A stretch of DNA of 64,000 nt from Octopus vulgaris (Eukaryota). The stretch's first letter is position 1; each line of letters opens with the position of its first letter. Where the stretch lies: positions 72,416,001 to 72,480,000 of the forward strand of contig OX597826.1 of NCBI GenBank assembly GCA_951406725.2, read 5' to 3'. Made by a program: the position numbers and the translations under genes. The notes below the pieces were generated by a model. It was given only the letters and a program-made list of their open reading frames with translations, was not told the DNA's origin and searched no databases. This document shows, piece by piece, positions 1 to 64,000 of this stretch.

Positions 1-422
1 AACATTTGCCTTAGAGTTGTACTCCAGTTGAAATATTATAGAATGTTATTCAAAACTATATCTCTCACTTCATCTCATCTTCCATTAAACATCCCTAACC
101 AGCTTCCACATATCTCTTCTAATACAGTGGAGTGGACAACTAACACTCTTTATTCATCAATAATCTACAAATATTAACACATTTACTAACATAGATACAT
201 ACATTTCATGAATAAATCTTTCTTAATGTTTAAGTTCGTCCATATCAAAACATTTAGAAATCAACCTAGTGTAAGAAAGATAAGACTTCAAATGAATTTA
301 GCAAAACAAATGCTATAATTTCCTGGAATTACTGAGGTTTATGGAATGGTTAGTTCTTGGTGCTGTCAATGTGAAGCAGACATGAGACGAAATGTCATTT
401 GATACAATTTATTTCTATTTAG

Positions 423-504
423 GCCCAAGAAATAAAACCTCGGAAAAGAAAAATGCGAGCGGCCAAAAATCGTCCTGTTATCAGTGATGATGAAGACACA
501 GAAG
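423..504 (+). CDS. Late coding exon of an unidentified + strand gene whose upstream exons lie outside the window: AQEIKPRKRKMRAAKNRPVISDDEDTE(G)
   Basis: Acceptor tttatttctatttag at 421-422, open frame with a basic NLS-like cluster and an acidic SDDED patch, donor G|gtagtg (phase 1). Read-through gives EGSVGVSVSCGEMN* (TGA 543-545). Confidence 0.6.
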
Positions 505-2170
505 GTAGTGTTGGTGTTAGTGTTTCCTGTGGTGAAATGAACTGAAAGTTATTTGTACTCAGGGACAGCCCTGGGACTTGAGGTTAGTACCACTCTTCTC
601 TGGTGCAGACTGAACTGTAAAGAAAGGCATGGTGATTGTTGTTGTAGTGGCTCTCAGTAGAAATTACAAGCTGTTTCTAACTCAAGAAATGGTAGAAATA
701 AGGTTTTCTTGCATAGAATATACAAAGCTGTTGGCAGTATTTGACTGCTACTGATTCCATCAACTGAGAACCCAAAGAGATGCATACTGCTGGATTTTGT
801 CTAATACTCCATCTATAAATATAAAAATAATATTTCCTAACTTAAAGACAAGGCCTCAAAATTTACAGAAGATACTTGATTATATCAACCAAGCAGTTAA
901 CTGATGCTGATTTTATCTAAGCTGGTAGGGTCAAGCCAATGAGGGAGCCTCAGAGTGCATGATCAACCTTTGAGAAATAGCAGCGAATATGCCCTCCAGA
1001 TCACATGCTGTTCTTATTTGGGAAAAGAAAAGAAGCATTGAATAATGTAGGTCCTATTACACACCCCTTAAAAAGCTGAGATGGTCATGGCTGGAATGCC
1101 TTTGATCATAGGTCTGTTCAATCAAGGCCTGAACTAGAGCAAAATGACAACCCTGAAAGCAGCATGAAAGGTAAAAATCAAACCTGTTGGGATTTGAACT
1201 CAACACGCAAAAGGGGTTTACCTAAAAACATACAATGCATTCAGTTTGATGTTCTACTGATTCTGTCAATCTACTGCTCTTCTTTCTCCTCTTCCTCCTC
1301 CTTCTCCTCCTCCTCCTACTGCCACCACCTCTACTACTACTTCTACTACCACTACTAGTCTTACTACTACTAATAATGATCCTTTGTAGAAGAGGCATAA
1401 GACCTGATATTTTGGGGGACAGAGGCTAGTTGGTTTCATTGACCCCCCCTAGGACTTGATTGGTACTATAATTTATTGACTTCGAAAGGATGAAAAGCAA
1501 AGTTGACCTCAACAGTATTTGAACTCAGAATGCAAAGAGCGGCAAGAAATGCGGCTAAGCTATTTGTCCAATATGCTCACTATTCTGCCAGCTTGCTACG
1601 TAAATGATAATAACAATAACAACAATAATAATAATAATATGCATCTACTTAAATATTCTGATGATCAATTTTTAATTGTATTTGTATTTGGTTTTCATTT
1701 CTATGATACTAATTAGTTGAATGTAACGAAGTCACTGATGATAAGCTCAAATTTTTGTAACAACAGTTGTTTTCAGCTTTTGGGAAAGGAAACAAATGTT
1801 TCCCTTGCCAAAAGCCTGTTTAAGTCAATCTAGAATGAACTGGATATAGTTTAGTAGTTAACAATAAAATGGTAATCCTGCATTATAATTAACATTTTAG
1901 CTAATTAAATTGTGGTTTCAGGAATGTAAAATCATTGTAGCTATTTATTTATTAATTAACCAATACTGAGAAAGAATAAAACTTATTTCATTAATAAGAA
2001 TTTAAAAAAATTTAACAAACTGAAAAAAACTCAGGTTTCTTTTTCATTGATAAAAAAAACAAAACAAAATAAAGCGTCAGTTCACTCGCATTTTATCTCA
2101 TTAACAATCATTGATGATTTAATTAACTATTGTTTTATTACTTAACTTACTTTTTGTTTGTTTACTTCAG

Positions 2171-2268
2171 GAACTAATTCAAAAGAAGTGAAGCTGGTCC
2201 AGATATTCCCCCCCAACAAAAACTCAACCCGGATTTCATCTCCGGTGCTTGGTTCCAGGAAAAGATAG
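2171..2268 (+). CDS. Candidate terminal coding exon of the same gene: (G)TNSKEVKLVQIFPPNKNSTRISSPVLGSRKR*
   Basis: Branch-like cttaac at ~2141, strong U-rich tract and cag acceptor at 2168-2170. Phase 1 matches the 504 donor. Stop TAG 2266-2268. Confidence 0.5.
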
Positions 2269-3775
2269 CAAAACTGACAGTGCAGGTCGTCTTCACCCTA
2301 GGTTCTGTTTAATCAATCTTCCTCTACTTCTTCCCTGCATTTTCTCTGCTCCCAACCTCCCCTCTTTACTACCCATTTCTCAGTCCTTTCATTCGCCAAC
2401 CCCTACCGTCTCTCTCTCTCTCCTTACAGCCTGTACAATGATAGGGTCCTGTTTATAAGTGACACTTCATTCCTCTCGGTGCAGTTCAGATTGCTCCAGC
2501 TTGTCAATCGGCAGCGATTACTTTCACTGCTAAACTATCTTTTCTTTTAACGGGGTGTTAATCACTTCCAGTTTATTGATAAAGAGGTTATGTTCACAGA
2601 CATTGCTACCCTCTTATCTACTATGAAGACATTTCCTTCCCTTAAACTAGTTTTGAGGGGCTGTTGAGGATATGATTTACAAAGAAGACAACAACTATGA
2701 ACGTTAAACGTTAAACTTACTTGACATAATTTCTAACAATAGGTTCACAATAAAAAAAAAAAAACCTTCAATTTCACAGATTTTTTTCTCAATCTTTTTT
2801 TTTTTATCTATTCCATTTCATGCAAATAAATGTTTTTCTTTTTTTTATTTTTTTTCCCCTTCTTGTTTTCTGTTTTTTGTTTTTCTTTACCCAAATTGAA
2901 TTTCCATTTGCTTGTCTGGGCAATGTGATTTTTTTCACAGTATTAATTTACATTGGCATTTGAGAAAAAAAAAATCAATATAGCACTTGTCTAATGCTGT
3001 CTTGGATACTTCTCCAAAGAATTATTTATTTTATCAGTCCTCAAGCAACCCTTGCTGCAAGTGTGCAAGGAATCCTTTATTTTTTTTTCTCTTGGATTAA
3101 GAGACCATTCTAGATAGTCCTCTTGCCAAGCTCCTATCAGAAATGTCTGTTTAGCTGCTGTTTGATATCTGCCAATGCTGAAGATCTTCCCTCCATGTTT
3201 TTGAAAGTTTCCAGAAGTTAACAAGAAAATAATCTGAAAAGAAGAAAAAAAAGTCAGTCAAATGTCTGTTAATAAACTGTTTGACAAGTAACTTTTATGA
3301 AAACATTCCTACATAAAATATTGTATGCATGGTGTGTTGTGAGTGTACAGGTTGTTGAGACTGTTTTGGACATGAAACCCAAAGCTTTGATGTAATAAGT
3401 AGTCGGCTGCTATTACTATCTGAATTATAAAATAAAAACTGCATTGGCAAATTGAAATTGGCTCTGAGGAACTGTAATCATTTCCCTTGTCCTCCAAGGC
3501 CACGTTAAGCTTTGTGTGAACCATTTCTGGATGTCTAATTCCATATTTGTGTTGTTTTAAAAATGCCTTTAAATTATCATTTTGCCTGTTATTTTTTTTT
3601 TCTTTTATAATGCTTGAGACTCATGGCCTGAGAGAAGGCAGCTGTGTTGGAGTGGTCATCTTGAAGAAAAATAAGTTCTCAGTGTTGGCATGAAAGGGGG
3701 CAAATAGGTTTAATTTCTCTCACTCTCTTTTTTTTTTTTTTTCTTCATATATATATATACATATATATATGTATG

Positions 3776-3807
<32 letters not shown>

Positions 3808-5502
3808 ATGAAGTTCTTTCTTGTGATTTTGCTTTCAATTGTAAAGAAAACTTCAGGAGGTGAGGACTTCATTATATTGTTTCTTACAAGTGTTATGTAA
3901 ATATTGTTTTCATATGAATGGCATAGCTACATTCACCGAGGATGAGTTTCTGAAACACTAACACCAAGCAGGCACATTAATACACACACACACACACACA
4001 CACAAAATAATTTACGTAAGTTATTTTAACCAATCTAGTTTTTGGCTTTACAAGGAGTTACACGCTGTCAGTTATTTTGCAAATAAAAGTAGATAAACTT
4101 TCAAAATGGTTGGGAAATAAAAAAAAAAAAAGACAAAATGCAGTGAAGAAACATTTTGGATATATTTACATCCCCTCTCCCCCCCACCTTCCCTACCCTC
4201 CTCTTATTGTTTTATTTTAAAGATGGTTTATTTATTTCATTTCATATTGCTATCACATCACATCAGAACTGAGCTACTTGTCTAACATATCCTCCATTCA
4301 AGAACTTTTCACTTAATCACCGCTGTATCAAATTTTAGAATATTTCATCTCTGTGCATGTGTATATATATATATGTGTGTGTGTTTGTGTACATATATAT
4401 ACATACATACATATATATACATATATATATGTGTATATATGTACACATACACCAACACATATTCACAGGCACTCGTGTGTATGTGCGTGGGCATAAATCA
4501 ATTCAAGGAGAGATTGTTTGAAAATTATTTGTATCTAACTTTTTTTATATCATGGAAGTTCTAAGTTTTCCAAGACTATTTCAGGAGTATTTTAAATGTT
4601 CTCCCAGAATTTCTTTGTCTAGCAACGTGTATCATACGCCAGCTTATTACAACTGATCTCAGGAATATGGCTATGAATTATAGTGTATCTCTTCGTGCAT
4701 ATATTTTAGTGTATTGGGCTTTTATATATATATATATATAATATGATATAATATACATGCACTCGTACACATACACACACACACATATGCATAAACATTT
4801 TCTTTACCTCTCAAGAATCTTGAAATGTATAGAATTTTAATAAAAATCTGAAATATGAAAATGTCATTATCCCATAGACATCCATCAAACAAAAATATCT
4901 TTTGTTTTTTTTTTTATTATTGTATTTCTTTCTAGATGACCCTAACCCTTCCCTGTCTTTTTTGTTATTTTTCTCCTTTTTTTTTTTTTTTCCTGCTTTC
5001 TCCTTAAAATTACATTTGTGTTTTCTGAGAAGACAAAAAAAAAAAATAATAAAAAATAAAAAAACAGAGACTGACCAATCTCCTTCCTTCCAGTTAATAC
5101 CTCTCTACAATCATTCTGAACTGACCAACCTATTGCATTGTCAACTGCTGTTACCATGAACCCCAAATACACAGAAGATCCTTAACCTCTGCTCTCTCTT
5201 GGTCTGCTAAACCTGGCACCATATATATATATATAATACATATATTTATATAAATGTCTCTTTAGTTGTCCCTCCAACACTATTTACATTTATATTGGGT
5301 GTTCTTATTTATTGAGTTTTTTTTTTGTAATCTTTACAGAAGAAAGGGATAGAAGACTTTATTTTACTTAGGTGAGACCTGATATTCTCAATTTATAATA
5401 GTATATAATATGTATGTGTATAATATATATATATATATAAACATATATAATATATAGAAATGTATGTATATATGTGTGTATATATGTATATATATATGTA
5501 AT

Positions 5503-5548
<46 letters not shown>

Positions 5549-6380
5549 ATATTATATGTATGTATATATGTGTATGTATATATATATGTATGTATATATG
5601 TGTGTGTATATATATGTATAATTTTTTTTTAAGGCTTGGTTCTTCTTTATCCCATATTCTCACTGCTGTAACACTTGTACTTTGCATGATACTAATGTAA
5701 GCATCCGGTAACCTTTTTACTATTACTACAAGTACTATTACTCTACTACTACAACTGCTATTGCTAATAAGACTACAACCCCCTGATTAAAAGCTGGACA
5801 TTGTGTACAAGCCATTTCTCATCCTCAATAAGATTTCATCCCACATGACCAGACAATTCTCATCTCTCTACTACTACTACTACTACTTCTACTACAACAA
5901 CTACTACTACTACCACCACCACTACCACTTACTAAGTGCCATTTTAAGTACCGGCATCAAAAGTTGCCATTTATCACCACCAACACCAACACCACCACTA
6001 CATGTGCTTGTCAAGAAGTTTTAGATTTCGTCAAGCATATCTATATATATATTCCATCATATGTATACAATATGTATATATACATATGTACATGAGTATG
6101 AGTGTGTGTATATATGTATGTGTGTGCATCATGTCTCTATATATATATGTATATGTATATAAATTGTCATATGTATATGTGTGTATATATATATATGTAT
6201 GTATATATGTGTGTATATATATATATGGTGCATGTGAATGTTTGCGAGAGAGTGTATGTTGATATCATTGTTTGCGTAGATAGTCTCAGCAAAGTGTTCA
6301 ATCCACAGGCCTTTGCTGAACTGGGTCATTTGGTTGTCAAAACAAATGGAAGTCAATAAAATGTTTATCCTTTTCTGCTT
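2269..6380 (+). other. Probable long 3' UTR of the + strand gene, with polyA signal AATAAA at 6355-6360
   Basis: About 4 kb with no recognisable SINE/LINE copy in an otherwise TE-saturated window. It ends in AATAAA followed by U/GU-rich sequence, and TEs resume at ~6535. Confidence 0.4.
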
Positions 6381-6534
6381 ATTTTGTTTTTTCTTATTGC
6401 AACCTGATGTTATATTTGTGTGTCAGTGTGTCCATCCAGTGAGGTTCTGATCAGCAGGTATCTTTTTTATGTCCTTCCACATGTGTTATCTCTTAAGTTA
6501 TTGTTGTCTGTGCTAACCTTGGATTGGTAGAGTG

Positions 6535-7018
6535 ACCCTGCTGTTCTTGAGGAGACCTATTGAGTCAAGTACATGAACACCAACATCAAAATAGAAATCA
6601 AATGGAAATTGTAGTTAAGATGCCCGTGCCGGTGGCACGTAAAAGCATCAACTGATTGTGGCCGTTTGCCAGCATCCTCTGGCTCTTGTGCCGGTGGCAT
6701 GTAAAAAGCACTGTCCAAATGTGACTGATGCCAGCGCCGCCTGACTGGCGTCCGTGTCGGTGGCACATAACAGCACCAACTGATCGTGGCTGTTTGCAGC
6801 CTGCTCTGGCCCCTGTGCCGGTGGCACGTAAAAAGTACCCACTGCACTCACAGAGTGGTTGGCATTAGGAAGGGCATCCAGCTGTAGAAACACTGCCTGA
6901 TCAGACTGGAGCCTGGTGCAGCCTTCTGGCTTCCCAGGCCCCGGTCGAAACATCCAACCCATGCTAGCATGGAAAACGGATGTTAAACGATGATGATGAT
7001 GATGATGATGATGATGAT
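6535..7018 (+). mobile_element. Family T tail
   Basis: Four GTGCCGGTGGCAC units, conserved 3' block, (gat)n. Confidence 0.85.
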
Positions 7019-7209
7019 CTACATAGAAACTCAAGGACCTGTGTGTTGAGTTCAATGGCAAACAAATTGGTTGAGACAGATTCATGAAATGTATTGCAAC
7101 CCCACATCTTTCTTAAGTTTCTGGAGCTTGAACATCTGCCCCTTCACACTTCTGTTGATCCATGCTCTTCTTTTTTTTTTTTTTCGCATGGGATTTGTCT
7201 ATTACAACT

Positions 7210-7430
7210 TACGAGAGTGTGCTAAAAAATTCCTGGCTTTAAGGGTATTGCAAAAGGCCTGGCTGGAGACCCATCCTCCCAAGTTCTTCTACAGGGCTTA
7301 GAAAAACTGAAGGACTGCTACAATAAATGTGTGGATCGTAGAGGGGAATATGTTGAATAAAATCATAATTAATTGATCCTCTGGTATTTTCTTCTACCCA
7401 AGGCCAAGAACTTTTCAGCACCCCATCGTA
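7210..7430 (+). mobile_element. Mariner-derived MITE retaining the transposase 3' end
   Basis: TIR tacgagagtgtgctaaaaaattcctggc / gccaagaacttttcagcaccccatcgta, TA ends, internal GLEKLKDCYNKCVDRRGEYVE*. Confidence 0.8.
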
Positions 7431-7890
7431 CATTTAATAACTTGCACTCCATCAGTTACGTTGGTGAATGTTCCAGTTGATTTGGTCAATGGAACAGCCT
7501 GTCCGTGAAATTAACATCATGTAAGTGGCAGAGCACTCCACAGACACGCGTACCCTTACATTGTTCTCAGGGAGATTCAGGGAGACACAGAAGTGATAAT
7601 GTTGGCCCTTTGAAATATAGGTACTACTTGTTTTTGCCAGCTGAGTAGACTGGAGCAACCTGAAATAAAGTGTCTTGCTCAAGGATACAACATGCCACCA
7701 GGAATTGAACTCCTGACCTTATGATTGTGAGTGGAATGCTCTAACCACTAAGCCACTTACCTTCCCTGCAAGCTATATATATAACTCTATTCTGTACAAC
7801 AAAATACCCTGTTCTAGGTATGTCTGCCACTTGCATTAATGAACCACAGCTTCTTCCATTCCGCCACCAAGTTGTGTATTTTAACCCAAA

Positions 7891-8132
7891 GGTGCCGGTA
7901 GCATGTGTAAAAAGATTCAAGCGAGGTCGTTGCCAGTAGCGCCTGACTGGCACGTAAAAAGCACCCACTACACTCTCGGCGTGGTTGGCATTAGGAAGGG
8001 CATCCAGCTGTAGAAACTCTGCCAGATCAAGATTGGAGCCTGGTGCAGCCATCTGGTTCGCCAGCCCTCAGTCAAAATCGTCCAACCCATGCTAGCATGG
8101 AAAGCAGACATTGAACGATGATGATGATGATG
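7891..8132 (+). mobile_element. Family T tail (short)
   Basis: Same units, 3' block and (gat)n. Confidence 0.8.
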
Positions 8133-8237
8133 AGTGGATGTTGCTTAAGCTTGTTTGACCACATCCCTACCTATTGCTATCAGACATGAGAAGCAAATGT
8201 CTCTGTTTCTTAGAGCTGTAACTGACTGGTTGATTTC

Positions 8238-8798
8238 TACGAGGGCGATTCAAAAAGTAATGCCATTTTGTTTAGGACAGATATAATTACCAATACTGGA
8301 ATATGTATCATACATCAAAATGAAGCTGGTCCTCTGTGGATCACATCCCTACTTCTCAACATAGACACTGTTTCTCTCAGTAGCAATGTTCCACCTTCAA
8401 ATGAGAGCATGTATCCCTGGCCCATAAAATTCTATTGACTGTTTTTTGAGCCAATTCTTCACTACAGTTTTCACTTTGTCGTCACTGGAATAATGTTTGC
8501 CTCTCAAACCCTCTTTCATGGGGCCAAAGAGATGATAGTCTGAAGGCGCTAAATCTGGTGAGTGTGGAGGTAGTGAAGAAGTGACTCAAAGAACAGTCAA
8601 CAAAATCTTACGGGGCTGGGATACATGCTCTCCTTCAAAGGTGGAACATTGCTATTGAGAGAAACAGTGACTATGTTGAGAAGTAGGGATGTGATCCACA
8701 GAGGACCAACTTCATTTTGATGCATGATACATGTTCCTGTGTTGGTAATTATATCTCTCCTAAACAAAATGGCATTACTTTGTGACTCACCCTTGTAC
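8238..8798. mobile_element. Mariner-derived MITE built from two inverted transposase 3' ends
   Basis: tacgagggcgattcaaaaagtaatgcc / ggcattactttgtgactcacccttgta. Arms of ~190 bp encode YGAGIHALLQRWNIAIERNSDYVEK*. Confidence 0.82.
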
Positions 8799-8855
8799 CT
8801 CCCCTGCAGAGACCCCTTTTCATTAATCTAGTCCAAGAAAGGTAACAGAGATACA

Positions 8856-9227
8856 CTAGCAGTATTGCCCGGCATTGCTCGGGTTTGTTTCGACCCTTTA
8901 GAATTGGAATTTTTGAAAAGTAAAAATTTTGCTTTATGTAGCTTGTTATTCTCTTTAAGTGAACATTTTTCTGGTTGAAATACACCGAAAAATGGTGACA
9001 GTAAAAAGTAGGGATTTTCATAGAAAAAGCACCTTTTTAATGTAAATAATTTTTGGTCTTAACATGGTCTGATTTGAATTTTATCTTCTACGGAATGAAG
9101 AGCAAGCCTTCTTCTATCATACTCTCAATTTTGGTTAACTTGCACCGCAGTGTCTCGGAGGAGATAGTGTTAGTTGAAGGCTACCAAACCTACCATACAC
9201 AGACAACTTCAGCTTTATATATATAGA
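8856..9227 (-). mobile_element. Non-autonomous Helitron
   Basis: On -: A|TC start, 3' hairpin cccgagcaatgccggg, CTAG|T end. Same family as 19311-19700. Confidence 0.8.
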
Positions 9228-9564
9228 TAAGGCTCTTGTAACTTGTAAGACCATTGATAGTTTCATTTGCCTCCTGATCAATTAATCTACTGTCATCATG
9301 GCTGTTACCTCTCAAAAGACATCCACAGCTATTTAATGATATCATTTCATCATGGGACTTATTTTCTATTGCAATTGATGAACAATAACATCATTGATTA
9401 TAGGTTTAAAACAAGCTAATCATTGACACAATGTATTTCTGGTAACGTTTGAGAAAAGAGTGTTTAACTCATTACACATCAAATATGTCTCAAGGGACTT
9501 TGTAAAACACTGGTGGTTCAGTTTCCTCATGTTTGTATTTCAATAAATATTGATGAACAACATG

Positions 9565-10052
9565 TACGAGGGAGTGCTGAAAAGTTCCTGGTTTTAAAGG
9601 TATCGTGAAAGGCTTGGTTGGAGGTCCAACCTGATGAGTTCTTTTACAGGGCTTAGAAAAACTGAAGGACCACTGTAATAAGCATGTGAATCTGAGAGTA
9701 TGTTGTTTGTTCCTTCTCGAGCCATGCCTGGCTCATAAGGGCTGGTTTCCTTGGCGTATAGGTTCCCCACCTGGACAGGACACCGGTCGCAGATGAGCTG
9801 CAAGATGCAGGAGGAAAGAGTGAGCAGAAGTTCACCATTACCTTCTGCTGGAGCCGTGTGGAGCTTAGGTGTTTCACTCATAAACACACACATCGCCTGA
9901 TCTGAGATTCAAACCCGTGATCCCTTGACTGCGAGTCCGCTGCTCTAACCACTAGGCCATGTGCCTCCTCAGAGTATGTTGAATAAAATCATAATTCACT
10001 GATCCACTAGTTTTCTTATACCCAAAACCAGGAACGTTTCAGTGCCTGCTCA
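9565..10052 (+). mobile_element. Second copy of the 7210 mariner MITE, interrupted by a SINE
   Basis: tacgagggagtgctgaaaagttcctgg start, same body as 7210-7430, split at duplicated AGAGTATGTTG. Confidence 0.8.
9706..9970 (-). mobile_element. tRNA-headed SINE (family C) with 11-bp TSD
   Basis: On -: ggaggcacatggcctagtggttagagcagcggactc...gggtttgaatc (A and B boxes). TSD at 9695-9705 and 9971-9981. Confidence 0.8.
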
Positions 10053-10999
10053 TATATGGTAAGGAGTTTGGTTCTAGGTTCAATCCTGCTGTGTAGCACC
10101 TTGGGGAAATATTTTCTACTTAGCCTCAGGCTGACCAATACTCATCACATATGTATGTGTGTATTTAGGTTATGATTGCCACCCCTGCTTGAAACATGTT
10201 GGTTGGTTTGTGTCCCTCATAACGTAGCTATTCAGCAAAACAAACCAATAGAATAAATCCTGGAGTTGATTTTGTTCAACTAAGAACCCTTCAAGACAGA
10301 GCCCCAGCATGACTGAAGTGAGTAAAAGCTAAAAGATATACACACGGACATACATGTACATGTGGCAGGCTTCTCTACAGTTTCTGTTTACTGAATTCCA
10401 TTTAACTAAATATTGGTTAGTCTTGGAGAAGAGACTTGTTTAATGTGTCCCATAGTAGAACCAAACACAAAACCATGTGACTGTAGAATGAACTTCACCA
10501 CGCAGCAGTGTCTGTGTCTTTAAAGCAACATTGGATTTCTATTCTGACCTCAACCATAAAAACAATAAAATGTTTCCAAGTCCTGGAAAGGATAAAGTTT
10601 AAGACAACTACAGAAATTGAACTTCATCAGTTTGTGAAGGTGCATCGCTCAATGGTTACAGCATCAGGCCCACAATTATGAGGTAGTGAGTTTGATTCCT
10701 GGACCAGACTTTGTATTGTGTTCTTGAGCAAGACACTTTATTTCACGTTGCTCCAGTTCACTCTGCTGTAGAAATGAGTTGCGATGTCACAGGTGCCAAG
10801 TGGTATCGGCCATTGCCTTTCCCTTGGATGACATCTGTGGTGTGGAGAGAGGAGGCTGCTATGCATGGGCAACCGCTGGTCTTCCATAAACAACTTTGCC
10901 TGGACTTGTGCCTTGGAGAGGAACCTCCTTGGTGCAATCCCATGGTTATTCATGACCAAAGGGTCTTTTGTCAGTGTTAACTTGTATCCAAGTTGTAGA

Positions 11000-11470
11000 T
11001 CTGTTGCAAGTGATGGCCACTCTTCATCTTGATTGGTGCAAAGGGAGCCAGTGGCTGTTCAGTCCAAGGGTGGTATAGAAGAGCTGGAGGCATTTATTGC
11101 AGGGGTCAGTTGGTGGGAGACAAGGAAGTGCAAGTGACACTTTGCATCTTTGACGTTTGACTTCAGCCTCTTGAAAGCTGTTACTCTCCACCCGGTCTGT
11201 TCTTGTAACGATGACATGTCACTTTGGATTGTACTTGGCGATTGTCCTCCAGGCATTTGGGTCAATGGGGCAGCAAGTCTCAGAAGTGGAATTTGGGGGT
11301 TCCATGTGATCTGATACCTGAGGCCAATTCCACAAAGAGGAATTGCCATGAGAGGCTTGTTTAAGGTATACGTATGATGTGCCCCAACCAGTGGGGACAG
11401 CCCAGAGCAGAACCTCTTCATTGGTTATGTAGTCTTTCCACTGAATCCTCATGATTGCTCAAAGTTTGTG
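11000..11470 (-). mobile_element. RTE-clade LINE 3' fragment (decayed)
   Basis: MRIQWKDYITNEEVL followed by frameshifted RTE C-terminal-like sequence. Confidence 0.65.
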
Positions 11471-11640
11471 CCAGCACCTATAGTTGTGCTTCTTTGTTGA
11501 ACAGACCCGCTTAATCTGTCTTCTATGTAACAAGATTTAGGTAAGATTTTAATCCAGAACTAAGTGACTAAAATTATCAACATTCAACCACTGCCAATCC
11601 TGATGGATTAAGTCTAGCCACAATGTTCACTCTTTTACAT

Positions 11641-12117
11641 TAACCCTTTCATTACCAACCCGGCTGAAACCAGCTCTGGCTCTGTCATACAAATGTCTTG
11701 TTTTCATAAATTTTGAATTAAAATCTTCCACCAAACTTTAGTCACAATTTATGTACCTAACACTAGCTGATTGATAACTAAGTTATTTTACTAAATTCTT
11801 TATTATATTTAAAATTAATTAAAAGAAACACAGGGCATGTCAACAGAAATATGGTAACAAAAGGGTGAAAATATCTAATAGAGAAACCATTCTTAATCCT
11901 TTTGATACCAACTTGGCTGAAACTGCCTCTGGCTCTGTAGTATAAATGTCTTATTTTCATAAATTTTGAATTAAAATCTTCCACCAAACCTTAATCACGA
12001 TTTATGTCCCTAACATTAGCTAATAACTAAGTTATTTTACTAAATTCTTTGTTATATTTAAAGTAATCGAAAGAAACACTGAACAGCTAAAAATAAATAC
12101 AGTAACAAAAGGGTTAA
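11641..12117 (+). mobile_element. Two tandem piggyBac-type MITE copies (11641-11868 and 11893-12117)
   Basis: TTAA-CCCTTT ... AAAGGG-TTAA termini. The two ~225-bp bodies are near-duplicates. Confidence 0.7.
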
Positions 12118-12242
12118 CCAGTTTCCAATATGGGTGTAGCCACACTCATATGTCTGCTATCTCTCTTGACTACTGAAGAGTAATGACATTTCTGCCCTGC
12201 CATTATGATGTTGATGTGGGAGTATCTATAGCAGTATACCTA

Positions 12243-12473
12243 TTTCTTTACTACCCACAAGGGGCTAAACACAGAGGGGACAAACAAGGACAGACACACG
12301 GATTAAGTCGATCATATCGACCCCAGTGCGTAACTGGTACTTATTTAATCGACCCCGAAAGGATGAACGGCAAAGTTGACCTTGGCAGAAATTGAACTCA
12401 GAACGTAGCGGCAGACAAAATACCACTCAGCATTTCGCCCGGCCTGCTAACGGTTCTGCCAGCTCGCCGCCTT
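12243..12473 (-). mobile_element. tRNA-headed SINE family A (core GCCTTTCATCCTTTCGGGGTCGAT). Other copies: ~1378-1598(-), 18412-18619(-), 19726-19940(+), 30440-30655(+), 33572-33793(-), 60810-61022(-)
   Basis: Head GGCGGCGAGCTGGCAGAA...GAGTTCAA (pol III boxes), many dispersed copies. Confidence 0.85.
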
Positions 12474-12805
12474 AGCAGTAGACCTACCCTACATTAATGG
12501 TGAAGTAAGAGTAGCAACAGTTCCATATCTGATCCACATTATACCCTGCCACCCCAGATTCTCTGACTCAAACTTCCCTGTTTTAAAGCGATCCAAATTA
12601 AAATCTTCCATCGAAATTTTTGGTGAATTCTTGTTCAAAACACAAGCTCGATAAGGACAAGTTATTTCACTAAATTCCTCATTATTTTCAAAATAAATTG
12701 AAACAAAGGCAATGCATTTCAGTAGAATATGGTAACAAAAGAATGAACTACATGCAAGAGCGGCAGGGAAGAGTAATGTCCCCTTGTTCAAAATATATGG
12801 TCAGA

Positions 12806-13112
12806 TTTCGTTTTGGGATTTGGTTTGCAAGATTCTTTATATGAGTTCGTGTGTTGAAGCATATTCTGTTGTGTCTGGGGAGAGTCATTTTCTTTTTGTA
12901 CCTTATAACACACTCACTGGTAAAATTTCCACTTTTTTTTTCTTATTTTTATTTTCTAAAAGTTTCGTTGCGTCTTGCAACCTTTTCAATAGTCTTGACT
13001 CTGTCCGTTATTTACACTGCAACGGACAGAGTCAAAACTACTGAAAAGGTTGCAAGATGCAACGAAAATTTTAGGAAAATAAAAAATAAGAAAAAAAAAG
13101 TGGAAATTTTAC
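12806..13112. mobile_element. Palindromic foldback element, family P2, copy 1
   Basis: 12920-13009 is the reverse complement of 13021-13112. Same family as 34139-34452. Confidence 0.8.
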
Positions 13113-13130
13113 TTTGTTATATATGTGTAT

Positions 13131-13161
<31 letters not shown>

Positions 13162-13162
<1 letters not shown>

Positions 13163-13700
13163 CTTATATAAAATCCGTTGTCTGTCTGTGTGTGTGTCTT
13201 CTAGGATCTCGGGCATCCTCCATCCGATTGCGCTCAAATTTGATATGTAGATACCGACGGTATCAGGGCGTGTATAAGTCTTGAATAAATTACAAAAATC
13301 GATTCCAGGTGAGAATGCCATCGATAAAGCATTCTTTGGAATAGAAAAAAAAGTCAATCTTCATTTGCTGGTGTCTCAAATTTAGGTTAAATCAGTGTTT
13401 CTATGGGACGGTCGGACAAGTTGTTTTGAGAAAATTTGGTTTAAATGTTTGACAACTCAGTACCGTCCAGTGGACGGAGGAGGGGGGTGCACGATTTGCT
13501 CGTATATATATCGCAATAGGTATGTACGTTCCAGAGATCCAAGTGTCGCAAGTTAGGAAGTTTCGAGCATTTATGCAACTAGTATAGATGAGAAAAGATG
13601 GACAATATATGATAAAACGTTTATTAACATTTAAGTCACAGACTTTGTAAGGGATTTCAATAAGCCGATGGTCATCATACAATTCAGAGTTTAGCAACGA
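13162..13700 (+). mobile_element. Helitron-like element 5' portion (3' boundary uncertain)
   Basis: TCTTATATAAAA start followed by gtctgtctgtgtgtg and ccgattgcgctcaaatttg, typical of non-autonomous Helitron 5' ends. Confidence 0.45.
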
Positions 13701-13706
13701 AAGTTA

Positions 13707-13880
13707 TACAGTAATCCCTCGTTATATTGCGGTTTATGATTTAAGCTTACATCGATTCCCTTGTGGTGCTGTTTTGCATTTATAATAAAATACATATATG
13801 CAAATTATTAAAAAAAAACATAGTACAGTAGTCTCTACTTTGCGGATTTTCAACTATTGCGGGAGCTTTTGGAACGTTAT
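13707..13880 (+). mobile_element. Tigger/pogo-like MITE remnant (second terminus copy at ~14356)
   Basis: TA-CAGTAATCCCTCG terminus and gcggattttcaactattgcggg...ggaacgt subterminal motif. Confidence 0.5.
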
Positions 13881-13938
13881 GTATACATATATATATATAT
13901 ATATGTTAGAAGTATTGGGGGTGATGTACATATTTAAT

Positions 13939-14102
13939 ATATATGAAAGAAAAAAGATGTTCAGAATGATGGATGGTTGTAAAAATACATATTTATTTAC
14001 ATATCTTCATATTAGCGCTTTCAACTAATATGAAGATATGTATATAAATATATATTTTTACAACCGTCCAGCATTCTGAACATCTTTTTTCTTTCATATA
14101 TA
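13939..14102. mobile_element. Short ~165-bp palindrome embedded in TA repeats
   Basis: gaaagaaaaaagatgttcagaatg ... cattctgaacatcttttttctttc inverted arms. The centre reads GAAAGCGCTA on -. Confidence 0.75.
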
Positions 14103-14106
14103 TATA

Positions 14107-14137
<31 letters not shown>

Positions 14138-14265
14138 GTATCTCTATATATATGTATATTTATATATATAAATATACAAATCTATATAAACATATATATA
14201 TATGCATATAGATATATATATCTATATGCATATATATATGTATATGTATGTATATATGTATATGC

Positions 14266-14309
<44 letters not shown>

Positions 14310-14399
14310 CTATATGCATGTATATCTATCTGTCTATCCTTGTTGCTTATATATATACAGTAATCCCTCGACTATATATATATATAAGAGAAGCGAGTA

Positions 14400-14750
14400 C
14401 GCTGAAGGAAGATGAACATTGCCTGTGCTACTTTGTACCGCATCGAGATTGAGGTCCAACAGTTAAACTCAACCAAGAACCCCAAACTAGAAAACTACGT
14501 AAAAATACTAAAAAAGCCTTCGAGAAGAGAGAGAAGAGAATGCAGAGAAATCAAAGGAGATATCGAGAGGGCGGGGGGGAGGGGTGTCGTTATCTGGGAC
14601 GATGATTGGACGTTTTATGAAGCATGTGACCACCATCCGCCAAAAGATGATGGGTAGGGTCCATCGAAATTGTCGCACCTGCGCAGTTGCCGTAACCGAT
14701 CGTCTCCCTCCTCCTCCCCCCTCCCTTCCACATTCCTTCTCGTTCTCGCA

Positions 14751-14790
<40 letters not shown>

Positions 14791-14949
14791 AATTAATGTT
14801 GGTTTGTGTCGAGGAGTGGAACACCAATCTTCCGGGGGACCAGTTTGTTATCTTTTGCTCTGCTTAAGACCGAATCGAAACAGGACTGTTACGGAAGGAA
14901 AAAGCCATCTGCTAAATCGTAGCCAGACCAATATATCTGTTTCAACAAT
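14400..14949. promoter_or_regulatory. CpG-retaining promoter / 5' UTR region of the FKBP12 gene, with a (CT)n tract
   Basis: Locally higher GC and CpG, (CT)n at ~14755-14788, directly upstream of ATG 14950. Confidence 0.55.
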
Positions 14950-14986
14950 ATGGGCGTTACAATTGAGAAAATTGTTGAAGGCGACG
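14950..14986 (+). CDS. FKBP1A: FKBP12-type peptidyl-prolyl isomerase, coding exon 1 (MGVTIEKIVEGD-G)
   Basis: Matches the FKBP12 N-terminus (MGVQVETISPGDG). 37 nt, then donor gtaaga. Confidence 0.93.
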
Positions 14987-16261
14987 GTAAGAAAAACCGA
15001 ATCTGGCTTGTTATTGTTCTTTTTACTGTTGTTATATATGTATATAGGTTATATATAAAAGCACGTATGTATGTACATATATATATATATACGTGTGTGT
15101 GTGTGAGAGATTTATATAGGCTATATATATATATAGGTTATAGATCTCTATCTATCTCTATATACAACGCATATAGAAATCGTAATAGTGATCATTGAAT
15201 TGACTCCCGAATCAACGATACAGGTTCGATCCTTGGTGGGAAGAAAACTATTTTTCACCTACATTACTTGCCCTCACAAAGAATTCGGGGGCTAATGCAG
15301 TAGCCCCAATTTTCATCAGAAATTATTATTTCAAATATCGCCGAGGTCCACGTTGCCTTTCTTTTTTTTTTACTGGGGGTATATAAAACAAGTACTAAGT
15401 CAAGTACTAGGGTAGCTTTAGACTACTATTTCCTCCCACCAAATTCGTGGCCGTGAGCCAATGTTAGGAATTATTATTATTATTATTGTTGTGAACTGGC
15501 CTAGACAGTACGGTTGTTACTGGACTACATTGTTGCTGCATCTAATTTCGTTCCTAAGTTCAAAACTCACTGAGAATGACTTTAGCCTTCAACTCCATCC
15601 GATGATCGTCAACAAGATATACTGGAGCCAACTTGATCGGTTGTTAATTATTCGTCCTCTTGTATGCATAGTCAAAACGAAATATTTACCATAATTATCA
15701 CTACCTCTAAAACCATAAATCACTATAATTATCATCATCACCATCATTATCATTACCGTCATCATCAATTCTTTTCCCCTTCATCATCGCCATCATTTAT
15801 CACCACCAGCTGCATCACCATCGTTATTTATCATTATCTCCAAGAAGATAGATAAAACATCGGGAAGAGAGAGAGTTGTAATTTGTGTAGTAACTACTTC
15901 ATTGCGGCATTATTCCGAGTTGAAATCATGTAGGGAACCAACCTTTGTTGCTGTTTTTATCATTCGGGTAACAGGGAAGATTAAATGCGAAGGATCTTCA
16001 ATTTCCTTGACTAAAATTGCCCTTTCCTATGCATTAAGAAACGGGCATTGTTCTTAATGAAACAACTTCTTGGTAGATGGAGTGCCCGATTAGTTACACT
16101 ATTTTAGTCTATATATTTTGACCCAACAACATGGTGACAGTAACAGTAGACTGACAATAACATTAGATTGATAGTAACAGTCTATGGACAATCATGTTTG
16201 GATACCCTTCGTCCTTTTCCTTTCTGGGATTGATAAAATAATGTCCTAATCAACTGGAGTC

Positions 16262-16590
16262 AGAAGATCTTGACCGCCGGGATGGCAAGCGCCCCTGACG
16301 GAATAACCTTCTTTATAGGATAGAGGCAAATCTCTAGTCTGGGGCGTGACGCGCTGGTACGTCCTACGGCTCCAACCTTGATGCATCGGCCTCAAATCCA
16401 GGTGTCGTAACTCGGAGGCGAGGAAAATAAAACAAATACAGGAGTCTCTGGTCGGCCACTATCTGCTTTTGCCAGTTGCCATCGACATCTCAAGTGCTCT
16501 TCGAATCCGCACTGCTGGTTAACCCAGCAAAATCGGTATAAACTGCAGTCCGTCTGAGAAATGATCCTCGCGAGGTAGGGTGGCTGTTGC
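16262..16590 (+). mobile_element. CRE-like non-LTR retrotransposon fragment (restriction-like endonuclease)
   Basis: Frameshifted RRDGKRP-DGITF...GKSLVWGVT matches the DGKRPDGxTLxPWxxGKxLVWDxT motif. CpG-rich. Confidence 0.65.
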
Positions 16591-17929
16591 AGCGATGTCG
16601 CTGGCCTTTCTCCGCGACAACGCCCTGGCATCTGGCGAGGTGTGACTGAACACACCATTTGATCTGAGTTGCACAACCTGTTACTCCCTCCCTTCCATGT
16701 GTTGTTGCTTAACCCCGCCTCCCTTTTCCTGTTATTTCTTCCTTGGTGAGCTCTGGGTTTTTTCTCTGTAATTTTGATCGTTTATACTGTTAGTGTTTTT
16801 CTTTCTTTTCTTCCTATAAAAAGTATCTGAATTAATTAATAGATAAAAGAAAATTTTCAAACGTGCTGCAGTTGAAACAAAGTGTGCGTTTTTGTGCAGT
16901 ATCTTGTTACGGCACTTTATCTTCATCCCTCCTCGGTTGAAAAAGTAAATAAATACCAAACTTTGGGGATGGGGGTCCTTCTAATCGACTGTATTCTGCC
17001 ATCCAAATTTTCTGGCCTTGTAGGGCATCGGGAAAGATTCCTTTTAATATTTGTACTGAGTTCAAATCCCGGCGAAGTCAGCTTTGCCTTTCATGGTTGA
17101 TGAAATGAAGCACTAGTCAAGGGTTGACTAACCCCCTCCCCTCAAAATTTCTGACCTTCTGCCGAAATTAGTAATATTCCTCCTATTAGTAGAATCTTAC
17201 AACACCACACACTGTGCTCTCAATGATAATCTTTAGATTTTGTTTGTTGTTTAATACTAGGTCAACCCTGGTTACGCATGCTTATGATCACTGGCATTCC
17301 AACTGCGACCATCCTTTTACCAATGTTCTAGGAGTCCAGGACCACTTTATTCAACGAGTTTTTTTCTAAGAATGTAGGGTGTGATTTGAGAGGGATTGGC
17401 CTCTATTTCTAACATATTGAATGACCAAGTAGAGCAGACATGGGCAACCTTTTTCTAGAAGCAAGCTGCAGGAGATATGACTCATCATCAGGCAGGCTGT
17501 GCTACTAAAAGTTTTCGTTGGGCATGTCGTTCAGAAAGAGTCCTACGGGTCGCTGGTTGCCGACGACTCATGTAGGGCTTTTCTCATTAACTTTTGCTTT
17601 GTTTACGTATAATATGTTCATCCAGTTTAAAGAAATTATTTCATTTTGTTCAGTGAAATAAACTGGAATCAGGGTGGTTTTTTCTCACATTATCAGTTTT
17701 AGTTAAGATAACAGTTATCTATCCTACATATTTATCCAGAGTACTTCAGCCTTTTGATTAGCTAGAAATAACAGTAAAATCTTCAAATCACGTCCTGTTG
17801 TCTTAAAAAAGGGAAGGTCACATTGTCCAGTATAGTCTCAGATATTCTTGAAATAAAGTGATAACCACAGCTCGAATGCTTTGGATTGTTGGCCGGCTCA
17901 GTCAGGGATTCCCTTGGCACTGAGCAAAC

Positions 17930-18400
17930 AAGGGAGTCTCTCTCTGCTTGCTACGAATAGCTGTCTTCTTGAGTGCTGGACACGCGACTCTCCAAGAGAC
18001 TACTTGACAGCAAACTGATGGAAGGCAAGCGCATGCAAAGTGGACAGAAAAAGTGCTTCAAGGACACACTCAAAGCCTCACTGGCGCAGCTTTGTGAGGA
18101 AACCTGACACTTGGGAAATACAAGCACAAGACTGTCCTACCTGCTGAGGTTGCACCAACAGAGGTGCCATCTCCAGTGAACAGGACAGGATTGCAAAGGC
18201 ACAAAGAAAACACAAACTGGGCCAAGTCCAGAGCCAATTCCTTGCCTTCGGTCCTAGCAGACCACCAGTGCCTGACCCTATAGCAGAACCTTCTGAGCAC
18301 ACATTGGATTGATTGGCCACAGCCAAACACATGTGACCTGTCTTCTCCATGTGATACCCTTGGTCATCATCGACAATGATGGACGAACTAATAATGATGA
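17930..18400 (+). mobile_element. RTE (BovB-like) LINE 3' end, decayed
   Basis: RLSKRLL...GQKKCFKDTLKASL...ETWE...RTF*AHIGLIGH, ending catcgacaatgatggacgaac plus a simple repeat. Confidence 0.7.
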
Positions 18401-18671
18401 TGATAATAATACTTTCTACTAAAAGGCTGGAAATTTTGGGAGAGGGAGCAAGTTGATTACATCAACCCAAGTGCATAACTGGTACTTATTTCACTGACTC
18501 CGAAAGGACGAAAGGCAAAGTCGACCTCAGCAGAGTTTTAACTCAGAACATAAGGACAGACAAAATGCTACCAAGCATTTTGCCTGGCATGCTAACGATT
18601 CTGCCAGCTTGCAGTCTTAATAATAATAGATCTCAATAGATGTAATAGATATCTTTAAAAAAGGACATATT

Positions 18672-19089
18672 GAAATCTATCAACATCAATGGAATTTGTA
18701 GCCGTGATACCAGTGCCGGTGGCACGTAAGAGAACCATCCGAACGTGGCTGTAGCCAGCGCCACCCAACCGGCCTCCGTGCCGGTGGCACGTAAAAAGCA
18801 CCATCTGACCGTGGCCGTTGCCAGCTTCGTCTGGTCCCCGTGCCGGTGGCATGTAAAAAGCACTGTCCGATCGTGGCCGTCTGCCAGCCTCATCTGACAC
18901 CTGTGCCGGTGGCACGTAAAAAGCACCCACTACACTCATGCAGTGGTTGGCGTTAGAAAGGGCATCCAGCTGTAGAAACATTGCCAGATCAGACTGGGCC
19001 TGGTGCGGCCTTCTGGCTTCCCAGACCCCAGTTGAACTGTCCAACCCATGCCAGCATGGAAAGCGGACGTTAAATGATGATGATGATGG
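18672..19089 (+). mobile_element. Family T tail
   Basis: Four units plus 3' block. Confidence 0.85.
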
Positions 19090-19310
19090 ATATTGTAGTG
19101 TTAGACATATAAATTAATGAAATGATTATTTTTTGATGTTGATCTACCATAGAATCAAAGATCTCAGTGCTTTAGATGAGTTGTGTCATCAACATGGGTA
19201 CATGCTGTACAAGAGTAACTCTATCGACAACATACACATACTGTACTAGAATCATGAGATATATCTGCATTGTACATCAAATCAGTAGCAATATTAACAC
19301 TATACATGAA

Positions 19311-19700
19311 TCTCTATATATAAAGCTGAAGTTGTCTGTGTATGGTAGGTTTGGTAGCCTTCAACTAACAGTATCTCCTCCGAGACCCTGCAGCGCAAGT
19401 TGACCAAAATTGAGAGTATGATAGAAGAAGGCTTGCTCTTCCTTCCATAGAAGAAAAAATTCAAATCTGACCATGTTAACACCAAAAATTATATACAACA
19501 AAAAGGTGCTTTTTTTCTATGAAAATCCCTATTCGTTACGATTTTTTGACTGCTGTGTTGCCATTTTTCGGTGTATTTCAACCAGAAAAATGTTCACTTA
19601 AAGAGAATAACAAGCTACATAAAGCAGAATTTTTACTTTTCAAAAATTCCAATTCTAAAGGGTTGAAACAAACCCGAGCAACGCCGGGCGATACTGCTAG
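19311..19700 (+). mobile_element. Non-autonomous Helitron (FKBP intron 1)
   Basis: A|TCTCTATATATAAAG ... CCCGAGCAACGCCGGG ... CTAG|T: AT target, no TSD. Confidence 0.85.
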
Positions 19701-21554
19701 TATTGTAATAAAGTCACTGAAGTATAAGGCAGCGAGCTGGCAGAAACATTAGCAAGCTGGGCGAAATGCTTAATGGTATTTCGTCTGTCTTTACATTCTG
19801 AGTTCAAATTCTGCTGAGGTCGACTTTGCCTTTCATTCTTTCGGGGTTGATAAATTAAGTACCAGTTGTGTACTGGGGTCCATCTGATTGACTGGACCCT
19901 CCGCCAAAATTTCGAGCATTGCAGCTAGAAGTAGAAAAGTAAAGTCGCTAAAGTTATATCAACAACATGCATGCTGTAGAGTCAATAGCTTCTCTTTTAT
20001 TCTTTCACTTGGTTCAGTCATTTGATTGTGGCCATACTGGAGCACCACCTTACAGGGTCTTTTAGTGGAAGATTTCGATCTCAGGACTTGTTCTTCGTAT
20101 GCCTAATACTTATTTTATCAGTGTCTTTTACTGAACTGCTAAGTTTGCTTAGCTATCTCAATTATATACATACATACTGTAGTAGACTTACTTTTGCCGA
20201 ACTGCTAAGTTACGGGGATGCAAACACACCAGCATCAGTTGTCAAGCGATGTTAGGGATACAAGCACAGATACACACACGATGGGCTTCTTTCAGTTTCT
20301 GTCTACCAAATCCACTTTCAAGGCTTTGGTCGGCCCGAGGCTATAGTAGAAGACACTTGCTCTAGGTGCCACGCAGTGGGACTGAACCCAGAACCATGTG
20401 GTTGGTAAGCGAGCTACTTACCGCACAGCCACTCCTGCATCTATTTGTTTTTACCAAAAGCAAAACAGCCTCGACCACGAAAGCAATTTATGACTTCCAT
20501 ACAAATACGCGTATAGTATGTATGGAAACAACAATATCAAGGTCAGCCATGTTCAGGCAGGCACACATTCATTCATTCTGCTTGTTGTTGGCAGAGGTAA
20601 TTGCGTTCTGAACTTCTCTGTGTTGTTTTTAGTCTGGCTTTTATATATTCATAACCACTTTCACTGTTGTTTCAGTCACTCCCTAAACAGAAGCTGTCAA
20701 CTACCTCTCGGTGGTTGTCTTCTAGGCTTTTGAAAAGCATTTAATGAATGTTCTTACTACTAACTACTTCTGTGCATCTGCTGCACATGAACTTGTTCTT
20801 TTCCTCTCAGCCAACCACAGCATCTCTTGGTGACTTTTAGTTTACGTTGGATGCACAGTATGGAATATAGAATTTCTGCACCTTGAATTGCATCTCTATT
20901 TCTTGATGGCAGTAGAGTTGTGTATTCTTTTCTGCTAATCAAGACTTTTATTTTTTTTGCTTTGCTAGGTTTACACGATGGTAAATTCAGTGTTGCAGAA
21001 CTGAAGCTTAGGTACAGGGTACCTTAAAATCCTAGCAAAGTAAATGCCAAATTTCTATGCATGACTGAAAATGTCTTGCAGAAAATATAGAATTGCTCTG
21101 CTTGAGAAGACATGTCAAGCTAAGTGAAAAAGAGGGTGTGGCCAGTCTAGCTCTCCACCTTACCATCTCCAGTCTTCTTCTTACTTGTCTTGAGCTGGCT
21201 TCATTCACCCGGGGTGGGTTGAGCTGGCTTCATTCATCCTCAATGCTGCATCTCTCACAAATGCCGACCAGGCCTGGCGATTTGAGGCTAACGACCGCGT
21301 GATCTCCAACCACTCCTTATTCCAGTGGTGAATGCCGTAGATATGGGGGCCTAGGTTGGGTTCCAGATCAGCCTTGACTGTCATCAGCCAGGTTTTTCAT
21401 TGTCCACAACATCGCTTTCGCCAACCCTGAAGGGGAGCTGGGGCAATTGCTTCATAGATGAATTCTCCTGGTTGACGACGGAGAGCATGACGCAGACGTC
21501 TCATTAGGATGACTTGTCGGAGGGAGGTGATTTTGCACTGGTATCGCACCAAGT

Positions 21555-21881
21555 TGTTGCCTGGCCCCCATGCCGGTAGCACGTAAAAGCATCATCCGTT
21601 TGTGTCCGTTGCCAGCCTCGCCTGGCCCCCGTGCCGGTGGCACGTAAAAACACCATCCGTTCGTGGCCGTTTGCCAGCTCTGTCTGGCATCTGTGCAGGT
21701 GGCACGTAAAAAGCACCCACTACACTCACGGAGTGGTTGGCGTTAGGAAGGGCATCCAGCCGTAGAAACACTGCCAAATCTGACTGGGCCTGATGAAGCC
21801 TTGCAGCTTCACAGACCCCAGTTAAACCGTCCAACCCATGCTAGCATGGAAAACGGATGCTAAATGATGATGATGATGATG
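21555..21881 (+). mobile_element. Family T tail
   Basis: Three units plus 3' block. Confidence 0.85.
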
Positions 21882-23129
21882 AAAGTGATGCCATCGTACA
21901 CGAAGGATGTGCTGCATCCTTCGTGTCCGATGGCATCACTTACCATCTCCAGTCAATCTGTCTAACCCATGCCAGCATGGAAAATGGACGTTAAATGATG
22001 ATGAGAGAGAGTATGATCTCACCTGGGGCCTACATGGCCACTACTGGCCAGAGTCAGACAGCGGTGGAAGGAGTCCAGGGAGGGGATTCCTCCTTTGGGA
22101 GGGGTGAAGCCCTGGATAAGAATAAGGAAGGTTTACTTTTAGATCAGGAACTTTTCCTCTGATTCTTTAACTGATTTATTTATAAGGTCATTGATATTCA
22201 AGGGTGCCACCAGACAGCCTGTCTTCAACTGCTCTACAGTGGTCTAGGAAATTATGGTAAAAGAAGAAGACTGAGGAATGCTTAGCTGCGTCTTTACATT
22301 TCCCCCGTCACCCTGCAAAGCCATTAAAAAATCAATAGAAATGACTTTTTTGTGAATTTCTATCCAAAACCCAATCAAAATGCCCGAAACTTGATACACC
22401 AATTGAATGCCAGCTAGCTGTATGTGATTGGTCAGAGATTTGGACAGTACTCGCGTGTATGTGCGCATGCACACAGCTGTATATGCATGCACTAGCACTA
22501 TGACCTGGCATTGCCAGGTCATAGTGCTAGTTCTAATATAAATAATCACGTCATTGAAGTCACCAAGCTATGAGATAATGCATGGTTAATTCAAAACAAT
22601 GTGGATAAATAAGCATTAAATTTGACAAAGTTACCTGAATGCTAAAGGACTAAAGGTATGTCTAAGTTACCAATGTATTATCACACTAATAAAAACACAT
22701 GGCTTATTAGGGGCCTTTTTTCTGATTGTATTACTTTCACAAGGTATTACAAAGAACTTCACCCAGAACTCTAGCTGCAGAGTAATTAATCCTGAGGAAA
22801 TTGAGTTACACATTGTAAGCGAAAGAATACTAGACACTATCATCTTGTGAGACTGTGTCTAGGTTAACACTGTGCCAGTGTTGTCTTAAGGCATGGGCGC
22901 TGTATACAGCTATCCAGGGACCTCTTGAGTTTAGGGACCCAGTTCTGATCTACGCATAGTGTGCCTTGCTATCAGTAAATAAATACTTTAGGGCACACTG
23001 TATTGATTTGCCTGGAGGCCTACAATGCTGCTAAGATGGCCCCGTACCATGGATATGTAACAGTGTCACCATTGAAACATTTAAATGACATCTAATTGTA
23101 GATTTATGCAGTTTGACATAGATTGAAAA

Positions 23130-23415
23130 TGTTTATCAACTTATAACAAAAAGAACCAAACAAGCTTTTCACAAACAGGTTTGATGAGATATCTCACTAA
23201 ATTAAATATAGATATGATAATGAATGCATGGAAATTCTTGTTGCTTTACAATGATTCCTACAGGATTAAAATAAGCAAAAGCCTCTTCAATGTATTTATG
23301 GGCAACTGCGACAGAACAGAAATAGTGGAGCTGTGCATCCTAAGCAAGCTAAAAGTAGGGGAGGCTGACATAGGTTTGTACAGAGATGATGGACTAGAGA
23401 TAATCCTTAATAGAA
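23130..23415 (+). mobile_element. Penelope-like element reverse transcriptase fragment (decayed)
   Basis: FNVFMGNCDRTEIVELC...IGLYRDDGL matches the PLE RT pattern FDVTMGSxDGAEVCELVG...LYRDDGL. Confidence 0.75.
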
Positions 23416-23419
23416 GCAG

Positions 23420-23700
23420 ATACAATATGGTCTTCTTGTTATGTTTGCCAGCAGTTGCTTGTAGTTCAGATGCTTTGTTTTCCCACCATGGGTTCTTTGT
23501 AGCTGATGACTTGGCTGAATTGTACTCCTTATGGGCAGAGTGCATTTCGTCAATGAATTTTGCAATGGCCTGATAGTTCTCATTGAACAAATCCTGATGT
23601 TTGTGCTTGGCAAAGCCAAGAACTTCAGACACTGTCTCATATGTAAGTTGCTTTAAGCTCTTTCTGTATTGTTCAATACTCAGTTTCATCCGATATGCTG
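23420..23700 (-). mobile_element. RTE LINE internal fragment
   Basis: EVLGFAKHKHQDLFNENYQAI...WWENKASELQ resembles the RTE EN-RT linker. Confidence 0.65.
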
Positions 23701-24061
23701 TTCAGAACTTTACCCAGGTTCTGCCCTAGTTTAGTGCTCTTTTCCTCTATCTTGTGTGCTAATACACGGGGCCTCTTTATAGGTTTGGTTCTGTGTCCAA
23801 GTTGTTTAGCTGTATATATTATGGACACGATGCACCCGACCAGCCTGTCATCTGACAATCTGCACCCCTGAGTGATCTGGTAATGTAAACATACTTTTGG
23901 TCTCTCTGCTGTACAATCACATAATCTAATCAGATGCCAACCTTTTGATTTAGGGTGCATCCAAGTTATTCTGTGTTTGTTGGCATGTTGGAAGACTGTA
24001 AATAATTCTTAGTTTGAACTTTCTGAATTTCGTCAGGAAGAGGTAACCATTAGAATTCTCC

Positions 24062-24440
24062 TTTCAAGTGCCATGCTTCCCTAGTATTCCTTTCCATGTA
24101 GAGTCATCCTTACCAACTCTAGTATTAAATCTCTCGTGGAGGCGCCATCCAGCCAAAATGCAAATATATGGGAAACTACCACCTGTGTCATCTCTTGTGA
24201 AAGGTAGGAGAGTCCAGTTTGCTGGACATTGTTGTAGAGCTGGAAAAGAGGTAATTTCTACTCTCCTCCTCTGGAAGCCATCTACTCGCAATGCCAGAGG
24301 GCGCACACTCTCCTACCCTGATGTAATCTCCAGGGATACAGGCATCCAGCAACAGGACCTCCGTAATGCTATGATGGACCGTGAAGTCTGGCGTAGCATA
24401 GTAAATTCCATTGTCTCGACCACGGTCGAACAATGATGAT
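24062..24440 (+). mobile_element. LINE (RTE/RTEX-like) 3' end, well preserved
   Basis: LNLSWRRHP...IYGKLPPVSSLVKGRRVQFAGHCCRA...DREVWR, ending in (tga)n. Confidence 0.8.
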
Positions 24441-24637
24441 TAAAGTCACTTGTGACAATTAACTTGTCTTTGTACAGCACTCTTGTAATTCCTGGAGTCA
24501 TCATAGAAGGCTTCTTTGGATTCCTCTGTGTGGGTTATGGTTGATGTATAGGTATTTATGATGGTAGTATGCTGGCTATTTGCCAATTCCAAGTGTAATG
24601 AGATGGTCATTGATTCCTTTCCGCTGTGAGCTAAACT

Positions 24638-24762
24638 GTCAGCTGTAGAAACTCTGCCAGATCAAGATTGGAGCCTGGTGCAACCATCTGGTTTGCCAGC
24701 CCTCAGTCAAAATCGTCCAACCCATGCTAGCATGGAAAGCAGACGTTAAACAAGGATGATGA
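24638..24762 (+). mobile_element. Family T extreme 3' fragment
   Basis: cagctgtagaaactctgccag...catggaaagcagacgttaaac. Confidence 0.75.
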
Positions 24763-25366
24763 TTACCCTGTCAAATGTCATGCTTATTTATTTACATTGT
24801 TTTGAATTAATTATGTATTATCTTCTATCTTTGAGGTTTTGATGATGCGTATATTTTTAGAAAAGCATTGTAGGATAGGTGTAAGAGGCCAGATCTGGCC
24901 AGTTTGAACATAAAACTGGGGAAAATATTTGGGTCACATACGGCCATTTTGAATGCTAGAAGTCAACATATTACTGTATGTGAATACTTGAAATCATGTT
25001 TTTTTTTAAAAATTATTCCACTGAATAAAGGTGGTGCTCCAGCATGACCATAGTAAAAGAGAGAGAGTGAACACAGCACTATACATTTTACTCCATTGTA
25101 CACCACTCTACCCACTGTTATACTCTTTTATACACACACCATACTCCACTTAACACACCACTTATATCTCACTGTATGTGTCATTGTACAACACCACTAT
25201 AAACACACTGTTCTCCACTAGAGCCTTGTGTACATGTTACTATACCCTACTCTACACACCACTGCAATCCGTTGTCTATGTTTTACTATATTTTATAATC
25301 CTAATACAGCCATATTTTTACTCATGTGACCTATTGCCGTTTAATGCCTTGTCTATCTGTTTTTAG

Positions 25367-25414
25367 GCCAAACTTTCCCCAAAAAAGGACAAAAAGCTAC
25401 CGTCCATTATGTAG
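25367..25414 (+). CDS. FKBP1A: FKBP12 coding exon 2 (GQTFPKKGQKATVHYV)
   Basis: ttttag acceptor, gtgagt donor, 48 nt, phase 1-1. Matches GRTFPKRGQTCVVHYT. Confidence 0.95.
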   Translation, partial: AKLSPKKDKKLPSIM

Positions 25415-26000
25415 GTGAGTTTATCATTTTATATTGACTCTGAATCTTAGTTCATCGTTTAAGAACCTCCAGGTGGGATGCTGGTTATTTGGTGTCCCAT
25501 CAGAATATATTTTGAAGATGACATTCATTTCATGTCCTCATTTGAAATTAGTTCCAAATCTATTTTGCAGGATCCAGCAAACTGTTTTTTTTTCTTCTTT
25601 TCATCCAATCAGACAATTCTGTTAACAAAATGAATGTTAAATGATGCTAAGTTGCTTTTTTGTTTGTCTTCTGTTTCAATAACCTGTTTTTTATGAGAAC
25701 ATTGTTTTTCTTTGTCAAATTACTCTGAATAATAGACATAGCTACTCATTAGGCAGTCTTCACAGTTTATAACTGGGTGCAGACATGGTTGTTGTTAAGA
25801 AGCTGGTTTCTAAACCATATGATCTCAGGTTCAGCCCTACTGCACAGCACTTTGAGCAAGTGTCTTCTACCACAGTCCTGGGCTGACCAAAACCTTGTGA
25901 GTGATTTGGAAATTGAAAAAAATCCATTGTCTGTATATATATGTATGTGTGTATATATATATATATGCATGTGTGTGTATATGTAAATATATATATATGC

Positions 26001-26032
<32 letters not shown>

Positions 26033-26443
26033 GTGTGTGCATGTGCATAGGAGTGGGTGTGGTAAGAAGCTTGCTTCCCAACCACATGGTTCTGGGTTCA
26101 GTCCTACTGTGAGACATCTTGGGCAAGTGTTTTCTACTATAACTTCAGGCCAACCAAAGCCTTGTGAGTGGATTTGGTAGATGGAAACTGAAGGAACCCT
26201 GTCACATATATCTATGTATGTGCATCTGTGTTTGACCCCCACTCCATTGCTTGACAACTGGGGTTGGTGTGTTTATGTCCCTGTAACTTAGCAGTTCAGC
26301 AAAAAAGATTGATAGGATAAGTACCAGGCTTTAAAAAAAATGTACTGGGGTTGATACATTCAGTTATAAATTCTTCAGGGTGGTGCTCCAGCATGGCCGC
26401 AGTCTAATGACTGAAACAAATAAATGATAAAAAGATATATATC

Positions 26444-26712
26444 ACCATCATCATCATTTAACGTCCGTTTTCCGTGCTGGCATGGGTTGGACGGTTTGAC
26501 TGACAAGCCAGTAGGCTGCACCAGGCTCCAATCTGATCTGGCAAGGTTTCTACAGCTGGATGCCCTTCCTAATACTAACCACTCCGAGAGAGTAGTGGGT
26601 GCTTTTTAGGGGCCGCTAGCACAGGAGCCAGTCAGGTGGGCATGGCATTTATCACGTTCAGATGGTGCTTTTTACATGCCACTAGCACGGGACCCAGTCA
26701 GGGGGCACTGGC
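26444..26712 (-). mobile_element. Family T tail, reverse orientation
   Basis: (cat)n, ttaacgtccgttttcc...ggatgcccttcctaa. Confidence 0.8.
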
Positions 26713-28139
26713 CATATATATATGTATATGTGTGTGTATATACACACATATACATACAGTATATATATGTATATGTGTATGTATGTATTCCTGATATCAT
26801 GTGATGGTTGTAAATGAACATCATTGTCATATTAACAGTATTGTTTGTTTCCAGTCTTTCAAAGAAAATGTCTTGCCATGGGCCATGTTACCTTGTTTGG
26901 AATCAGGTTGAGGGCTGGCAACAGAAAGGGCGTAAAACAGTAGAAAATCTGCCTTAGTTAATTCGTCTGACCCATGCAAGCATGGAAAGTAAGCTTATTA
27001 TGATGATGATGATGTGCTCAGCTGGTTCATATAATGAATCAATGATCCACTTTTATTTTGCCTTCATATAATTGGTGATGTATTAATGAAGAGATAAGAC
27101 AGTTGAATGGATAATGTATTTGACTGCTGTCTCATAGATCATCAGTTCAAATCCTGAGCAGGATCTCATTCCCTTCACAACATAAAATTACAAATAAGCA
27201 CTGGTTCTGAAAAGCCACTCACCACTAAGAAAATATGCTGTGAAGTTTAATGGTCATCATCTCATTGTCTGGTTGAGCTTGCTCAGACATACCCTTTTCT
27301 GGATGTCTTTCGATTGCTAATTTCTAGTTTGTGGTTGCAGGTCCTAAAGACGATCACAGTGCCAGTCAAACTGATGGGTTTCCCAGACCAAGGTTCATGA
27401 AAGCATAATTTCTTCTGCAAAGTGGGAAGAAATTCAAAGATAAATTATCTTTTTTTTTTGTATACTTTGTATTTCATTCCCTACTATGATCCTCCTTTCC
27501 GATGGCAGTGGAATTTCTACTCTTTCCAGGGCTTCAGGATTTCATTGTGACCCTGGCTGGGTGGCTAATGGATGTTATGCTTTGCCAAAGGTCAACTAGT
27601 GATTTTGTCTGGGACTGCTTATTGAGTATTTGGAGCTAACCTGTATATCTACCAGCCATTTTCCTATCTGTGAAGGCACATGGCTCAGTGATTAGAGCAC
27701 CAGGCTCATAATCATGAGGTAGTGAATTCAATTCCTGGACCGGGCTGTGTGTTGTGTTTTCTTGATCAAGACACTTTATTTCACGTTTCTCCAGTTCACT
27801 CAGCTGTAGAAATGAGTTGCAACGTCACAGGTGCCAAACTGTATCGACCCCTTTGCCTTTCCCTTGGATAACAATGTTGGCGGGGAGAGAAGCGGCTGGT
27901 ATGCATGGGCAACTGTTGGTCTTCCACAAACAACTTTGCCTGGACTTGTGTCTCAGAGGGGGACTTTCTAGTTGCAATTCCATGGTCATTCATGACCAAA
28001 GGGCTTCTTACTCTTTTTACTCTCTCCTATCCACAAACTGGGGCTCTGATGGATGGGAATCATCACCACTCCATTTGTAGTTCATGTACAACCAAAGGAT
28101 TGTCAAATCAAAATTTATTGGGGTTAGTTTACTGATTAC

Positions 28140-28610
28140 CATATGGTTGTCTTGTCAGTTCTGACCTTACTGCAGTTAAGGTCCTGGACTGCTGACAACA
28201 TGGGCATTAGTTCGAACCTTATTGTTGTTAGGTTACTGATCACATGTGTATCAATTCTGGGGTACTGAATTGCTTGCCTCATGGACATCAATTCTAAGGT
28301 ACTGAACTATTGTCCATATGGTCATCACTCCAAACTTTACTGTAGTTAGGATACTGACCACATGGGTGTCAATTCTGTGATACTGGGCTTCTGATCACAT
28401 AGCCATCAGTTCAAATCTTATCATAGGTTGGTCATTGAAAACATGAGCATTGGTTCAAATCTTGTAGTTAGGTTCTTGATCACTTGATCATTGGTTCTAA
28501 TTTTATTGCAATGTACAAATTGACCATGTGGGAATCAGTACTCATATTTCTGTAGTTAAGAAACTGTACTATTGACTATATATGGTCACGAGTTTGAATT
28601 TTACTACCCA
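28140..28610. repeat. Degenerate minisatellite (~45-bp unit)
   Basis: Recurring gttcaaatctt...tgtagttagg.tactga.cacatgg. Confidence 0.5.
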
Positions 28611-29159
28611 CATCATCATCATCATTTGATCTTTAGTCCTAATTTTACTGCTAGAACCACAATGATGATGCATTCCAGAGCAAAGTACCGTTCTTCCAGT
28701 CTGCCTGACAGACATGAAACAGTTTCCACCACTCTGTAGTTAGAAGTAGGAAAAGATTAGCCATCTACCTGCAAAATAAAAACCATCCCACCCCTGCAAA
28801 ACTTGGAAGGCATAAACCAGAAGTGACAGGTAACATAAACTACCCTATGTTATGTTGGTATGTGTGAAAATGGTTATTTAACAAGAACACCTATTCCTTT
28901 ATTGGTTTCATTCATTGGGTGACATCTGTGCTGAGACTCTGCTGTCACTGGTTTTGGTATAATCACTTCATTCTCGGGATACGTTTTAGTTTAGTGTTCA
29001 TTTTATTGTATAACTAAATTTTTCATTTTTGACATAAAGGAATGCAACTTGACAGCAGTTTATGCTGGTGAGCATAAACAGAGAGAGAGAGAGACACGCA
29101 TGCACACATACTCAGGAGTGTGTGTATGCATGTGCATACATATATATATATATATATAT

Positions 29160-29545
29160 ATGTGGCTGTGTGGTAAGTAGCTTGCTAACCAACCACATGG
29201 TTGCGGGTTCAGTCCCACTGCGTGGCATCTTGGGCAAGTGTCTTCTGCTATAGCCCCGGGCCGACCAATGCCTTGTGAGTGGATTTGGTAGATGGAAACT
29301 GAAAGAAGCCTGTCGTATATATGTATATATATATGTATATGTGTGTCTGTGTTTGTCCCCCTAACATTGCTTGACAACCGATGCTGGTGTGTTTACGTCC
29401 CCGTCACTTAGCAGTTTGGCAAAAGAGACCGATAGAATAAGTACTGGGCTTACAAAGAATAAGTCCCGGGGTCGATTTGCTCGACTAAAGGCGGTGCTCC
29501 AGCATGGCCGCAGTCAAATGACTGAAACAAGTAAAAGAGTAAGAG
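29160..29545 (+). mobile_element. tRNA-headed SINE family B (CORE-like CTTGGGCAAGTG). Other copies: ~10058-10340, 19995-20440(-), 25780-25930, 26048-26435, 34466-34855, 41224-41565, 44898-45262
   Basis: TGGCTGTGTGGTAAG...GGGTTCAGTCCC pol III boxes, common tail ctccagcatggccgcagtcaaatgactgaaacaagtaaaag. Confidence 0.85.
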
Positions 29546-29549
29546 TATA

Positions 29550-29850
29550 TAGTGGTTGTCCACTCCTCATGCAGAGTTTGACTCCCTCCTGTACCAACAC
29601 CGTAGCACCATCATGGCATCTGATGTGGCTTTTTAAACCAGACAATGTTCTGAAAAGACACCCACATAGATTGCATATCTGATTTGGACCAGCAAGAGCA
29701 GCAGTTAAGTTCTGGTCTTTGTGGATCTTAGAATGTCTTTTGAGGCCTCCGTTGGATTTGCAAACCTTTGGCATGCATTGTATTGAAAGGTGTGCACAGA
29801 CATTTAGGCAGAATAGTTGGTGGAGGTTCATTTTCCATGGATTTCAAAGA
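29550..29850 (-). mobile_element. RTE LINE 3' end with two C2H2-like fingers
   Basis: KVCKSNGGLKRHSKIH and CNLCGCLFRTLSGLKSHIRCH, with no splice context. Confidence 0.55.
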
Positions 29851-30212
29851 TGTGTCTGAAATAAAGGAATAAGAGTTCTCTTGCTTGAAAAACAAGGAAG
29901 GATTAGCAACAGGAAGAGCATTCCTCTGTCAAACAGTGCCTCATAATATGTATTCATCACCCCATGGCAGCATAGAAAATAGACGGTTCCACTCTCAAAG
30001 CATTGGTCAATCAAATACTTTTTCCAGATTTCTTACATAGACAGGAAGTGTACGTGGGATTGTGTAATTTGATACTTCTTCTTAAGAGTATCAGGTAAGT
30101 GAACTGGTTTAAATTAGGAGTGAAAAACTGATTAACTGAATGTTTAAAATGATGGTAGGATGTTATTGCAACTACAACAATTTTAACTATTGAATTATTC
30201 TTTTCCTCTCAG

Positions 30213-30302
30213 CAACTCTTACAGATGGAACTAAATTTGATTCTTCCCGAGACCGCGACAAACCATTTACATTTAAAGTTGGAGGTGGTTTTGTAATCAA
30301 AG
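30213..30302 (+). CDS. FKBP1A: FKBP12 coding exon 3 ([30 protein letters not shown])
   Basis: cttttcctctcag acceptor, gtaagt donor, 90 nt, hallmark [11 protein letters not shown] motif. Confidence 0.96.
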
Positions 30303-30660
30303 GTAAGTAATACTTAACCATGTCATTAGAGCATCACACATGTTAGTTTGTGAAAAGTCAAAAGATTTTTTTTTTAAAGACATCAGTGAAAGTACTGAAA
30401 CTCTTTTATAATGTTTGTACTATTATTATTATTATTATTAAGGTGGCTCACTGGTCAAATTGCTTGCATGCTGGGCAAAATGCTTGGCGGCATTTTGTCT
30501 ATTTTTACATTCTGAGTTCAGATTCTGCTAAGATTGACTTTGCCCTTCACCTTTTTGGAGTTGATAAAATATGTACCAGTTGAGCTTTGGGGTAGATGTA
30601 ATTGTCTTACTCACTCCACTAAAATTGCTGGCCTTGTACCAAAATTTGAAACCAGGCTTC

Positions 30661-30921
30661 ATGGAGGGAATGACCAAGACCTTTGGCATTATATCGTGCT
30701 TGAGAAGAAGACCCATCAAGCCGAGCAAAGTCACAGTCGTGGCAGATGCTGGTGTCATGTAAATAGGCACCCATTATCCAATCGGAGTGGTTTGCATTAG
30801 GAAGAGCATCCAGCCATAGAAAACGATGCCAAATCAGACTGGAGCCTGGCGCAACCTTCCAGCATGCCAGTCCAGTCAAACCATCAAACTATGCCATCAT
30901 TAAGTGATGATGATGATGATG
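30661..30921 (+). mobile_element. Family T variant retaining the RTE ORF end
   Basis: EGMT...DLWHYIVLEKKT followed by the shared 3' block. Confidence 0.7.
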
Positions 30922-31390
30922 AAGGTGGCAAGCCGACAGAATTGTTAGTACACCAGTTAAGGCGGCGAACTGGCAGAAACGTTAGCATGTTGGGTGAAAT
31001 GCTTAGCGGTATTTTGTCTGCCGTTACGTTCTGAGTTCAAATTCCGCTGAGGTCGACTTTGCCTTTCATCCTTTCGGGGTCGATTAAATAAGTACCAGTT
31101 ACGCACTGGGTTCGATGTAATCGACTTAATCCCTTTGTCTGTCCTTGTTTGTCCCCTCTATGTTTAGCCCCTTGTGGGCAATAAAGAAATAAGAGTTGTT
31201 AGTACCGCAGGTAAAATGCTTAGTGGTGTTTCATCCATCTTTGTGTTTTGAGTTCAAATTCTGCCGAGGTCACCTTTTCCTTTCATTCTTTTGGTGTCGA
31301 TAAAATAAGTACCAGTTGAATATTGGGGTTGATGCAATTGACTTACCCATCTTCTGAAATTGCTGTCCTTGTGCCAAAATCTGAACTCAT
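30922..31390 (+). mobile_element. Family A SINE nested within another family A SINE
   Basis: Outer head is broken at ttgttagtac, which recurs at ~31196 after a full inner copy. Confidence 0.7.
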
Positions 31391-31499
31391 TATTATTTTT
31401 GTTGTGGTTTACGAAGTGTAATTTACTGTAAAATTTCAAAACAAGCTGTAGTGACAAAATCCGTTTCTCTTAGTGGTCCTTAAGTATTGGAACTCTGCG

Positions 31500-32340
31500 T
31501 GCTCTATCTTTGTCTCAGGTTAGGTTCTAACACGCCAACCACCCAGTGTCTTTTTGGTTTTAATTCTCCCTGGGGACATTATCTTTGCTCTCAGCTTTTG
31601 TCTTCCTCTCACAAACACCTGCCGTAGCCATGATGGAGCATTTTCTGCTTACCGCATTACTGTGATTCCAGCTGGATAGGATACAGTGCATGTAGCCACA
31701 AACCCATGATATCCTATCTCTACTTGGGGAACCATACCATAAACTGCCATTTTTGTACACCACATGATTCTATAAGCCCTTGTCTTTCTTATTTAAGGGC
31801 CTTTCTTTCACGAGCTCATTCCCTATTACCATTTTAATGCACAGTCTGTTTGACAATAACGTTTTTATGGCAAATCAGACCAAGCCATGGGATCAGGGCA
31901 CTGTGTTCTATTGTAATATGGTTTGGGAATACGAGTGATTTCTTCAAATCTCCCTGCATCTTACAGAAGTCTGGATGTTGGATTTCTTTTGTTAACTTTC
32001 CTGCTTTGTTCCTTCTTTTTATGGAAAGCAACTTTGTATTGATTCTAATTGCATTAATGTCGCTGCAACGTTGTTTTTGTGGATCAAGAACTTGTTCATG
32101 CTCCCAAGAATACTCTACAAGGGATGATGACTCATATCTGTCCAGGATATGTTCCAAGGACACATATCGTCTGCACCAATGGCATTTATCCATATCACTG
32201 TAAACCCAAATGCTTTCAGGAGCCAACCTGGCTGATCCCACTTTTTATAAGGTGTTCCATGATAGTTTCTTTTGTTACAGTTGTCTCCCTTGCTGCCTAG
32301 GAACATTGAATTTTCCAATCCTTGGTTGACTGTTCCACTT
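31500..32340 (-). mobile_element. Decayed REL-endonuclease non-LTR element (HERO/NeSL-like)
   Basis: CHWC...SLEHIL...YSWEHEQVL and DLKKSLVFPNHIT motifs, frameshifted. Confidence 0.6.
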
Positions 32341-32364
32341 CTTCAACATATTGTATTTCTTTGC

Positions 32365-33120
32365 TCACCATCTTCTTCTTCTTAGGCCTCTTGATTCTTT
32401 GGGGAACATAGGGCTGCAACGACATATTTCTAATGGACACAGTTCTGGGGGATCCTCTTCAGTTCGGCCCACATCATTCTGGCTGCCCTCACCTCTGCGC
32501 CAAGGCTGAAGTGTCTTATTCAAGGCAGTCTTCAACCTCTCAAGGATAATTTTCGTCAATACTTTCCCTGGGATGGTTAGCAGCATGACTCCCCTCCAGT
32601 TATTGCAGAATGATAGGTCCCCTTTCATGGGCAGCTTTACCAGGTGTCCTTTCTTCCAGTCTTCTGGCACTCTCTCTCCTGTTCCCAGACCTTCTTCAGG
32701 TGAGGGTACAACATCTCAGTTGAAGTCTGAACGTCTGCTTTCAATGCTTCAGGTGGTATCGCATCGGGGCCTGCTGCCTTTCCTCACTTAAGGGACTTGA
32801 TGGCTTTGGTGATCTCAGTTTTGGTTGGTGGATTGGTGTTGATGTCCTAGGAGCTCGGTCGGTTGTGGGATGTCTGGCGGGGGGGGACGACTGATGGTAC
32901 AGGTCTGTTTAGTGTTTCCTTAAAGTGATGCTCTCCGTTCTTCTTCGCCTGGGATAATGTTTCCATTCTTGTCTTTGACTGGATGGCTGGCTTTTCCAGA
33001 GAGTCTGTTCTGGTGATCTCATGCAGTCTCTTTATGTTTCTTTGGATTGCCGCAGTCTCTGCCTTCTCCGTCAGCTCCTCAATGACATTTCTCTTGTCCT
33101 TCCTTGCATTTGTCTTCACA
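32365..33120 (-). mobile_element. RTE LINE RT fragment with internal deletion
   Basis: PEDWKKGHLVKLPMKGDLSFCNNWRGVMLLTIPGKVLTKIILERLK; (aga)n tail at ~32370. Confidence 0.85.
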
Positions 33121-33806
33121 TTCTGATTGTTGAATATCGTTAATCAAATTCTTTTAATACTGAGTGCTTTATTGATATCTGCTAGGATTTTTTATTCCGT
33201 TTTGTTTTATATGCACGCACACACACACACACACCATTATCTACTTGCCATGCTGCCATGAATGAATTGGACAGGATGCCACAATCAGGGCCAACACATA
33301 TCCAGAATTACTGTTCACTTCAACAAATTGAAGGACCACATCTTGATCATGTTTCAAATTTATTTATTTATTAATTAATTTTTTTTTCATTTTGTATGGC
33401 TGGATGCTCTTTCTAACACCATCCACTTTAAACTATGGGTGAGCTGATCGCATCCCTGACAGACATGACTTTAGGGACCTCAGGACCTTTTCATCTCTGC
33501 TTGCTCACCAGCCTCTTTACAGGGTGGGAAGCAAGAATGTGTATGTGTGTGTGAGTGAGTAGTTATATATATTTCTTTATTACCTACAAGGGGCTAAACA
33601 TAGAGGGGACAAACAAGGACAGACAAAGGGATTAAGTCGATTACATCGACCCCAGTGCGAAACTGGTACTTTATTTATCAACCCTGAAAGGCAAAGTTCA
33701 CCTCGGCGGAATTTGAACTCAGAATGTAATGACAGATGAATTACCGCTAAGCATTTTGCCCGGCGCGCTAACGTTTCTGCCAGCTCACCACCTTGTGAGT
33801 AAGTAG

Positions 33807-33845
<39 letters not shown>

Positions 33846-34138
33846 AGTATAGTATATCTTGTGTGTACAAATAGATGTACAACTACTGCTTTTAAGCTTA
33901 CAGCTTCTTGTAGATTATCAACAAAATACTTAAAGAAAGCATCACCATCTATCCAACTCTGGACGTTAGTTCTCTGTATCATAATGCTATTAAGTAGTGT
34001 TCCTTGATCATTTGATGTGGTTAAACATTTAATTACACTTGGAACATCCAATGCAGAGTTCCACACAACCACAATCAGGAAATGTATGTAGGAACTAATG
34101 ATGTAAACTTGTGTTTTATATTTCTCCTATATATATCT

Positions 34139-34452
34139 ACTGTTGTGTCTGGGGAGAGTCATTTTCTTTTTGTGCCTTATTATTGTAACACACTCACCGG
34201 TAAAATTTCCACTTTTTTTCTTATTTTTATTTTCCTAAAACTTTCTTTGCGTCTTGCAACCTTTTCAATAGTTTTGACTCTTTTCAATAGTTTTTAGGAA
34301 AATAAAAATAAGAAAAAAAAAGTTGAAATTTTACCGTTGAGTGTGTTACATTATAAGGCACAAAAAGAAAATGACTCTCCCCAGACACAACAGAATATGC
34401 TTCAACACTCAAACTCATATAAAGAATCTTGCAAACCAAATCCAAAAACGAA
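34139..34452. mobile_element. Palindromic foldback element, family P2, copy 2
   Basis: tgttgtgtctggggagagtcattttc recurs inverted as gaaaatgactctccccagacacaaca, and shares sequence with 12806-13112. Confidence 0.8.
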
Positions 34453-34874
34453 ATATATATATATAGGCACAGGAGTGGCTGTGTGGTAAATAGCTTGCTT
34501 ACCAACTACATGGTCCTGAGTTCAGTCCCATTGCATGGCACCTTGGGCAAGTGTCTTCTATTATATTCTTGGGCTGACCAAAGCCTTGTGAGTGTATTTG
34601 GTTGATGGAAACTGAAAGAAGCCTGCCACACCCACACGCGTGTGTGTATATTTGTGTGTCTGTGTTTGTCCCCCCTAGCATTGTTTGACAACCGATGCTG
34701 ATGTGTTTACGTCCCTGTAACTTAACAGTTTGGCAAAAGAGACTGACAGAATAAGTACTAGGCTTACAAAGAATAGGTCCTGGGGTCAATTAACTCTACT
34801 AAAGGTGGTGCTCCAGTATGGCTGCAGTCAAATAACAGAAACAAGTAAAAGAAAAAAAGTATACATACACACGT

Positions 34875-34907
<33 letters not shown>

Positions 34908-34975
34908 TATAAAATGACTGTTATATTGTCGAAATGTTTCATGAGGCTATATAATTTTTTTTCTTTCCTCTTCAG

Positions 34976-34998
34976 GCTGGGATGAAGGTATTACCCAG
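34976..34998 (+). CDS. FKBP1A: FKBP12 coding exon 4, a 23-nt micro-exon (GWDEGITQ)
   Basis: Long pyrimidine tract plus cag, donor CAG|gtaact. Supplies the invariant GW(D/E)EG motif with matching phases. Confidence 0.93.
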
Positions 34999-35123
34999 GT
35001 AACTGTTTTCTTTTTTTCCCTTCCCAATATTTCTTTATTTATTCATGTTTTAAGTATTCTTTATAAGAAGTCTGATAGAAACTCCTTAATTGTTAAGTAA
35101 GTGTTAAGATTGATTAAATTTAG

Positions 35124-35330
35124 TGCAGCCTCGCCTGGCACCAGTGCAGGTGGCACGTAAAAAGCACCCACTACACTCACGAAGTGGTTGGCGTTAGGAA
35201 GGGCATCCAGCTGTAGAAACATTGCCAGATAAGACCGGAGCCTGGTGCAGTCTTCTGGCTTCCCAGATCCCTGGTCGAACCGTCCAACCCATGCTAGCAT
35301 GGAAAGCGGACGTTAAACGATGATGATGAT
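35124..35330 (+). mobile_element. Family T tail; an inverted partner lies at ~35530-35650
   Basis: Shared 3' block. Confidence 0.8.
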
Positions 35331-35859
35331 GTTGTTGTTTAAACTCGGGTCAGTCTTGACCGGACAGGTATGAAGAACAGAGGTATTCTGGCTGTAACTA
35401 TAATATTCAGCCATATTAGGATTAGAGTATCCTTTTTTTTTAACATGATGATGTAAAAGAAATTTGGGTACTATTTTTAGCAGATCTTGGAAGTAAAGAT
35501 TCTTTATTAGCTTGAAATGACTACAGATTCTCATCATCATTATTTATTGTCCGTTTTTCCATGCTGGCATGGGTTGGACGGTTTGACTGGAGCTGGTAAG
35601 GATGGGAGCTGCACCATGTTGCAGTGATCTGTTTTGGCATGGTTTCTACAGAGTGTAGTTGGTGCTTTCCATGTGGCACCCACACAGGGTCATCAGGCAA
35701 ATTGCAACACAAAACTCCTCGGCTGAGAGGGGAGGTAGTATTGAGTGGGGTAGCTTTGTGCCAGTTTAGAAATTAAAGGTAGAGAATGACGAGGATAGAC
35801 GTCTTTTTGTAGAGTGGATGGATGTCTTGCAAACGATTTTCACATGCAAGTGTTACCAG

Positions 35860-36340
35860 TCAAAAACTCTGCATACCAGAAGCCAGCAAGTGTATGGGGT
35901 CATCAGGAGAGAATGCGCGCTGTTTTGGGGCCTACCTCTCGACGGCATCAATGCGCACCAGCCCCCCTCACTGATATAAGGCCCCGCTTGCTAGATTAGC
36001 TGGTTATCAAATAAAGCTCAATATTCTTCTAGCCATAGCTCATCGTCTCTTTTTAACCAAATCCAGTGGCTGGCCTTCTCCATTGTAGATTGGATATCGG
36101 TCATGGTGGTATTGACTTTACGATGAGTTAGGCCTAGTGATAACAACAGTCGTCTCACACTGTGTCCAACGAACCCTCTACATCTGACTTTGATTGGAAA
36201 ATGTTCTGCTTTCCAGCTTGTGTCTTCACATTCCTCGAGGAGGTTTACATAACAGTCAATCTTTCGAGCCCGAGTGGCGTCCATATTATCTTCATGAGGA
36301 ACTGTTAACTCGACTAGATTTACAACTTTCCAGTTGAAAG
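35860..36340 (-). mobile_element. HERO/NeSL-like element 3' end (REL endonuclease plus 3' UTR)
   Basis: LVELTVPHEDNMDATRARKIDCY...PIKVRCRGF...EKASHWIWLKR. Confidence 0.8.
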
Positions 36341-36968
36341 AGAAAGGAAAGAAAATCAAGGGCAGGAATTGTAGAGACACTGTATAAGTACTTGAATGTA
36401 CTGACAGGTAATCATAGTGATATTATCAACATGTAAGACTCAGAACAGTGGTAACAGTGCTTGGATAAGAAATATTTCTGAAGAATACCTAAGAATCTTG
36501 GAAGAAAATCTAGTCCATTCAACTGAAAGTGTACATTTTTCATGAAATATTTGTTTGAAATTCATTCAGTGTGTATTCCATAGAAGTTTCCTTAGTTGTG
36601 ATCCAAAGTATTTGTTGCATATATTTTATGTTTTATATATGACGTTAGGAAGGGCATCCAGCTGTAGAAACATTGCCAGATTGGATTGGAGCCTGGTACA
36701 GCCTTTTGACTCATCAGCCCTCAGTCAAACCGTCCAACCCATGCCAGCATACCAATGATGATGATGATGATGATATGTAATAGCATAAGCAGAGATAGAA
36801 TACTAGGAGAATATCTTCTTTAAATAAGCTCCTAATTATCCACATACATCAGATATTTCGCAATTATTCTATTAGCTAAATTCATTCATGTTCCGTAGAC
36901 AATTCCTTTACTGATCATTGCAAATCATTAATGTTTTCTTTTTCCATTTTTATTTCCTGTTATTTTAG

Positions 36969-37042
36969 ATGAGTCTTGGTGAAAGGTCAAAATTGATCTG
37001 CACACCTGACTATGGATACGGTCCAAAGGGTTATCCAGGAGT
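36969..37042 (+). CDS. FKBP1A: FKBP12 coding exon 5 ([25 protein letters not shown])
   Basis: ttttag acceptor, matches [24 protein letters not shown], ends at the U12 donor ATATCCTTT. Confidence 0.93.
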
Positions 37043-37276
37043 ATATCCTTTTGGCATGTCACAGGTGAATATTTCATACATTTGAACAGGTTGAATATAG
37101 CAAACTTGCTTGGCCAGGTATCAAGTTCTTGTATGAGGGAATGATTTGAGTTATAAAGTACATTATAGTAAGTAATAGTGATTGATTAGATAGGGAATTA
37201 CCATATGCCCTGGCCTAGAAGTGGATGTGGTATATAATATAAACATTTGTATAATATAATATAAACAAGCATGACC

Positions 37277-37780
37277 TTTGAACGTTGGGCCTCACAGAAG
37301 CAATGACGAAAGACTGAGACCTCTGGAGACATGCTGTGACTGTGAAGACCCAACAAATAACGTGAGTTCATGGCTGTTTCCTGCACCAGCTTCACATAAC
37401 CAGCCCCAGCCCATCCAAAGTACCTTGGATCGCAGGATGGCCTGCTGTGCTTACCTTGGATCGTAGGGAGACCTGCTGTGCTTGAGGAGACCTATTGAGT
37501 CAAGTACATCAACATCAAATAAAAATCAAATGGAAATTGTAGTTGTGATACCTGTACCAGTGGCATGTAAAAAGCGCCACCTTGACTGGCTTCCGTGCCA
37601 GTGGCACGTAAAAAGCACCCACTACTCTCACGGAGTGGTTGGCGTTAGGAAGGGCATCCAGCTGTAGAAACTCTGCCAGATCAGACTGGAGCCTGATGCA
37701 GCCTCCTGGCTTCCCAGGCCCCGGTTGAACCGTCCAGCCCATGCTAGTGTGGAAAACGGACGTTAAACGATGATGATGAT
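37277..37780 (+). mobile_element. 5'-truncated RTE LINE tail (family T) with ORF C-terminus, tandem units and (gat)n tail, inside the U12 intron
   Basis: TLGLTEAMTKD*DLWRHAVTVKT, then GGCACGTAAAAAGCACC units, GGCGTTAGGAAGGGCATCCAGCTGTAGAAA and (gat)n. Confidence 0.8.
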
Positions 37781-38069
37781 TCGTACACCATCACAGTCTT
37801 TCCAAATCCTGCTGCATTTATATGGAAATTTCAAGAGTAGGCCGTTCCATCGATCGGATCACCTGGAACACTTATTGCCATAACTGACAGAGAACCAGTT
37901 ATGGTTAAGCTTATTTGTTTAGATTGCAAAATTTACTTAATTTTACTTATAATCCCATCCTGTACTTGTATGCATGAATGTATGTGAGTGGGGTATCTTC
38001 CTAAATTAGTTACATTATATGTTTTCCTTGTCTACTATTTACTATCCTGGTAAGTAAACTCTGCAAGTG

Positions 38070-38624
38070 AAATCAAAATCAAATTCGATGACTGGCATCC
38101 GTGCTAGCGGGGTGCAAAGAGCACCATACGAGTGTGATCGTTGCCAGAGCGGCTAACTGGCTTCCGTGCCAGTGGCACATAAAAGGCACCATTCGAGTGT
38201 GATTGTTACAAGTGTTGCCTTACTGGAACTTCTGCCTGTGTTAGTAGGGTGCCAAGAGCACCATCCGAGCGTGATTGTTGCCAGAGTGACTAACTGGCTT
38301 CTGTGCTGGTGGCACATAAAAAGCACCATTTAAGTGTGATCATTACCAGCATTTCCTTACTGGCACCTGTGCCGGTGGCATGTGTAAAAAGATTCAAGCG
38401 AGGTCATTGCCAGTACCGCCTGACTGGCCCCCGTGCCGGTGGCACATAAAAAGCACCCACTACACTCTCGGAGTGGTTGGTGTTAGGAAGAGCATCCAGC
38501 TGTAGAAACACTGCCAGATCAAGATTGGTCCCTGGTGCAGCCATCTGGTTCGCCAGCCCTCAGTCAAAATCGTCCAACCCATGCTAGCATGGAAAGCAGA
38601 CGTTAAACAACAATGATGATGATG
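38070..38624 (+). mobile_element. Family T tail with ~6 tandem units, inside the U12 intron; near-identical to 45302-45845
   Basis: Both start gaaatcaaaatcaaattcgatgactggcatccgtgctagc. Confidence 0.85.
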
Positions 38625-38709
38625 TGAGTGTGTGTGTTTCTATATATTTTTGTTGTGCATTTGTACCTCTGTAACACATTATTATATCTGCTTTCCTTGA
38701 CTGTCTTAC

Positions 38710-38791
38710 TATTCCACCAAATTCAACATTGATCTTTGATGTTCAGCTCATATCTCTCTCACCCACCAACAGTTACAAAAACCAGAACTGA
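38710..38791 (+). CDS. FKBP1A: FKBP12 coding exon 6 (IPPNSTLIFDVQLISLSPTNSYKNQN*)
   Basis: Matches IPPHATLVFDVELLKLE, stop TGA 38789-38791. Total CDS 37+48+90+23+74+82 = 354 nt = 117 aa plus stop. Confidence 0.93.
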
Positions 38792-39470
38792 TGCCTTTAA
38801 CTTGACTCTCAACTCTCTTCGAACCTAACCTATCTTTATACGATTATTTACTGTACATTCATGATGATGGCTACTCCTACGACAACAATTCACCATGTGG
38901 CCAGTCCTGCAAAACTCACTCTGGGTGTCAAGTTTTTAATATTTTCTTTTCTATCTTCTGCCATAAGAGTGAAGCTGCCATTTTCATAAATCCAAAGATT
39001 TTTACTCAAAATTTCACTTTCAAGATTTTTTTTAATTCTATACTTTTTAAAATTTGAGTATATTTCTTGATTTCCTCTGTGTTGTTAGCTTATGGAGAGA
39101 AAATGTAGGGCTTAAGTCCTTATACTAATTTCATTCTGTACAATTCACACAGAGTTGTATAACAAAACTACAAACTAGCTCTGGGAACTACTATTTCTTA
39201 CAAATTCACTTAAGTTAAAGAGGTTTTCCTTCTTTTTTATTATTCTTTTTGATTAAATATTCTCTGATCATCTTAAATAAAATTTTCTCTGAATATCTTA
39301 AAAAAGAATTTTGTATTTACAAACAATTTTTTGAAATTTTAGGTTAAAAAAAAAAAACGAATATATTTTCAAAGTAAAAGTTAGGCCAGTATCAATGTAA
39401 AAAGTTTTCAATTGGAAACATTCTGAAATAATTCTAAATAATAACATAATAAAACAATGTTTAGTCTTCA
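38792..39470 (+). other. Probable FKBP12 3' UTR with AATAAA at 39276 and 39448
   Basis: U-rich, TE-free stretch after the stop, two AATAAA hexamers. Confidence 0.45.
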
Positions 39471-39738
39471 TTTGGAAACAATTCCTTTTCTTTGTGTTGG
39501 TTTTTGTTTATCAGAGGAAGTCTGTCAAATTTTTATCAAAATATTTTCATTCCAAAAATGAAAAAAAACCCCTCTATTTGCAGACAAATTTGGATCAAAG
39601 AAACACATGAAGTCTTTCAAAGAGAGGACGTGTAAAATTGTAGTGTTTAGTTAACAGCAACAAAATTGGTCAGTAGTATTTCCTGAGATTTGAAGAACTT
39701 TTAAGGTTTAATACTTAGCTGTAGTCTATTAGTGTTGA

Positions 39739-40115
39739 GTGGAGGCACAATGGCCCAGTGGTTAGGGCAGCGGACTCGCGGTTTCGATTCCCAGACCGGG
39801 CGTTGTGAGTGTTTATTGAGCGAAAACACCTAAAAGCTCCATGAGGCTCCGGCAGGGGATGGTGGTGATCCCTGCTGTACTCTTCACCACAACTTTCTCT
39901 CACTCTTACTTCCTGTTTCTGTTGTACCTGTATTTCAAGGGGCCGGCCTTGTCACTCTCTGTGTCACGCTGAATATCCCCAAGAACTACGTTAAGGGTGC
40001 ACGTGTCTGTGGAGTGCTCAGCCACTTAGACGTTAATTTCATGAGCAGGCTGTTCCGTTGATTCGGATCAACCGGAACCCTCATCGTCGTAACCGACGGA
40101 GTGCTTCCACACCAC
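39739..40115 (+). mobile_element. tRNA-headed SINE family C with 11-bp TSD. Related heads: ~7453-7765(-), 10634-10968, 27670-28008, 52304-52580, 52602-52908
   Basis: ggaggcacaatggcccagtggttagggcagcggactc...ggtttcgattccc; TSD ATTAGTGTTGA at 39728-39738 and 40116-40126. Confidence 0.85.
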
Positions 40116-40218
40116 ATTAGTGTTGAACAGATGAAAGGAAAATTTTTAGATGGCATCAGCAATTGTCAGAGGAGTGTTTGGCATGATCGGTAAATATTCA
40201 CAACAAATGTAGAGTTAT

Positions 40219-40697
40219 TTGGCTTCCGTGCCAGTGGCACATAAAAGGCACCATTCGAGTGTGATCATTACCAGCGTCGCCTTACTGCAACTTGTGCCCA
40301 TGCTAGTAGGGTGCCAAGAGCACTATCCGAGCGTGATCGTTGCCAGAGCAGCCAACTGGCTTTCGTGCCGGTGGCACGTAAAAGGGCACCATTCGAGCGT
40401 GATCATTACCAATGTCGCCTTACTGGCACCTGTGCCGGTGGCATGTGTAAAAAGATTCGAGCGAGGTCATTGCCAGTACCGTTGGACTGGCCCCTGTGCC
40501 AGTGGCACGTAAAAAGCACCCACTACACTCTTGGAGTGGTTGGTGTTAGGAAGGGCATCCAGCTGTAGAAACTCTGCCAGATCAAGATTGGTCCCTGGTG
40601 CAGCCATTTGGTTCGCCAGCCCTCAATCAAAATCGTTCAACCCATGCTAGCATGGAAAGCGGACGTTAAACGATGATGATGATGATGATGACGACGA
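40219..40697 (+). mobile_element. Family T tail
   Basis: Five units plus 3' block. Confidence 0.85.
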
Positions 40698-41761
40698 CTA
40701 GTCAAATATAAAACCAAATACATGCCAAAGTCTATGAGTTGGTAGCTTATTTATATGGCAAAGATTGCCTTCAAATAGAAATTGTAGTTGTGATACCTGT
40801 ACCAGTGGCATGTAAAAAGCACCATCCGAATGTGTCCGATGCCAGCACCACCTTGACTGGCTTCCGTGCCGTGTTTTGAGCATTTTTAAAATTGGCAGAA
40901 CCCAGCCTTCTCCAGATTCTTTTCACAGTAGATTTCTAAAGAGAGAGAAGACTTGACTCTCAAACAGGATTGGTGTTTCTTTTATTTATGCTGACGGATG
41001 AAAGATTTAGTTGACTTTCAGGTTACAGAGATTCAGAACAATCACAGCAAGGTCCTCTATCTGATATTCAGGTGACTCTGCTAATTCCCTGTTGTATGAG
41101 GAGGATTTGTAGAAGTTCAATATATGTGTAGCCTGATATCAGTTGAAGACCAATGGAACAGTCTGGTATGTATAGGCACACTGATACTGGTTGTTTTGAT
41201 GAAACTAGAAAAAAATAGTTGGTTAGGAGTGGCTGTGTGGTAAGTAGCTTGCTTACCAACCACATGGTTCCGGGTTCAGTCCCACTGCGTGGCACCTTGG
41301 GCAAGTGTCTTCTACTATAGTCTCGGGCCAATCAAAGCCTTGCAAGTGTATTTGGTAGATAGAAACTGAAAGAAGCCCGTCATATATATGTTTGTGTGTC
41401 TATCCCCCCAACATCGCTTGACAGCTGATGCTGGTGTGTTTACGTCCCTGTAACTTAACGGTTTAGCAAAAGAGACCGACAGAATAAGTCCTGGGATCGA
41501 TTTGCTCGACTAAAGGCGGTGCTCCAGCATGGCCACAGTCAAATGACTGAAACAAGTAAAAGAGTGACCCTTTTGCATTCAGGTTACTGTTTCAAATGTA
41601 AGGATTATTTATTCATCTTCTTTTGAATTAATCATGCATTATCTTGTTGATTCGAGATTTTAGTGATGTGATTTCTTTATTTTTAGAGTGACATTGTAGG
41701 ACAGGTGTGAGAGGCTGAACTGATTGGTTTGAACATAAAACAGGTAGAATATTTAGCTGAT

Positions 41762-42063
41762 TTAACCCTTTAGCATTCAGATTACTCTGTGAAATGTAAT
41801 GCTTATTTATTCACATGATTGGAGCCTGGTGCAGCCTTCTGGCTTGCCAGTCCTCAGTCAAATCGTCCAACCCATGCCAGCATGGAAAGCGGACAACGAT
41901 TATGTTGATGATTGTTTTGAATTAATTATGAATTGTCTTGCAGCTTCAAGATTCTGATGACATGTTTATTTTTAGAATAATAATGAAGGTTAGATGTGAT
42001 GGGTCAGATTCAGCCAGTAAAGTAGGTAGAATATTTTGGCCAGTTCAGATGCTAAAGGGTTAA
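41762..42063 (+). mobile_element. piggyBac-type MITE with an inserted RTE-tail fragment; related copies at ~41567 and ~24765
   Basis: ttaaccctttagcattcag ... cagatgctaaagggttaa. Confidence 0.7.
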
Positions 42064-42473
42064 ACAAAGAGAATGATGATGATGATGTATATCTTAAGCA
42101 TCTGCTAAAGACAATGCCTCTCTTCTTGGCTGTAATATTTTGTCTCAGAAAAAAAGAATTTCTCAGAGAGGCTTGGGTGCTTAAAAAAAAATCCAAGGCT
42201 CAGAATGTCCATTGATTGTCAGACACTGTGTTTCTATTTCATTCAGTCTCCTCCATGGTAAATCCTACTCCAGTCCCCACATGTTCTAAGCTAAGCTGAA
42301 AAATGCATGTGATATAGAAATCATTATGAATGTTATTATACATGTTGGTATTTTGATACCCACAAGAAACTCATTCATAGAGACAGGAAAGTTTTCATGT
42401 AACAAAGAATAAAGAACTCAAATCACATAGTTCAAAGTATAATTGCAAAGATGGTGAACATTATGGAAAACAC

Positions 42474-42965
42474 TGTTGTTGTTGTTGGCATCCTTTCTGT
42501 CTCGGGAGACAATGGAGTTGCGCATAAAGTAGTCTAGTCCGGCTTTTATATTTCATGTCCTGATACATTTCCTGCTGTGGCTGTGTAGTCCTATCCTGGA
42601 CAAACACTCCCTCTGGCAGGTACCGCAAATGTAGCGAAGACTGTTCCTGGCTGGTTGTAATGCCATAGTCTCTTGTTTACGTCCCTTCCTTTCTTTCCAT
42701 TTCTCCTCTCTCTCTCTCTGTCACTCCTTTGTATTCCCTCTTTTACGGTACGTCGCCATTCTCCATGGTTGCCGGCAACTGCCTCCCAACCGCTAATATT
42801 GATGTTGCAAGCCTTCATGTCCCTTTTGCAAACATCCTTGTAACGTAAGATCGCTCTACCCACAGACCTAGTACCCCTAGCAAGCTCTCCGTAGAGTATG
42901 TCCTTGGGGATTCTGCCATCTTTTATACGGCTAACATGCCCAAGCCATCTCATACGTCTTAACAA
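42474..42965 (-). mobile_element. RTE (BovB-like) LINE 3' end with (caa)n tail
   Basis: RRMRWLGHVSRIKDGRIPKDILYGELARGTRSVGRAILRYKDVCKRDMK. Confidence 0.88.
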
Positions 42966-43154
42966 AATTATAGATTCTGCTTTGAGTGGTTTTCACAAAG
43001 AATGTCAATAAATTCCAATTCACTTGGATTGGCCAGGCTGTCTGGTGCCGAGTCGGCTCTGCTGGCCACAGCATTTGGTCCATTCCCCTTGTGCTTTTTC
43101 CATTCTCCCTCCATGTTGTTCCAAACATTTTTCTTAAATTTTGATGAAAAGAGA

Positions 43155-43420
43155 ACATCTGCTTACAGCACAGAGAGCCATGGAAAGGTCAATGTTGGGA
43201 ATCTCACTAAAAGATCACATCACACTCGGAATGAGGAGATGAGGGATAGAAGTGGAGTGGAGGACATCATTGCAGAATGCCGCCATGCAAAGCTACGATG
43301 TTGCCGGTCATGTCGCAAGGTTCACAGACAATCGGTGGACTTGTGCAGTTGTTGAGTGGTAACAGTATAAACAGAAGAGACCAACCGGAAGACCTCTAAT
43401 CATGAATGAAGATGATTTAA
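43155..43420 (+). mobile_element. RTE LINE 3' fragment
   Basis: AQRAMERSMLGISLKDH-TRNEEMRDRSGVEDII...KLRC.GHVARF. Confidence 0.7.
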
Positions 43421-43589
43421 GAGATTTCAATTACTGAATATAATAATAGGTCTATTCTTCTTCCTTCTTTAATTTTGTATGCGCACCATTTTTATGTTGT
43501 TATATTAAGAACTGTACACAAGTTGCAGGATGGAAAAAAAAAAATCACCAATGTTGTGTACACTGAAGTTTTCCAGTGTTAAAACCTTT

Positions 43590-44150
43590 GTGACCATGTG
43601 GTTTGGGGTTCAGTCCAACTGTGTGACCCCTTGAGCAGGCGTCTTCTATTATAGCTCTTTTCTACTCTAGGCACAAAGCGGGAAATTTTTTGGGAGGGAG
43701 GGGGCAGTCAATTACATCAACCCCAGTATGCAACTGGTACTTAATTTAATGACCCCCAAAAGGATGAAAGGCAAAGTCGACCTCAGCAGAATTTGAACTC
43801 AAAACCTAAAGACAGATGAAATACTGCTAAGCATCTCGCCCGGCCTGCTAACAATTCTGCCAGCTTGCCGCCTTCTACTATAGCTCTGAGCTGATATACA
43901 CCTTGTCAGTGAATTTAGCTGTCAGAAACCATGTGGAAGCCTTTCGTATATGTATGAATATATATATATGTGTGTGTGTGTGTGTCCTTCCACTGCTTAA
44001 CATCTGGTGTTGGTTTGTTCCTGTCCCTTTTACTAAGTAGTTCAGCATAAAGACCGACAGATCTGGAAAAGTGTCAGGGTTGATTTGTTTGACTAAACCC
44101 TTTCGAGGCAGTGCCCCAGCATGGCCAGAGAATAATGACTGAAAACCAGT
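43590..44150 (+). mobile_element. Family B SINE interrupted by a family A SINE (-) with a 15-bp TSD
   Basis: TTCTA(T/C)TATAGCTCT at 43644-43658 and 43873-43887. Confidence 0.75.
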
Positions 44151-44259
44151 TAGAGATAGGATATGTGTATATATTTGTATGTAGTCTGGGTATTTTTCTC
44201 ATAATATTTAGTTATTTTTTAATCATCAACACCAGTTTTAGAAATCATGACCAAAATAT

Positions 44260-44798
44260 TCTTTTCTACTCTAGGCACAAGGCCTGGATTTTTGGGGGAG
44301 AGGGCCAGTTAATTAGATCGACTCCAGTACGCAACTGGTACTTATCGACCCCAAAAGGACGAAAAGCAGAATGTAAAGACAGACGAGATACCTATTTATT
44401 TGCTACCCACAAGGGGCTACACACAGAAGGACAGACAAACGGATTAAGTCGATTATATCGACTCCAGTGTGTAACTGGTACTTAATTTATCGACCCTGAA
44501 AGTATGAAAGGCAAAGTCGACCTTGGTGGAATTTGAACTCAGAATGTAACGGCAGACAAAATACCTATTTCTTTACTGCCCACAAGGGGCTACACACAGA
44601 GGGGACAAACAAGGACAGACAAACGGATTAAGTCGATTACATCGACCCTAGTGCGTAACTGGTTCTTATTTAATTGACCCCGAAAGGATGAAAGGCAAAG
44701 TTGACCTCGGCGGAATTTGAACTCAGAACGTAGCGGCAGACAAAATACCACTAAGCATTTCGTCTGGCGTGCTAATGATTCTGCCAGCTTGCTGTCTT
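44260..44798 (-). mobile_element. Three stacked, partial family A SINEs
   Basis: Repeated cccacaaggggctacacacaga...ggattaagtcgatta blocks. Confidence 0.75.
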
Positions 44799-45301
44799 AC
44801 GACAAAGATGATATTGGAGATATTCTCTGGTTTGCCAGCTCCAGTCAAACTGTCCAAGTTATGCTAGCATAGAAAAATGAATGTCAATCGATGATACAGG
44901 TATGGCTGTGTGGTTCGAAGTTTGCTTCCCAACTACATGGCTCCAGGTTCAATCCCACAGTGTGGCACCTTGGATACATGTCTTCTATAGCCTCAAGCTG
45001 ACCAAAGCCTTGTGAGTAGATGGAAACTGAAAGAAGTCCATCATATATATATCTATGTGCCTGTGTTTGTTCCCACTCCACCACCACTCGATCACCAGTG
45101 TTGGTGTGTTTATGTCCCCGTAACTTGGTGGTGTGGCAAAAAACACTGATAGAATAAGAGTTAGGCTTAACAAAAAAATAAGTGCTGGGGTTGATCCATT
45201 TGACTAAAATTCTTCAAGGTGGTGCCCCAGCATGGCCATAGTTTGATGACTGAAAGAAAAGAATATTACATATACTCACCTTTATATATAATGTATATAC
45301 G

Positions 45302-45845
45302 AAATCAAAATCAAATCAAATTCGATGACTGGCATCCGTGCTAGCAGGGTGCAAAGAGCACCATACGAGTGTGATCGTTGACAGAGCGGCTAACCAGCTT
45401 CCATGCCAGTGGCACATAAAAGGCACCATTCGAGTGTGATCGTTACCAGCATCGTCTTACTGGCACTCGAGCCCCGTGCTAGTAGGGTATTAAGAGCACC
45501 ATCCGAGCGTGGTCGTTGCCAGAGCGGCTAACTGGCTTCCGTGCCAGGGGCATGTGGGAGGCACCATTCGAGCATGATTGTTACCAGCATCACCTTACTG
45601 GCACCTGTGCCGGTGGCATGTGTAAAAGATTTGAGTGAGGTCATTGCCAGTACTGCCTGACTGGGCATGTAAAAGCACCCACTACACTCTCGGAGTGGTT
45701 GGTGTTAAGAAGGGCATCCAGCTGTAGAAACTCTGCCATATCAAGATTGAAGCCTGGTGCAGCCATCTGGTTCGCCAGTCCTCAGTCAGAATCGTCCAAC
45801 CCATGCTAGCACGGAAAGCGGACGTTAAACGATGATGATGATGAT
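45302..45845 (+). mobile_element. Family T tail
   Basis: Six units plus 3' block. Confidence 0.85.
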
Positions 45846-48022
45846 GTACATAACAGACAACAGAACTATCAGAGAAAAGAGTAAACTGTTTTTTTATTTG
45901 TTCTTAAAATGTTTTTGTTTAGTTGGTTTTTGTGTAGAGGTTAGATGGGGGTGAGGGGGTGGGGAGAGAATAATGATTTACATTGAATCACTGAAACATA
46001 CAAAAGGAGAACTTAAAATATACAACTGAAGACATTTTTACTGAGGGGTGGGTGGTAGGTGGTGTCTTAGTGGTGGGGGGGACAGACATGTATGTATAAA
46101 ATGTGAAAAAGTTAAAGAAATTGTTTTGTTTTTTTTTTTTTGTTAAAAAGAGAATATTTAAGACTTGGATTAATTGAAATGTATTTTAATATGTAATATG
46201 TAAAACTATTAACATTACAGACATCAATGCTGGCATCATAAAACAAAAACAAAAAAATTTACCAGCAATCTAAGGCCCATAGTCACTGGTGTATGAATTA
46301 TGAACTGGTTTGAAACCAGTCCCTTCAGTCACTGACAAATGTTTAGTATTTTAGTCACAAGTAAAGGAGGTAGTGAGTCTTCAGAAACGTAGACTATACT
46401 CTAATTTGGATACAATGATAGAATATTCTAGGATTTAACTAGGGCAGTAAACAAATCTTTTAGCTTGTTATCTAGTACTGCCATTTACAAAGGCAAAAAG
46501 CAAAATCTATTTAGATTGTGTCTAAATCTGCCAAAGGCATATTAAATTGATAGAAACATTTGCAATATATGAATATATCAAAGTTCATTTAGGGGGAGAA
46601 AAAAAAGTCCCCACAATAACAAAACATTTGATCACATTGGAGTATTTTTATGGATTGAAGTTTATTTGAATAGGAGAAGAAGAAGAAAAAAAAAGCTGTG
46701 ATGGTGTTTAAGTTCTTAATCCTAAATTAATTCTGATACATCAATAATGTCTTAAAATATTCATCATAGTGTTCACTAGTGTTGGTTTTTAATTATTAAG
46801 TATATATATATTTGTATGTGTTTGTGTGTGGACATATATATGTATGTATAATTTGCACATGTCTGTAATTCTATGTAGACATGTAAGTCTATTTTAATTA
46901 TATAATTTACGAGTGTACATGTGTTTCCATGGGAAACAAATTGTCAGTAATATTCTGAAGGACTTTCATCCATAGACAGACGGACAACTAAATGGTGAAG
47001 AATATCCTGATGACTTAAAATCTTTGTCAATTTTTATTTGTTGAACATTTTCACTCAGATTACAAATGTCAGTAGGAAGTGTTCATATTTGCATTGGATA
47101 TAGTGAGATCAGGTTTGTTAATAAGTCCAGGTAATGGCAAACAGTGTGTGTATGTGTGTGTGTGTGTTAAGATAATTATTCTGACAACCCAACAGAGTTC
47201 CTGTTTTGTATAACACAAGAGGAGGGGCTAATTGGTACACATCCACTACAGTAATTATTAAATAGGAATCATAAAAAATAACGAACAAGATATGTTTAAT
47301 TTTCAAGAAAAAGAAGAGGAGGAACAAATTTAAAATATAAATATATGACTGTTTTTTTTTAAGAAAAAGAAAAGGAATAAAAATGTTTCTATGTAAACCT
47401 GGAATAAAATCAGAGATTACAAGGGTTTTACGAGAAGGGGTAGGGATCGTTTTATGATTTTTTTTCCTTACAGGAAGAAGCAAAGAAGAAATCTGATAGT
47501 TTGAAAACACAGTGAATCTACTTGAAAAGCTATATTTTTATCATCCATACCACTACCTGGTATTCTACAATATCTAAAGACAGCCAAGTTGAAACTAATT
47601 CAGTGTGACCCCACTGATGGATCATCTACAGAAATGCTACACTGAAGTAGCGTAGCATTACTTCACCAGGAAAAACATGAAAGCTAGTTCAGTTGAACAG
47701 CAGGATCAATAACCGGTTGTTAGAACTAAGATCCAGTGATGAGGTGGGATGGATTCACTAATATCCTCACCTCTGAACTCATATAAGAACTAGAAGGTAA
47801 GTACAGACTTACCATAATACAAAATTTAATAAATGATTCACAGTAGAACAGGAATTATATAATCACATTCATTGGCTTACAGCTGTTTTTGCTATAAGGA
47901 ACTGTGCATCCAAAGGAGAACTGGGTAATAATGTGACATGGCTTCATCAGAGATTCTTATAGTAGAAATCACTAAGCCAATGAATGTGATTATGTCAAGT
48001 CTATTCTTTTGTCATTCATTTG

Positions 48023-50150
<2,128 letters not shown>

Positions 50151-50259
50151 GTGTGTGTGTGTGTATGTATGTAGAAGGTTGAAAAGGAACACACGAGATG
50201 ATATATATGGAAAAAAAGTGAAGGTAGAAAATGCTAAAATAACTTTATAAAAAACATTT

Positions 50260-50295
50260 CAGTACCGGTTTCAGTCATTGACACTTTTTCAACTG
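50260..50295 (-). ncRNA. Mirror copy of the minimal hammerhead-like motif in the other palindrome arm
   Basis: Reverse complement reads CAG-TTGAAAA-AGTG-TCAAT-GACT-GAAA-CCGG-TA-CTG. Confidence 0.55.
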
Positions 50296-50535
50296 TAAGT
50301 ATGGAAAACAATTAAACTTTGGAAAAAAAGTTTTTTAAAAGAATATTTGCATAGTGTTCGAATACAAGTGGCATTTTCCTTGTTTCTCTCTCTCTCTTGT
50401 TTACTCTTGTGTAAACAAGAGAGAGAGAGAGAGAGAAACAGGCAGAAACAAGGAAAATGCCACTTGTATTCGAACACTATGCAAATATTCTTTTAAAAAA
50501 CTTTTTTTCCAAAGTTTAATTGTTTTCCATACTTA

Positions 50536-50571
50536 CAGTTGAAAAAGCCTCAATGACTGAAACCGGTACTG
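50536..50571 (+). ncRNA. Minimal type-I hammerhead ribozyme-like motif (Penelope-type, U3:A8 variant)
   Basis: CAG-TTGAAAA-AGCC-TCAAT-GACT-GAAA-CCGG-TA-CTG: stem I CAG/CTG, core UUGAAAA, stem II, GAAA, palindromic ACCGGU stem III, GUA cleavage triplet. Confidence 0.55.
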
Positions 50572-50656
50572 AAATGTTTTTTATAAAATTATTTTAGCAT
50601 TTTCTATCTTGACTTTTTTCTCCATATATATATATGTACATGTGTATGTCTATGTG

Positions 50657-50690
<34 letters not shown>

Positions 50691-52261
50691 CAAGAGAGAG
50701 AGAGAGATAGAAATAAGTAATTCCGCCTGTAATCTTTACTGTGGCTTCAGCCCACATTTAAAGACTTAAAGAAAGGTATTGGAATCTCAATAACTGGCAA
50801 GTTTGTTCCTTTAACTGTGTCAAATTAATTAGAAAAAAACATTGGGTAAGGATAAATGGAGCAAATAATTCATTTCTAGAAATCAAACATATCAAAAATG
50901 AATTGTTTTCCAAAGACAATGTATATATATATATATATATATAAATAACTGTTGAAATTACATTTAATTAGTTGGTTTAATATCTTTAAAAAATGTAGTC
51001 TTAATTAGTAAATACTCTGTTACTATTATTCCAGATACCAAAATACCTTGATTGATTGGGAAACAACTTCTGAACAATTTTGAGTTAGTTTTGGTCAATA
51101 GAAATTATTTTTTAAAAAAATGACACTAAACAAGAAACAATGGAATATTTAAACTCTACACACGATTAATCTTCCCTTAAACTGCTTTACTAATTCTGAA
51201 GAATTTGAAATTAAGAATGCAAGACTTTTTAAATAAAAGCCATTTATTTATAGTTAATGGTAAACAAAATTTAATTAAGAGCACAGTTCAATTAATTCTA
51301 AAGTGGTAACTCTGTGTTTTACTGCTGAATTAAATTTGAAAGTTTCATAGAAAAAATTTGAAAGACTTTTTGTATTAAAGATTTTCAATTGTATGTGTTA
51401 TGTGTATGTAGCAAGATCTGTTGCAACTGGATGTATATAATTGTACATTGTAAAATCATTACATGAAATTTTAATGGCAAGTTAAAAAAAAAAAATTAGA
51501 TGCGTAGATGATCTGTAGTAGAAAATGGTTAAATAATAATAATAATAATGGTTTCTTAATAATAATAATAATAAGGTCAAAAATCAATGGTTGAAGATGA
51601 AAAGGATTTAAAATTCAGAAGACATGATTCAAAATAAAACAACAAAGCAACAACTACACAGTACAAAAAAAAAAATCTACCTCAATTCACTCTCAGAATG
51701 ATATATTTTAGCACACACACACACACACACACACACATACATTCTTACTATATCTCTCTCTCTCTCTCTCTGTTACACTGATACACACATTACCCCCCCC
51801 CACCTCGACCAGTCAAATACTTTACATTCACATGAGCAGAGTGGAGAGACGAAGACAAACAAAACGGTAAATGTGATTCCATCTTTGGTTGAGATTGCAT
51901 CTAGAACGATCTTTGAGTCTTTGGTAAAAAATTCATAATGGCTGATATTTTTTAGTTTCCATTAAACAAAACAAAAAAAAACATTAAGAAATGAAACACT
52001 GACTCTGTGGACTCGTGTCTTGTTTAGACATCAGTTCAGATTGGATGCTGTTTAGATGTGTTGTTTTCATAAATGAGTGAATAGTGTACATATGTATAAA
52101 ATGAAGTATGTGTACATGCATACACACACACAGGCAAGTGAATGCAAATGGGTGCACACTTGCACATAAGTGAGCATGCAGACACACACACACACACACG
52201 TATACATGTGTGTATATGTATGTATATATGTAATGTGTGTGTGTATGTTTATTTTTGTGTC

Positions 52262-52307
<46 letters not shown>

Positions 52308-55300
52308 GGCGTATGGCCTAGTGGTTAGGGTGTTGTACACATGATTACTAGATTGTGGTTTCAATTCCTGGACCGGGCAACACATTGTGTTCTTGAGCAA
52401 AACACTTCATTTCCATTGGTCCAGTCTGCTCAACTGTAAATGGTCAACCCTGTAATGGAGCAGTTTTCCTATCGGGGAAGAATGTTGGCCTGCTCGCCTA
52501 ACCAGCAGGGTGGCATCATTTGAAAGCTAAAAGCAATGCAAAGCGCATTGTGACCAGTGATGTATAACAACATCTGATAGTGAGATATATATATGCACAC
52601 ATGTGAAGGCGCATGGCTTAGTGGTGAAAGTGTTGCATTCAGGATTGCAAGATTGTGGGTTCGATTCCCAGACCAGGCATTGTGTTGTGTTCTTGAGCAA
52701 AGCACTTCATTTCATGTTGCTCTGCGATCATTTCGACACCTGACATGTGGCACCCAGTTGCACCTGTACAGGTAATGTCGATCTGATGGAGGGAGTGAGC
52801 TTATGTCTACACAAACATTTGATCACTACAAACAAATCATCTGTGTGGTTGTTCGGTAAGAAATTTTTGAACCCTTATATGTTGTCTAACAACATGAGAG
52901 TCCATCATATATGCACACATATGTATGTATGCACATACTACATACATATAAACCCAAAACTAAAAATGATCATATACTGAAAGCACCAGTTTGCATCTGA
53001 TTACCAAAGTTAGAGCAATATTAGTTCATATTTTTATTCTTAGGTGGACGAAAACTTGAGAAACCTAATTGCTGTAAACATAAACTTTAGTGTATATGTG
53101 TATGGGAATATAATATAGTCTGTATAAATATATGTATAGGGGTGGTTAAATAGTGCATGTATATATACACACACACACATATATATATATGTATGTATAT
53201 GTATATATATAATGTTAATAAATGAAATGTTTCATTTACTACTGAAGTTACAAAGAAAAAACTGGAATTTAAAAATCATAAAAAAAAAAAGGAGTTTAGT
53301 GTAATTTGTATTCCTCCCTGTTGAATATCAGAATAGGAAAATAATGTGGAATCACAATTAAAGACAAAAAAAGAAAAAGAAAAAGCATAAACAAAACTTT
53401 CACAAAATGATTTTAAAATCTACCGAGAGAGACACAATATTGAAATGACGGACAGAAGAAATGTGGCGCGTGAAGACGTGAAGGGAAGTCAGTTTGGACA
53501 GAGGAAGAGAGAAAATATCACAGTAAATAGTTGGCTAAAAAAACAACACAACAACACTTTTTATAATGTGGACATGTTATAGCTGACAACACAAACATGT
53601 TGACAAGACAGATTCAGAGAAGTAGCAACAGCAGCCATGTTGAATTTCTATCTCATTTCATTTTTTGTGTTTTCTTATATTCTTGTTTTGAATATTGGAT
53701 TGTTTTTTTTTTTTTTTCCCAATGAACATTTTTCTCTAATGTTAATTGAAGATAAACAATAATGGCAATCGCAATATTAATTAAAGCAGAGGGTTGTTTT
53801 GTTTTTTTTTTTGTCAAAAACAATTATTTACATTACCTTTTGCAATAATAAAAGCAGTAACAGTCTGGAGCTTCACCAAAATACTTCAACATCCGACCCG
53901 ACCCTCACCTCTACCTTATTGAAGCTTCATTCGTTGGGTCATTAAAGTCATAAAATTTCAATAAGGAGGAGAAAGTTTGTGAGTAACTCAGTTATTTCCT
54001 TGCAAAATAACTGAGTTATTCAAAGAAAAGAGACCAAACAAAAACAAACAAAAAACAGAAAAAAACGAAACAACGCTGACCATTTTGCTGAGTTCTCCCT
54101 TGGAACATGTTAGTTGTGAGATTAAAGATGATGTCATGCAAATGGAAACAGAGGCAATGGATGAGAACTGAACCCTTTCACTCTTGATTCACTCCAATTA
54201 CACACACACAAAAAAAAAACATTAGCATATATATAGAGGGAGAGCAGGCATAATGAATTTGAGTGAATCAAAATTGGATTATCCACCCTTAACCCTTCCC
54301 AGACACACATGACAACATAGAGAGGAAGGTTTGTGGGCCACATGAAAAACCAACCTGTTACACAGAGACATGGGGTTACAGTGAATGTGGATGTTTGTAG
54401 AGGGAAGAGACAGAGCTATATAAATAAATAGATTGATGATTGAAGTAATTAACTGTTTTGTTAATGATAGTTAGTTGTTGTGTTGATTAAAATATAACAA
54501 ACAAGGGAAAACACACTTGCTGAGAATATACACACTGTTGTGTGTATAGACATATACACACAATATCTACGAGACAAAGCTTTTCTCCAAAGCATACACC
54601 TTCCTACATATACACCTGCAAAATGCACACCACCAATGCATACACCTTCAGAATATACATGCATAAAACATACCTCCACGAAGGTAGTCACACCTCCAGC
54701 TATAAACCTACCGAGCTTACACACCTCAAGATATACAACCCTTCCAGGACATACACTCCTCCAGAACATACAGTCACTAAATCAAAAATTATCAGTAAGA
54801 AAGTTCTAGAAATGTTGTATTTGGTAAAATGTTTTTTGTTTCTTTCCACCTCTTTTAACTTTTGTTCATTACTTCCTTCTTTCTGTTAATTAATTAAAAA
54901 TGGGGAAATAATTCCAGCAGATATTCCAAAACTTGACAATGGAATGTATCTCTGGAATAGGTTCCTCAACTTACAAAAAATGAATCTCAAAATCTAAAGC
55001 AATCTTATAGAACCTAAACAAAACTAAGAATCAACCAATTCTTTTTTGAAAAGTGAAAAAAATCAAAACAAAATAAGAAAAGAAAACAAAAAAAAAATCC
55101 CTCAAAAATCAACAATAAATTTTTTGTTAAAAAGTAAACGAATTGTAATAAAACAAGAAAAAACATACTTTAGAGAAAGTTAATGGACTGATGTTGAGGG
55201 AATTAAAAATACCAAATTAACAGCTGTTAGCAACACTAATTATTCCTAAGTTGAGGTATTTTGGTAAAAGAAAGCAATGTTGGTGTGGAAAAGCTAAGAG

Positions 55301-55462
55301 AAAGAATGGGAAAAAAACATCAGTCATTTGGTCCACAGGTTGAGGAAGACAAATGCTCTGAATATAAATAATAGCAATGAATAACAGAAGTACCAAAGCA
55401 AATGCAGGCATTCCAGTGTTGGGAACATTGGAAAGTAGGAATTTGCTTGGGGAGAGCCGGGG

Positions 55463-55603
55463 TCAAGAATTATAGAGCAGACGTTGGTAGTGTGGGTAGA
55501 TTTCCATGTCTGGAGAATGGAGAGAAAACTGAAGCATAACTAAACACACAAACTCAAATGCTAACAGTTCCTTTCTGTGTATTCGAAAGTCATCTTCCAG
55601 TTG
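55463..55603 (-). CDS. CABLES1: CABLES terminal coding exon (QLEDDFRIHRKELLAFEFVCLVMLQFSLHSPDMEIYPHYQRLLYNS*)
   Basis: tttcag acceptor, matches [42 protein letters not shown], stop TGA. Confidence 0.95.
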   Translation of the reverse strand, partial: QLEDDFRIHRKELLAFEFVCLVMLQFSLHSPDMEIYPHYQRLLYNS

Positions 55604-55667
55604 CTGAAACGAGAAAAAGCAAATTAATTCAATAATTATTGGTAATTACTAATAATTACAATTATAA

Positions 55668-58600
55668 TCCTTTCTACTAAAGGCACAAGGCCTGAAATTT
55701 TGGGGGAGGGGACTAGTCGATTTCATCAACCCTAGTGTTCAATTGGACAGACAAGCAGATTAAGTCGATTATATCGACCCCCAGTGCATAACTGGTACTT
55801 ATTTAATTGACCCCGAAAGGATGAAAGGCAAAGCTGACCTCACTGGAATTTGAACTCAGAACGTAAAGATGGACAAAATGCCACTAAGCATATTGTTCAA
55901 CATACTAATGATTCTGCCAGCTCACTACCTTGATATTTATAATAATAATAATGATAATGATTTCAAAATTTGGCACAAGGCCAGCAATTTTGGTGGATGG
56001 GGTAAGTCCATTATATTGACCCCAGTGTTCAACTGGTGCTTATTTTATTGACCCCAAAAGGATGAAAGGCAAAGTCGACCTCAGCAGAATTTGAACTCAG
56101 AACGTAAAGACAGATGAAATGCCGTTAAGTATTTTGCCTGTGTGCTAAGGACTGTGCCAGCTTGCAACCGTTCTACAAAAGGTCTGAAATTTGGTGCCAG
56201 CTGTCTTGCCTATCTATGACTTTTTGTGTTTTAATACCCAGCACTTTTAGGGAGCCATTTCCACTGTGCTAAATCACAGCCTATTGGCAAACAAGTAAGG
56301 CACAAAGAATATGTGAATTTGAGTACTATGTCTATCTATCTGTCTATCTATATATATATATACACACATACATATGACAAGATACTGTTGCATGTGTGTG
56401 TGTGTGTGTATATATACATCAAACAAGATACACTTATATATACACACCAGACAAGGTACACTTATATATACATCAGACATGGTGCAGTGTTATATATATC
56501 AAACATGGTACAGTTATTTATAAACTCCAGATATGGTAAAATGATATTTATATATATCAGACAAGGTAAATTATCTATAAACATGACACAAGCAATGAAA
56601 TTGAGACTAACTTGAATCAGCTTTGACACATCAGCTCCTTTGACATCATTTAATTTGGCGGAAAGCAAAAGACAGACTCCAGCACACAGCTTTCGATTTT
56701 GTTTGTTGATGAAGTGCTGTAAGGAAGATAAAAAAAAATATGTTGTTATTATAATAATGATAATAATAATAATAACAAGAGCACTCAGAGCAAACCTCTG
56801 CCAAAGCAACACCAACGTCCTCTCAATGATTAGCCGGAGATGATTTTTAAAAGGAGAATATCTGAAATAAACTCGACTGCTCTCACAAATGGGAATACTA
56901 AAAAAAATGAACCTGACCACTCAAAAATTAAGTAAAAAAAACAGGAAAAATAATCCAGAATCCTTGTCCAGTACCAGATTGATCCCAAAATCTAATCAGT
57001 CCATGCCAGTTATGAGGCCAAACATCCCTGAAAGTTTCATCCAAATCCATCCAGCAGTTCTTGAGATATCTTGTCCATGGACAAGCAAACAGACAAACAT
57101 GACTGTAAACAATACCTCTGCCTTCACTAAGGCAAAGATAATAATGGTTTCAAATATTGGCACAAGGCCAGCAATTTTAGGGGGAAGTGTATGTCAATTA
57201 CATTGACCTCAGTACTCAACTGGTGCTTATTTTATCAATCTTGAAAGACTGAAAGGCAAAGTAGGATTTGAACTCAGAACATACCACTCAGCATTTTGGT
57301 CAATGCACTCATGATTTTACCACCTTCATAATAACAATAATAATAATCCTTTCTATCATAGGCACAAAATTTCTATCCCCCTACCCCTAAAATTTTGGGG
57401 TAGGGGGATAGTTGATTACATTGACCCCAGTTTTCAACTGTCATTTATTTTATTGACCCTGAAAGGATGAAAAGCAAAGTCAACTTTGGTGGAATTTGAA
57501 CTCAGAATGTGAAGACAGACAAAATGTCACTAAGCATTTTGTCCAGCATGCTACCTTATTAATAATAATCCTTTGTACTAAAGGCACAAGGCCTGATATT
57601 TTGGGAGAGGGGACTAGTCGATTACATCAACCCCAGTGTTTAAATGGCACTTAATGTATCGACCTAGTGCAGTGGGATTTGAATTCAGAATGTAAAAACA
57701 GACATGCCACTAAGCCTTCTGCCTGGTGTGCTGACGATTCTACCAATAATAATAATAATTGCTTCTAACATAGGCACAAGGCTGGCAGTTTTGAAAGGAG
57801 AGAGAGTAATTGATATCAATGATCTCAGTACTTGACTGGTACTACGGTAGATTGATCCTGAAAGGATGATAGGCAAAGCTGACTTTGATAGGATTTGAAC
57901 TCAGAATGCAAAGAACTGAAACAAATACCACAAAGCAGTCTGTCCAATGCTTAAATGACTCCCTCTATATTAATTATATAATTGTTTCATACATAGGCAC
58001 AGGGCCAAAATTAGGGGAGGGAGCAGGGTTAGTTGATTACACTGAAAAGCCCCCTGCCAAGTATTTGATTGGTATTTCATTTCATTAATTCTGGAGAAAT
58101 GAAAGACAAAGTTGGTCGCATGGGATTTGAACTCAGAATGTAAAGAGCTGGAAAAAATACTGCAAAGCTTTTTTCCAATGCTCTACTGATTCTGCTAATC
58201 CAGCTCCCTGAATAACTGCTTTTAAAAGCAGATGATACGAAATTTTGGTGGAGGTGAAGAGAGGGTAATTAGTCAATTGAATCAACCCCTGTACTAGACT
58301 GGTACTTACTTATTGCACCAATCCTGGAGGGATGAAGGGCAAGGCTGGCCTCAACAGGGTTTGAACCCAGAACCCAGAACATGATAAGCCAGAAGAAATA
58401 CTGCAAGGCATTTTGCTTGATGCTCCAACGATGACAACAATAACTTTTTTTCTAATCTAAGTACAAAGCCATCAGTTTTGAGAGGAGGGGATTCGGTCAG
58501 TAACATGAATCATATTACATCAAACCTGGCCTTGGCAAAGTTTGAACTCAGAGCATCAGGCAATATGCCTCGAGATATTTGTTCAGGCTGGTTATTTTCC

Positions 58601-58775
58601 AACAACAACAACAATAATGATAATAATAATAACAATTGTTCTGAATTTAGGACAAGGCCAGCAATTCAGAGGGGAGGGGGAGTCAGTCCATTATATTAAA
58701 CTGATACTTTATTTTATCAGCCCTGGAAAAGGATGAAAGCAAAGTTGGCCTTGACAAGATTTGGACTCAGTATAA
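55668..58775 (-). mobile_element. Cluster of about ten co-oriented family A SINEs in CABLES introns (surrounds exon 56612-56716)
   Basis: Recurring ggcacaaggcc...gaccccgaaaggatgaaaggcaaag...gaatttgaactcagaa, separated by (aat)n. Confidence 0.8.
56612..56716 (-). CDS. CABLES1: CABLES exon ([35 protein letters not shown])
   Basis: cttacag acceptor, gttagt donor. Hallmark [15 protein letters not shown] motif, visible inside ORF 56462..56920. Confidence 0.95.
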
Positions 58776-59063
58776 TGATGATGTGAAAGAAGAGGAGGAG
58801 GAGGAGGCTTGAATTGTAATTCAACAGAAATTAAAAATGTTGCTACTTCTCATGTTCAGAAAAATGAAATATATATTTGTGTTTATATATAGAGATTGGT
58901 AGCCACTACACACATTTTTTTCTCTCATTTCTCTTGTTTCTTTCTGTGGAAGAGCGTAGGCTCAAAATGTAAAAGACTTTTCTATTCCTGAGTGTTATAC
59001 TAATACATCTGTTTGTTTTCTACACCACCTGTCTTCGTCTTTTGTTTTTCTTGTGAACTCTCC

Positions 59064-59100
<37 letters not shown>

Positions 59101-59146
59101 CACACATGTAAAATAAAAATAAAAGAAAGAACAAATCTGAACTTAC

Positions 59147-59209
59147 TTTTAGAATGAGTTTTTCAAAGAAGACATATGCTTGGGCCACAATCCACATGTC
59201 AGCATTACA
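59147..59209 (-). CDS. CABLES1: CABLES exon (CNADMWIVAQAYVFFEKLILK)
   Basis: ccttag acceptor, gtaagt donor. Matches the cyclin-box-like VAMAFVYFEKLALK. Confidence 0.93.
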
Positions 59210-59481
59210 CTAAGGAACAACAACAAATGATAAAGAAAATTCAGTGAAGAAATAAACAGAAGATGTTTTATCAGACTTTCAATTCAATGTTTCTACCTGG
59301 TGGAGACAAGACAACTATAATGGTAATCTAGTTAAATCTCCCGGCAGCGCTTGGATAATGTCTAAATCTTTAGTTAAACCAGCAGCAAGAAGATTAAATA
59401 TTCAACTGAAACAGCTAATTATCTACATTTCCAGCTAAAACTGCATTAATATAACTAGAAACAGTTGTAATTTGGTCAAAT

Positions 59482-59766
59482 CAGTGGTTCTCAACCATTT
59501 TTGTTTTTTACCTATGAACCCCATCTGATTCCTATTTTACTTGGGGGAGTGGGGCAGGTGACCCTCAGAGCCATTTGATGTCTGAAGACTCCTATCATAC
59601 TTTTATAATTAAATATTACTAGGAACTGTATAAAGAAATGTTAAGATATTCTGTGTATTGTAGAAGTATAACAAGTTTATTTTACAACAAAATCTTATGT
59701 GGACACCCCCTGCCCAGGGCCATATGAACCTCCAAGGGCCAAATGGACCCCAGTTGAAAACCACTG
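59482..59766. mobile_element. hAT/Charlie-like MITE
   Basis: TIR cagtggttctcaac / gttgaaaaccactg. Confidence 0.75.
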
Positions 59767-59769
59767 GAT

Positions 59770-60070
59770 TAAACCCTCAGTTAAAACCGTTGTAATTTGG
59801 TTAAATCTTCAATGTTAATTTGACTAAATGTTCAACTAAGTCTTTAGTTAAAACTAGTATGTTGTTCAAATCTTCAGCTAGAACAGAAATAATATGTTAA
59901 AACCTTCAGTTAAAATAATAGAATCTATCTAAGCCTTCAATTAAAATAATGGCAATTGTTTACATTTTCTGTTAAAATGAGAAGTTTGTCAAAATCTGAA
60001 GCTTAAGTTGTGGTATTATATCCAAACATTCAGTTAAAACAGTGATGATTTGTTGATGCATTTAGTGAAA
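59770..60070. repeat. Degenerate ~30-bp minisatellite (also ~59330-59480)
   Basis: Recurring aaa(t/c)cttcagttaaaa. Confidence 0.5.
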
Positions 60071-60081
60071 ATATTACTTAC

Positions 60082-60118
60082 TTTGGTGTGTGCTATTATT
60101 TTCATCTGTTTCTTCAAA
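60082..60118 (-). CDS. CABLES1: CABLES 37-nt exon (S-LKKQMKIIAHTK)
   Basis: tttacag acceptor, gtaagt donor. Phase 2-0 bridges the neighbouring exons and the length equals LKREMRKLAQED. Confidence 0.88.
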
Positions 60119-60254
60119 CTGTAAAATAAACAAATTCAACAATAGTAAGAAAATCTGCGGAGCAGTGAACGACAGAAAGTTATCAGAGAAGAAGTCTCTT
60201 GCCTCCATGCAAGTGTTTTGGTCCTTAACTTCTTACAGTTTAAGGGGGCCTGGC

Positions 60255-60388
60255 CAGTGGTGTAGCTATAGAGTGTGTGTTGCCAAGGGCGCTCTTGAGT
60301 TTGCCCAAGTGACACCTGCCTGCAGGCTTACAAACCCATACAAGCTTATACAGCAGGCATCGACTTGCCCCCACTAGCTATGCTACTG
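60255..60388. mobile_element. Small hAT-like MITE
   Basis: TIR cagtggtgtagcta / tagctatgctactg. Confidence 0.6.
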
Positions 60389-61345
60389 CTCCTGGATACC
60401 TCTCTACTGTCACATTGCAAACCTCCTGGGTGGCTAAGGTACCCTAGGCACCATATCCATTTCAATCAGAGACATCAGTTGAATGTGTACTTAACTTTAT
60501 CTTATCGACCCTGGAGGAATGAAAGGCAAAGTTGACCTTGGTGAGATTTGATTTCAGAAGGTAAAAAGCTGGAAGAAATACTGAAAAGCATTTTGTTCCA
60601 TACTCCACTGATTCTTCCAAGCCACCGTCCTAACCACTTGAATCTGGTCAATGAAGAATTAAGGTGACACCTTCCTTTTTGGTCAAGCTCTCATTGACTT
60701 TTATAAGTTCCACTTGGAAAGCAAAGTGAGAGTGGAGAGGGAAGTGCTTCCTCCCGGTGAATTTGTCAAAAGATGGGTGGTAGTGGCAAAAATGGTTAGA
60801 GTGAATGGCCCTTTTTACTATAGGCACAAGGCCAGAATTTTGGGGGGAGGGGATTAGTTGATTACACTGACCCCAGTGCATAACTGGTACTTAATTTATT
60901 GACCCCGAAAGGATGAAAGGCAAAGTTGACCCCAGTGGCATTTGAACTCAGAACGTGGAAATAGATGAAATACCACTTAGCATTTCACCCAGCATGCTAA
61001 CAATTCTACCAGCTTGCCACCAAATAATAATAATAATAATAATAAAAATAATTAAAAGAAATCATTAAATGAAGGAGGAGACAAAAAGAGTGAACTTTAC
61101 ATAATAGGACATGACACACAGACATGATGAAGGAGATAAGGGTTAAGGTAAAGGTAGAGGGTGAGAGAGATAGTAAGAGGGAATAAAAAAGTGAAATAGA
61201 GCCAGTGGGGGGGGGGTAGCGAAAGAGACAGGAAATAAGACAGATGCAGGGATTGATGAGAGAGAGAGAGTGAGAGACAGGAAAGTGGGATAAGACAAAG
61301 AGAGTGAAGTGAAATAGAGATAAAAGACACGAAACATCATCTCAC

Positions 61346-61452
61346 CTTCGTAGCTTGCTGAGGGTCAACTGAATTAAAGGAAAACGATTGCGGAACTTCT
61401 CATTTAGTTCTTTCTTCAAGCTTGATGGCTTCACATAATCAATGATTGAGGT
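61346..61452 (-). CDS. CABLES1: CABLES exon ([36 protein letters not shown])
   Basis: cacag acceptor, gtgaga donor. Matches [36 protein letters not shown]. Confidence 0.95.
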
Positions 61453-61619
61453 CTGTGCGAAAGGACAAGGGGGAGGCGAATATAGAACATTGATGATGGT
61501 GATGGCTTAGTGGATGACAGACATGATGATGATGATGATGATGGCATTGGTGATACATTTGATGTTAGGATATCATCATTATTACCCTTAACAATCATTA
61601 TAATGATGTTGTTATCAAC

Positions 61620-62035
61620 CATTACAGTCAATCAAGCAATCCCCATCAACCAGCTCTCAATCACAATAATCACTAGCCAGCCATTAACCAGTCACTGTTG
61701 ACCACTAACCAACAACAATCTCCACCAATCAATCACTATCAACCACTGAACAGCCATCATCAGTCGTCAGTCGTTTTTAAAATCCACTATTACGAGTCAA
61801 CCCAAATCATCCATCTACCAATCAGTCACCAACCCCAGCTAACTAATCACCAATCAACCATCAACCAAGCAACCAACCAACCAATCATCAGTCACCAACC
61901 ACTAAACATTCAACCAACAGTTACCAACCATTAACTCTCAACCATCAGTCATCAACCATTAACATTCAACTATCAGTCGTCAACCAACAATCTCCAATCA
62001 TCAGTCACCAGTCATAAACTTTCAATGATCATTAC
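61620..62035. repeat. Low-complexity (aacc/atca)-rich tract
   Basis: Recurring atcagtcaccaacc. Confidence 0.65.
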
Positions 62036-62389
62036 ATACCAAAACAAAACAAACATTAAACTTAAAAACCACATGAAATAAAAAAAACAAAAAAACTACT
62101 GCATTCTGTGTTGTGATGTGTCAAGTTCTTGTTTGTAGTCTCAGCTCAGTCCTGATTGAGTAATCCTATGGGGCAAAGATAGTTGATATACTAGTGGGGC
62201 CCAAATAAAGTTTCTTCCTGTTTAGGAACATGTAAGAATGTTAAAGTGCTGCAACTGGAGAGAGATTTAACCTGATGAGATGGCTGGTGAGGCTGGTAGT
62301 GGTATGCGTATGTTTATTATAAAGGGTATTCAAAAAGTCTCTCCACAGTCAATTTTTTTCATCCCGACTCTCCAAGATGTGTTTCAAAA

Positions 62390-62710
62390 TGTGCCAATGG
62401 CATGTGAAAAAACATTCGAGCAAGGTTGTTGCCAGTGCCGCTGGACTGGCTCCTGTGCAGGTGGCATGTAAAAAACACCATTTGAGTATGGCTGTTGCCA
62501 GTACCGCCTGACTGGCCCTCATGCCGGTGGTATGTAAAAGCATCCACTACACTCTCGGAGTGGTTGGCATTAGGAAGGGCATCCAGCTGTAGAAACTCTG
62601 CCAGATCAGATGGAGCCTAGTGCAGCCATCTGGTTCGCCAGTCCTCAGTCAAATCATCCAACCCATGCCAGCATGGAAAGCGGATGTTAAACGATGATGA
62701 TGATGATGAT
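62390..62710 (+). mobile_element. Family T tail in a CABLES intron
   Basis: Units plus 3' block. Confidence 0.8.
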
Positions 62711-63309
62711 GTGCAGAAGAGTCAACTTATGTATTGAAAATGAAGGACGACATTTTCAACACCTGTTATAAGTTTTTTTAAATCTTGTAAAGTCTAATAT
62801 ATTCTTTTGTAGTCTTATACCATCTTATGAATATTTATTTTGCAATAAAATACTGCAGAAAGACTTTTTGAACACCCTGTATTAATGTGATATATCATTG
62901 TAAGTGTAGTATTGTTCCCTATTAGTGTACCCTTGACATGTAGTAAGAATGTCACCTGAGTTATTGTTAGAGATGGATGTTGTGTGTAATAATGAGCTTT
63001 TTTTTTTACTTCCATAAAAGTGTTTTTAATGCTGTTACTGTTGTTTGGCAAAATCTTTTAGATTCCTTTTTTTTCATTTTATGCTTACAAAGTTTATTTC
63101 TGTATGAAATGATTATTCTTAAAGCATGTGCTAAATTAAATATTTCTGTGTTGCAAAGTTAGTGTTCCTTCATTAATCCAGCCATGACAATCCTACCTTC
63201 TTTCAGGATTTGTTTATTCTATATCTGTAACTATTTTTTAAAGACAACTGGTTAGAATTTGAGGAAGAATATTTGGCAGATAAAGCAACGATGTGAAGTC
63301 TCCCTTACT

Positions 63310-63720
63310 AGCTCATGTTGTGATGTGTTGAGTACTATTGCTATATGCTGTTGTGTTGTGATATGGTGACTGCCTTGTTATATGGTGTTTTTATGTTGTG
63401 AAGTTGGATTGTTGTGTTGTGAAGTGGGGATATTGTGTTGCAATATGGCTTGTGTTATGATATGGTGGTGTGTTTTTACACTAAGACAGGGTAGTTTTGT
63501 GTAGTGATGGTGTATTGTGATATTGTGGTACCACGTGATATGGTATTGTAGTGTGATGTTTGATGTGACGATCCCTGTTATTGTTATGTTGCAATTCTGA
63601 AATGGTGTGCTGCTGTGATATTTGCTGAATTGTGTTGTGTTGCAATACAGTGTGACTGCGATGCATGTGTGTTGTTTATTGATTGTTCCATAGTGACAAT
63701 GTGACATGTTAGTCGTGCAG
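63310..63720. repeat. Low-complexity (tgttg/tgtga)-rich tract
   Basis: Pentamer-derived degenerate repeat. Confidence 0.65.
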
Positions 63721-63791
63721 TGTCACTTCCGTGCTGTAGCAAGTCATATGACAGAAAAAAAAAATGTGTCCCAGCCTGAAGAAATACTTAC

Positions 63792-63892
63792 TCTGTATGA
63801 TGGGAAAGTCAGTAGAGTGCGATAACTGCCAGCCTGGAGTTCAGGGTCATCTAAAAGGTATGGTTCGTATTTCAGTTCATCTTCCTCCACAA
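63792..63892 (-). CDS. CABLES1: CABLES1/2 homolog exon (VEEDELKYEPYLLDDPELQAGSYRTLLTFPSYR); further upstream exons lie beyond the window
   Basis: cag acceptor and gtaagt donor on -. Resembles the CABLES segment YDPNLLDDPQWPCGKHKRVLIFPSYM. Confidence 0.88.
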
Positions 63893-64000
63893 CTGATGAA
63901 GATATTAAACAAAACAGTCAGTTTAATTACATATCACACATATCACATCGACATATCACACATACACACACACAGCACATTACATTTGTACTGACATACA

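Follow-up and report, generated by a model that had tools for sequence, protein, structure and literature searches.

A U12-type AT-AC intron ahead of the IPPN motif of octopus FKBP12 and its probable counterparts in other FKBP genes

The FKBP12 gene of Octopus vulgaris raises a simple question: by what splicing event does its reading frame reach the conserved IPPN motif near the end of the FKBP domain? The original prediction for this locus, made from the letters alone, held that the frame gets there only through removal of a U12-type AT-AC intron at 37043..38709. Positions are those of the window, the whole 64-kb stretch of O. vulgaris DNA that was analysed.

The gene lies on the + strand of the window and consists of six exons, separated by four GT-AG introns and a fifth, AT-AC, intron. 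Coding starts at the ATG at 14950 in exon 1 (coding part 14950..14986), which is followed by intron 1 in phase 1. Exon 2 (25367..25414) and exon 3 (30213..30302) also end in phase 1, the latter in the Gly59 codon, and the 23-nt exon 4 (34976..34998) ends in phase 0. Exon 5 (36969..37042) breaks off inside the Val91 codon. Intron 5 (37043..38709; 1667 nt, phase 2) separates it from exon 6, whose coding part (38710..38791) starts IPPNSTLIFDVQL and closes with a TGA at 38789-38791. The 3' untranslated region extends over 38792..39508 as far as the contigs reach, its true end not being readable from them, and contains A(A/T)TAAA at 39252, 39276 and 39448. Exon 5 aligns to residues 66-89 and exon 6 to residues 91-106 of solved FKBP1A chains, so that the split codon supplies residue 90 and no gap is left.

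Intron 5 opens with ATATCCTTTT at 37043 and closes with ...TTCCTTGACTGTCTTAC at 38709. It carries two features of a U12 AT-AC intron, an RTATCCTT-type donor and a TCCTTRAC-type branch near the 3' end. The 5' splice site, ATATCCTT at 37043..37050 (consensus in PMC3291851 and PMC2846911), is the single occurrence of this sequence in the window, both strands included. The branch site, TCCTTGAC, occupies 38694..38701 on the + strand, and its presumed branch A at 38700, probably the one used, stands at position -10; 9 nt follow it, with no separate polypyrimidine tract between branch and acceptor. The branch-plus-AC motif occurs at three places in the window (38709, 60236 and, on the minus strand, 45695), and only that at 38709 precedes an FKBP exon. 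In donor, branch and termini the intron is like the canonical U12-type AT-AC intron of PMC3584512. The predicted coordinates thus proved exact, with donor, branch and AC all present in this mollusc FKBP12. The claim about the frame also held: no GT-AG or GC-AG pair among donors at 36975-37119 and AG acceptors at 38550-38759 gives the FKBP end, and the sole pair passing the filter yields a 99-aa product ending YPFDVKQQ, without that end.

Between its ends the intron is rich in interspersed repeats. Comparison within the window places repeat copies at 37445-37781 and 38070-38627, and 895 of the 1667 bases have other copies there. The repeat is abundant, ends in (GAT)n, makes up about half of the intron and cross-maps very deeply in the sequencing runs. 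An Rfam scan of the window gave 0 matches. An extended AT-rich microsatellite at about 48000-50250 of the window (GC 0.08 in 48001-50000) gives rise to spurious long open frames.

Four sequencing runs from four studies, out of 20 listed, were compared with the window; their RNA status is a guess, none being recorded as RNA. Contigs of all four putative RNA runs join 37042 exactly to 38710, skipping 1667 nt bounded by AT and AC, with 0 letters of sliding possible, which is the junction that the original prediction called for. Contig depths at this joint are 12.4, 1428.9, 1965.1 and 730.3, contig depth being a poor measure. The GT..AG joint of intron 4, skipping 1970 nt, is present in all four runs as well, and the end of exon 3 is a loose end ahead of exon 4 in three of them (X2, X6 and X11). 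It is extremely improbable that the joined form is a processed gene copy in DNA or an assembly artefact and the locus itself is not so spliced: although the RNA status of the four runs is guessed, the joint coincides to the base with the conserved AT and AC signals. In three of the four runs the depth of the joined contigs is far above that of unique intron contigs (about 5-11). The joined contigs also match RefSeq and show 0-1 differences from the genomic 3' region.

A 52-nt part of exon 6 (38759-38810), which lies between CTCTC repeats and encodes a 9-residue C-terminal extension, is present in the main contigs of all four runs. RefSeq isoform X2 (XP_036364332.1) is without it, no canonical splice ends lie there, and O. 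bimaculoides proteins end LSLNSL, as though without it. The stretch is likely a lineage-specific insertion or allele.

Homologous introns were found at other loci by a metagenome DNA scan in which the exon and RTATCCT were fixed, the offset was free over four positions, the first base was A or G and the acceptor was unconstrained. The scan motif has one match in the window and none in 100 shuffles. The scan returned 22 loci in 11 sequence groups, with the donor in phase 2 in every locus; the groups were typed as FKBP12 or FKBP3 by their best named matches, which are too even for lineage naming. Twenty loci, in nine groups, are FKBP12-type, and the intron starts AT in all 20. Thirteen of them (six of the nine groups) contain the whole intron, invariably AT..AC, 72-1897 nt long and with a branch reading TCCTTRAC or TTCTTAAC; no acceptor was found within the 20-2651 nt available at the other seven. 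The 72-nt intron, at L006, has the donor ATATCCTA and is the sole one of the 22 loci without T at +8. Loci L001, L006 and L009 have kept the U12 intron, and introns 3 and 4 are absent from them. The scan and both protein queries used below contained the donor or its YP reading, and they are therefore blind to genes whose intron is lost or U2-type. The AT-AC intron at the FKBP12 IPPN site is not mollusc-specific, being present in nine FKBP12-type sequence groups and in Nematostella.

AT-AC termini do not by themselves name the spliceosome, as U2-dependent AT-AC introns exist (PMC1557818). That intron 5 is real but of this kind, and removed by the major spliceosome, is nevertheless very improbable. 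It combines the full donor ATATCCTT with the branch TCCTTGAC adjoining the 3' end, the same two signals recur in 13 of 13 complete homologous introns, and the minor intron of zebrafish fkbp3 responds to loss of rnpc3, as the human one does to MDS (PMC11347168). Under removal by the U12 spliceosome, the preferred reading, the U11/U12 particle would read donor and branch together, A38700 would form the lariat, U4atac/U6atac/U5 would finish the splicing, and distance would select the AC 9 nt past A38700, all by analogy with the U12 biology described in PMC3584512.

A general model holds U12 introns to be rate-limiting (PMC3584512), and intron 5 could in principle be a regulated switch, with retention or use of a cryptic donor lowering functional FKBP12. 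Such a donor exists: the U2-like CAG|GTGAAT, with its GT at 37065..37066, lies 22 nt into the intron. The optimum from branch to acceptor is put at 11-13 nt in PMC3584512 and at 12-15 nt in PMC3291851, and the octopus branch A, 9 nt from the end, is just under the former, though the papers may count differently. Unspliced contigs span the donor in X1, X2 and X6 (depths 5, 6.16 and 10.8) and the acceptor in X1 (depth 4.8). These contigs are shallow, however, as are those of the U2 intron 4 (4.09-5.5 in X6), contig depth again being a poor measure, and no joint from 37065 appears among the 15 of 66 joints listed. The contig data give no sign of special retention, yet cannot settle retention. In the 13 complete homologous introns the last branch A is at -11 (seven loci), -12 (four) or -14 (two), which makes the octopus -10 the shortest by 1 nt. 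The original remark that the branch A lies short, about 9 nt from the end, is right in its count; the distance falls short of the commonest homologous value by just 1 nt, and splicing is exact. A switch at intron 5 is distinctly unlikely.

The spliced product has 117 aa and is letter-for-letter equal to RefSeq XP_029644373.1 of Octopus sinensis, which means that the splicing of intron 5 is already annotated in RefSeq; the record (12 kDa FK506-binding protein-like, isoform X1) names the protein, not the intron class. The octopus product contains PF00254 alone (residues 14-105, 121.8 bits), plus the 9-residue C-terminal extension. The N-terminal BTHB domain (PF18410), the mark of FKBP25, is absent from it (P0284) and present in P0311 and P0377. 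Its identity is 62-69% to seven named FKBP12-type proteins, against 41-47% to four FKBP3 proteins, and its best Atlas clusters are named Fkbp12 and FKBP1B. In a 25-row tree, FKBP3 forms a 100/100 branch without the octopus protein, most other forks are open and the FKBP12 side is unresolved; a constraint placing the octopus protein with FKBP3 was not rejected (p-AU 0.264). A single FKBP_C domain and a sequence closer to FKBP12 than to other FKBPs support placing the gene in the FKBP12 (FKBP1) subfamily.

With intron 5 retained, translation continues as V-Y-P-F and ends after 104 aa, and a model broken at this intron matches only profile positions 2-79 of 94. Splicing would be needed for a complete FKBP domain, because the unspliced frame ends at 104 aa and loses Pfam profile positions 80-94. 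The portion lost on read-through presumably includes Ile91 and Phe99 together with the final beta strand.

Other parts of the octopus protein are unusual. Exons 2-3 (25367-30302) encode VHYVATL where most relatives have VHYTGTL, and an altered 10-residue stretch where most relatives read K[IL]GxG[EQ]VI[KR]G. Both changes are shared with O. bimaculoides, with which this gene forms a pair on a long branch in the tree, and they could alter ligand or partner binding. A further O. bimaculoides protein, P0082 (UniRef A0A0L8HLH2), is an 84-aa FKBP12-like model unlike the main gene, with the frame lost near the end of exon 3; it is possibly a second, decayed FKBP12 copy.

Prediction tools that allow only GT-AG introns were expected to misannotate this gene, and three models do misread the intron. 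The O. vulgaris model CAI9732154.1 is identical to XP_029644373.1 as far as intron 5, so that this protein does not separate the two species; the model comes out letter for letter when the cryptic GT at 37065 is spliced to the exon 6 AG at 38772. A0A0L8FRX8 of O. bimaculoides runs into intron 5 and comes to 168 aa. Nematostella EDO31332.1 ends GVYPFLLCLNE and was corrected later in XP_001623432.2. RefSeq has intron 5 right in both O. sinensis and O. bimaculoides.

The error leaves a recognizable trace, as a phase-2 RTATCC donor translates as x-Y-P when a gene caller reads through it. A set of 121 FKBP12-like proteins was made up of the best 120 of 5256 hits and one cluster member. Of these, 21, EDO31332.1 among them, show [VI]-Y-P and then unrelated tails at the intron codon; the query contained V-Y-P, so this proportion is not a frequency. 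The remainder comprise 88 proteins that match the spliced pattern, 10 spliced variants, one that diverges later and one without a pattern match. I-Y-P stands in three of these 21 read-through proteins, a reading that only an AT start can give if the phase is the same. FKBP3-like proteins read through as K-Y-P in 31 of the 120 listed, by pattern and including named fish and bird models, and in three more by eye among 11 unmatched, from a query that also contained the donor motif. This minor intron accounts for wrong C-termini in public models of both FKBP12 and FKBP3, and a tail starting Y-P straight after the loop is a simple diagnostic of read-through into it.

The paralog FKBP25 (FKBP3) carries a BTHB domain at its N terminus, and its loop exceeds that of FKBP12 by one residue. 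Two of the 22 loci, L007 and L021, are FKBP25-type, and both read CAA|GTATCCTT; the site splits, in phase 2, the Lys codon ahead of IPPN in full-length FKBP3, and no acceptor was found in the 2922 and 489 nt searched downstream. Human and mouse FKBP3 have the minor 5' site CAAGTATCCTTT, and those minor-intron lists contain no other FKBP (PMC6717393), which confirms what the original prediction said of this gene. The 5' site of the human, mouse and zebrafish FKBP3 minor intron is the same as that of L007 and L021 (PMC6717393, PMC11347168), from which we strongly infer that the listed human minor intron occupies the same site as theirs. FKBP25 has one extra residue upstream of the site, so that the match with FKBP12 depends on the downstream anchor, and its intron starts GT, compared with AT in octopus FKBP12. 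The suggestion of an ancestral FKBP-family intron retained in a mollusc is supported as regards a site shared with FKBP3; the intron is no mollusc relic.

A second intron invites comparison between the paralogs. Octopus intron 3 (30303-34975) lies in phase 1 in the Gly59 codon, and the corresponding intron of the FKBP25-type loci L007 and L021 lies 2 nt further, directly before a Trp codon. An identical position was rejected on account of these 2 nt, and the two form a near-intron pair. The Nematostella fragment P0271, which ends VIKGEN, suggests a phase-1 intron 3 site there too.

Published entries extend the comparison beyond octopus. Honeybee FK506-bp2 (gene 552115) has an AT-AC U12 intron (PMC3291851, Table S1 row 54, credited to Mount et al.) and shares both the gene family name and the AT-AC subtype with octopus FKBP12; the table gives no position, and we take the site to be the same. 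In Phytophthora sojae, P. ramorum and P. infestans, a gene for a peptidyl-prolyl isomerase contains an AT-AC intron that Russell et al. were the first to find and that has served as evidence for an early minor spliceosome (PMC2846911). In the supplement of that paper its 10-nt flanks translate as A-W-G|I-Q-P across a phase-2 joint; the entry is unlabelled and was assigned as the AT-AC intron common to P. sojae and P. infestans, and the match covers 20 nt and six residues, the other two frames being open too. Like octopus intron 5, the Phytophthora intron is AT-AC with a U12 donor and branch and in phase 2; it differs in its length of about 100 nt and in a branch further from the 3' end. The available part of PMC2846911 neither names the gene as FKBP12 nor compares positions with animals.

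A printed 12-kDa FKBP sequence has AWGIQPN directly ahead of SVLDF (PMC11848173). This is the place of octopus PGVIPPN before STLIF, with one residue more before the site in the AWGIQP type than in animal FKBP12, so that homology again depends on the downstream anchor. The printed sequence is, we assume, the Arabidopsis protein. From these six residues, the Phytophthora intron likely shares its site with octopus intron 5, in the same codon.

Searches for further members were negative within their scope. No AWGIQP-type protein occurs among the 408 proteins collected. Six short motifs for the same 3' flank, sought in other protist and fungal introns in the available PMC2846911 supplement, hit six places, none fitting, where line breaks may hide matches. 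FKBP is absent from the supplements of PMC2831892 and PMC10639083 and from the main texts of PMC2426677, PMC7367187, PMC6865273 and bioRxiv 10.1101/2020.10.19.345900, and the identifier At5g64350 is absent from the available part of the PMC11347168 supplement. O. sinensis was included in a minor-intron survey in which molluscs are relatively rich in such introns (PMC10639083).

An alternative to common descent, that FKBP12, FKBP25 and the Phytophthora gene each acquired a minor intron of their own at nearby sites, is unlikely. A one-residue length difference just upstream of the site, the difference in subtype (AT in FKBP12, GT in FKBP25) and the shortness of the Phytophthora flanks would fit such gains. 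Set against these, all interrupt, in phase 2, the codon immediately ahead of I-[PQ]-P, all belong to a class that makes up <0.5% of introns, and switching from AT-AC to GT-AG is an already described route (PMC3291851).

A single intron site from the last eukaryotic ancestor, common to FKBP paralogs, is probable from these sequence comparisons. The site, in phase 2 of the codon ahead of I-P-P-N, would have been kept as AT-AC in many FKBP12 genes and, through a subtype switch, as a GT-type minor intron in FKBP25/FKBP3; its intron would have been lost or converted in vertebrate FKBP1A/1B. To our knowledge, vertebrate FKBP1A has no intron at this site. With high confidence we read 37043-38709 as the last intron of octopus FKBP12, exactly removed at its AT and AC ends, most likely by the U12 spliceosome, and likely passed down from a very old FKBP gene instead of arising in molluscs.

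Octopus intron 5 itself is not newly annotated: RefSeq splices it, and the AT-AC intron of honeybee FK506-bp2 is already listed. Nor does it change anything known about the minor spliceosome. The likely new point is a modest one: paralogs and kingdoms would share a single intron site, with a split in subtype. We found no publication uniting the honeybee, FKBP3 and Phytophthora entries as one site; Russell et al. 2006, Mount et al. 2007 and the intron databases lay outside the search and may state it. If the reading is true, one ancestral site would link honeybee FK506-bp2, vertebrate FKBP3 and the Phytophthora intron, which the literature lists separately, and the subtypes would be split by paralog, AT-AC in FKBP12 and GT-AG in FKBP25, with loss in vertebrate FKBP1A/1B. 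The gene, short and universal, with a single minor intron retained in different paralogs and possibly in different kingdoms, would then be a convenient marker for intron loss and for switching from AT-AC to GT-AG.
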